The notes under the pieces: model-generated
What the model saw: the letters and a program-made list of their open reading frames with translations, nothing else
Told to the model about the DNA's origin: nothing
Databases searched by the model: none
In this document: positions 1 through 64,000 of the stretch, one piece after another
How positions within the stretch are numbered: the stretch's first letter is position 1
How the letters are laid out: every line of letters starts with the position of its first letter
DNA from: Eledone cirrhosa
Taxonomy: Eukaryota
Assembly (NCBI GenBank): GCA_964016885.1
Contig: OZ024741.1
Span: 74,400,001-74,464,000, forward strand
Direction of reading: 5' to 3'
Length of the DNA: 64,000 nt
Program-made: the position numbers and the translations under genes

Positions 1-414
1 TACCATGTCAAGACATGAAACATACAAGTAAGACGTAGTTATCTGATCTGTCTTAACTCAGACCATAACCACCCATCCAAACCACTCCAGCATGGGAAAT
101 GGATGTAGAATGTTAATGATGATGATTATCATATTTCTAATGAAAAACATTGCTTATGATTTTGAAAATAATCATGAACTTGGATGGATTTAATAATATA
201 ACTAACTTTGTCATTAAGCTGGAACATAAAGGTTCATACATAGAGTCATGATGGAAGTGTTTTCTGATAAATATGAAAACTTAGATCATGGCATACACAC
301 AATTTTGAATTTTAAGGGGGTTATATTTAGGTAATTAAAACTATTAACCAGAAAAAAAGTCAATAAAATAACATTAATTAATCTACCACTACTGTTTACA
401 AAATCTTTGTTTAA

Positions 415-645
415 CCCTTTTGATATGAAACTATCTGAAACCACCCTTGCATCTACAATACAGAACAGTTTTTTTAAGTGTTTGTATAAATCTAAAACCT
501 TCCATGATAATTTTATGTAAGAACCTTTAAGTTATTTTTAATAATGAGGAAGTTAGTTATATTACTAAACCTTTCCAAATTCTTGAATATTTTCAAAATT
601 ATCTGAAAAACATAAGCAATAAATCTAGAAATGGTAATGGAGGGG
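415..645. mobile_element. piggyBac-like MITE (about 230 bp)
   Basis: TTAA|CCCTTT ... GGGG|TTAA termini. The internal sequence recurs more than 15 times in the window. Confidence 0.7.
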
Positions 646-2510
646 TTAAACAAAACACTACAAAATATTTATGTCTCTAGTTGCTTTATCATGATGATGA
701 TCTTTATTTTTATGACCCTTTGTGTTCTGAGTTCAAATCCCGCCGAGGTTAACTTTGCCTTTCATCTTTATGGGGTCGATAAAATAAAGCAGCAGTAATA
801 CACTGGAGTAATTGCTGGCCTTGTGCCAAAAGTAGAAACAATTATTTTTACATCCGCCTTTCCATGCTTCCATGGGTTAGATGTATCCTTTCCAGCACAG
901 CCTTCCTCCACTCATAGTGTTCCCTCATCATCGCCATTGTGATGTTCACTAATTGGAAATCACCTCTAACCACCTCTATGGATATATTTTCATCTCAAAC
1001 AAATAATTGTTTCATATGTGAGTGTGTGTAATGACTGAAATCAGTAAAAGAATGTATGCATGCTTGTACATAGTCACACTTACACACACTGTTGCTATTT
1101 GTAATATATTTAGTCAAGACTTTATTTCTTTCCTGATTGCTAGATTGCCAATGTGGCTATGTCATTTTTGAGCTACTCACTTGCTTTGTCAATGTTAATG
1201 TGAATTATAGAATACATATATCCATTTATTTTCATATTTTTAATTTATTTGAAAACTTGATAGAGGTCACTGTCCTTTAACCCTTTCATTACCATAATGA
1301 AACACACTGCTAATGATTTTCAATTAATTTTGAAAATTATAAAATATTTGGATAGATTTAGTAATATAACTTTTTCATTTCCTTCACAATTTTATGTCAA
1401 AACCTTTGTTATGTCATGCACTGACTTAATAATTGTTTCCACTTTTGGCACATGGCCAGCAATTATCCAGTGCATTACTGGTACTTTATTTTATTAAGGA
1501 TGAAAGGCAAAGTTAATCTCGCTGAGGTTAACTTTGCCTTTCATCCTTATGGGGTCGATAAAATAAAGTACCAGTAATGCACTGAGTAATTGCTGGCCTT
1601 GTGCCAAAAGTAGAAACAATTATTAAGTTGGTGTTTGGAGCATGACATAACAAAGGTTTTGACATAAAATTACAAAGGAAAAATGAATAGTTTTGTATCG
1701 TGGAACCAAGGGCAGCTTAGTTTGAAAAGAGTTAACATAAATGATAGAATATATATTGTTTTTTTTTAAATTTATTAGAAAACTTGATGTCACTGTCCTT
1801 TAACATTGAATTGAATTTTACTCAATAAACACTGACACTATATTTCTCCAATATATTGTGCAAAAAACAGCTGAAGTATGCTAAAAATTTGAATCTTTAC
1901 AAAAACAGTACAGGGTTTAACCGAAGCTGTGAGAAATGTGCATGTAAACATACACATTATCATCACCATTTAACATCTATTTTCCATGTTTGCAAGGATT
2001 AGATGGGTTTTCATGTTCTGAGGTTTAGCTCATATATTCTATTATTGGTATGGTTTCAACAGCTGGATGCCAACCCCTTTACAGCAGATACTGGGAGCAT
2101 GTTATTGTGGTACCACCTTACAAAGTGAAAACTGGTTGTTTTTTATCGTGGCATAAAAATTAGTAAGAATTCTATTGAATAAAAAGGTACACAATATCAT
2201 GACATCTATAAAATTGTACTATTATTTGTTAACTATTTTTATTATTCAGTTATTAAACACCATGCTGGTGTACTGCAATGAAGGAATTTAGTTGATCACA
2301 TTATCCTCAGTACTTTTCTTTTTTCAATTCTAGTACTTCTTTTTTATTGATCTCTTTTTGTCAAACCATTAAGAAAGGTATCTAGCTGTAGAAACACAAC
2401 CAAAACAAATAGAATGTATGACCCTAATGTGGTTCTTTGAACTATCTAGTCTTAGATCATGACAATCCACCCAACATAAGTCGGCATGGAGAAATGGATG
2501 CATGGTGATT

Positions 2511-2542
<32 letters not shown>

Positions 2543-3830
2543 AATGGAAGCAAAAGCATTGTGAATCAAATGAAATGCAAAAGTTCACCTTATAATAAAT
2601 CTAGACTGCAAGACAAGTATGCACAGTTGATTGTATGGTGTACTTGGGGATTGAATGAATAGAGGAGTATCACATCACTGGCATGGAAATGGTTTTGTTT
2701 AAATAAATTCTAATGAGACAATTATTTCCAAAAATTGTCTAGATTAGCTAGATTAAATGTTAACTCATTTGATAACAAACAACCTGAAACTGCCCCTATT
2801 CTTTGATACAAAACTGTTTGTTTTAAAGTGTTTATACTTATCTAAAATCCTTCCACCATAATGTTTTAGTTTATGTTCCAGCAACCGACCAAATACTGAG
2901 AAAATCATATTATCCCTTTCCTCTAAAATTCCTGATTATTTTCCAAATCATTTTAAAATCATAAACAATGTATTTCATTTGAAATAAAACTTTCATCATA
3001 ATTCTATGTAAGAACCTTTGTTAGATTATGTTCCAAACATCAACTAATAATGATAAAATTAGTTATATTACAACACCCACTAAATTGTTGATTATTTTCA
3101 AAATTATTTGAAAATCCCTGGCAGTGTCTTTCATTAGAGATATGGTAATGAAAGGGTTTAATTCTAGTGAGACCAGTGAATGGAAGGAACACATCTGGTA
3201 AACTTAGAACACAGTTATTTGATAAAAAGTGCAATATTTAAACATTAAATACATCATTTCAGGTTCTTTATTTAAATAAAATATCAATCTTTGCCCTTTT
3301 GGATTACATTAAATATATAATGACAAACCACAGCAGAGTATTATTATATTTATGATTTATTTCACATAAAACGATTTTCTGAATTCTGGGATTTGTAACA
3401 CAAATCGTTTTTTTTGTTTTTGTTTTTTGCGAATATAATTTTTCTATAAGATTAGTTGAGATGACAGCTGAATGGCAAACTGGATAACTAGATTAGTATT
3501 CTATTATTATTCTTATGTTTTAAAATTATTTTCTTTTTGTTTTTGATTTCACCAGAGTCAACTTTATTCTTTCCTTAATTATTAATCCTTCTAATGACTT
3601 CCAAATAACTTTGAGAATAATCAAGAATTTGGAGGGATTTAATAATATAACTTTCTTATTGTTAAGATAGTGCTGGGAGCATGACTTAACAAACATTCTT
3701 AACAAAGAAACAGTGTAACAAATATAAGTGTTAGTTTTTAGAATAGAAAGTGAGCCATTGCTTTCTGGGATATGGTGTTTATATTGAAGACTAATTAATT
3801 AAATATTCCATGGATTATTAACTCCTGATG

Positions 3831-5647
3831 AAGGAGACGCCCTAGATAGGAGTAACTATAGAGGCATTAAATTAATCGACCAGGTCATGAAGGTCACGGA
3901 AAAAGTAATAGCGCAACTAATCAGAGAGAGAATTGACCTAGATGAAATGCAGTTCGGGTTTGTGTCAGGCAAAAGCACCACAGACGCTCTTTTCATAGTA
4001 CGACAACTACAGGAGAAGTACCTAGCTAAAGGTAAACCCCTCTACTTAGCTTTTGTCGACCTGGAGAAAGCCTTCGACAGAGTCCCCCGCTCCATTATCT
4101 GGTGGGCTCTTAGAAAACTAGGCGTTGACGAATGGCTTGTGAGGGCTATACAAGCCATGTATAAAGAAACAGTCAGCAAGGTTAGAATTAACAACGAATA
4201 TAGTGAAGAGTTTAGCGTAAAAGTTGGCGTCCATCAGGGCTCTGTTCTCAGCCCCCTACTATTTATTATTGCCCTTCAGGCTATAACAGAGGAGTTCAAG
4301 ACAGGCTGCCCATGGGAACTCCTATACGCAGACGACCTGACACTCATAGCGGAATCAATGGCCGAGCTAGAGAAGAAATTCCAAACATGGAAGCACGGCC
4401 TAGAGTCAAAAGGACTTAAAATTAACCTGGCTAAGACCAAAGTTCTAGTTTGTAGGAAAGAAAATGAGGCGGCGGTCCCTTCTGGGAAATGGTCGTGCTC
4501 GGTGTGTAGGAAAGGCGTAGGTAGAAACTCCATTTTATGTCCTAAATGCAAAGTATGGGTGCATAAAAGATGTAGTGGGATCACAGGTAAGCTAACTAAG
4601 AACATAGATTTTACATGTGGCCGGTGTACTGGTGCAATAAGTAGCAGCAAGTGCCCACAAAATACTAGCTCTTTCAATTGCGCAAAAGGTTCTATAGAAA
4701 TAGTGGACAGCTTCCGTTACCTGGGCAATAAAATCAGCAGTGGGGGAGGGTGCTCTGAAAGTACTGTAGCTAGAGTCAGAACTGGTTGGAAAAAGTTCAG
4801 AGAGCTTATACCACTATTAGCTGCTAAAGGGTTCTCCCTAAAAATGAAAGGCAGGTTGTACGATGCCTGCATACGAACAGCAATGTTGCATGGTAGTGAG
4901 ACCTGGGCATTGTGTGCAGAGGATATACGCAGACTAGAGAAGAACGAAGCTTGCATGCTCCGCTGGATGTGTAACAGTAATATACGTGAACGGCAAAGCA
5001 TAAACGAACTAAGGAAAAAATTAGAGATAAGAGGGATCAGATGTTGTTTACTCGAGAGAAGGCTGCGTTGGTATGGACACGTGATGCGCATGAAAGTCGA
5101 TAGCTGTATAACAAAGTGCAGGGCAATAAAGATAGACGGTAGCCACGGAATAGGCAGACCTAGAAAAACCTGGGATGAGCTGATAAACTCCGACCTCACA
5201 CACTTACACCTCTCCAAGACAATGTCACTGGACCGAGACCTTTGGCGGTACTCAGTAACAGAGAAGACCCGCCTTGCCAGTAGGCATCTCTAACAAAATA
5301 CACCCCGTCCCGCCACCACCCCCACCCCATCCACACCACCCCGTTCTATGTAAAGTTATGTTGGTGCCGCGCCATCCAGGCCGAAACAAATGAGATCGTG
5401 TAGGTGTCACGACAAAAAAACACACAGTCCACGCTGTAATGTGGCCGTGTAGGCAACACGGTAAAAACCTCCCAGACCCACACTGTAAATGTGGTTGGTG
5501 TTAGGAAGGGCATCCAACTGTAGAAAACCTGCCAGACAGTCCTATGCGAGCAAGACAATCACTCTTGCCTCAAGTGGGACTACCCCCGTCCAAACCCATG
5601 CAAGCGTGGAACACGGACGTTAAACGTTGATGATGATGATGATGATG
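3831..5647 (+). mobile_element. 5'-truncated RTE-clade LINE (family 1), young copy with uninterrupted partial ORF2
   Basis: Frame is open from KGDALDRSNYRGIKL through the RT motifs, followed by a 3' UTR and (GAT)n tail. TGATGAAGG at both ends (3826-3834 and 5643-5651) is a likely target-site duplication. Confidence 0.95.
3887..5293 (+). CDS. Partial LINE ORF2: reverse transcriptase, PHD finger and RTE C-terminal region (endonuclease lost by 5' truncation)
   Basis: Motifs QFGF, FVDLEKAFDRV, GVHQGSVLSPLLF, LLYADDL, FRYLG, HGSETW, RRLRWYGHVMR and GRPRKTW. C4HC3 motif at 4496-4627. The listed ATG is internal to the original ORF. Confidence 0.88.
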   Translation: MKVTEKVIAQLIRERIDLDEMQFGFVSGKSTTDALFIVRQLQEKYLAKGKPLYLAFVDLEKAFDRVPRSIIWWALRKLGVDEWLVRAIQAMYKETVSKVRINNEYSEEFSVKVGVHQGSVLSPLLFIIALQAITEEFKTGCPWELLYADDLTLIAESMAELEKKFQTWKHGLESKGLKINLAKTKVLVCRKENEAAVPSGKWSCSVCRKGVGRNSILCPKCKVWVHKRCSGITGKLTKNIDFTCGRCTGAISSSKCPQNTSSFNCAKGSIEIVDSFRYLGNKISSGGGCSESTVARVRTGWKKFRELIPLLAAKGFSLKMKGRLYDACIRTAMLHGSETWALCAEDIRRLEKNEACMLRWMCNSNIRERQSINELRKKLEIRGIRCCLLERRLRWYGHVMRMKVDSCITKCRAIKIDGSHGIGRPRKTWDELINSDLTHLHLSKTMSLDRDLWRYSVTEKTRLASRHL

Positions 5648-8600
5648 AAGGCATAGTGCTACTGTCATGATATAAGGTGTGTTTTGGGTATTTAAACCTG
5701 CTGGTGATCATATCTCCCCAGGTCTGAATGCAGGCTGATTTTTCTAGAGGAAGTGAGCAAGAGAGAAGTGAGTAAGATATATAGAGGCAAAATTGACACT
5801 TGTACTGGACTAGTACTTTATTTATCGACCTCAAATGAGTGAAAGACAAAGTTGACCTCAGTAATATTTAAACTCAGAGTACAGAGAGCTGGAACAAATA
5901 CCACAAAATATTCTATCCTACATTCTAATGACTCTACCAATTCAATGCTTATCAAGTGGAAGTTAGATGTTAAATCTAATCTATGAGTTCAATAGTAGAA
6001 AAATAATATTAATAGCTTAAGTCAGAAAACTGTATATTATGTGTTAATATTAGCTGTGATTGACACTATTGAAATTTTTTCCACTTTACTGGAATATACC
6101 TTTTAATCATTTCATAGATCATAGTTAACTAATATCTTTTCTCCCCAATAGAATCTAGTATATTGATGTCTATTTTAGAAGCCGATATCAATAAAACTCA
6201 TATATTACATCTTATTACTCATACATTACTTATAAATTCATATAATATTACTTGCTTATATTGGGTTGTTCAATGATTTGTAACTTCACATCAGGTATGT
6301 GTTCAATGGTTTATAGCGGTGAATTGGCAAAGTTACTAGTGTCTGATACAATGTCTTGTGGTAGTTGTTCTGGTTCTCTGTACATTTAGTGTTCAAATCC
6401 CACTAAAGTCAACTTTATTTTTCAACCTTTTGTGGTCAATAAAATAAAGTGCCACTCAAATGTTAGGTTCTTTTTAAATACTTAAAAAAATAATGATTTT
6501 CAATTTAGGCATAAGGCCAGCAATTTGTTGATGACAATGATGATGATTACCATACTTCTAATGAACATTACTTATGATTTTCAAATAATTTTGAAAATAT
6601 TCATAAATTTCGATGGATTTAATAATGATTTCTAACCTAGGAACAAGGCTTGCAATTTGTGGAGAGTGGAAAGTCAATTATCTTAACCCCAGTACTTGAT
6701 TTGTACTTGATTTTATTGACCCGGAAGGATGAAAGACAAAGTTGACAATGGTGGGATTTGAAACCAGAATGTAGCAAACGATAATAAAATACTACAAAGA
6801 CTTTCATCTGACACACTAACAATTCTGCCAATTAACCGGTCTCGAAAATACTTAAAACAATCATGTTCTTCCATCATATCTCTGTACCTATCCATAAACC
6901 TTAAAATATACCCAAAATATAATCATCACTAAATTCTTTTATTCTTTTTCTGATCTCAGTTATAAAACTGTGACTATATGGAATTCTACACAGCTTCCAT
7001 CAATCAAATTTCAGTCAGAAGGCATTGGTCAACCCAAGAATATAGAAGAAAACACATGCCCAAAGTACCACTTAGTGCGAGTGAAACCTGAAACTACATG
7101 GTTGCCAAGTGAACTCCTTAACCACACAGCCAACCCTGCAACTACCTAACCAATGAACTATGCCAGCATTTACCCAAATCCCCAGCCACCCACGCACTAA
7201 AAAAAGGAAAATAATAATAAATAAATAAATAAGAATGTCAGAAAAGTTGTGAATATCCACTAATCAGAATTATCTTGACATTAAAAATAACTCAAATGAT
7301 ATTTTGGTTTGTAGTTGCTGACAAGATTACAGCCCTTGAAAACTGGCTACTGGTTGTGAAGTGATGAAAGAGTTAAGACAGTATATGAACATTCTTGAAA
7401 ATTTCCTTCTAAACTGCCAAAGAAGAGAAACACTTCAATCAATTCTGAAGTAAATTTTATACAGCAGATATATGTGGAATTGGCTTCTGTTCAACGGTGA
7501 GTACATCATTCTTTTATTAGTTTTTTTTTTCGGTCATTAGACAGCAGCCATTCTGGACACCAACTTCAAGGGATTTAGAAGAACATACTGACCTCAGTAA
7601 TTTTCCTTCATTCTTTAACTGGTTCTCAGTCATTAAGCTATATCCATGCAAAATCATCACCTTCAAGTGATTTAATTGATTATATCAACCCCAGCACATA
7701 CTTTTTTAAAGTCTGCACTTATTTTATCAATCTCTAGTTCATCAAAAAGCCAATTTATGTGACAACATACATAAACATACACATATATATAGCTTTGGCT
7801 GTGCAAACTTTAGGAAAAAACTCAATAGATAGATAGCTGCGAAGCTATAATAAATTATACAACTTGGGGCCAGAAGTTTCATGCGTAATGCACCTTTTAA
7901 AGTTTGAAAAGTTCATTAAGCATAAAATTCCTGACTCTTGGAGTCACTAAGATAACTGTAGTTATAATATGTGTGTGTGTATTCCAAAAATACAATTTCG
8001 CTATGAGTGGGAAATGGTACAGTTAATTGGTCAGACTTGTTTCATAATGGAACCACCCAGCTCCACACTGTACACTTGGTTGGGGGTTGGGAAGGACATC
8101 CAACAACTGTAAAAACTCAGCCTAAATATGGTCCCATTATGAGCAAGGTATAACATGGCCAACTGGTCAGACATGTCTCATAATGGTGCCACCCAGTTCC
8201 ACACAGTAAACATGGTTGGTGTTAGGAAAGCCATCCAGCTGTAAAATAACCCAGCCAAAATACAGTTCTGTTTGAGCAAGGTATCGTGTGGCCACCTGGC
8301 CAGACTTGTATCATAACGTGGACAACCCATCTAATCCATGCAAGCATGGAAAATAGACATTAAATGGCGATATATACACACACACACATACTGTGTATAT
8401 CCAGTTAAGAGTAGGTACACCGATGCAACTAAAAGGATTGGTGTCAGGAGGGACATCTGGCTGTAAAACATTGCCTCAAAAAATCGTGTGCAGCACGGAA
8501 AAGTGGACGTAAAAAGAACAATGATGATGTTGGCTTTTGTACAGTTTCCGCTTATCAGATTTCAACCACAAGACATTGGTCAACCCAAGGCTATAGTAGA

Positions 8601-8899
8601 AAACACTTGTCTAAGGTGCTACACAATGAGATTGAACCAAAAACCATGTAGCTTGGAAGTGAACTCCTTAATCATACACACACTCATGCACTAGAAAATC
8701 TGATGACCTTAAGTTCGAATAATCAACAGCAGACATAAAGTTGTTTGAATTGCTTGAAATCACAGCCAAATAACTCTCAAGCTACACCATACTATCTTAA
8801 AAAAGGACACATGAGATAATCCTAAAAATATCATATGTCCATTTGATCAGGGTTGACCTGGAGTTAAACAATGATAAAATGTGAGTGAATCTCTATATT

Positions 8900-9385
8900 A
8901 TTGCCCGACTTACTAGTAATAGTAGCCAAATTTCCCATACATCACACTCTACCAACAAGAGAGCCTGCTAGAAATATCAACCAAATCTCCCTCATATAAA
9001 ACATTTCCATCTTAAATAAAAACAAATACATCAAGCTCACAGGGGAGCCTCTATGTGATCATTTGACCTGCTAGAAATAGCAGTCAAATCCTTACCATCT
9101 TAAATAAAGAAGGATACGTTTAAACCACAGGCGAGCCTTTATGTAGTCATTTGAATGATTAGAAAAACAGCCAAATCCCATCTTAAATAAATGGATACAT
9201 TGAGCCAACAGGGAAACGACTATGCGGTCATTTGACCTGCTAGAAATAGTAGGTAAATCTCCTTCATACAACACACTACCATCTTAAAGAAGGAAACATT
9301 GAGTTAACAGAAGAGCCTCTATGTGGGCATTTGACCTGCAAGATATAACAGCCAAATTTTCTTCAAATCACACCCTATCATCTAC
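8900..9385. repeat. Degenerate tandem array of 80-100 bp units
   Basis: GAGCCTCTATGTGGTCATTTGACCTGCTAGAAATAGCAGCCAAAT..CCATCTTAAA repeated about 5 times. Confidence 0.75.
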
Positions 9386-11559
9386 CAAATTTCACTCATT
9401 AAGTGTTGGCTATAGTAAAGGTGCCATGCAGTGTGAATGAGCCTGAAATGCCTGGTTGCAAAGTAAACTCTATAACCAAGCAGCTATGCCTACTCCTGTT
9501 GTTTAATAGAAACTGCATAGCCTAACCTAACATCGAAATATCTAAATTCTTATTAGCTACATAAGGACCAAATTAATAATTCAATCTGCAAAAACAATTT
9601 CAAGTAATTTCATATTGGCAAATTCTTATTATTCATTGAAAATAGATTCCACATTTTGATGTTAATTTTAAGATTTTCTTCATTTAATTCGATTGAATTT
9701 CTGAGACAAATTTCCCCATATCTGATGAATAGCAAACTGTTTAGACAGAACAGAAATTGACCCCCAAATATCTTGTAGTCATTAAAAAATATATTAACCT
9801 CTATGATATTATATAACAAACATCAACTAAATTACTTTATTATAACATGAATCATCAACTGAAGTGAATTTCTCATTTCAGTAGAGACTGTAATGGACTG
9901 TTTATTCTGGGATTTAACTGCAATGAAGGCATGTGACTTAGTAGTTAGGAAATTGATCTTATGGTTGTGAGTTATATTTCCAGACTGGCTGCCATGTTGA
10001 GTCCTTGAACAAGAAACTTCATTTCATATTACTTCAGTCCACTCTACTAATGTCATGCTGTATCAGCTTGTGCCTTTCCATTGAACAACATTGATGACAT
10101 AGAGAGAGGGCTTGCTTATATGGATGTTTGGTGGTCTTCCACAAAACATCTTGCCCGGGTTTATGCCTTGGAGAGCAACATTCCAGATACAAAACTATGG
10201 TCAGTCATGACCAAAAAGATCTAACTACTGTTTAGTGCTCCTACCTCCAACATTGTTTCATCTTAACTTTCTTAATAATGCACATTTTTTAGGACGCTTC
10301 AGTTGTATCAATGATACAACAATCTCTTTAGTGTTGGTGATCTACATGATAAATGCACCCAGTACAAGCTGTAAAGTGATTGATGTTAGGAAGGGTATCC
10401 AGCCCTAGGAAACTTGCCAAGCCAAAAATTTGGAGGACTCTTCAGTTGTGTCAAAGACATGCCAATCTCTCTAGTGCTGGTGTCATGATAAAATGTGCTT
10501 GGTAGAATGTGGAACTGTATGTAAGTGGGATGTGAACCCCCAGCTTATCTGGAAGGTCAGTGGACCTGCCTCAGTACAGATTCAGTCTAGGAAGAACTGT
10601 CCAACCATTGCTAGCAGGGAATGTGGATGTTAAAATGATGATGATGATGATGATGCTTTTTTGAAGGTGTAGTTTACAATTATGTTGATGGAATTTAAAG
10701 CAAAAAATTCATTTTCGTTTTATTTTATTTTATTTTTTTACAATTCATAGTTGTAGAAATGACATTGCATTCCGGTATAAATTCTATGACATTATCCTGA
10801 TTGATATTATTCATTATCAACATAAAATTGGAAGGTATGATGAAAAAGATTTCTGCATTTACATTTAGCCTACCACAAAAACAAATCAATAGTATTCGGT
10901 AAATGAAAAGATTAACAAACAGAACTTTACAATAATGAAAGTATTAAAAAAAAAACATCAAGTAATTTTTTTTTTATTTCATCGATATAATTGTAATCTA
11001 TACCTTAAAAAAAATTACCTCTTCAAAATAAAAGATATGCATTATTAAGAAAGTTAAGAAGAATCAAAATTCAAGTGGGGAGGAGTTCATTAAGCTGTAG
11101 TTAAGCCTATTCTTGATGTGATAATTTATTACTGCTACAGTATAGAAAGATAATAACCACCTGTAAAGTTATTGGTTATTCAACAACATAAATGTTTTAA
11201 GGTAATTTTCTCTGCTAAAACAGAGGTTAGTCTTGTGGACCCAATCATACTCATCATGTCATGAAGTCCTTTTTGAGGTAATATTTTACAGATATTTTCC
11301 CTTCCTGTCACCAACTCTTTTAGTCACCCCTTACAGCACACAAGAATATGGATACACACAGTTAACATTAACATATACACAATATCATTTCCTCTGCTAA
11401 AGCAGGGGATAGTCTTGTTGCCCTGGTGATAAACATCACACTTATCATAGGGTCCTTTTTGAAGCAATCATTTACAGCTGATACTCTTCTTGACATCAAC
11501 ATGGCTAACCCCCTCTTATGATGTAATAATTCACTACTTCTACAATATGAAAGAATATG

Positions 11560-11935
11560 ATCATGAATACAAGTGGCTGAAATGGGATTCCTCTGACAGA
11601 GTGTGTAGCTCGGAGATCAGAGAGGCACTCCAGGTAGAGCTGCTACTTCTCTGAATTGAGAGATCACAGCTCCGATACTACAAGCATGTCATCAGAATAT
11701 CTAAGGAAATAATGGCTGGACAGATTCTATGGGCAAAACCAACCAGCAGAAAACCAAAGGGTTGACCATGAGTAAGATAGTTGGAAAACTTCTATGAGCT
11801 CAGCTGGTGTCACTTGGGGATCCAGCCTGATCAATTGGGGACAGTTGTTTCTGATTGGCCCTGCTGGAAACATGCTTGAGGACTCTGTCCCTACGACCCT
11901 TCCAGGAATAAGTAGGCAAAGAGAAGAAGATGAAA
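11560..11935 (+). mobile_element. RTE family 2 3' fragment
   Basis: Shares CACTCCAGGTAGAGC...CTACTTCTCTGAATTGAGAGATCACAGCTC with 49278-49325, and has a GAA tail. Confidence 0.8.
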
Positions 11936-12129
11936 AAGGTTGCACAAAGCCTGCTATACATCATTTCCTAACTGAATAAAATTACTTAACTACTGTAGCA
12001 TATTATACACTTACCTAAATAATAATACCATTAGTCTATAGTTTAAATTGTGTCAAACATGATTTTGGACACTACCACCCAACTGCATAACCATGAAAAA
12101 TGGCAGAAAATATTAGTCTTTATGTCATC

Positions 12130-12713
12130 ACTTCAAAGGTTGAATATATCTGTCACAATCAGGTGGATTCCATAAACACAATTAAACAAAACCCACTAAA
12201 ATCTATTGCCTCCCTTTTATATTTAGAAAACAATATTATATCCACATACAATGGTGCAACACCTTGTTTCTTTAAATACTTGGGCTATTCTTGATGGCCT
12301 CAGTTTTCCTCTGGAAATCATCACTATCAGATGATCTTAAGAGGAGCTTTTTCTGTGCCACTGTGGAATCAGTGTTATTGTATATATGGACCATCTGGAC
12401 ACTCATGAAACACCTGAAGACAAAGCTAGATGACACATACACCCACATGTTACAAGCCATTTTGAATGTCTCCTGGAAAGAACATTTGCAATTAATGTCA
12501 TTAAAGGGAGATTACATGTGTTTTGTAGGACATTACTGGAAAGTTAAGTAAGAACACATTCATGATATATTCTTATGGATACCACAACATACATATATAA
12601 GGGTCAACTGTCCAGCCCTACACAGACATGGAATGTTGCCCTGCTGACCTTCCAAATGCTATACAGGATAGAATGAAACAAATTTGAGCAAGCTTGACCA
12701 GATGATGATGATA
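12130..12713 (+). mobile_element. Old RTE-like LINE fragment (third lineage)
   Basis: Peptide remnants FFCATVESVLLY..WTL and MLQAILNVSWKEH, with a (GAT)n end. Confidence 0.6.
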
Positions 12714-13910
12714 AGTTATTTTAATATTGTTGTTATTTTCTCAGTTGAGTTGTATGAGCAGATTTCTGTCAAATCAATAGTTTGTATATTTGCATTCCAC
12801 AGATTTAGTGGTCAATTTATAATGTGCCTCTGCATAGTTGAGAAGCAGACTGCACACTGACTCTGCAATGATTTATTGTGTTAGGTGCAGTGTGCCAGTC
12901 TGAACATGCTACATTTCCTCCATGTGTAACATGTTGTTGTTGTTAAGTAAGCCTTGCTCAATTGAGACCCACATAATCACCAACAACTGTTTTTCAAGTG
13001 AGCCCTTATACACTATACATAAGTATATCTATAATATTCACAGAAAAGACATGAACATAATTCGAAGAAGTCTTGTGTTTATGCAAAACATGTTTTAAAG
13101 TCTTTAGTTATCAGTACACCTCATTAGCACATTTGAGACACCTTATCTTCTGATTCAAAGCCATTAAACTTCACTTCTATTTCCATAATTTTGGCTCTCA
13201 CTTCTATCAAGCTATCTATATAATTAATGGTCATATCTTGTCTTTCTATGCTTTTTGTTGTTGTCATTTATTTTCTCTTTTTAAAACTTGCAGCTGATAT
13301 AGTCTTATGTCATCATCATTATTTAATGTCCACCCCACTGCTGGCATGATTTAGATGGATCTCATAATCTCTGACCATTGGCTGTGGTCTTTCATCACCT
13401 GGCACATCGCCCCTTCCCCAAACAAACATCCTGACAATAACAGAGAAAACTGCTAATTGGGTCTGTTGTGGTATGCTTTGTTTTGGCATATCTTTTATGT
13501 TTGTATGCTCTTCCTACCACCAACCATTTTACACGTGGACTGAGTGTATTTTATTATGCTACAAGTACCCAAGAGGTTGCTTGAACCAGGTATAAGGAGT
13601 CTCCAGTCTTACAATTGTTAAACTCATTTAACCCTTTTGTTTCCATATTTCTAATGAAAGACACTGCCTATGTCTTTCAAATCATTTTGAAAATATAAAG
13701 GAGGTATTTACTGGGTAATATAACTAACTTTCTTATTATTAAGCTGATGTTTGGAGCATAACTTAACAAAGGTTCATACAGAAAATTCATACAAAGTTTT
13801 TACTTAAATATAAACACATTAACGCTTCAGGTACCATATTTCTAATGAAAGATACTGCTTATGATTTTTAAATCATTTTGAAAATAATCAAGAATTTGGT
13901 GGAATTTAAT

Positions 13911-14095
13911 AATTGTTTCTACTTTTGGCACAAGGCCAGCAATTACCCAGTGTATTACTGGTACTTTATTTTATCGACCCCGTAAGGATGAAAGGCAAAG
14001 TTAACCTCGGCGGGATTTGAACTCAGAATGACAAGGGCCGTAACTCTATGCATCAAAGCATGGGGTCCGACCCTCTACCGATACTGCCAATCCAT
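13911..14095 (-). mobile_element. SINE family A copy inside a MITE
   Basis: Reverse-complement match to 16008-16202. Confidence 0.9.
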
Positions 14096-14999
14096 TAATA
14101 ATGAACTCTCTTATCAACTGATGATTTCAGCATAACTTAACAAAAGCTCTTACATAAAATAGTGATGGAATTTTTTAAGACAAATATAAACAATTTAAAA
14201 CAGACAGTTTTGTTGTTTGAAATGTAGATCACATTTTTATGCTGATAGGCAAATCTTCTCTGGTACAGAATGTTGCCAATCCTTATAATTCTCTTGTCAT
14301 CTCTGTTATGGGGTTTAGCTTGTTATGGTTGGTCTTCACTACTTCACTCCATATCTTAAAATAACTAAGTTTTTCTCTCATAAGCTAATATCTAGAACAT
14401 TATTTAAACAGAATTTCTATACTAAAATTATGATGGGATAAGGATAGACATTTTAAAATAAGCAGTTTTGAACCATAAATCGAGAGTGGTTTCAAATGGT
14501 TTATTATCAGATGTGTTAACCCCATGTCTGCATTTTTGTAAGGGAAAAAAATCAAAGAATTTTTTTCTATCAACTTATTGACTTTCAGAGTCAACAATTA
14601 GAAAAATAATTCTTAAAATTTCAATCAAGACTGCCTCAAATTAAAATTTTGTGGCAAAACATCCTAAGTAGCTAAGAATTCTGCCAGTCATCCACAACTG
14701 GACTGGTATGTTATTTATCAAGCCTAAAATGATGAAAGGCACAGTTGACCACAATGGGATTTGAACTCAGAGTGCAGAGAACTGGAACAAATACTGAAGA
14801 ATCTAATCTTATGCTCAAATGACTCTGCCAATTTCTAAAACAATTTCTGAAACAAAACCAATTTTATTTTTATTAGTTTATTGACCTTCAGAAAGTCAAG
14901 TGTTATGCTATGAAAATAATTATTAAATTTCAATCAAGATTGTTCAAAATCCTTGAAAAATTAAAACTGTGTGACAAAATTTAATCAAATTTCATTTAC

Positions 15000-15056
15000 C
15001 TCTCGATAGTTTCGAACGCCAGCTTCCCTAAAAGTTGGCTTGCATCGCATATTTTT
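15000..15056 (-). CDS. DGKZ: Coding exon (57 nt, phase 0/0) of type IV diacylglycerol kinase, end of C1A and linker to C1B
   Basis: Long poly-T tract then ccAG|AAAAAT...CGAGAG|GTaaat translates as KNMRCKPTFREAGVRNYRE (compare recalled DGKZ INFRCKPSFRESGSRNVRE). Confidence 0.94.
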
Positions 15057-16007
15057 CTGGAAAAAAAAACAAAAAAAAAACATAAAAATTTATATTACAT
15101 TACACAAATTAAATGAAAATATAATAAAAAAAAAATGTTTCATAGATTTTCACCCTCACTATTTTCAAAGAAAGGAAACAATATTTAAATTAGTCTTTAT
15201 ATTGCTGATACTATCTGTTGGTCATACGGAAATCATGGCAGAAGGAGATGGGATTTGAACTCAGAACTTAAATGACCAGATCAGTTACTGTACTGACTCT
15301 TTAACAATTTCACCAATCTACAGCCCCTGGACTTAACTGGTATTTTATTTATCAAGCCAAAAAGGAGGTAAAAGGCAAAGTTAATCTTGACAAGATTTGA
15401 ACAAATACTAATGACTCTGCCAATATCTAAAACAATTTCTAAAACATCATTGGGAATATTATCGTTGTTCTACTTATGATGAGGTCATGAAAACAAAACA
15501 TGAAATTTACAGAGAAAAGGAAATGAGACTGACAAAATATTGGATGCCACTGTCAGTGACTATTTTGCTCATATCCTAGATGCCATATTGAAGGTGGTGG
15601 TGGTGGTGTTAGTAATGGGGTTACTGCATCCACAGCCAAATGGAATAAACTACTAAAATACTTTATTAGTCAGTAAATTACAATTTTCAACCTTTGTGAT
15701 TTGAGATGTTTAGGGGAAATGGGCCTCTGATAAAATTTTTTTGTTTTTATTTTTGTCATTGTTGGTGTTCACCTTACTGAAGTAGGGTGCTTGGCTATTA
15801 CAGCACCTTAGCCTTGCAGTGACCAACAGTAATGCCATGACTTGGCTTGCCTCGAATGTTTTTAGAGGGAAATACTACCATTCTCTTTTGAAGTGTGTAA
15901 TTGAATGTGAACGTCTTCTCTTGTTCTTCCTTTTATCTTCTTCCTTATGACACATTTTTTATTGATTTATTCCTTTTCTAAATCATAAACATTATTATTT
16001 TATTATG

Positions 16008-16202
16008 AGGGTGGTGGATTGGCAGTATTGGTAGAGGGTCGGACGCCATGCTTTCCAGCATAGTTACGTCCCTTTAGGATCTGAGTTCAAATCCCGCCGA
16101 GGTTGACTTTGCCTTTCATCCTTACGGGGTCGATAAAATAAAGTACCAGTAATGCACTGGGTAATTGCTGGCCTTGTGCCTAAAGTAGAAACAATTATTA
16201 TT
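16008..16202 (+). mobile_element. tRNA-derived SINE family A (about 195 bp), representative full copy
   Basis: A box TGGCAGTATTGG, B box GAGTTCAAATCC, conserved core GCCTTTCATCCTTACGGGGTCGATAAAA and an (ATT)n tail. More than 20 full or partial copies occur in the window. Confidence 0.9.
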
Positions 16203-19200
16203 TTATTATTTTTGGGTACCACATTAAAGGGATGTAGTCAATCATATCAATCCCAGAACTTATTTTTTTAAAGTCTGGTACTTATTTTATGAATCTCTTT
16301 TTGTTGTACTGCTAAGTAATGAGACATAAACACAGACACACATACATATATAATGGGCTTCTACAGTTTTCCCCAACCAACTTTCAAATTTCACTCACAG
16401 GGCATATGACCAAGGTGTCACACAGTGGGAGTGAACCTGAAACCTCAGTTGTGAAGTAAATTCCTTTACCATAGTCATGCCTGCTCTTATTAAAAATTAT
16501 ATAATTTAATTGGAATAATATTTGGAATTGAAATGTGTATTGATATCAGTATTAGTAACATAAACTTATAAAATATATAGAATGATCTAATAGAGTATCA
16601 CAATACAGAAATTATTAACTTGATTTTCTGATATTTCAATTAACATTATATTTAATTAATTAAATTCTACAACAATTTAATATTGAATTTAGTAAGGAAG
16701 AGAACTAATTATTGATTGTTTAACCCTTTTGTTACCAAATTTGAAATCATTTTGAAAATAATAAAGAATTTATAAAGACTTAGTAATATAACTTTCTCAT
16801 TACTAAACTGGCTGGGGTTTAGAACATGACTTAAAGTTTCTTACATAAAATTATGACAGAAGGCTTTTAGATAAATATAAACACTTTAAAATAAACAGTA
16901 ATGTATTGTTGAACCAGGGCAATTTCAGGTGGTTTGGTAAGAATAAGTTTATCCCTTTTGTTACCATATTTCTAATGAAAGACTGACAATCATTTTGAAA
17001 ATAATCAATATAGAGGGATTTATTAACATAACTATCTTTCTTATTAAGCTGGTATGTAGAAAACATAACTTAAAATTATGATGGAAAGTTTTTAGATAAA
17101 TGCTTTAAAGCAGACAGTTTTATCATGTAAAACCAACAGCTGTTTCATATGGTTTGTCCATCTATGTTTTATTTAACGGCTGTCATTTGTTAAGCCTAGG
17201 TCTGACCCAATCAAGTTGAAAGTTCTAACCATGAACATCTGCCATTTTTCCTTTTTTTTTCTTGTGCAGACAGCTTATCTAGAACAATATGATTTACTGA
17301 GTCATTCAAAATGTGTATAAATTTCTAAAATTTGTCACAAATTCTGACATTAGATTTAACTCTTCTAGTCACCTTTTCTTGTTTAGCAAAACTAATTCTT
17401 TCATGATAAACAACCACCAGTAAATTGATTTTTGTACAGTTCTATAAAGACTGACAATAAAGAGGTCTGAGTAGAGACCTTAATCTAAACTTCTGATTCC
17501 CCACATAACTTCATCATCTTCATCATCATTGTACATATGTTTTGCATACTGGTATAGGTTGAATGAGTTATCACCCTTCAAAATTAGATGGGTCGCAGAA
17601 CTACATTTTGCTCTTATGTTCCATTTTTTGTATGGTTTCAACTGCTAGATGCCCTTCCTAATGCCTATAGCTTTACAGAGTGCACAGTTTGTTTTATGTG
17701 GTCCCCATCACTAACATTTTACAGAGTGTACTGGGTGCATTTTATCATGACAGAAGCATCAAAATTATGTTTGTGTATAACTTTTCTTGAGAAATCTTAT
17801 GCAATCCTAAAAAAAATCCCTTTTGTTTATTATATAAAGAGCTATATCAGAAGTTCTATCTGAACATGTATTAACTGAGACAATTTTGAATATTTTATAA
17901 TTGAAACATACTATGGTAGAGACAGCTCTAGCATTTATTGATGGCTGTATTATAAGCAGTAAAAAAACTGATTGATAAAGGACAACATGATAACAAACAT
18001 TTTAAGTCTATCCTCCTTGCTTAAATAGGAGTTAGCCTTTAAACCCATCATGGGGAATTTTTCAGGCAATGTTTTAAAGATTGAGATTCCCTTCTTGGTA
18101 TCAACTCTTTTAATTACTTATTAAAACATGCAAGGATATAGTGTACCAATTTAAAACTGGATATACACATCAACCATTATATGAAGAGCTATATCAGAAT
18201 TTCTCTCTGAACATGTATTAACTATGACAGTTTTGAATATTTTGTAATTGAAATACACTGTGGTAGAGACAACTCTAATATATACTGAAGGATATATAAT
18301 AAACAGCAAAAAAAAAATGAAAATAAAACTAATCAAAGAAGTTGAAAGAAAGATATATTGTCGACATTGTATGATGAGTCAGTTGTCTATTGATATTTTG
18401 TTGTTATTGTGTACAATGAAAATAAATTTGATTGAACTGACAGAAAAAAAACAAAATGAATCAATTACTCAGATTAAAAGTAAATATTCGATTGCTTGAT
18501 TTATTGATTGGGTAAGTTTCACAATATACAATTACAGAGGACCTGCATCTTATATAGAAAATATTTGTTTTTTATTTAATTAAAAAAAAAGCTGTAAAAC
18601 TCAATGTCCCATTTCAGTATTACTAAATTGAAGGAAGAAAACTTTAAACACTATTGATATCATACATAAGCACTTTTTTATAAGGCATTTGAACACAAGC
18701 ACTTTTTTATAAGGCATTTGAACACAAGCATTTTTTTAAAATAACCAATTGAACACATAAGATGTAGGGTCACTGTATCAAAGCAGATATATATGTGTGC
18801 AATAAAGTTTTATTTGTATATATACACAACAGAAGTGACTGAAACTATGTAAATGTGTAAATAAATTTACACATTTTTAGTTTTTGGGTAGGAAAACATG
18901 TCAAATATATGTATTTCCCTGTAAATTGAAAAAAAATTGGTAAACACGTTTAACTAGTTTTCAAGCCTACATGCATCAGAATGCATGTATATCATTTAAA
19001 CTACCACAAGGAAATATATAACTGAGGTACTTATATGCTTAATGCCTTATGCTTTCTGGAGTGCATTTGATTGTTATACAAGCACTAGGGGGTTATCATG
19101 ACTTTGACTTGGCTGAAGAGTCTTCCTGACCCTTTGTGGGGCAGGATTTTAATGGTTGTATGCCCTTCCTATTATCAATACTAGAAAAGTTGTCTTATAC

Positions 19201-19416
19201 AACTAAAGAGTCCTCTTGAGTCTTTTTTGCATGGTTTCTTCAGCAAGTTGACTTTTCTATCACCATCCACATTACAGGATGTACTGGGTACATTTTTTTG
19301 CAACACCAACCCTAGAGAGATTATTGCCCATTGACTTAACAGGGTTGGGTAGGGGTTGGGATATGTTGTGGCCAATGGTTGTGAAATTTGACACAGTGGT
19401 GAGTAACCTTTAACAG

Positions 19417-20300
19417 TGCAACCATTCCTCCAGACACAACCAACCTACCACACACAACCAACCTACCACACACAATCATCCAACCACACACAACCATTCT
19501 ACCACACACAGCCATCCAACCACGCACAACCATTCTACCACACACAACTATTCTTCCAGACAACCATTCTGCCACACACAACCCTTCTTCCAGACACAAT
19601 CATTCTTCCAGACACAACCATTCTACCACACACAACCATTCTTCCCGACACAACCATTCTGCCACACACAACCATTCTTCCAGGCACACACACAACCATT
19701 CTTCCAGGCACACACACAACCATTCTTCCAGACACAACCATTCTACCACACACAACCATTCTTCCCGACACAACCATTTTGCCACACACAACCATTCTTC
19801 CAGGCACACACACAACCATTGTTCCAGACACAACCATTCTACCAGACAACTATTCTTCCAGACACAACCATTCTGCCACACACAACCATTCTTCCAGACA
19901 CAACCATTCTACCACACACAACCATTCTACCACACACAACCAACCTACCACACACAACCATCCAACCACACACAACCATCCAACCACACACAACCATTCT
20001 ACCACACACAACCATTCTACCACACACAACCATTCTTTCAGACACAACCATTCTTCCAGACACAACCATTCTACCACACACAACTATTCTTCCAGACAAC
20101 CATTCTGCCACACACAACCCTTCTTCCAGACACAACCATTCTACCACACACAACTATTCTTCCAGACAACCATTCTGCCACACACAACCCTTCTTCCAGA
20201 CACAACCATTCTTCCAGACACAACCATTCTACCACACACAACCATTCTACCTCACACAACTATTCTATCACATACAACCATTTTATCACACACAACATAC
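19417..20300. repeat. 18-bp minisatellite, consensus ACAACCATTCT(A/T/G)CCA(C/G)AC, about 880 bp
   Basis: Directly visible, with 16- and 22-nt variant units and a 70-bp higher-order unit. Confidence 0.95.
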
Positions 20301-21399
20301 ATAACTTGCCTTAAGGAAATATTTGCAGTATTGATAAAAGCTAGTACATATTTATACAATGAAATTACGTGTCCAACTTTATGGAAAGCCAGAGAGACCA
20401 TAATCAATAACCTGATTTCAAGCTAAAAATATCATTATTTATTCAGTTAACAATTAATATAATTTTTACTACCAACCTAGGCGGCAAACTGGCAGAGTAA
20501 TTAGAACATCAGACAGAATACTTTGTGGTATTCGATTACCTCACAGCACCCTATGAGTTCAAACGCCACCAAGGTAAACTTTACCTTTCAAGACTGATAA
20601 AAAAATGTCCCAGTCCAGTACATTCTTCCTATATTTCTCTTTCTCTCTCTCCTTCTCTGGATGAAATAAGCTGCTTTTAGACCTGGAGAGAAGATAGGCA
20701 CTGCCAGGTTTAAAAAAGGCCTAAGACACACCACAATAACTATGTCACCACAGCACCCCATACGACTCCACCAGGGAGTAATGGGTACATACATATTACT
20801 AACCCCGATTCTAATCATGATCTGTCCTGTCACATTCCTCCAATAACTTTTGTACTCTCGTACTTTAGGATGGTCATACAATGACAATAACAAGAAGCAT
20901 TTTAATGAAATTTTTATGCAAATGTAGGGGTTAGCTTTGTGGGTTCCATGACAGATTTCATATTCACCATTAGGATACTTATGAGGCAGTGGTCTCTCAA
21001 CAAATTCCCTTTCTGACAACAACCCTTTCAGTTACTTCTTACAACATGCAGCCATACAGTGTATCAACATTAAGCTGGATACACAAGGATACTAGGTCAT
21101 ACTGGCAATCAAAACCCATATATTGGCTTTGTATTATTAATAAATTAGATGATTAGTTCTTCAGTCAGTTGGTTAATCAATTAATTGGTCCATCAAAATT
21201 CTTTCATCACAGCATGTGACCGTTTTGTACATTCTTTTCCTTTTTGTTGTATTTCACTATGAATCCTTTTGATACCAAACTACTTGAAACTGTCCCTGGT
21301 TTTATAATTCAAAATAGTTTTTTTTAAAGGTTTTGAACTCTGATTGCAAAGAGCTGGACTAGATATCCAATGCTCTAATGACTCTGTCTGGTGGTAAAA

Positions 21400-21735
21400 A
21401 AAGGGTAAAGACTCCCTCTCCCTTTCGTCATGAACGACCATGGGATTTGTACCTAGAAAGTTTCCCTCCAAGGTACAAGCCCATGCAAGGTTGTTTGTTG
21501 AAGACCAGCAGTCACCCATGCATACTAGTCTCCACACTCCATGCCACTGATGTCCAAGGGAAAGGCAATGATTCATACAGCTTGGCACCAGTGACACCAC
21601 AACTAATTTTTACAGCTGAATAAACTGGAGCAATGTGAAATAAAGTGGTTTGCTCCAGGACACAATGCATTACCCAGTCTGAGAATCAAACTCACAACCT
21701 CCTGATTGTAAGCTCAATGCTCTAATCAGTAAACC
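21400..21735 (-). mobile_element. SINE family C, representative
   Basis: Shares GGAGCAATGTGAAATAAAGTG..TTGCTC with 46660-46930 and 47770-48080, and AAAGGGTAAAGAC..TCATGAA..ACCATGGGATTTG with 60420-60630. tRNA-like head at the high-coordinate end. Confidence 0.7.
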
Positions 21736-21821
21736 ATAAGATTAATTTTAATCCTTTCATAACCATGTTTCCATAAAAAAACAGTGCCGAAGACATTCAA
21801 ATAATTTAGTTATATAACTAA

Positions 21822-23030
21822 AGTTCTAGTTTGTAGGAAGGAAAATAGGGCGCCGGTCCCATCCGGGAAATGGCCATGCTCAGTGTGTAGAAAAGGAGTA
21901 GATAGAAACTCCATTTTATGTCCCAAATGCAAAGTATGGGTGCATAAAAGATGTAGTGGGATCACAGGTAAGCTAACTAAGAACATAGATTTTACATGTG
22001 GCCGGTGCTCTGGTGCAATAAGTAGCAGCAAGTGCCCACAGAATACTAGCTCTTTCAATTGCACAGAGGGTTCTATAGAAATAGTGGACAGCTTCCGTTA
22101 ACTGGGTGACAAAATCAGCAGTGGGGGAGGGTGCTCTGAAAGTACAGTAGCTAGAGTCAGAACTGGATGGAAAAAGTTCAGAGAGCTTATACCACTATTA
22201 GCCGCTAAAGGGTTCTCCCTAAAAATGAAAGGCAGGCTGTATGATGCCTGCATACGAACAGCAATGTTGCATGGCAGTGAGACCTGGGCATTGCGTGCAG
22301 AGGATATACGCAGACTAGAGAGGAACGAAGCTTGCATGCTCCGCTGGATGTGTAATAGTAATATACGTGAACGGCAAAGCATTAACGAACTAAGGGAAAA
22401 ATTAGAAATAAGAGGGATCAGATGTTTACTCGAGAGAAGGCTACGTTGGTATGGTCACATAATGCGCATGAAAGACAGCTGTATAAAAAAGTGCAGGGAA
22501 ATAAAAATAGACGGTGGCCACGGAGTAGGCAGACCCAGAAAAACCTGGGACGACTTGATAAATTCCGACCTCACACACTTACACCTCTCCAAGACAATGT
22601 CACTGGACCAAGATCTTTGGCACTACACAGTAATAGAGAAGACCCGCCTTACCTAAATACAAAGTAAAACCTACTACAGTCAGTAGGCACCTCTAACAAA
22701 ATACACCCCTGTCCCACTACCCCCGCCCCATTCAATGTAAAGTTATGTTGGTACCACAACATCCAGGCCGAAACAAATGAGGTCGTGTAGGTGTCACGAC
22801 AAAAAAAAACACACAGTCCATGCTGTAATGTGGCCATGTAGGTAACACGGTAAAAACCTCCCAGTTCCACACTGTAAATGTGGTTGGTGTTAGGAAGGGC
22901 ATCCAGCCATAGAAAACCCGCCAGACAGTCCTATGCGAGCAAGACAACCACTCTTGCCTCAAGTGGGAAAACTCCCGTCCAAACCCATGCAAGCGTGGAA
23001 TATGGACGTTAAACGATAATGATGATGATG
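21822..23030 (+). mobile_element. RTE family 1 copy, 5'-truncated and disrupted, inserted into a MITE
   Basis: Very similar to 4440-5647, with a TAC>TAA stop at about 22099 and small deletions. (GAT)n tail. AACTAA is duplicated at 21816-21821 and 23031-23036. Confidence 0.93.
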
Positions 23031-25309
23031 AACTAACATTCTCATTATTAAGTTGATATTTGGGACAAAGATTTTTACATAAAATTATGATGGAAGGTAT
23101 TTCCAAATTCTTGATCATTTTCAAAATGATTTGAAAATTATAGGCAGTGTCTTTCATTATATTGTAATGAAAGGGTTAATTTATGAATCTCTTTCATATG
23201 ACTGTCTTTAATCTATAACTATTTGGTCTCATAAATATTGTTTTAAATTTCAATCATACAAAGTATATCAAATTTTATTGATTATCTATATAAATACCCA
23301 AACTACAGAAATTTCTGTAAATATTGAATAAAATAACTGAATCTCCTTAAAGAGAAAAGTCTTGAAGATAATAACATTTAATAAAATATAAATTGTCATT
23401 TTTATTCCATAATTTCCAAAGCAAAAAGAAAAAAAGTTTTAAATTTTGCAGATGACATTTTCTTCAGAAACAGAAAAAAATAGTGTGCATGAATGAAGAA
23501 GCATAAATAAGGTTAAGAAAAAAAATATGGGCATAAGAGGAATCAGTTGTACAAGAGAGATTTACTGGCATGGACATGCAATGCATATGGATGATGATCA
23601 CTAGGAAAAGAAATGTCAAGAATTCCAAGTGGAAGAAAGTTGCCAAAGTGGAAGACCAATAAAAAGCTGAGAAGTGGTGAGAGATGTTCTCAAAATACTA
23701 AATCACAAAGAGAAGATGATAAAAGATTGTGACAAATGGAGAAAAACTGTACTCGAGAAAATGCACCCAACTCATGCTAGCAGGGAATGATGGCCATAAA
23801 TATGATGATTTGGTGACAGGTGTAACCAAAAAGAAAAAGGTTACCAAATGATAGATTAACTGATATTTACAAATACTTTAATGTTTAACACAACTATTAT
23901 ATTGTGATCTGCATTAAAAGCTTTCATAAAAAACATATTGAAATATTTTTCTTTAAGAAAATGTTGGTAATGACTTTCTATGAAAAACAATATGTAGCAT
24001 TACATAAAACTTCATTTTTATATAACAAAATTTAACCTTTAGTCCTTTTGATACCGAACCACTCCCACCGATTCTATATTAAAGTGTTTACATTTACCTA
24101 AAAATCCTACGTCTTAATTTTATGTAGGAACCTTTGTTATGTTCCAAACACAAGCTTAATAATAAAAAAGTTACATTACTTAATCTTTCCAAATTCTTAA
24201 ATATTTTATGTCAGAATTTTTGTAAAGTTATGTTTCAGACACCGGATAAATAACAAGAAAGGTATTTTACTGAATCCGTTGAAATACCTGATTATTTTCA
24301 TTATAACAAAAGGGTTCATTGCAACTTCTCAAAGTGGGAGAAATATGTTGTTATTATGTAAAATATGTGATTCAATTTTTTAGCATGTTTCTTATTGGAT
24401 GAGAATTATAACCATCAAAAGGCAGTTGTGCATCTTAAGGAAGAATAGTAAGTTACAAAGCAACTTACTGAAATGTATTGACTTGTTTATTATTAACAAT
24501 TGCATTTGTAGAAATGTTCAACTTTTGTAATGTAATCTTATATAATAGACATGTGAACTCTAAGTCATATAAATGGTTCTTGATTATACAAAATATATTT
24601 TGAAAGAATTTTGTTATTTAAAACACTGTAAGCCTCAAGAATATAAATAACATTCAGTTTAATACTGCTAATCTATCCAAAAATATCTATTTTACTCTTC
24701 AATTTCTTAATGGAATGAAAAGAAACTATCACAAACATCTGGTTGTATTTAGGTAAATCCTTTTAAAGTATATTATAAAGCAGAAAAACCTGTTATGTAT
24801 GTATTATAATAGTACAAATATTAAGCCTTTTGATACCAACTTATCCAAAACTGGCACTGGGTCTTAGAAACAAACACTACCTGTTTTGAAGGGTTCTTAT
24901 TTAGATTACAATTTTCCAGCATAATTTTATATAAGAATCATATGTAATGAAATAATTATTAATTTCAGTAAATCTTTCCAAATTCTTCATTAATTAATTG
25001 AAATAGAGTACATTTTATTAGAAATATGGTAATGAAAGGGTTAAAACCTTATTTTACACACACACACACACTCTCTCTCTCTCTCTCCTAGTTTCAGTTT
25101 ATTATTAGACTGTAGCCATATTTAGTCGATCATGTGCCCAAATTCATTTTTTCATGTCTGATACTTATTTTATCAATTTCTTTTTTTTGAACTGCTCAAT
25201 TACAGAGAATAAATAGCAAATGTAAATAGAGACACACACATACAACACAGGGAAAATGTATTGATTTGTTTATTAGCAGGTAAAACGGATGCTAAATGGT
25301 GATGATATA

Positions 25310-25480
25310 TACAAAGGGCTCCTAAACAGTTTCTATCTACCAAATTTTATTCACAAGGCATTGGTCAACCCAATTATTTAGAAGAAAAGACACTTGCCCA
25401 AAATGCCATGCAGTGGGACTGAACATGAAAGAACATGGTGTTCAAGCAATCTTCTTAACGACACAGCCATGCCCACACCT
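25310..25480 (-). mobile_element. tRNA-derived SINE family B (CORE-like), representative
   Basis: Recurring block CAAATTTCACTCACAAGGCATTGGTC..GAAGACACTTGCCCAAGGTGCC..GGGACTGAAC..CTTAACCACACAGCC, also at about 6980, 8540, 9380, 16360, 38890 and 55250. Confidence 0.7.
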
Positions 25481-26054
25481 AAATATATGTGTGCATTGGT
25501 ATTATTAATAAGTATCTAATACACATATTTTAAATAAAACTATTTTTAGTTTTGTACCCAAGAGTAATTCTTGTGATAAAAGTATTTTTTTTAATGTGAA
25601 TGATTATTTTTATTTTTGTTATAAAAAGACATTAATGTAAATCAAAAGAAACTTATTACATAAAGAAATTGAAAGATTTTTTACATTTCAGTAGTTTTGC
25701 TTTTATGAAACTGAAACAAAAATTAATAATCTGGTTATTTTTAGTGCACATCACAGGAAAGAAGTGTGTAATAAATAAAAAAAATTATCAATTTACTAAA
25801 TATTTATTCAGTATTTCTATATTGTTAACTCATCCCACAAGAAAAAAGAAAAAAAAATCATCACTGTTTATTGTCTATTTTCCACACATGCATGGTTTAA
25901 ACAAACTATAATGTTATGAAGCTAAGCAGGTCAGGTTACCATGTCTGGTTCATATGTTCCCTTTTTTAAGTATTTTTGTATGGCTGGCAGTCCTTCCTAA
26001 AGCTAACCATTTTACAGCACGTACAGGGATTTTTTGTGGCATCAGCATTACCAT

Positions 26055-27142
26055 ATGAAATAGGTTCTATCGAATGCTCAGATGGCTCTCTAGAAATAGT
26101 TGACAGCTTCTGCTACCTGGGTAAGCAAATTACTCGTGAAGGTGGGTGTTTAGAAAGTACAGCCAGGGTGAGAACAGGTTATAAAACATTCAGGGAGCTA
26201 CTACCTAGGCTAGTTACAAAGGGGTTTTCTCTCAGAATGAAAGGGAGATGTTTGTATGCAAACCGCAATGCAAGACTTAGGCACTGAATGCAGAGGATCT
26301 GAGATGACTGGAAAGAAATGAGGCAAACATGCTCCAGTGGATGTGTAATAGTAGTGTAAAAGAATGAGATATTGTTAATAGGCTGAGAGAAAAACTGGGC
26401 ATAAGAAGGATCAAATGCAGAGTACAAAAGAGAAGATTGCACTGGTTTGGCTATATGATGTGTATGAAGGATAAGAACTGCATAAAGAGCTGCAAGTCCA
26501 AAGTTGAGGGAATCTGTGGAAGAGGGAGACCTAGGACAAAATGGTAAAGACTGACCGTAAAAAGTTGGGCACTGCAGAGGAGATGACACAACATTAAGAC
26601 GAAATGGTAAGACTCATATCCCTATACAGGTGGGGTGAAAGGCAGAAAGCTGTATCAACACCTAGGCTGCCTCTTCCAGCCTCTTCATTAGCTATTCATA
26701 CACTTGATCTCCCCCACCATAGGCATTCCTCCACCCTCTTTTCTCACCCACATCCCTGACTCCTACACAAAGATAGATGCACCTTAACTGTACTGTTTGA
26801 TGCTGCTTGTTCACTCTCTTCCTTTCCACAATACCTACCCTACGACCCAACATTCTCCCACAACTAACGCTGTCCAACTTATCCCCAAATTTCCATGCCA
26901 CGCTCCCCCCAGAAACACAATACTCCAGACATCACTCACTGACCTAAGACCCCCCCCCCCCTCACACCCATTCATGTGGTGAAATGGTTGGTGTTACAAA
27001 AGTCATCTAGCCATAGAAACTATGTCAAAATGGAATGTAGAAGTAATACACAGTTGTCTGACCTGTCTGTCCAGCCTCTACATGACAACTCATCTAACCC
27101 AAACAAGCATGGAAAATAGACATAAAACAGTGATAATGATGA
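26055..27142 (+). mobile_element. Older degenerate RTE family 1-like 3' fragment
   Basis: GSLEIVDSFCYLG and RVRTGYKTFRELLP, with stops, a C-rich UTR and a GAT tail. Similar old fragments occur at about 23525-23810 (+), 31810-32180 (+) and 46420-46620 (-). Confidence 0.78.
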
Positions 27143-28735
27143 TTATCATATATCATCATCCTCATTTACGTCCGTTCTTCCATGCTAGCATGGGTTAGAC
27201 GGGATATATATATATTAAAATAACAGATTAAAGTTTAAGCAAAGAATCGCTGCTTTCACCCTTAACAGGATTTTCATATGCTTACACACATATACATATA
27301 TCTTCCTTCTCCTATGCCCCCCCCCTCCCCCCACAGAGCAAAAAGGACTCTTCAGGTGGGAGAATAACCAACACCTTCTCTAGTGTTGGTGTCACAAAAA
27401 TGAATCCTGTTCAACCCGTAAGGTGGTTGGCAATAGGAAGAGCATTCTGCTGTAGAAACCATGCCAAAAGGGTGGGAACAATCCTTCAGCTGAGTCAATG
27501 GTAGAACCTCACTAATGTTGGTGATCTACACAATAAACACACCCGATAATTGCTGTAAATTGGTTGGTGATAGGAAGGGCATCAAGCCATAGAAAGCTTA
27601 CCAAACAAAGGGTTAGGAGAACCCTTTAGTTGTGTCAAAGACATGACAACCTGGTGCTGGTGATCTACACAATAAACGGACCCAGCCATAGAAAGCTTGC
27701 CAAACAAAATGTATGAACACTTCAGTTGTGTCAAAAACATGACAAATTCTCTAGTGCTGTGACCATGATAAAATGTTCTTGGTAAAGTGTGAGACTATGT
27801 AAGTGACATGAAGAACCTCGGCCTGTCTGTGTGGTCACTAACCCTGCTTCAGTACTGACTCATCCAACCTTTGCTAGCAGGGAATGCAGACATTAAGTGA
27901 TGATGATGATTATGAGGATGTATATACATACGCACATATATATATATATATAATTATATAAACCTCTAATGCTATCACATACAATGCTAACAGCCATTTG
28001 GATAACAGACAAATTAATTATAATATCTAGAAGTCTAGAGAATGAGAAAATAAAATATGGTGGTCATGATCAGACATACAACAGAGGGGGAATATTTTAC
28101 AGTTTATTATTATTAGAATGTTTTAAAATAGATAATAAAAGACATTTCAATTGCAGAATAAATTTCAATGTTATCATTTAAATATTTAAATATTTTTATT
28201 TTTACACTCTGTTAGCTTGGATTAAGTACGGCTGTCTACATGAAATAGACTTAAGTAAATTCAAAACCCCTGTGTTCATTGGTGTGGAAGTGCAGTAGTA
28301 GCAGTCACTTTTTAAACACTTTTGAGGGCATATTTCTATCAAGACAATACTGTTTTTCTGTTTTAATTATCAAAATAATCAACAATTTTCAGAGGTTTAA
28401 ATCTTAATTTGAACACTTTAATAGAAGCTATTTTTGGCAGGTTGGTATTTATAAGGTTAAGTCTGCTTTCAATGCTAAAGCAAAAGTTAGCCTTGCGAGA
28501 CCCTATGAGAGGTTTTTTTAAACAATGCATTATGGATGAATGCCGTAAGAGGCCATCATTTTCATTGTTGTCAGATTTTTAATATTTATCACACAATTTA
28601 CATTGTGGTAGCTTTCAAACAAAACGCTATGTGTGTGTGTGTGTGTCAAAAATAAAATACACAGAAAGAACAAAGCAAACGACACAGTACAATGAAGAAA
28701 TATATTAGTTTAACACTTGATATAGTAGGAAAAGA

Positions 28736-28773
28736 ATGTTAATGTTTCGGACACTAGTCCTTCATCAGAAGAT
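28736..28773 (-). ncRNA. Minimal hammerhead ribozyme motif, degenerate copy
   Basis: AUCUU-CUGAUGA-A-GGAC(UAGU)GUCC-GAAAC-AUU-AACAU. Core boxes and stem II are intact, but stems III and I are mutated relative to the copy at 41393. Confidence 0.6.
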
Positions 28774-28817
28774 AGAATTAGAAAGGTAAAACCATGCACA
28801 TATATATATAGATAGAG

Positions 28818-28947
28818 GTAGTTCCACAACAGTTAGTTCACCATAGCGAGAACAATTGTTTCACCTTATTTGGATCATCAGCTCTGATGATCCAAATAAG
28901 GTGAAACAATTGTTCTCGCTATGGTGAACTAACTGTTGTGGAACTAC
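28818..28947. repeat. Perfect inverted repeat with 64-bp arms and 2-nt spacer
   Basis: 28818-28881 is the exact reverse complement of 28884-28947 (checked base by base). Confidence 0.95.
28848..28884 (-). ncRNA. Minimal type I hammerhead motif (left arm of 64-bp palindrome; mirror copy on + at 28884-28917)
   Basis: GAG-CUGAUGA-UCC(AAAUAA)GGU-GAAAC-AAUU-GUU-CUC. Confidence 0.6.
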
Positions 28948-29072
28948 ATCTACCAAACTTGTCCCATGGACTGAGTCCTCTACTACTATGGATATAACCC
29001 AGCAGTGTTCTACTATTTTATATATATATATATATATATATAAATAGTAACAAAACAGTTAGTTCACCATAT

Positions 29073-29111
29073 CGAGAACAATTGTTTCACCTTATGCGGA
29101 TCTTCAGCTCG
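29073..29111 (-). ncRNA. Minimal type I hammerhead motif
   Basis: CGAG-CUGAAGA-UCC(GCAUAA)GGU-GAAAC-AAUU-GUU-CUCG, with a 4-bp stem I and palindromic stem III. Confidence 0.65.
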
Positions 29112-29221
29112 GACTGGTAATGGTTATATGGAACAGGAAGAACAACCGTATGAACACACATGCGCAGAAACAGTCACTTCACCCAAGCGATACAAAACCA
29201 CGGGCAAAAGGTGTAAGGGAG

Positions 29222-29421
29222 ATAATAATAATAATTGTTTCTACGTTTGGCATAAGGCCAGCAATTACCCAGAGCATTGGGTACTTTATTTTATCGACCC
29301 CGTAAGGATGAAAGGCAAAGTTAACCTCGGCGAGATTTGAACTCAGAATGGCAAGGGCCGTAATTCTATACGTCAAAGCATAGCGTCCGACCCTCTACCG
29401 ATACTGCCAATCCACCGCCCT
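29222..29421 (-). mobile_element. SINE family A full copy
   Basis: Reverse-complement match, flanked by GATAATAATAAT on both sides. Confidence 0.9.
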
Positions 29422-29425
29422 AGCG

Positions 29426-30340
29426 ATAATAATAATAATGAAATTATTGTGTAAAGTGCTCAGGTGCACTACAACTCGTCAAAAGTGCATGTATAGTACA
29501 TAGAATAATACACAAATGTCAGGGAAGTGAATAGTGTATGAGTCATGATATACATGTGTGTATGTGTATGGAGGGGGAACATTAGGTGTAGTGTTGGCGA
29601 ATCTCGGGAAGCATGGAGGCCTTAAAGGATGCAGTGTCTTGACAGCTAACAACCGATGCAGGTAGTTTGTTCCATGCTTCAGCAACTCTGAGCGTGAAAA
29701 AATGTTTCCGAAACTCATGGGAACTGTACTGTTTTCTGACTTTGTGGGCATGCCCACGTGTATTAGACACATGGAAATCAAAAAGGTACTCAGCGTTGTT
29801 GTTGGCAAGATGGTTAACAATTTTGTGGGTGTTTACCAAGTCAGTTGCCAGATGTCGGAGCTTCAATGAATCCATGCCCAGGGAAGCAAGGAGCTCAGAG
29901 TATGGTAGATGCCTGATGGAGGGTATTCGCTTGGTTGCACGTCTCTGAACAGTTTCCAGGAGGTTAATGTTCTGAGCAAGATAGGGGTTCCAGACTGGTG
30001 ATGCAAATTCTAAGTGTGGCCGCACCATAGCCATGTACAGCTTTAAATAGATGGCTGGAGAGCGGCTGACAAAGGTCTTGCTGAGTGATGCTAAGACACC
30101 CTTGGCCCTCTTGACAATTTTAGAGACGTGCTTCGTCCAACGCAAATCGCTGCTGACCATAATGCCCAGGTCACGTTCACAAGAAGACTTCTTGATATTA
30201 GTGCTGTGGAGGGAGTATGTGGACACTGGGTTTTTACTCCCAAAATGCATGGTGGTGCACTTGTCCACAGCTAGCTTGAGTTGCCAGTCTGAGATCCATT
30301 ATTGTATTGTTTCCAGGTCAGATTGCATGCAAGATCTATA
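29426..30340 (-). mobile_element. 5'-truncated CR1-type LINE (C-terminal ORF2, 228-aa frame 29582-30268)
   Basis: KCTTMHFG, ERDLGIMV, RPHLEFASPVWNPY, LETVQRRATK, TRGH and FFTLRVAEAWNKLP are CR1/L2-group motifs. (ATT)n tail. Confidence 0.9.
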
Positions 30341-32587
30341 ACTGCAAATGTCCGGAATAAAATGTTCGAGTTGATTAGAAATACGGATATTACCTTCCAG
30401 TGTCCTACTTCTCTCTATATATATCATCACTTTTTAATGTCCATTTTCCATGCTAGCATGTGTTAGACAAGTTGTCCCATTGTGAGACAAGTCAGCTCAG
30501 ATGACCATGTCTTGCTCATACAGGACTGTTTCTGGCTTGGTTTCTACAGCTGGATGCCCTTCCTAACACCAACCACATTTACAGTGTGGACTGGGCACTT
30601 TTTGTCATGGGACCAAAAAGACCACTTTACTGTGTGGACTCTTATGCTCAGTTTCTCTCTATGTTCAAGGTGTATAGCAGTCAAGGTGTTTAGCTTATGA
30701 TTGTAAGGTCAACAGTGTGATTCCTAGTGACACATTTTGTCCTTGAGCAAGACACTTTACTTAACATTGTTCCAGTCCATTCAGCTGGTAAAAACGACTA
30801 GTAGCTGTAATTCAAAGTACTAGTCTTGTTAAACTTTGTTATGCTGATTCTCTCTGAGAACTACATTAAGAGTACATGTTTATGAAATGCTCAGCCACTT
30901 GCATGTTGATTTCACAAGAAAGCTGTAGTGTTGATTGAATCAACTGAAAGTCTCACCATCAGAGTCAACAGAGATCCAATAGATGATATGGAATTTTTGT
31001 GAATTGATATTTATAAAAGATTTTCCACCAATAAACAAACAATTCAAGCCAATGTGGATATTTACTAAATTAAAGAAACACAACAAAACAAGAACAACAT
31101 AAAACAAGAAACAAAATATTTGTAATAAGACACTTTAGTCAGTCTGTTGCACATTAAAAATCAACAATAACAAATATTCAAATATCTGTATTAGTCCCCT
31201 GTGTCAGTAAAAAGAACAAAACAACTCTAGTTAAATTTATTTCTCTAAAGTTATCAACATTAATACAAATAACATTTTGCAAACAATTCTTCAAGGAAAT
31301 TAATTTTAATTTGAATAAAATTACTAAAAAGATCAATGTTAACTATTATCTCTCATCAACTCTTTTACTGGTTTCATTTATTAGACTATGGCCCAGCTGT
31401 GACACCACTTTTAATGGATTTAGTAAATCATATCAACTCCAAACTCAGTTTTTCAAGGCTTGTACTTATTTTATCAATATTGTAATTTTCCTAATTTTTC
31501 ATAAATTCTTTTTTTTTTATCAATCAAGTCAAAGAAATTTGTGGTAGAAGTAGGCTAAGGAAGACTTGAACAGAAGTAGTGGACGTGGATCTCAGGATCA
31601 TGAAAATCACAATGAAGATGACAAATAAAAGAAGTAAATATCAACCTAAGGTTGCTGAAACTCACAAAGGAGATGACACAGGAATGAGAAAAGTGGAGGG
31701 AAGGTGTACCAGAGAAGTGCTCAACCTATGAAAGCAATGATGATGAAACAAAAGTTTCCTTGGAATAGCAAATGTCAGCGTTTCAAAATATCTGTGTAAA
31801 GAGTGATGTTACATGTTAGTGAGCCAAGGGTATTGAACGTAAAGGATATGGAAAGATTGGGGAAAGTAGATGAAGCATGCTCTGTTGGATGTATAATCTT
31901 AGTGTGCATGAACAACAAAGCATATATAAACTGAGAGAAAGGCTATATATATGAGGTATCAAATGTAGCTTGCAAGTGCCATTAGTTCTAAATGGAAGGA
32001 AGTTGCATAAGCAAAAAACCAAGGAAGATCTGAGCAAAAAATAGAGAATGCAAACCATAGGATTCTGAAAGTCCTAAAAGAGACGACAGAGGAAGGAGAA
32101 AAGTGGAGGGAAGCTGTACTGGAGAGAACTTGTCTGACCCATGCAAGCATAGCAAACCAGACATAAAAATGATGATGATGAAATAATCGAATATTTTTTC
32201 CTTGGTTGATAGTTCACTTCATATTCAATTCAAAAATGAAAATTTTTCTGGACCTCTTAATGACTTTTGCCTCAGGATACTCATAATAAATGGTGTGTTT
32301 TACATAGTTATTATCAGAAACCAAATAATAAGAAGCTGTCAGAATTCCTTAAAATAAACATATATTAAAATATAAATATGGGTTTAAATAACTGCACAAA
32401 AAAAAGTGTTTATTGAATGTTTTAGGATATTTTCATTTTCTTGTCTTCTAGACAATACAAACATATTTTTGGGGTTGTTTTTACTTTCATTTCAATCACT
32501 CACACACACACACATCACACACATTACACACATGTGTGTGGGTGTATGTACATATATATATTATCATTATTATTATTGGCGAGTGAA

Positions 32588-33401
32588 GGGCAGTGAATTG
32601 GCAGTATCGGTAGAGGGTCGGACGCCATGCTTTGATGCATAGAGTTACAGCCCTTGCCATTCTGAGTTCAAATCCCGCCGAGGTTAACTTCGCCTTTCAT
32701 CCTTACGGGGTCGATAAAATAAAGTACCAGTAATACACTGGGTAATTACTGGCCTTGTGCCAAAAGTAGAAACAATTATTATTATTGGCAGTATCGGTAG
32801 AGGGTTGGATGCCATGCTTTGCAGCATAGAGTTATGGCTCTTTATGATCTGAGCTCAAATCCCGCCGAAGTTAACTTTGCTTTTCATCCTTATGGGGTCG
32901 ATAAAATAAAGTACCAGTCACGCACTGGGGTCGATTTAATCGACTTTCCCCTCCCCCCAAATTACTGGCCTTGTGCCTATATAACAAACCATTATTATTA
33001 TTGGCAGTATCAGTAGAGAGCTGGACGCCATGCTTTGCAGCATAGAGTTACGGTCCTTGCCATTCTGAGTTCAAATCCCGCCGAGGTTAACTTTGCCTTT
33101 CATCCTTACGGGGTCGATAAAATAAAGTACCAGTAATGCACTGGGTAATTGCTGGCCTTGTGCCAAAAAGTAGAAACAATTATCATTACATCGACCCCGT
33201 TAGGATGAAAGGCAAAGTTAACCTTGGCGGGATTTGAACTCAGATCATAAAGGGACGTAACTATGCTGGAAACCATGGCGTCCGACCCTCTACCGATATT
33301 GCCAATCCACCAATATTGATGATATATATATAAATAAAGTACCAGTAATACACTGGGATAATTGCTGGCCTTGTGCCAAAAGTAGAAACAATTATTATTA
33401 T
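32588..33401. mobile_element. Cluster of SINE family A: three tandem + copies and one internally inverted copy
   Basis: Heads at about 32588, 32785 and 33000 are joined through ATTATTATTGGCAG. Inverted segment at 33191-33311. Confidence 0.88.
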
Positions 33402-34539
33402 TTAATTTTTCTGAAAAGAAATTTGTCTTCATTTTATAGAAAAGATGTTTTAATTATTTTTACAGTATACACACATAATTACTTAAATAGTTTGTGTAGA
33501 TACGAACAGCAGCATTATGATATTTATCCTTTTCTTAACTCTTTAACTACCATATTTTTAATGAAAGAATTTGAACAGAATCAGTGAAATAACTATCTCA
33601 TTATTAAGCTAGTGTTTGATGTATGGTGGAGTTTATATAAAATCCTAATGCAAAGATTAATGGCTTTGTTTATACCAGTAACAATACAAACAACAATTAT
33701 AAATCACAAATAAATATATTACTCAGTGATGCCATCAGTATCTTTAACCCTTTAGCATTTAAATTGGCCGTATCTGGCCAAAACTCTTTCACTTGTTTCT
33801 GTTCAAACCGGCTGCTCATACTGATGTTAAGGTATTGTTCTCAACATAAATAATATCAAAATCTCATAGATTCAATATTATGTGAAATAATTATGAGAGG
33901 TAAAGCCTTTACCATTAAAATACAATAATAAATAGAGTAATACCTTTTATGGAATGTTTTTATGTAAATATAAACAATTTAAAATAAACAGCCTAGTACC
34001 ACAGAACCATGTGGTTTAGTGAGAAAATAGTTAAAAGATTTCTTTTAGTAAGAATTCATGAAAACTTTCCTACCGTTTCCTGATGCAAAGTATATTTCAG
34101 AAATATATATTTATATATGTACAGTCATCTCTCTCTCTCTCTCTCTCTCATATATGTATGTGTGTGTGTGTGAGTGTATGAGTACAGATATTGCCTAACA
34201 GTGGGGAGTACTATATTTGTAATATTTCCCCATACATGAAACAATGGCAGGCCTATTTTAAGAAGAAGCATTGTGAAACTGATTTATATGAAATGTGGTG
34301 GTGATGGGGCAGTGGTCCTTCTTGTAGCTGATGTATGAGATATCAACATGAAAAACAAGAACACATGGGGAGTTTGGAAGAAAATATTTTCATATTATTC
34401 ATGTATATATAAAACTTTTTCCTGTTTTTTTTTTAAAACTAAATAGTAGATGCAACTCCAACAATATATTTATTTACCAACATACCTAATGAAAATATCA
34501 TTGAGGATTTGTGAAAAAAACATCCTTCCAAATGAATTT

Positions 34540-34910
34540 TGTGCTGGTGCCACAATAAAAAAAATCACCCAGTGTATGAACAGAGACAATATGGAATAAA
34601 GAGGACTCTTTAGTCTTGCATGATAACTGCTCTGATGTTGGTGTCACAATATAAAGAACACATACATTTTGTAAAGTGTTAGCATTGGTACCATAATAAA
34701 ATATACCCACTACACCCTGTAATGTGGTAGTGTTGGTGCCATGATAAAATACACACAGTATACTCTGTAAAGGGTACTGGTGCTGCAAAAACAAAACACA
34801 AATAACACATAGTACACTCATTAAAGTGATGGTACTGGTGTTCCAAGAAAAATCACCCAGTACACTTTGTAAAGTGGTAATGCTGGTGCCATGATAAAAT
34901 CGACCCAATT
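34540..34910 (+). repeat. Degenerate tandem repeat of about 48 bp derived from the RTE 3' UTR
   Basis: Units like GGTGCCATGATAAAAT.CACCCAGTACACTCTGTAAAGTGGT run into an RTE-type end and GAT tail at about 35040. Confidence 0.7.
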
Positions 34911-35529
34911 AGGAAAGACATTCAGCCATAGACACCTTCCGAAAATGGAATGCATGAGTGAAACAAGGTTCTCCAAACTATCCCATCTCAAACCAAAACA
35001 GCCTATCCAACACATGCCCACATATAAAGTGGGCATATGATGATGATGATAATAAGGAGGAGGTGGTGAGCAGCCTCTGTGTGGTCACATGAAGTGAAAG
35101 AAAGAAGTGTCAAATTTCCCTAATATCATATCCCACTGTCCTAATCCTTTCCTTATCCTATTTCTAATGAAAGTCTACGTATGATTTTCAAACAATATTG
35201 AAAATAATCAAGAATTTGTAGTGATTTAGTAATATAACTAACTTTCTGATCATCAAATTTGGTGATTGGATTTAAACTTAAAGGTTCTAATATAAAATGA
35301 TGACAGAATGTTTTTAGATAAATATAAACATTTAAAAATAAGTAGTTTTGTATGTAGAACATGGAACAGTTTGGTATCAAAAAGTTTAATCATTTCATGA
35401 TCATATTTCTATTGAAATACACTGTATTTTAGTTAGTAAATAATTGGGCAGAGTTGACACTGGGTGTTGTCAAAAATTATTATTTTATAATCAAGATTGT
35501 ATTTGTATCATAATGTAATAACTTATTGC

Positions 35530-36190
35530 TGTTTGTTGTAATATAATTGTTTCTACAATAGGCACAAGGCCAGCAATTATCCCAGTGTATTACTGGTACT
35601 TTATTTAATCGAACCCCGTTAGGATAAAAGACAAAGTTAATCTCGACGGGATTTGAACTCAGAATGGCAAGGGTCGTAACTCTATGTGTCAAAGCATGGC
35701 GTCCGACCCTCTATCGATACTACCAATTCACCACCCTGTTTGTTGTAATATAATTGTTTCTACTATTTGGCACAAGGCCAGCAATTACCCAGTACATTAC
35801 TGGTACTTTATTTTATCGACCCCGTAAGGCTGAAAGGCAAAGTTAACCTCGGCGGGATTTGAACTCAGATCATAAAGGGACATAACTATGCTAGAAAGCA
35901 TGGTGTCTGACCCTCTACCGATACTGCCAATTCACCACTGTTTGTTGTAATATAATGATTTCTAGTATAGGTACAAGGCCAGTAATTTGGGGGAAGGGAA
36001 AGTCGCTTAAACTGACCCCGATACATTACTGGTGCTTATTTTATCAACTCCGTAAGGATGAAAGGCAAAGCTAACCTCGACGGGATTTAAACTCAGAATA
36101 TAAAAAGCCATAACTCTATGCTGCATAGCATGGTGTCAGATGCTCTACTGATACTGCCAATTCACCGCCCTATGTTTGTTGTAATATAAT
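35530..36190 (-). mobile_element. Three tandem SINE family A copies delimited by four identical 18-mers
   Basis: TGTTTGTTGTAATATAAT at 35530, 35737, 35939 and 36173. Confidence 0.92.
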
Positions 36191-36294
36191 AAAACTATGT
36201 TAGAAGATTTTACTTTAGTTAGGAATCCATTAAAGTAAAAAAGGTAGGAGTAGGGGTCCATAAAAAAGAACCAATACAATAAAAGATCACTTAC

Positions 36295-36369
36295 CTTTTC
36301 TAATAACCCCATACACTCTTTATGCGCAACAATTTTACAAGCGACACACTTTTTCCTTGGACCAGATTT
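36295..36369 (-). CDS. DGKZ: Coding exon (75 nt, phase 0/0) of type IV diacylglycerol kinase, core of C1A domain
   Basis: ttcattttattcttcAG|AAATCT...GAAAAG|GTaagt translates as [25 protein letters not shown] (compare recalled DGKZ [25 protein letters not shown]). In frame with both neighbouring exons. Confidence 0.95.
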
Positions 36370-36709
36370 CTGAAGAATAAAATGAAAGAAAATAACAAAT
36401 TAATATCTGTGATTAAACAAACTAATATCTGATGATAAAATAACCAATATTCCTCAACTGAAAATAGTCAATAAACACACACACATATGACATATTTCCA
36501 TGTTACTCCTATTACTACTACTACTACCACAACAACAACAGTCAATTATCATCCAACTGTAGACAACCTACTACTCTAATAGGCTTGCAAGCAATGTATT
36601 TGATATATATATTTGTGAATGTGTGCATACATATATATATAATTCTATAAGTTACTTACTGCTTTGTTTATATATATTTATAAGGTATGACTATCTTATA
36701 ATTATAATA

Positions 36710-38492
36710 ACGGTTTCTGAATTAGGCACGAGGCCAGCAATTTTTGGAGAAAGGGGAAAGTCAATTAAATTGACTCCAGTGCATGACTGGTAATATATTT
36801 TATCGACTCTGTACAGATGAGAAGCAAAGCAAACCTCGCCTTATAACAATAATGCATTTTGATTTAGGCACAAGAAATGTTAGGGGAAGGGAAGGTCGAT
36901 CAAATCGACCCCAGTGTGTTACTGGGGTTTTAGTTTATTGACTCCGAAAGGATGAAAGGCAAAGCAAACCTCAGCGGGATTTGAAATCAGAACGTAATTA
37001 TATGCTGCAAAGCATTTGGTCCGACGCTCTACCAATTCTGCCAATCCAATAATGAGATCATTAATAGTAGTGTGTAAGGATTTAGGCACATACATAAGTA
37101 TGCGCTGACCGGTGTGGATGCATGAAGATATAGTGTATGATAATCATACACACACATATACATATATAAACATGGACATATGTGCATGTATGTGTATTTG
37201 CATGTGCACACACAAATGTATACATACATGTGAGATGTAAATTTCATTTTCTTTTTAAACAGATTTTTAAATTGCTTAATATAGAAAATATATTTTGGGA
37301 TATCCTCTCCATCTTTGTCTTAAGAGATATGTTAAAAGCATGCTTAAAAAATCTGGTTGAAGCTAAATTCAGCACATGGAGACAAAATAATAATAATGGT
37401 TTCTACTTTAGGGACAAGGCCAGCAATTTGAAGGGGAGGGGAAAGTCGATTAAAACAACCCCAGTGCGTGACTGGTACTTTAATTTATCAACCCCGTAAG
37501 GATGAAAGGCAAAGTTAATAAAAAATAATTGTTTCTGCTTTAGGCACAAAGCCAGCAATTTGAAGGGGAGAGGAAAGTTGATTAAATTGACCCCAGTGCA
37601 TAAATGGTGCTTTTATTTTTCGACTCCGTAAGGATGAAAGGCAAAACTATGCCACAAAGCATAGTGTTCAATGCTCTATTGATACTGCCAATCCATTGCT
37701 AATAATAATAATAATAATAATGTTCGCTTTCCATGCTAGCATGGGTTGGCTTGATGATCATAGTTTGAATCAGTCCTTATTCAATTTTACTGCTCTCCTA
37801 GATGGGACATCCTGTGCACTCTGTAAGGGGTTGATATTAGGAAGGGCATCCAGCCATAGAAACCATGGTAAAAATGGAATGTATAAGTAAGGTGTGGCTC
37901 TCGAACCCATCTTGTTTCAGTCCATGATGACTCATCCAATGTATGCTAGCATGGAAAATGGACATAAATTGATGATAAGTTATGACAAAAAGAAGCTAGT
38001 CATAATTTCAATCATTGACAAAAAAGAAAAAGGAAAACAAAATCACCAATAATAATTTTACAGGATCTGTGATCAATGATATTGACCAATGGGACTGCCA
38101 TATTTCATCTGATCAATTTAACTCAAAATAAATATCAATATATCAGAACATTTTTATTATAGAATCTGTGAAAAAATAAATGGTCATGAGAATGATATAA
38201 TTATTTGTATGATTATTAAAATAAATATAAGATATCTGGTTGACTTACGAAGCATTGGGAAATTTGAAATTATAGTCACTACAATACAAATAACTACAAT
38301 AATTGTTTTTACTTTTGGCACAAGGCTAGCAATTATGCCAGTGCATTACTGGTGCTTTATTTTATTGACCCCAGTAAGGATGGATGGCAAAGTTAATCTT
38401 GGCGAGATTTGGGCTCAAACCGTAAATGGGCGTAACTCTATGCTGCAAAGCATGGCATTTGACCTTCTACCGATACTACCAATCCACCACCC
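36710..38492 (-). mobile_element. Several partial or older SINE family A copies
   Basis: Repeated GGCACAAGGCCAGCAAT and GGATGAAAGGCAAAG blocks at about 36710-37045, 37390-37695 and 38300-38492. Confidence 0.75.
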
Positions 38493-40639
38493 TATAATAA
38501 TACTTGTAAATTGTTATGTGTCTTTCAGTTTTCAGAATAGGTACACTGTATACCTGTGTGTCATAAGAGGTGAGTAAATGGGTTGGTGTCAGGAAGGGTA
38601 TCAGGCAACAAAACATCCTGTCCATGTAGCATGGAAAAAAACATCCTGTCCATTGTAGCATGGAAAAAAACAACAATGATGATGATGGATTTAGTCATTA
38701 GACTATGGCTTTGATCGGGGGAGGGGAGGGACTGCCTTCAGGGACTTAGTTGATCGTGTTGACCTTTGTACTTAATTTTTAAAGTTTGATACTTATTTTA
38801 TCAATTACCTTTTCCATAACCGCATGTATATATACACGCACACATTATATATATATATATAAAATTAGTTTATGTACATAGGTCAGCTCGAGGCGATGAG
38901 AGAAGACATTTGCTCAAGGTGCCATGCATTGGGACCGAATTCAAAACCATGTGGGTGAGAAAAGACTCCTTAACCACACAACTATGTCTGTGCCTATGCT
39001 CAAAGTATCTATATATTGTTTGTTTAGTTCTTTTACATGGTTCCACTCAATTCTAATTTGTTCTAATACAAACTCATTTGTGCTTTTTACAGTTTAGCTA
39101 AATTCTTAGCATTCTTTTGCAACCCTAAACTTTCTATCTATTTTTTCTATCAGCTCTGTTTAAGAGTCAGGCGTTTTCACTCATATGGTACTATTGGAAA
39201 TATTAAATAGTTAGTTAGGCTGGATTCCTTCCTGTCTGAGCCAAAGCTACAAAGTTGCCTTTCCACACATTTTCCTTCTTCAATTTCTACAATACAAATA
39301 ACTATAATATTACTTGATAACTGTCATGTGTCTTTCAGTTTTTAGAATAGGTACACTGTATGTCTGTCTGAGCCAAAGCTACAAAGCTGCCTTTCAACAC
39401 CTTTGTCCATCATTGTCATCTTCAATTCCTGGATAAATTCATGATGATAATCTGCAGGTTGTCGGTGTACCTTATATGACTTCCACCACAATTCTCTTGT
39501 CCATTATTAACATCTTCAATTCTTGGACAAGATTACAAGCCACTATCCTACTCCAGGTTGTCAATGTGACATAATGTGGATTCCAAAAGAGCAGCAATGA
39601 TACTTCCACTTCTAGTTGCATTTTATTTTTTACTTATTGATGAGTTTTTCCAAATGCATTTCACCCCCCCCCCCTTTAAACCATATTTCTAATGAAAGAC
39701 ACTGCCTATAATTTTCAGAAAAGTTTGAAAGTAATCAAGAATTTGGAGGTATTCAGTAACGAAATAACTTTCTAATTATCAAGTAGGTATTTAAGGTGTT
39801 AAATTAGCAGAGTAATTAGAATGTTGGATTAAAAGTGCTTTAGTATTTTACTTGGCTTATAGTGCTCGGTATTCAAATCTGTCCATGGTCAACAATGCTT
39901 GTCATCTTCCCAGGATCGATAAAATTAAGTACCAGTCAAATACTTGGTTGTTTTAATTAACTTTCTCTTCCCCCAATTTTGCTGGCATTGTGCCTAAATT
40001 AGAAATTATTATCAAAGTTGGTGATTGGAGTAAAACTTAAAGCTAATTATCAATTTCTCATTATTAACAAAGGTTCTTACAAAATATTATAATGGAAATT
40101 TTAGAAAAAAATTACTTTACTACAACCACATTTCTAGACATACATTAAGTACCACTATAACTTGCTGACCAAAATATATAAATAAATATACAATGAAAAT
40201 GATACAGATTTGATTGTCAAATAACATTCACTTTGATGTCTGGTCTCCTCAAACATTGCACCCAACACCCCCAGCACCAGTATTAAAGTAACCTGCCAAC
40301 AATGTTATGATCTACTAGTGCTTTATTTTGTACAAAAGTGTTCTCTGCTTGCATATATATGTGTATACGTATAAATATATATATAATATATGTATGTGTG
40401 TATATATATATATAAATGAAAAATGGCATGCTGTGTTGTTGAAAATGTGATATATATATATATATATGTGTGTGTGTGTATATGCATGTTTGGCTTGCAT
40501 GCATATATATTTGCACACATACACACACTCATACGTGTGTGTTTGTGTGTCATAAGTGTGTATGCTAAGTGAAATGTTTAGTTTTGTTTTTCTGTTTTTT
40601 TGCTATTTTCCCTCCACAATATAAAGTTAAATGTCATCT

Positions 40640-40686
<47 letters not shown>

Positions 40687-40826
40687 TAGTTAGCTTCATT
40701 TTATATACACACATACAGTAGTAAGCTTCAATATATATATATATATATACACACACTTCAATAAATATATATATACACATACAGTAGTTAGCTTCATTCT
40801 ATATACACACATACAGTAGTAAGCTT

Positions 40827-40875
<49 letters not shown>

Positions 40876-40890
40876 TACCGTAGTAAGCTT
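40640..40890. repeat. Compound (TA)n/(CA)n microsatellite with repeated CAGTAG(T)AAGCTTC spacer
   Basis: Directly visible. Similar TA/CA tracts at 40350-40560 and 47575-47770. Confidence 0.85.
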
Positions 40891-41392
40891 CTCTAGGACT
40901 TATACAACTGTTGTCAACAAAGCTTTCACTAAAACAGTTTAGACATCTTTTGTCCTTTTAACATTGTATTTTCTTTCTCGTTTTATTTGTATATATACAC
41001 ACTGACTATATACATATATATATACACACACACTGATAATACATTAATACACAGGGAATATATATATATATATATATATGAACTGACAACAAATAAATCT
41101 GAACTCAATAGAATGAGTAATGAAGTGGTTAGTCACTTTGCATGACTTTTAAAATACGTTGTCCAATATACTCAGAGCAGTATGCAGGCAAGGCTGTGCG
41201 GTTAACCAGTTTGCTTCACAACCACATAGTGTCAGGTTCAATTTGTGGCACCTTGGGTAAGTGTGTGGAAGCCCAGGGTGTGTGTGTATATATAAATATG
41301 TATGCAAAAGGCAAACAGAAATAACAAAGCAAATGACACAGTACAATGAAAAAATATATTATTAATTTTACACTTGATATAGTAGTAAAAGA

Positions 41393-41430
41393 ATCTTAAC
41401 GTTTCGGAAGATAGCCCTTCATCAGAAGAT
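41393..41430 (-). ncRNA. Minimal type I hammerhead motif with loopless palindromic stem III
   Basis: AUCUU-CUGAUGA-A-GGG(CUAUCU)UCC-GAAAC-GUU-AAGAU, with a 5-bp stem I. It sits in a roughly 130-bp repeat end shared with 28660-28780. Confidence 0.68.
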
Positions 41431-42039
41431 AGAATGAGAAATTAAAGAAGAAATAGAAAGATTGAGATGGGCAGAGCAGGAGCGAGAAAAAAAATATTTT
41501 AGAGAAAAATAACAGGTCCATTCATGTTGCCATCTCTTGGAAAACTGTTGACGCTGGTGTTTATATATATGTGTGTGTGTCTGTTTATGTCCTGCAACTA
41601 TGTGGTATGACAAAAAGAGATCAATGAAGTGTGTGTCAAACTTGATAATTATGTACTGAGGAACATCCTGCCCCAAAATATAAACTATATTATTATTTAT
41701 GCTAACCACCTTCACGTATTATATTTTGGAATGCCTAACAACATTAAAGTTCCTCAATACTAACCAGGCCCATCACCAAGAGAGGTGGGGAGGTGAAGTA
41801 CATGGCACTGGTATCCATTTTAATGGTGTACCCTTAGGTTTTAAAAAATGTGCGATGATATGCTTATTCTAAAAATTTGTCTTAGATTTATTGTGAATTA
41901 GAGAACCCACCCAGAATGTTCTGAATACCCCCACCCCAGTACTAAATCCTGATGATGACCCAGACACTACCTTATTGTCACCTAAGTACCACAGATAGTT
42001 ACAATAACAAGAACTTTAGATACTGTATGTCTATGTCTT

Positions 42040-42450
42040 CATTTTGTCCTTAATTACTAGTTGGGATGTTGCTATTCCACTCAGGTTTTCTGCTTAATTT
42101 TGATTGGAGTTTGTTTATGTTTGTCGCCTCTGTGATTTGTCTGAGCATTGCATCTTTTCTGTGTGTGGATATAATTTTTATTTCTATGTTTTTTAATATG
42201 CCCCTATGTTCTATTTTGGCACGTTGGTGGTGTACTGATGAGTTTTTCCCATCCTGGAGTTCTTGCCAGTGTTCAACTATCCTTTCTCCTATGCTACGGG
42301 CTGTTTCACCTATGTATGTTATGTTCTTATTCCTACACTGTCATTCAGTGCATCTTATGCTATATACTACGTTCCTAGTTTTGCAGTTAGTTTGCAGGCT
42401 TAGCTTGCAGACTATGCATTTCTTATCAGTACAAAGGGATCTTTGAAATG
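42040..42450 (-). mobile_element. Penelope-like element remnant C (GIY-YIG domain)
   Basis: CIVC...CKTRNVVYSIRCTE*QC...YIGETARSIGERIVEH...RQITEA...KPEW. Confidence 0.85.
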
Positions 42451-45400
42451 GGTCCGGATGTAACGCATGCGAAAATTGAGCACACAACACACAAAAACAA
42501 GATCGTGTAGGACAGAACAAAGGAGAGACACAAAATAAAAACCTAGTCACTGGGAAGGTCACAAAATGTGATGAAAGAGCTTTGACAATATATAAACAAC
42601 CATCCAGTTATCGAACCAACCAACTGACTGGGAATTTATAATAAATTGAAGTGAAAACCAACAGGTGCACATGTTTTTATTGGGAGCATGACCCTCCCAA
42701 AGTATAACAATATCTGTTTCAACACATGTTTTCAGATAAGAAATCTTACAAAACAAATTAAAAAATGAAGTATATATATATATATATGTATGTAGTTGAC
42801 ATACCGAGAGATATTATATATATATATATATTCATAGAATAATGAGAAAAGCTCAATGCAAGAATAGCTGTTAAAACAGCAGAAGTGATAGGAAGAAAGG
42901 AGAAAATGATTCATTTGCTCCTCTTTTCCTATCACTTCTGCAGGCCACACACTTCTAGCTGCTGATTTCTGTCCTTTGAGGTAAATTTTACCTGATGCTG
43001 TCATTGATTTTGTTGTTTTAACAGCTATTTTTGCATTGATATATATACATATATATTTATTTAATTAGAAAGTGAACAACACAAAATATAACTACTCCAT
43101 TACCAAAGGTTTCTGGATCACAGACGATAATAATATGTCTGGATTGTTTGTCAGACAGAGATGTTATCTATCTAATTAAATAGCTCTGTTCTATACATAG
43201 AGCACTCTTTTTTCCTTTGCTTTTCCCTTGGAATTACCTAACACACATACACACATATATATTTATATAAAACCCATTCAAACATGGGAAATAGATGTTA
43301 AATGAAGATGATGATATGTATATCATATATACTTCTGTATAACTCATATTTTACCTTGAAAATACAAGAACAACCAGCATGTGACTTATCTGCTGGACAT
43401 ACAAAACCTTGATTCAAAATATATGGTGAATTGTTAATCTTGTCCATAAAATTGAAGTACAATTTATTCATCTGTTCAACTTATACATGAGTAAATATGC
43501 TAGTTATCTTTCCACAAAAATAAAGGAAGGAAAAATTATTTGAGATTAATATTATTATTCAGGCTATTTTCATTATAGTGTTAGGGTTTGCAGTATTTAG
43601 TTATGGCCATTTATGTTCTGAGTTCAAATTCTCTCAAGGTCAACTCTGCCTTTCATCTACCAGGGGTTGATAAAATATGATGTAATTGGCTTTCCCCTAC
43701 CAAGAAAATAAATATATGGTCTACACAAAGAAAAATCTATTTAACTTTCTTATTTTTAGTTGATAGCTGGCCAAGTATTTTTCTTAATTTTTTTTCTCAA
43801 CCATTGTCAATGTTAGATAGTGAGTACCCCCTTAGTTTTGAAAGACTCAAAACAAACTCACTAGTGCTGACATCACAATAATATGCACCCTGTACACTCT
43901 AAACCGAGATAATGTAAGATTGAGAAGACCATTTTTGCTCTACCAAAGCACAAGTTCTCTAATGCTGAAGTCATGATAAAATGCACCTAGTGAACTCAGT
44001 TAAGTGGTAGTACTGTACACTCTGTAAAGCAGCTGGTCTCAGGGAGGGAATCCAGCTATAGAAACCATGCCCAAAGACCCATCTAGTTTCAAACCGTGAA
44101 AACCCACCTAGCATGGAAAATGAATGTATGATGATAATGAGCTGAATGTTACCAATCTTCTTTCAGTCCAGAACCACATGGTTTACAAAGCAAACTTCTA
44201 AACCACAGAGCATCTATTTGTGTACTTAAAATTAAAAAACACGAAAATCTCAATCCTATACATAAAGAAGCAGTGAAATTTCTAAGAAATTAAGATACCA
44301 ATAGAACAAACACACAGATTACAAATAACACTAGATATAACAAAACACAGTTTAAAATATCAGAAGACAGAAACCAGACTGTGATAAGCAACTTCAGTTA
44401 ATCAGTTCCACCTTGAAAACTGAAACTAAAGGAGTGATAACATAGACATACTCTCTTCAAACTATCTTCTAATAAGACAGCAAGAAAAATTGTTCTATAG
44501 AAGGAAGTGGAAAAGACAGCCATAAATACATCTACTGATTCAAAAGGAACCTTTTGATACCAACACCCCTGACACAAAACTGCCTCTCATTCTGTAAAAT
44601 AAAACCACCCATTATAAAGTATTAATATTTTCTAATGCAATTTGATATAAGTTATTTATTAAGTTATATTACAAATTATATCGTAATAACAAAATATTGA
44701 ATTCATTTGTATACAATTTGTAGAGAGAGAGATTGATAGATAGACAGTGTGTGCAAATTGTCATGCCTACTCTTTCACTGTAGTCACAAGAATACTAATA
44801 AATATGTTTATTTCATGACTTTTAATAGCAAAATTTATCAAGAAATTTGAAGTAGGAATTAAAGTTGAAGTTTTGCATGAGACAACAGGACAGATTATTC
44901 TGTTGTTGAAATAATTAAAAATATTAGTAAATTTATCCAAATTATTCATTAATTAAATGAAATACTGTGTAGTTCATTTAGAATATGGTCAGAAATAATC
45001 AATCCTTTTGATACTAACCTGCCCAAAACCAACCATTATAAATGGGTTCCTATCTAAATAAAAGCCTACCAATACTATTTGATATAAGAACTATTTCTTA
45101 TTTATGTTACAAATACCATCTTAATAGAATAATAATTTTACAAAATCCTTCCAAATTCTTAATCAATTAAATGAAATACCATTATGATCATGAAAGGGTT
45201 AAGATAAAGTAATATAATTTTGTTCACAGTAGCCTTCTGTACTGATTCATATTTCATATTTAATTATTAATTCACTAAATGTTTTCATTACCAATAAGTG
45301 CATAAATCTATGAATTAAGTCATGTGTAATTAAAACTATAATATTACAACTAGTATTACTACAATACTAATTAGTATTACCAATACTAATTAGACTAACT

Positions 45401-46070
45401 GACACTATTCACCTATAATTGAAAGTAAATCGACTGCTTTTGTTTCATTAATAAAATGGCTTAGTCATTAATGTAATTCTCAGTATGACTTTATAATTCA
45501 AATGAACTTCTGCTGGTTTAGACAATGAGTGTTTTGGTCATTTGATCAATGATGTGAACTACTCATTAAATTAAATGTGCAAGTGGCTGAGTATTCAACA
45601 GATACAAGCACCATTAAAATAATTCTCAGGGAAATCAAGTCTGACCTAATAATTCAAATGGACTTCCATTTATTTTGACAAGTGTTCTGGTTGTTTGATC
45701 AATACTACAACCTACACATGCACCTATAATGTGCATAATTCTCAAGGAGATTCAGTGTCAGACACTGCATAACAAGACTGGACCTTTATATTACAGCTCA
45801 TCCAATAAGCTTTCTAACAGCTTCACTCACAAGGCTTGGGTTGACCTGAGGCAATAGTAAAAGACACAATTTCATGATGGAAATAAATGTGAAAGGAAAT
45901 TGAGGAAAAATTAAAGGTGGCTGAGGAGGAAATGAAGCCAAAGGGATACAGAAAATAAGGCAAAATGGAGAAGCTTATCATAGGCTTTCTTCAGAGCATT
46001 AGCAGGAAAAATTTCGTTTTGTTGTTGCAAAATTTCACTTACAAATTATCTAAGATTTATGAAAATTTAA

Positions 46071-46293
46071 CCCCTTTGATACCAAACCAACCTGGATTTA
46101 AGATACAAAACTGTTTGTTTGAAAATATTTATTTATCTTAATTCTATTTTGGAAAAGTTTCTCAAGTAATGTTCTAAATATCAGTTTGTTTACGAAAAAG
46201 TTATTTTATTAAATAATCCCAAATGCTTGGTTATTTTCAAAATTAATTGAAATATGGGCAGTGTATTTCATTAAAAATATGGCAATGACAGGG
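46071..46293. mobile_element. piggyBac-like MITE
   Basis: TTAA|CCCCTTTGATACC ... ATGACAGGG|TTAA. Confidence 0.72.
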
Positions 46294-48081
46294 TTAATCA
46301 GATTTTCAATTATGCAGGATGATATAATCAAGTCTCTAGTCTACATAATCTATTGGTAAAATCAGTTGGAATTCTTGGATATCTGCTCTCACTCCTACTG
46401 CTTAGGTCTTCTACAGATTGGAACTCCAGGCATTTCTTCACTCAATGATCGTCATCCATAAACATCACATGCCCACACTAGTACAGTCTTCTCTCTTGCT
46501 GCACACTACACCTGACTTACTTTATGCTCAGGTTTCATTTAACTCATCCGTATTTTGTAATTCCTGTACACGAATATTACACATCCAGCAGAGAACGTTA
46601 TCCCCTGTAATCAATATCCACATCTCACTAATATACATCACATTTCATATATAGCCTGTCTCAAACCCTGAGGCTCAACAGGCCATTGCTTATCCTGGAT
46701 ATCCTGGCGTTAAGTAACTGAGAGTACAAGATTCCCCTCTGGACAAAATGCCAGTCCATCGCTGGGTTAAACCTCCAGTTGTTGCTGATACTTATTTTTA
46801 GCTGACTATACTGGAGCAATGTGAAATAAAGTGTTTTGCTCAAGAACATAATACATAACCCAGTCCAGGAATTGAACCCACGATGTTATGATCATAAGTC
46901 TAACACACTTACCACTAGACCATGTGCCGCCAGTCATTTCATATATATATATAGGAATTCTGGTTTTATGCTTTTGGAGCACCCTTCTCCACTGCTAATC
47001 AGGTCACCTAGGTAATGGAAGCTATAAGCTAATTCTATGAAGCCTTCTTTGGATTTAATATATGTATAAAAACAAGAAAAAAAAAGGAAGGTCAATTGAG
47101 GTTTATAGTAAATTAGTTTATTTTGCAGCTCTGGTATCAAAAAGTGAAAACTATAACAACAATGTTTTAAGGATATTTTCCCTGCTAAAGCAAAGGATAG
47201 CCTTGCAGACCCCATAACAGTTATCTTCCTTTTACACTATATATGCACGCAATAATTTATATCCTTCCTCACCACATGGCCCAACCATCTCATTCCATTT
47301 CTCTCTACACATTCATTACAGGCTCTATTGCAATCATCTTGTGCAATTCCTTATTTAATTTCCTCTCTCTGAGGTATAAATAAATAATGAGCAAAGATTG
47401 GAAATCTGCTGGCACAAGATTTACTACATCCATTTCGAAATGAATGAAGAAATGAGAATAGGGATAAAAGTAGGAAAATAAATATGAATCATTCAGTTTG
47501 CAGCAGTGTTAGACACTCAATACTCATACTCAACACCTTTCTTGAGTCATAACAACAATAATAAATAACATGAAATACACACACATACGTGTGTGCGTGT
47601 GTATATATATATACATACATGCATATACACACACACATATACAGACGCATATATGTGTATACACACATATATGTATACACACAGACACATGCATATATAT
47701 ATATATATATATATGCAAACACTTACACATATATACACATGCACACATGCATATAAACACATATATAGATAGGCCCAATTCAGACGTGGGAGACCAGGAG
47801 TTTGCACCTGGAAAGTTATTCTCCAAGTTGCTAGTTTGAGCATGGTGTTTTGTAGAAGACTGCAGTCACACATGCATGACTACACCTCTCCATGCCACTG
47901 ATGTTGTCCAAGGGAAAGGTGATGGCTGATACAACTTGTTATCAGTTTTATCTCAGGTATTTATTTCCTGTTGAGTGGGCTGGAGCAATGTGAAATAGTG
48001 TTTTGCTGAAGGGTACAATGCCTCATCTTGTTCAGGAATTGACCCCATGAACTTACAATCATGAACCCAGCAGCCTCACTA

Positions 48082-48114
<33 letters not shown>

Positions 48115-48354
48115 GTTTGGAATAGGTGCACTGTATTCCTACATGTCATTAACCATGTGCATCCTGTTTAGAATAGGTATACTGTATCCCTGCATGTCAT
48201 AATAAGCAACTAAAATGGTGACAGAAAGGGAATTTGGCTATAAAACATTGCCTCAAAAAGTCCTGTCCATCCTAGGCCAGCATAGAAAAGCACCGTAAAA
48301 ACAATGATGGTGATACACGAACACACATATGCATATAAAAATATATGTATAATA

Positions 48355-49600
48355 AAGAGATGCATGGAGATTGTCGAGCCTAAGCTAGCTGATGTGGTTT
48401 TCGCCCCAGATGCAGCACATCCAACCAAATATTCACACTGTAGCAGGTCTTTGAGAAATTGTGGGAGTATTGCCAAGAGGTAGATTCTTATTTTGTCGAC
48501 CTTGAAAAGGCATATGACTACATTCCTCGGGACCTGCTGTGGAATGTTCTACAGGAGTATGGGATTGATGGTCAGCTTCTTGCTGCCCTGATGTTTCTAT
48601 ACAAATGCCTGAACATTTGTGTTTGGATAAATGGTGCTAAATTGAAACCATTAAAAGTGTGAATTGGACTCTGCCAAGGGTGTGTACTGTCACTTCTCCT
48701 GTTCCTTATTTACATGAACAGGATTGATATGCACAGCCGAGTTGGAAGTGGTATCATGACTGGTGGGTGTAAAATCAGTCGGCTGGAATTTGCAGATGAC
48801 ATGGTGTTACTTATCTCAACAGAAGGTGATCTCCGATTTGTAATCGATGGGTTTGATGCCGAGTGCTGCATGGCTGGAATGAAAATCAGTGTTGCGAAAA
48901 CACTCATATTATCAAGGAAGTCTGCACAGTGCATGCTACATGTAAACGGAGTTCCACTGTAGCAGGTAGAGAAGTTCAAGTATCTTGGGGCTGTGTTCAC
49001 AACTAATGGAAGGCAGGAGGCTGAATTAAGTGCAAGAATTGCAGGACCTGGTGCAGTAATGCACCAGCTTCAGCATTCAGTAATCAGAAGAAGGGAGGCA
49101 GGTGTAAAAGCCAAACTCCCTATCTGCAATTCTGTATTTGTGCTAACCCTTACCTATGGTCATGAATCTTGGCTAATGACTGAAAGAAAATGATCACGAA
49201 TACAAGTGGCCAAAATGGGGTTCATCTGAAGGGTTTTGGGAGTAATGCTACTCGATAGAGTGCGTAGCTCAGAGAGTCACTCCAGGTAGAGCCACTACTT
49301 CTCTGAATTGAGAGATCACAGCTCTGATACTAAGAGCATGTGGTTAGAATGTCTCAGGAAAGAATTGCTAGACAGATTTTATGGGCTAAACCAACCAGCA
49401 GGAGACCCAGAGGTAGATCCCAAGCAAGAAGGTTGGATAACATCAATGAGCTTGGCTGGTCATACTTGGGAATCCAGCCAGATCAGTTGGAGACTGTTGT
49501 TTCTGACAGGACCTGCTGGAAGGAGTGTTTGAGGACTCTGTCCCGATGACCCTCTCAAGAGGAAGAAGGAGGAGGAGGAAGAGGAGGGGGAGAAGAAGTT
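48355..49600 (+). mobile_element. RTE-clade LINE family 2 (Expander/Rex3-like), decayed, without PHD finger
   Basis: FVDLEKAYD, QGCVLS, LEFADDMVL, VEKFKYLG, LTYGHESW and RRPRGR, then a GAA/GGA-rich tail. The subfamily name is recalled resemblance only. Confidence 0.85.
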
Positions 49601-51009
49601 AAGAAGTTTTTAGATAACTCTTAAAGATAAACAGTTTAGTCTTGGAACCAGAGGTGGTTTTAGGTGGTCTGGTATCAAAAGAATTAAATCAAAGCAAAAA
49701 TCAGTTTTCTCATAAAACTACAAGCTATGAACCACATTCACATATATTTCCATCTCAAATTAAAAAAAAAATATATATAAATTGATTTATTTATAGCAAT
49801 TTTATTTCAATTCTGACATTGGCATTAAACTGTAGGCTTATAACAAGCTGATTAAATAATGTTATCTTCTTTCTTCCTGGTACTATTTTTGATAAATTAT
49901 TTGCTTATATCTTATAACTAGGATGGAAAACTATTGAGAAAGAATAAAGTATTGTTTGAAGTGATGTTGTTGAAATAATAATAATAAAACAAATGAAAAA
50001 AGGACTAAATATTTTACTAAATGTAAATCAAATGAAAAGCAAAATTAGAAACAATATGGCAAAGGTAACAGGTATAAAACAATTTACCTCCAATACTAGA
50101 ACATGGAATCTCAAACATTTTAGTAATTCTAACAACATCTAACAATTCTAAAAAAGCTTAATTTTCTTCAGGTATAAGTTGTGATCATAAATTGAACTAT
50201 TGTAAAACTTTTCTTGAATACATACATTAGTCATATGTATGGAAATTCCTTACAACCAAATCCTTGAAATTTGCTGTAAACTTACCTTTAGATAAAACTA
50301 AATTTGAATAAGTCAATTAAATAAAAGGAAATAGTTAAATGTATTATTTTTAATTTGATTAAATAAATAAAATAAAATGCAACACAGCTAGCTTTATCAA
50401 ATCTTTCTAAAGTTCAAAACTTTAACCCTTTCATTACCATATTTCTAATGAGAAACATAGCCCATTATTTTCAAATAAATTTTTAAATAATCAAGAATTT
50501 GGAGGGATTTAGTAATATAACTAACTTTGTTGGTATTTGGAACAAAAACGACAATGAGGATGATGGTGATAAACACATGGCTCTTTCATTATCATATTCT
50601 TTTCAAATAATTTTTAAAATAATCCAAAATGTAGCAGAATTTAGTAATGTAACTAACTTTCCCATCATTAAGTTGGTGTTTGGAGTGTAACTTAATAGTG
50701 GTAAGCAATATTTAGAATATAACAAACATCACATAACAGGTTGTAAAGCATTTGAACCTCCTCTCATCAATAAAAATAGTTAACCTTTTGATACCAACCT
50801 GACTGAAATTATTCTGGTTTTATGATACACAACTGCTCATTTTAATATGTTCATACATACATTAAAATCTTTCATGATAGGTGTGATATATAACAGGTGG
50901 TTAAATTAAATGCATGAATTGATCAGTCAGCCGGAATTTGTGTACAACATGGTATTACTTAACTAATCAGAAGGAAATATCCTACATGCACTTGATAGTG
51001 CTGCACAGT

Positions 51010-51610
51010 ATCTCAAGGAAGCCTGTACAATGCACTCTATATGTAAATGGAGTTCCACTGAAGCAGGTAGAGAAGTTCAAGTGTCTCGGGGTCATGTTTA
51101 CAAGTGATGGAAGGCAGGAGGCTGAATTAAGTGCAAGAATTGCTTGAACTGGTTCAATAATGTGCCGACTTCAGCACTTGGTCATCAAAAGAAGGGAGGG
51201 ATTGGTGCTCTTATGAAGTGACTGGAAGAATACAAGCATACAAAATGAGGTTCCTCCAAAGGGTCTTTGGAGTAATGTTACTTGATAGATTGCATAGCTC
51301 GAAAACTAGGGAAATGTCCCAGATAGAGTTGCTACTTCTCTGCATGAAGAGATCACAGCTTTGTACTATGGACATGGTTAGAATGTCTAAGAAAAGAATT
51401 GCTGGAGAGATTTTACAGGCAAAATCAATTGGCAGGAGACCTGGAGATATACCAGGATCAAGATGATTGGATAACATCCATAAGCTCAACTGATCCCGCT
51501 TGAGGATCCAACCAGATCATTTCGAGATGGTTACTTCTGATAGGACCCTATAGAAGGTATGCCTGCGGAATCTGCCACAACCACCCTCTCAGGAATAATC
51601 ATAAGAAGAC
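51010..51610 (+). mobile_element. RTE family 2 3' fragment
   Basis: Aligns by eye to 48910-49560 (VNGVPLKQVEKFKCLG). Confidence 0.8.
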
Positions 51611-52980
51611 ACAAATGTTTGTTAAGTAATTTTTCAAATATCAGCTTACTAATGAAAAGGTTAGTTATCTCATTAAATTCTTCAAAGTTTCATAATTGAT
51701 TGATTTACATAGGCAGTGTATTTCATTGATAATATGGTAAAAAAAGAGTTAATGAAATCATTCTCATCATCAGTGTTGTTGATAAAATGTGATGAATTTA
51801 TATTTCATTACAATGTCAAATGCAATAATTGTGGTATTTATTTTGGCCCTTTGCATTCTGATTTTTATCTGTGGTATCACTGATACCAAGCTGTATCAAT
51901 CTGCTTTTCCCTTGGGCAATTGGTGTTCATGCACAAAAAAAACAAATGCCTACACTTGTGTTTTAGAGAGGAACTTAGTAAGTATAAACTCATAACCAAT
52001 CGTAAAGATATAGTGGGAGAGGTTGTCTATTCATTGTTGTTTGGCCTTGTGCCTAAAGTAGAAACAATTAAAGTCAGAATTTAAAAAAAAGATTTGGTGA
52101 TAGGCAGGGAAGTTGGTTGTACATTCACATCCAGCTTGTATTCAAACTTTTGTATTTCATAATCATCTAACATGCTAGCATGGATTGGATAGGTTTGTTT
52201 CACCACAGTAACACATCACTTGTATTGGTTGCTGTTCATCTTTTTTGTGAGGTATATGTTTCTTTTTATCAATGTAGCACAGTGGATGGGCAGAGAGTCA
52301 TTAGAATGTCACACAGAATGCTTTGCAGTATTCCTTCTGGGTGTCTGCATTCTTAGTTCAAATCTTCCAATGGTCAACTTTACCTTTCATACTTCTTGGG
52401 ACTTCATGTAATATGCATTTAGTTATAGCCCTTTATAGCCCATTTTGTATTTGGTTATATCACTTTATGTTGTGAATTCAAATCACACCAAGGTCACATT
52501 TGGCTTCCTTCTTTCTAAGGTCAATAGAAAAAAAAAACACAAGACAAAATACAGAGAGATGGGGTCTGTCATTAATTGATTAAACCCTTGAAAGTTGTGC
52601 CCCACCATGACCACAGTAAAATAATTGTTTCTAGTTTTGGCACAAGGCCAGCAATTATCCCAGTGCATCACTGGTACTTTATTTTATCGACCCCGTAAGG
52701 ATGAAAGGCAAAGTTAACCTCGGCGGTGTAAAATAATGGTTTCTAATTTAGGCCCAAGGCCCCACCCCAATTTGTGGATAGGGAGTGTCATAGAAAGTCA
52801 ATTTCATTAATCCCAGCACTTATACTTTATTTTATCGAATTTTGTAGGATGAATTTTGTAGGATGAACATAAACTACCAGAACAAAAATACTAAGCATTT
52901 GATTGCAGCTCTAATAACTCTACCAATTCAATTCCCAAAGGCCATAGCAAAATAATAATAGAATAGTTGAGTATACTTAC

Positions 52981-53064
52981 TGTACAGTCTGGGTCCATTA
53001 CGTAACAGCTGTCTCCTGAAGCACTTGTTTCCACCCAAAGATGTTCTGTTGATACTGCAATATC
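52981..53064 (-). CDS. DGKZ: Coding exon (84 nt, phase 0/0) of a type IV diacylglycerol kinase (DGKzeta/iota, rdgA-like), start of C1A domain
   Basis: Minus strand reads ttatttaatgttatAG|GATATT...TGTACA|GTaagt and translates as DIAVSTEHLWVETSASGDSCYVMDPDCT. This matches the recalled type IV DGK motif GEHIWFETNVSGDFCY. An invertebrate gene would be co-orthologous to DGKZ and DGKI. Confidence 0.93.
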
Positions 53065-53664
53065 CTATAACATTAAATAAAAAGCCTGCTTTGAAACAAC
53101 AGAAGACAGAAGTATATTTGGTAAAACTTGAAAAATGTGTAATTAACTCTCTTGATACCAACTTGTACAAACTGTTCTTTTGAAATTGAACAACACTGCC
53201 CACTTTAAAGGGCTCCTATTTAAATTAAAACCTTCAAACATAATTTCATATAAGTATTTTTTGGTAAGTGATGTTACAAAACCATCTTAATAATACTTAA
53301 TAATAAAATAGTTAATTATTTTAGTAAATCCCTTCAAATTCTTCATTAATGAAATGAAATAGTGTATTTTGTTAAAAATATGGTCATGAAGGAGAGGGAG
53401 TATTTATATTTATTTAAAAACCTTTTATCATAGTTTTCTGTGAGAATCTTTCTTAAATTCTGCTCCTAATACAAGCTTAATAACAAGAAAGTTATTTTAT
53501 CAAATCTCACCACATTTTTTTATCATTTTCAAAATTATTTGAAAATCATAAGCAGTGTCTTCATAAGAAATATGGTACAAAAAAGAGTTAAAGAGTTTTT
53601 TTTCTTTTTGATCAGAAATTCATTAATATGAAGGGATTTACACCTGCAGTATATATATTTTTTG

Positions 53665-53947
53665 TATGCCCCCACACCCTCCCACTGCAAGGTGGTCGTG
53701 GAGGTGCCACGGCAAAAAAGCACCCAACCCACACAGTAAAGTGGACGCGTAGGCGCCACGAAAAAGCACCCACCACTCACTGTAAATGAGGTTGGTGTTA
53801 GGAAGGGCATCCAGCTGTAGAAATCAAGCCAAATCAGTTCCTGTATGAGCAAGGTATGGTCAACCGACCAGACACTGCCCACAACAGGACAACCCGTCTA
53901 ACCCATGCTAGCGTGGAAGAATGGACGTAAAACGGTGATGATGATGT
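53665..53947 (+). mobile_element. RTE 3' UTR-only fragment
   Basis: Close match to about 63350-63636, ending in GATGATGATG. Confidence 0.8.
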
Positions 53948-54047
53948 ATATAAACATGTTTGATTTATAATGAAAACAAGTGAGAATTTTGCTTCAGTTA
54001 TTCAGGGAAGACAAATTATTTTTTTAATTCTTATTGTGTAACTTTAA

Positions 54048-54272
54048 CCCTTTCATTACAATATTTCTAATGAAATACACTGTATTTGCAATAGTTATTG
54101 AATAATTTGGTGGGATTTATTAAAATTATTAATTATTTCCTTATTAAGATGGTATTTTTAACATAATTTAACAAAAGTAAAGATATGTTGGAAGGCTTTA
54201 ATTTGAATAGAAATCCTTTAAAATGTGTGGTTTTATGAAACAAGGATTTTGAGAAGGTTAGTATCAAAAGAG
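54048..54272. mobile_element. piggyBac-like MITE
   Basis: TTAA|CCCTTTCATTAC ... GTATCAAAAGAG|TTAA. Further copies occur near 1281, 2760, 13630, 16720, 24040, 24825, 35150, 45000, 50425, 53145 and 60800. Confidence 0.72.
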
Positions 54273-54490
54273 TTAATTACACCAATTATCTTTCAAGTTT
54301 TACTGAAAATCTATACAACAACTAAAAAATTTCTGACAATAATATTTCACTAAGGCAGTCAATAGATGTTGACAAATGTGAATATAATAGAATTTGAATC
54401 AATGCATGTTGTGTGTTGCAATGTAAAAGCAATGTTCCACAGATACGTGTACCCTTCATGTAACTCACAGGCAGAATCAGAGTGACACAA

Positions 54491-55189
54491 TCTATATATA
54501 TAAAACTGAGGTTGTCTGTCTGTCTACTAAAACCTTCGGCACACATCTCCTCTTAAACCGTACGTTCAAATTTCGGTGAAATTGCTACACTTATAGATGA
54601 AGGTCTGGCGGAACCATCGGTCAAATAAATTTTCAAATAAGTTCTTGTTTTTGATTATGTCATCTATATATATAAAGCTGTGGTTGTCTGTCTGTCTATC
54701 GATTTTTGGCACACATCTCCTCTTAGAATCTCTGACGGAATTGAACCGAAATTGCTATACTTGTACATTGAGCCCTAGCGAAGACATCGGGAAAAAAATA
54801 TTTCAAATTGACCCACCCTATGTGACGAAATCGAATCTAATGTATCGATTTTTGAGCGTAAGTGACGAGTTATTTCCCTTTGTTCTGTTTACATTGAGCG
54901 TCTTATGTTGTTTTTCTCTGCGTTGCAGTGTTTACATTTTCGATCTTTGTTAATAAATAACCAGTGCAGTTTTTATCCCCAGCATCCTCTTTTGTTATAA
55001 CATTCGGGTTATCGTTATGTTTTCTTAACTTCATAAGGCATATTGTTGGTTGAGGGAATATTAATCAAAAACACCACATGCAAGTCTGCACAGTAGACAC
55101 TACAGTTTTTAAGCCAAAAAAGAAACTTAACATTGTAACTTTAACACAGCTACTGAGCGACCCCGAGCAACGCCGGGCTTTACTGCTAG
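54491..55189 (+). mobile_element. Non-autonomous Helitron with duplicated 5' end
   Basis: A|TCTATATATATAAA start, a second 5' terminus at 54663, GC hairpin CCCGAGCAACGCCGGG (55162-55177) and a CTAG|T end, with no TSD. It interrupts a SINE-like repeat. Confidence 0.88.
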
Positions 55190-55837
55190 TATATGATAAG
55201 GCTGGACCTTTAAATCACAGGTAAGGTACACTCCATCTGACAGTGTTTTGCACAGTTTCCATGTTGAGGCTATGATAAACATGATATCTTAGATACCATT
55301 TAGTGGGATTGAACACAGGACCTCATGCTTGCAAAGCAAACTTCTTAACCACTTAGCCGAGTTTGAATAATAGTTTGATCTAGAGAGCAACACAACAATT
55401 TGTATGACATGATTAATTGGTGATACATGATGGAATTAATTTGGCTAACAACCTCCTTGAAGTCAAGATCATCATTATCATGCTCTCCTTTTCATCACCT
55501 TTTTACATTTGCTTTCTGTGCTGGTATGGGCTGCATGGGTTGTTATTGTTTTAGACAGTAGGGTTGTAAATTCTTGTATCATGCATACATTCCATTTATG
55601 GCATGGTTTCTACAGCATGATCCCTTTCCTAATGCTAACAAATATTCAGAGAAGATGTGAAAATATGAATATATATTGTTCTCACTCTCTTTCATTTTCT
55701 CTCTTTCTCTCTCCAAGCCTCAAATATATAGCTATTGCTTCTCTCACAGTAACACTGTCATCAAACTTTCATTCTACTCTTCCATAACTGCCTTTCTCTC
55801 TCTCTACCCTGTTGAGGACACAAATGCCCTAGTATTT

Positions 55838-56030
55838 GTGCAATAATAAAATTCACCCAGTACCGTCTGCAAAGTGGTGATGCTGGTGTCACAATAAAAT
55901 GCACCCAGTACACTCTGTAAAGTAGTAGTGTTGGTGCTATGATAAAATGCATCCAGTAAACTCTGTAAAGTGGTAGTGGTGGTGCTTTGATTAAATACAC
56001 TCAGTACACTCTATAAAATGATTGACATTA
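55838..56030 (+). repeat. 48-bp tandem repeat (4 units) in an RTE 3' UTR remnant
   Basis: CCCAGTA-like anchor at 55856, 55904, 55952 and 56000. Confidence 0.75.
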
Positions 56031-56594
56031 GAAAAAGCATCTTGCCATAGAAATAATACCAAATATAGAACACATGAGAAAGACATGCTTTTTTGACCAG
56101 TCTAGTCTTGGACTGTGATGACTCATCCAACCCCACCATGAAGAATGGACAGATGATGATGATGATGATCTTTTTATAAGCCTACATAGGCTGGTAGTTA
56201 TTAACATTTATAATATGCATACGTTTTCCCACTCAGATTCATATATTATTAAACAAGTGAAAAGAAATATGCAATATAAAATTCAAGATTGTAGAGTTGA
56301 TGCTGGGATAATATAAAGAAAAATCATTTGATCAATGTAATTAACAAAGCAGTGCCTATGGATGTGGTTATATTCTACTAATTAGACAGAAATAATAAAG
56401 TTATTAATTATATTAGAATCCCAGAAGAAAGGAATTTCCACCCTGTTATGAACAGTAATGAAGTTATATATTAGAATATATCAATATCTCTGTCAGCAAG
56501 ACATTGTAATCTAATTTTTCACAATAAAGAAAGGAGTTTTCATTATCAACTGCATCTTAAAAATGCTAACGTTACGAGTTTCTTTTGAGACAAA

Positions 56595-56860
56595 TCATCA
56601 TTGTCATCATCATTGCCACCATTTCACCATCATTAGTATCCTAACCATCAACAGCTTCACAACCATGAGCATCCTCACCATCATGAGTGCCAATTTCATT
56701 CTCACCATCACCAGCACCATCATTAACATCACATCACCCTCACCTTCACCATCACCAACATCATCCTCAGCATCACCTGTATCATCACCATAACCAGCAT
56801 TACCCCCTACCAATATCATTACTTCAAGTATCCTCATCCTCAACATCATCCTTACGACCA
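56595..56860. repeat. Decayed (CAT/CAC)n trinucleotide low-complexity tract
   Basis: Triplet periodicity produces spurious His-, Met- and Val-rich ORFs. Confidence 0.8.
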
Positions 56861-57831
56861 CCTCTGACTAAAAGAGTCAGAGAATTACGTCTTGCTCATA
56901 CATTCCACAATTTGGTATATTTCTATGGCCTGATGCCCATCCTAACACCAAAATCTTTACAGAGTGCCCTGGGTGAATTTTGACATGGCAACATTATTAG
57001 ATAGGTTGTCATATACTCAGCAAGACTGAAGAGTCATCTCGTCTCTAAATTGAATCAATTTGATCATCAACCACTTTTCAGAGTGTACTGGGAGCATTTT
57101 ATCATGGCACTTACAACCACAGAGTCCTCACTACCCTACATTGTCTTGGTTTGTTCATCAACCACTTTACAGGGGCTACTGAATATATTCCATTGTGACA
57201 TCAACACTAGATTGGTTATTTCATTCACAGCATGCTAAAAGGGACATTTCCTTTCCATGCAGTTTCTGATTTTTCACCAAAACTATGTGAAAGAAATTCT
57301 CATTCCACTGTATTTTCAATGTTGCATGTCAGAATAGTTTTAGTGTTGTTGTTTATTTAATTTATATCACATTTCATGAATGATAGCATCACTGATTACA
57401 GGTGTGCAATGGGTCAGTCACCTGTTCACTGCATTTATAATGATGACAGGGACTGGGAATTATCTGTGCAACTTGGTGGAACAAATATTATACATGCTGT
57501 TTTTATTGAAAAGCAAAGCATCAGATTAAATTGTGGGTTTTCTTGCTGATGTTTTATATTTTCCACTGATATATATCAACAAAAGATATACACACAAGCA
57601 TATATATATGTATGTGTGTGTATATATATATATATATACACAAACATATAATTGTTATTATTAGTGACTGCTTACTTGAAAGTTTTGCTGAAATAAACAG
57701 CCAGTATTAATAACAATCATTATCTTGATTCTATATACAGTGTGCAAATCCTTATTTCAGTGCAGGTTTAGTGTTTATCATGTAAAACCATAAAACTAGC
57801 ACATCTCTCTCTCTATATACTGTATATATAT

Positions 57832-59388
57832 CATCATCATCATCATTTAACCTCCATCTTCCACGGTTTTGTTCCATTTGATGCGGGATTGGTCTGGAGA
57901 CCGTGTCTCGCTTATACGCAAGTGTCTCTGGCAGGTTTTCTATGACTAGATGCCCTTCCTAACAACAACCACATTTGCAGTGTGGACTGGGAGCCTTGTT
58001 ACCATGTCTCTTACACAACCACTTTACAGTGTGGACCGGGTGCTTTTTGTTGTCTCACCGACACAGTGGACGGAAATGAGAGGATGGGGTAGGGTGTGTG
58101 AGGTGGGGTGTATATTGGGTTAAGAGATGCCTACTGACTATAGGTTTGTATGCAAGGGTAGGCGGGTCTTCTGTACAACTGCATGGTGCCAAAGATCTCG
58201 ATCCAGTGACATTGTCTTAGAGAGGTGTAAGTGAACAAGGTCAATTCTTATCACCTCGTCCCAGATTTTTCTTGGTTTATCCACTCCATAGTTTCCATCA
58301 ATTTTCATTGCTCTGCACTTTTTTATACAGCTGTTATCTTCCATACGCATCACATGGCCATACCAATGCAATCTCCTCTCCAGAACACAACATTTGATAC
58401 CTTTTATGCTTCGTCTCTTTCTCTCAATTCGTTTATACTGCGCCATTCGCGCACATTACTATTACACATCCATTGGAGAATGCAAACTTCATTTCTTTCT
58501 AATCTACGCAAGTCTTCAGCACACAACGCCCAGGTCTCACTATCATGTCATATCGCCATTTGTATACAAGCATTATACAATCAGCCTTTCACTTTTAGAG
58601 AAAAACCCCTTCTGGCCAACAGCGGTATTAGCACTCTGAACTTTTTCCATCTCGATCTAACTCTGGCTACTACACTTTCAGAGCACCCCCCTCCAGTGCT
58701 GATTTTGTCACCCAGATAACGGAAGGTGTCTACCATTTCTATAGAACCATCTGGGCAGTTGAAGGAGATATCATCCAGTGGGTCGTTGCTACTTACTGCA
58801 CCTGAGCATTGGCCACATATAAATCTACATTCTTAGATAGCTTGCCTGTGATCCCACTACATCTTTTATGTACCCATAATTTGCATTTGGGGCATAGCAT
58901 GGAACTTCTACCTACTGCTTTCTTACACACTGAGCATGGCCATTTCCCAGAGGGCACCTGTGCCCTATTCTCCTTTCTACATACTAGAACTTTAGTCTTA
59001 GACAGTTACCTCTAAGGCCTTTTGATTCTAAGCCATGCTTCCATGTTTGGAACTTCTTCTTCTCTAGTTCAGCCATGGATTCAGCTATGAAAGTTAGATC
59101 ATCTGCATATAGAAGTTTCCATGGGCAGCCAGTCTTAAACCATTCTGTTATAGCTTGTAGGACAATAATAAACAGGAGGGGGCTAAGGACACAGCCCTGG
59201 TGAACCCCTACCATTACACTAAATTCTTCACTATATTCATAGTTAATTCTAACCTTACTGACTGTTCCTCCATACATGGCTTGTATATCTCTCACAAGCC
59301 ATTGATCTACTCCTAGTTTTCTAAGAGCCCACCAGATTAAGGTATGTGGGACTCTGTCAAAGGTTTTCTCCAAGTCAACAAAAGCTAA
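57832..59388 (-). mobile_element. RTE family 1-related copy, frameshifted, between (TA)n tracts
   Basis: Minus-strand ORFs include LAFVDLEKTFDRV, LLYADDL and RRLHWYGHVMR. PHD remnant at about 58800-58940. (CAT)n tail at 57832-57846. Confidence 0.92.
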
Positions 59389-59419
59389 TATATATATATA
59401 TATATATATATGACTAAAA

Positions 59420-60395
59420 TCCAAAGAGGGCTCGATAAGGATAAATATATATCAAATATATAAGAATCGTAGAGCAAATATTTATTAAAATAACAGATTA
59501 AATTTTAAGAAAAGAATCGCTGCTTTCACCCTTAACGGGATCTTCTGAAACTAAAATAATCAATCTGTGAGCGCAGAAGTAAATATTTCAAAAAACGTTG
59601 CAACCGAAGGAAGACAGGAAGACAATACTTTGGTTCGTGGAAACGTTCCCTGGCAAAGAACGGAAAAACGAAGATAATACGTCATTATTTGGAGCGGTGA
59701 AAACAATTACACGCAAAGATAAAACCACGTTTGTGGTATAAATGAAGTCGTAGACTAATATTCTATTAGGTGGTTCGTGGAGACATTCTCCAGCAATGAA
59801 TGGAAAAAATGAAGATAATACTCCTTCTTAAAGGGTTAAGAAAAGAATGGGTATGCATGTAAAGACGCTGCTTGAATCTATTGGCGATTAACCCTATGTA
59901 GGCCCTACGGGACGTGGGTGTTTCAACCTTACATTTGTAGACAATGTTACTAGAGAGGCATTTCCCGGATAGGGGGCAGTCAACCCAATTCCTACAATTA
60001 CAGTTAGTACTAGCTACAGGGTTGCATGTGTTCCTACGGCTAGGTAATTTAGCTAAATTTGAAGCAGTGATGTTATGTGCAAGGTTAGGAGTCGTAGAGT
60101 AAATAATTTAAATGGTATTTCTATTAAAAATTTTACTATATATATGTGCTGGGGGGAAATGCTTCATAATAAGGGAGAGAAAGCTAATGGTGTGGCCACC
60201 TCCATATTATATGGTGGGTTATACCATATAATGCGTCGGGATCTATTTTTCCTAGGTCTATTCTCATACTCTGTATATGCTACCTTACCGACAAATCCAC
60301 TCCGAGCAAGAGCTTCATTGTAATATGTGGAATGGTCGGTGAAGATATGCTCGTTTGTAGATAGACGGGAAAGCCTCAGGGTTTGTATAGCTTTT
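59420..60395 (-). mobile_element. Penelope-like element remnant A (RT C-terminus, GIY-YIG endonuclease, 3' end with hammerhead-like motif)
   Basis: Hand translation gives RLSRLSTNE..., RSRRIIWYNPPYN and NCNCRNWVDCPLSGKCLSSNIVYKCKVETPTSRRAYIGLIANRFKQRLYMH. Flanked by (TA)n. Confidence 0.85.
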
Positions 60396-61254
60396 ATATT
60401 CTATATATATATATATATATAAAAGGGTAAAGACCCCCTTTGGTCATGAATGACCATGGGATTTGCACCTAGAAAGTATCCTTCTGAGGCACAAGTCTGG
60501 GCAAGGTTGTTTGTGGAAGACTAGCAGTCACCCATGCATACCACCTTCCCCTCTTGACGCCACCGATGATGTCCAAGGGAAAGACAATGACCGACACAGC
60601 TTGCACCAGTGATGTCACAACTTATTTCACATATATATATACACACACACCCATCAGGGAAAGTAGGTGTTAAATGATAATGAATGAATAAAAAATAAGC
60701 TTCTGCATATCTTTAATTACTAGATTTCAGTTACAAGGGTTCAATCAACCAAGAGCTATGACTCAGAACATTTAATCAAGATGTTGCATATGAGATCAAG
60801 TTTTGATATCAAATCACCTTAAACCACTCCCAGATCTATGATACAAGACTTTTCTTTAACCTGTTTATATTTATCTAAAGACCTTCATAATTTATGTAAG
60901 AAACTTTTTTAAGACATGATCCAAACACCAACTTAATAATGAGTAAGTTAGTTACTTTACAAAATTCTTCCAAATGTCTGATTATTTTCAAAATGATTTG
61001 AAAATCATGGGCCGTGTCTTTCCTAAGAAATATAGTAATGAAAGGGTTAAAAAATAAATTCAATCGGATGTGAAATTCTATCTGGCAAAATGGTAAAAGA
61101 ATTCCATCATGTAATTCTCCCTGGATCCTATTTTAATTGAATTTATATGGAGGAAGTAAACAATCCCTTATGGGAATACAATTAGAAAATTGATGGTTTA
61201 TTAACCTTTGTGGTAGGAAATTAGAAAAAAGGAGAATATGTGTATGACCATTCT

Positions 61255-61965
61255 TTTCCTCTCTTATTACGTGGTGTGTGTGTGTGGGAATCTAACGAGG
61301 GGGGGGGGGGGGTGATTACATATTTAATTTTGGTTTAAATTTGTTAATAAATAGTTTTTCTTTATTTATTCTTTGTTGTTGAGTGAAAGAATCGGGGCAC
61401 TTGTAAAGGGGAAAGATTATAAGTTGAGTAGTGTCATTCCTGCCCAATCTGCAATGTGGCTACTTAAAGGGATTTTTCTTGTGCTTACGTCTTGGATTTG
61501 TTGGCGATGGATGGTCATTCTTTTGCTTAATGACACACCCGTCTTTCCTATGTAGTTATGTTAACAGCCACCACATGTGATTACGTATATCAGGTTTTCT
61601 GAGTTGCAAATGAAGTTGTTTTTTACTGTGAAAGTTTGGTCATCTTTAAATGTGAATTTTTGTCCTTCAATTAAGTATAGGCATGCGCCACAGTTTGTTC
61701 ATCTGTATATTGTTACCGTAAGGTTGGAGATTGGTTTGTGTATTTTTGTTCCAGTGAGAATGTGTTTTAGTGATTTGGGTTGCCTTTCACTTTTAATGAT
61801 CTTGTGTGTTTCTATGATTTTTTTTCCTTTTTCATCTTTGAATAGAATGGGGAGGTTTTTGTGTAGGAGGTCGAACATTTCGGTGCTTCTGGGGTTGAAG
61901 GTGGATACATATGGTAAGGTATTGTTTTTGAGAACCACAAATGTATTGATTACTTGTCTCAGCTT
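61255..61965 (-). mobile_element. Penelope-like element remnant B
   Basis: LPYVSTFNP, RQPKSLKHILT, CGAC and NLIYVITCGGC*HNYIGKTG...RMTIHRQQI (GIY-YIG). Confidence 0.85.
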
Positions 61966-62084
61966 ATAAATGGGGTTTAGATTGTTGCCTATTTCTCAGA
62001 CATAAAATAGAGAGATGTCGGGAAGGCAGCGGCTCATATTTGAGTATATACAGAATATATATATATATTGTATATTTAGTTGAA

Positions 62085-63105
62085 TCACCAGTCTGTATAG
62101 TCAATCAGGTAATACAGGATGGTGACATACCCAATAACTGGAGCAGCAGTACAATAATAAATTGCTACAAAGACAAAGGTGATACCCTAGAAAGGAGAAA
62201 CTAGAGACGAATAAAACTAATGGACCAAATTATGAAAGTGATGGAAAGAGTTATAATGGAACTAATTAGAGAAAAAGTCAAATTAGATGTGATGCCATTT
62301 GGTTTCATGCTTGGGGAAAAAAGTCCTACAGATGCCCTCTTTTTAGTGAGGCAACTACAAGAGAAATTCTTAGCCAGAAAATAAGTCAGTATACCTAACT
62401 TTCATTGACCTAGAAAAAGTGTTTGCTAGAATACCCCGATCTATTATCTGGTGGTCCTTAAGGAAATTAGGTTTAGAAGAATGATTGGTGAGAGCAGTGC
62501 AAGTTATGTAAAGAAGAGCTGTCAGCAAAGTGAGAGTAAGAATTGAGTTTAGTGAGGTATTCAAGGTACAAGTAGGAGTTCATTTATATTTGTTTCTTAG
62601 TTCGCTACTATTCATTATAGTCCTCCAGGTTTTAACAAAACAGTTTAAGACTGGCTGCCCATGGGAACATCTCTATGAAATGATCTGGCTTCTGCTATCT
62701 AGGCAACATAATTAGAAATGGATGAGGCTGCTCTGAGAGCATAACAGCTAAAATAAGGACAGGGTGGAAAAAGTTCAGAGAGCTACTCCAACTGTTGACC
62801 ACTAAAGTTTTAAGAGAAATCCAAGGTAGTGTGCAGGAGAGAAGACTGCGTTGGTTTTGACATGCGATGCGCATGGACAATGATCGTCAGTTGAAGAAGT
62901 GCCAGGAAATGCCAGAGTAAGGAAGCCGCAGTAGAGGTAGACCAAGAAAGATATGAGCAGAGGCTGGAAAGCTGACCTCAAATTACTGAGACTCACAGAG
63001 GTAATGACAAAGGATCGTGATGCATAGAGAGATGCCATGTTGTGAAGGACCTGTCCAACCCAGGCAAGCATGGAGAAGTGGACGTAAAAATGAGGATGAT
63101 GATAA
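62085..63105 (+). mobile_element. Degenerate, internally deleted RTE family 1-like copy
   Basis: Remnants of KGDTLERRN, FIDLEKVF, KTGCPWE and WKKFRELL with many stops, ending in a GAT-type tail. Confidence 0.8.
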
Positions 63106-63145
63106 TTATACACACACACACACACATAAATAATATATATATATG

Positions 63146-63638
63146 ACAGCTGCAGAGCACTAGAAGTCAATAGAAACCATGGAGTGGGGAGACCCAAGAA
63201 GACCTGGGATGAGGTGATAAAAGCCGACCTTACCCAATTACACCTCACAAAGGCGATGACACACGACTGTAACCTCTGGCATCACGCAGTAATACAGAAG
63301 ACCTGACCCCCCCACGGGTACAAGCCGAAGCTGAAGCATATAGACAATATGCCTCCACACCCTCCCACTGCAAAGTGGTCGTGGAGGCTCCACGGCAAAA
63401 AAGCACCCAGCCCACACTGTAAAGTGGCCATGTAGGCACCACGGAAAAAAGCACCCAGCACTCACTGTAAATGAGGTTGGTGTTAGGAAGGGCATCCAGC
63501 TGTAGAAATCAAGCCAGAATCAGTTCCTGTATGAGCAAGACAAGGTCAGCCGACCAGACACTGCCCACAACAGGACAACCCCGTCTAACCCATGCTAGCG
63601 TGGAAGAACGGATGTAAAACGGTGATGATGATGATGAT
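63146..63638 (+). mobile_element. RTE 3' fragment (ORF end, 3' UTR, (GAT)n tail) between (TA)n tracts
   Basis: GRPKKTWDEVIKADL followed by a UTR nearly identical to 53665-53947. Confidence 0.85.
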
Positions 63639-64000
63639 ATATATTTATGCATCTATGAATCATATTTCTAAATAACTGTTGAATATATTCCTACATTTTT
63701 ACTTAACACAAATATTGATTATTATATATATATATATATATAATTATATTACCTACAAACTGTGCCATGCTGAATCACCTCACGAGATACATTAAGAATA
63801 TATAACATTTTCATTTTCAAGGTGGTGTTTGAATCATAGAATCACCATTATAATGAAATGTTTTTTTTTTTTTTTTATTACATAAATATAAACATTTTAT
63901 ATCAAACAGTTTTGTATCATAGAACCAAGAGTGGATTCTGGCAGATAGTTATCAAAAGCTTGCTTGTTGATAATAAATACAAGTTTCCTGAAAGCTGGGA

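Follow-up and report, generated by a model that had tools for sequence, protein, structure and literature searches.

Do the hammerhead ribozyme cores that lie close together in an intron of a DGK gene form a self-cleaving switch, or are they remnants of retroelements? We addressed this in a window of 64,000 nucleotides (64 kb) of Eledone cirrhosa, in which the original prediction had seen four such cores of two families, two of them as a potential dimer in the DGK pre-mRNA, with one of the two able to be held in a hairpin instead. The cluster is very probably three retroelement end-pieces lying side by side, with the hammerheads as likely passengers and no cutting dimer predicted. A switch, if real, would mean that an intron of a signalling gene contained a regulated ribozyme, and the evidence is against it; the locus itself matters little, being one among thousands of such remnants. 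What is of wider use is that the short insertions of the family behind three of the cores record where reverse transcription starts, stops and is joined, which bears on an open question in the sections we consulted of two studies, namely the role of the hammerhead in Penelope-like elements (PLEs) and the origin of their inverted copies (Craig et al, 2021, PMC8557442; Frangieh et al, 2024, PMC11167929).

The host intron and its three insertions

A coding exon with the second half of a C1 domain (36295-36369, minus strand, ag/gtaagt ends; Pfam C1_1, E=0.001, under the curated cut-off) forms the 5' border of the host intron, and the following DGK coding exon (15000-15056, minus strand), which is in frame, forms its 3' border. 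A DAGK_acc match was found on the minus strand ~112 kb past the window start. As the two exons are in frame on the minus strand and the DAGK_acc match is on the same strand, the cluster lies, as had been proposed, within a DGK intron (21.2 kb; 15057-36294, minus strand), with three cores in the sense orientation. A probable further DGK exon (HLWVETSASGDSCYV...), carrying the C1 domain's first half, is at ~53050-52980 on the minus strand.

Scanning both strands of the window for CTGANGA-N6-25-GAAAC gave five strict cores, compared with a mean of 0.71 and a maximum of 4 in 100 dinucleotide shuffles. Four make up the cluster, with C3 at 28768, 28881 and 29107 on the minus strand and at 28884 on the plus strand, and the fifth is at 41425-41402 on the minus strand (C3 at 41425). 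The positions of the four cores and their division into two families were therefore confirmed, and so was their geometry. A direct repeat (28800-28887 and 29026-29113) places the two sense copies, expected about 225 nt apart, at a spacing of 226, and an inverted repeat (28813-28881 and 28884-28952), with 69-nt arms that are 99% complementary (one mismatch), accounts for the hairpin around one of them.

The cores had been described as minimal type I hammerheads of PLE ends, which is right as to kind, but of the four just two appear able to adopt the type I fold. These are the 29107 copy, which has a 4-bp stem I and is the best kept of the four, and the 28881 copy, which has a 3-bp stem I and is sequestered; both retain every core base plus the ACAAUUGU palindrome. 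The plus-strand core at 28884 has AGCT where the 5' strand of stem I should be, and no stem I partner. In the 28736-28773 copy, stem II is intact, stem III has ACAU in place of ACGU (a C-A mismatch) and stem I has AACAU in place of AAGAY (a C-C mismatch). The motif search suggested with the original prediction recovered the cores by pattern, but no Rfam match reached the gathering cut-off: Hammerhead_1 (RF00163) gave only sub-threshold matches of 18 and 14.4 bits (cut-off 34). Low-scoring Rfam miRNA matches were put down to the generic hairpin.

We split the region into insertions using BLAST against copies of the families taken from the genome. By these matches, the cluster is three independent insertions of abundant, mostly Penelope-like elements, each ending at TA or CA repeats. 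Insertion 1 (28628-28791, minus strand) is a 5'-truncated short repeat of family A that ends at (TA/CA)n; its minimal hammerhead (28736-28773, minus strand) is decayed in this copy, judging from the pattern scan and from a comparison with 56 family copies. Insertion 2 belongs to subfamily B2 of family B. Its inverted short arm (28813-28884, minus strand) contains the DGK-sense hammerhead with C3 at 28881 and a predicted cut at 28851/28850, which is entirely within the hairpin, and its long arm and 3' tail (28884-29016, plus strand; core at 28884) end at (TA)n. The long arm is antisense in the DGK pre-mRNA and is complementary to both sense copies (99% and 89%).

Insertion 3 (29039-29225, minus strand) is a family B1 3' end with the short terminus, with C3 at 29107 and a predicted cut at 29077/29076. 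It is interrupted by two nested repeats (29225-30337), in which Pfam gave no match: the first, at ~29225-29440, we take to be a very abundant SINE-like repeat, and the second (29582-30298, minus strand) is presumably a LINE-like ORF fragment. Insertion 3 then resumes at 30338-30381 (minus strand) and is closed by an inverted piece of 3' tail followed by (TA)n (30382-30416, plus strand). Insertions 2 and 3 represent the sister subfamilies B2 and B1 and differ in both their upstream and downstream letters. Genomic reads over the cluster were swamped by other repeat copies, with no piece spanning the cluster.

We also considered whether the cluster is a non-LTR retrozyme. Such elements are likewise PLE-derived and non-coding, with a type I hammerhead, but as described in the parts of the reports at hand they are built of units repeated in tandem, head to tail, every one of which has its hammerhead (Cervera and de la Pena, 2020, PMC7229834; bioRxiv 10.64898/2026.07.22.740005). 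The separate insertions, the two subfamilies and the antisense arm between the sense copies rule this out.

Two families of hammerhead-bearing elements

Three of the four cores are family B 3' ends. The 34-nt family B core occurs 584 times without mismatch in the 3.0-Gb genome (296 forward, 288 reverse), and a reversed-control pattern 0 times. Several of the 30 loci obtained with the B1 query (L032, L033, L035, L036, L043 and L044) carry ORF pieces that lie upstream of the hammerhead and share its strand, and among the family B loci (L032-L046, L199-L206) an RT is followed by a C-terminal GIY-YIG-type endonuclease. The ORF pieces include the DKT motif (SDKTNN in two loci), the RWK motif as an RWR variant (RLRWRA in one of the two), a CxCX5C linker (CSCRKPEAC), and CxxC and CxH flanking the conserved E and N (CGLCIEE, LNSRN..CPH). 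CCHH is absent from them, with no cysteines between VVY and YVG, and the copies are flanked by (TA)n insertion sites. Pfam RVT_1 matched only faintly (E=0.077) in one of six ORF pieces, the Atlas neighbours were animal RT-type clusters (0.94-0.95), and no intact ORF was seen among the copies read.

Placed by these motifs, family B is the 3' end of a Hydra-clade PLE, a clade defined, in the portions of the source used here, by DKT for DKG, RWK, CxCX5C, CxxC/CxH, absence of CCHH, and (TA)n (Craig et al, 2021, PMC8557442). The Naiad clade was ruled out by the C-terminal position of the endonuclease. With the C-terminal EN+ PLEs of the Hydra clade (including Hydra-1_Obim of Octopus bimaculoides), family B shares RWR/DKT, CxCX5C, CxxC/CxH, the absence of CCHH, (TA)n insertion and inverted 5'-truncated copies. 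In many families of the published table, as in family B, stem II is both preceded and followed by an extra U, and H17 is U, but stem II in the table is 3-7 bp, whereas that of family B is 2 bp with a 6-nt loop, and the family B hammerhead differs from that of Hydra-1_oBim (PMC8557442).

The U-U closure of stem II and the GUU triplet had been read as possible signs of decay. This does not hold, since both are fixed in family B and many published Hydra-clade hammerheads are alike: across 162 family B arms, T is found at 10.1 in 161, at 11.1 in 158 and at H17 in 159. Besides CpG changes, the common variants over the same arms are at N7, loop II and loop III, which are the positions that the hammerhead leaves free. 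As variants are mostly confined to these positions, the source elements of family B appear to have kept the motif.

Three short probes did not find family B in the supplement of Craig et al (2021; PMC8557442), and neither the family nor ribozyme-centred junctions are described in the mostly open-access literature that we searched on octopus and cephalopod hammerheads and on Penelope twin priming. Apparently unlisted, this Hydra-clade family, whose hammerhead has a stem II of 2 bp, is a new family of a known retroelement-ribozyme kind, its motifs real and its origin ordinary. Reads of a related organism, at 96% likeness over 28400-29215, covered family A heavily and left the family B cores uncovered, weakly hinting at a younger or lineage-restricted family B.

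Family A conforms to the consensus of metazoan PLE minimal hammerheads, which as given in the sections consulted has an unpaired base between 9 and 10.1, G10.1-C11.1, a loopless palindromic 15.2-16.2 and a helix I of 4-5 bp (Cervera and de la Pena, 2014, PMC4209133). The 56 family A copies show the core, a bulged base after A9, G10.1-C11.1, the palindromic 15.2-16.2 and a helix I of 4-5 bp; the 28736-28773 copy itself departs from the consensus pattern. The published elements, like those here, occur in thousands of mostly single copies, and opposite-strand pairs 100-700 bp apart have been reported (PMC4209133); by comparison, G10.1-C11.1 is absent from family B. No parent or PLE ORF for family A was found among the copies compared, so its PLE origin is read from the motif and termini only. 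Among the 56 copies, 22 have G and 30 have A at position 16.2, and C11.1 has turned to T in 17. By these counts, there is CpG-type decay inside the motif, as expected of unselected copies. A common 5' start near CCAAAATGGCTG, ~115 nt above the core, is found in the copies examined for it (L207-L236); we take this sequence to be a YY1-like motif. The defined start suggests that family A is a short non-autonomous element.

A second family A copy is present at 41287-41543 (minus strand) in the next DGK intron upstream, with an eroded stem II and with stems I and III intact (AUCUU/AAGAU, ACGU, GUU). At 42024-42794 there is a GIY-YIG fragment (Pfam E=0.0045) that belongs to a different PLE family, with an adjoining repeat, and many copies occur among the fetched loci. 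A link of family A to this fragment (42050-42340) was ruled out, as no fetched locus matched across both.

A proposed origin of the family B hairpins

The original prediction had treated the hairpin as part of a possible intronic switch. To count hairpins, we drew an unbiased set by taking every copy, 48 in number, that matched exactly a 54-nt pattern downstream of the ribozyme, with the 5' side ignored; a palindrome query (at least 80 matches, 40 scored of 1247 candidates) is biased to hairpins. An inverted arm was present in 33 of the 48 copies, and the other 15 were non-palindromic. B2 insertions are short in most cases, and roughly two thirds of them have the inverted arm. As the hairpin is the usual integration product, no locus-specific role is needed, and the switch is left unsupported.

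Two alternative 3' termini, ~65 nt apart, close the family B copies, and nearly all inverted arms of the 33 end at the same short terminus, ~+69 from C3. Hairpin junctions differ from copy to copy, over ~120 nt of positions. Among the 48 copies either arm can extend further upstream, and the short arm often extends further than the long arm, which disfavours simple self-primed fold-back as the sole route. Of 75 hairpin loci, 72 had enough overlap for the two arms to be compared; the set is mixed and includes picks from the palindrome query. The arms agree at subfamily sites (37 of 45, 46 of 50 and 58 of 62, with 14.6, 27.1 and 31.9 expected), and their mean difference is 6.7%, compared with 9.5% for cross pairs. 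This agreement, together with the variable junctions, fits two cDNAs of one source at each insertion. The arms of the window hairpin differ at only 1 of 65 sites, so this copy may be young, or homogenised, or kept, which we counted against reading the cluster as debris.

A related process has been described for the Anolis Poseidon PLE PAc, in which, according to the sections consulted, both strands are nicked and extended, two internal RT start sites define the tail, uncut RNA is the main template, and the hammerhead without protein does not cleave (Frangieh et al, 2024, PMC11167929). Going by genomic copies alone, family B shares the two 3' termini and tail, the AT-rich target and presumably the uncut template, but PAc belongs to another clade, and the family B tail is ~65 nt. 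In the route that we propose, the element protein would nick both strands of a TA repeat, and reverse transcription would begin at two internal sites of uncut RNA from a single source. Both cDNAs would stop near the 5' edge of the ribozyme and would probably be joined there via short self-complementary stretches, giving a hairpin with one long arm and one short arm.

The 5' ends of the sense arms were then placed relative to the ribozyme in the 48 copies. They fall at +6 to +50 in 19 copies (hazard ~0.011 per nt), at -15 to +5 in 17 and at -40 to -16 in 7 (hazard ~0.04 per nt), and beyond -40 in 5, where the ends are approximate, the bins were chosen post hoc and a length effect may contribute. 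Two of the 48 ends are within 2 nt of the cut site, with no pile-up there, so cleaved RNA is unsupported as the main template. The pile-up of ends at the 5' edge of the ribozyme suggests uncut templates and joining at the ribozyme helices.

Insertion 3 has a putative 64-nt element intron (29114-29177, minus strand), running from GTGACT through a pyrimidine-rich stretch to CAG and ending exactly at the 5' strand of stem I. Across the family, 45 of the 50 copies whose upstream sequence is natural have YAG directly before stem I, where it follows a pyrimidine-rich stretch and lies ~64 nt below GTGACT. The D. virilis Penelope intron, given as 75 bp (PMC2377424), is similarly described as ending at helix I (PMC4209133). 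The putative mini-intron in the window is DGK-sense and might provide the host intron with a cryptic acceptor.

Tentatively, the hammerhead of family B might be an integration structure and not a nuclease, with reverse transcription of uncut RNA from two start sites stalling at its 5' edge, where the element intron would end, and the two cDNAs joined via the self-complementary ribozyme helices; we regard this as possible and, on balance, doubtful. If true, ~65-bp ribozyme-centred hairpins genome-wide would silence their own ribozyme in host transcripts and would also supply editing substrates.

It is improbable that the hairpin is instead a MITE-like unit amplified whole, or that its arms were later homogenised by gene conversion. 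In its favour, some junctions recur (17 exact 6-nt-spacer centres, several identical), and a few non-subfamily variants are common to both arms, the window copy included. Against this, the spread of junction positions is wide, non-palindromic copies exist in the same subfamily, and a mean arm difference of 6.7% indicates that gene conversion is not pervasive. The two termini also match the two-start-site tail signature as outlined for the anole element (PMC11167929).

Predicted folding of the cluster in the DGK transcript, and other repeats

With the hairpin read as a product of two-site reverse transcription, what remains is how the end-pieces would behave in the DGK transcript. Along the DGK strand the order is the 29107 copy, the antisense arm, the 28881 copy and the family A copy. 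In simulated folding of the growing transcript, the antisense arm paired with the 29107 copy and was then taken by the 28881 copy. On DGK transcription the arm would thus be expected to pair first with 29107 and then, more stably, with 28881; since a single antisense arm serves both sense copies, one of the partners would be hidden at all times. The predicted cost of folding over the free ensemble was +84 kcal/mol for the dimer, +64 for both monomers, +50 for the 28881 monomer and +6 for the 29107 monomer, on nearest-neighbour energies that leave out tertiary contacts and proteins.

That the 29107 copy has stayed nearly intact, with its fold just 6 kcal/mol away, was also counted against the debris reading. 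This copy could have weak, unregulated activity by itself, as a protein-assisted monomer or in trans with another family B RNA, after the antisense arm has been taken up by the 28881 copy. Its intact core, 4-bp stem I and 18-bit Hammerhead_1 match agree with this, as does the anole PLE hammerhead, which is described as cleaving in the presence of its protein (PMC11167929). However, stem II is 2 bp, one stem I pair that the family has is missing (G to A at 1.5), single minimal hammerheads are reported without cleavage in the relevant part of an earlier study (PMC4209133), and none of the copies read has an intact ORF. We consider such activity decidedly unlikely.

Another core of any kind was found within 1.5 kb at 15 of 55 B2 loci and within 500 nt at 6 of 55. 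For a B copy that was independent and on the same strand, the count within 1.5 kb was only 1 of 55, which makes the pair in the window uncommon and was likewise counted against the debris reading. Lunse et al. are reported to have worked, in 2017, on short PLE hammerhead dimers. It is hardly credible that the two sense copies, dimerised via the palindromic stem III, cleave the DGK pre-mRNA under control of the hairpin or of A-to-I editing: both keep all core bases and the palindrome at their 226-nt spacing, and PLE hammerheads are described as weakly active as dimers (PMC4209133), but the copies come from different subfamilies and insertions, the antisense arm transcribed between them is complementary to and pairs with either, the dimer costs +84 kcal/mol, stem I of the hairpin copy is only 3 bp, edits that open the duplex would probably also strike core adenosines, and routine integration already explains the geometry.

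Several other repeats were noted. A third hammerhead-like family (CTGATGA TTTCT..CGAAT GAAAC AGTT CTA, with U-U beside the core) was seen at six fetched loci, and still more hammerhead-like families at two further loci and others. In the window, broken ORF pieces at 59766-60400 and 61699-61995 (minus strand) resemble PLE endonuclease and linker regions, with no Pfam match. A 496-aa RT-like ORF with a Cys-rich insert is located at 3803-5293 (plus strand), with decayed sisters at ~21800-22660, 26000-26600 and 58100-59450, and short units repeated in tandem form a long array at 19336-20314, where several frames are open.
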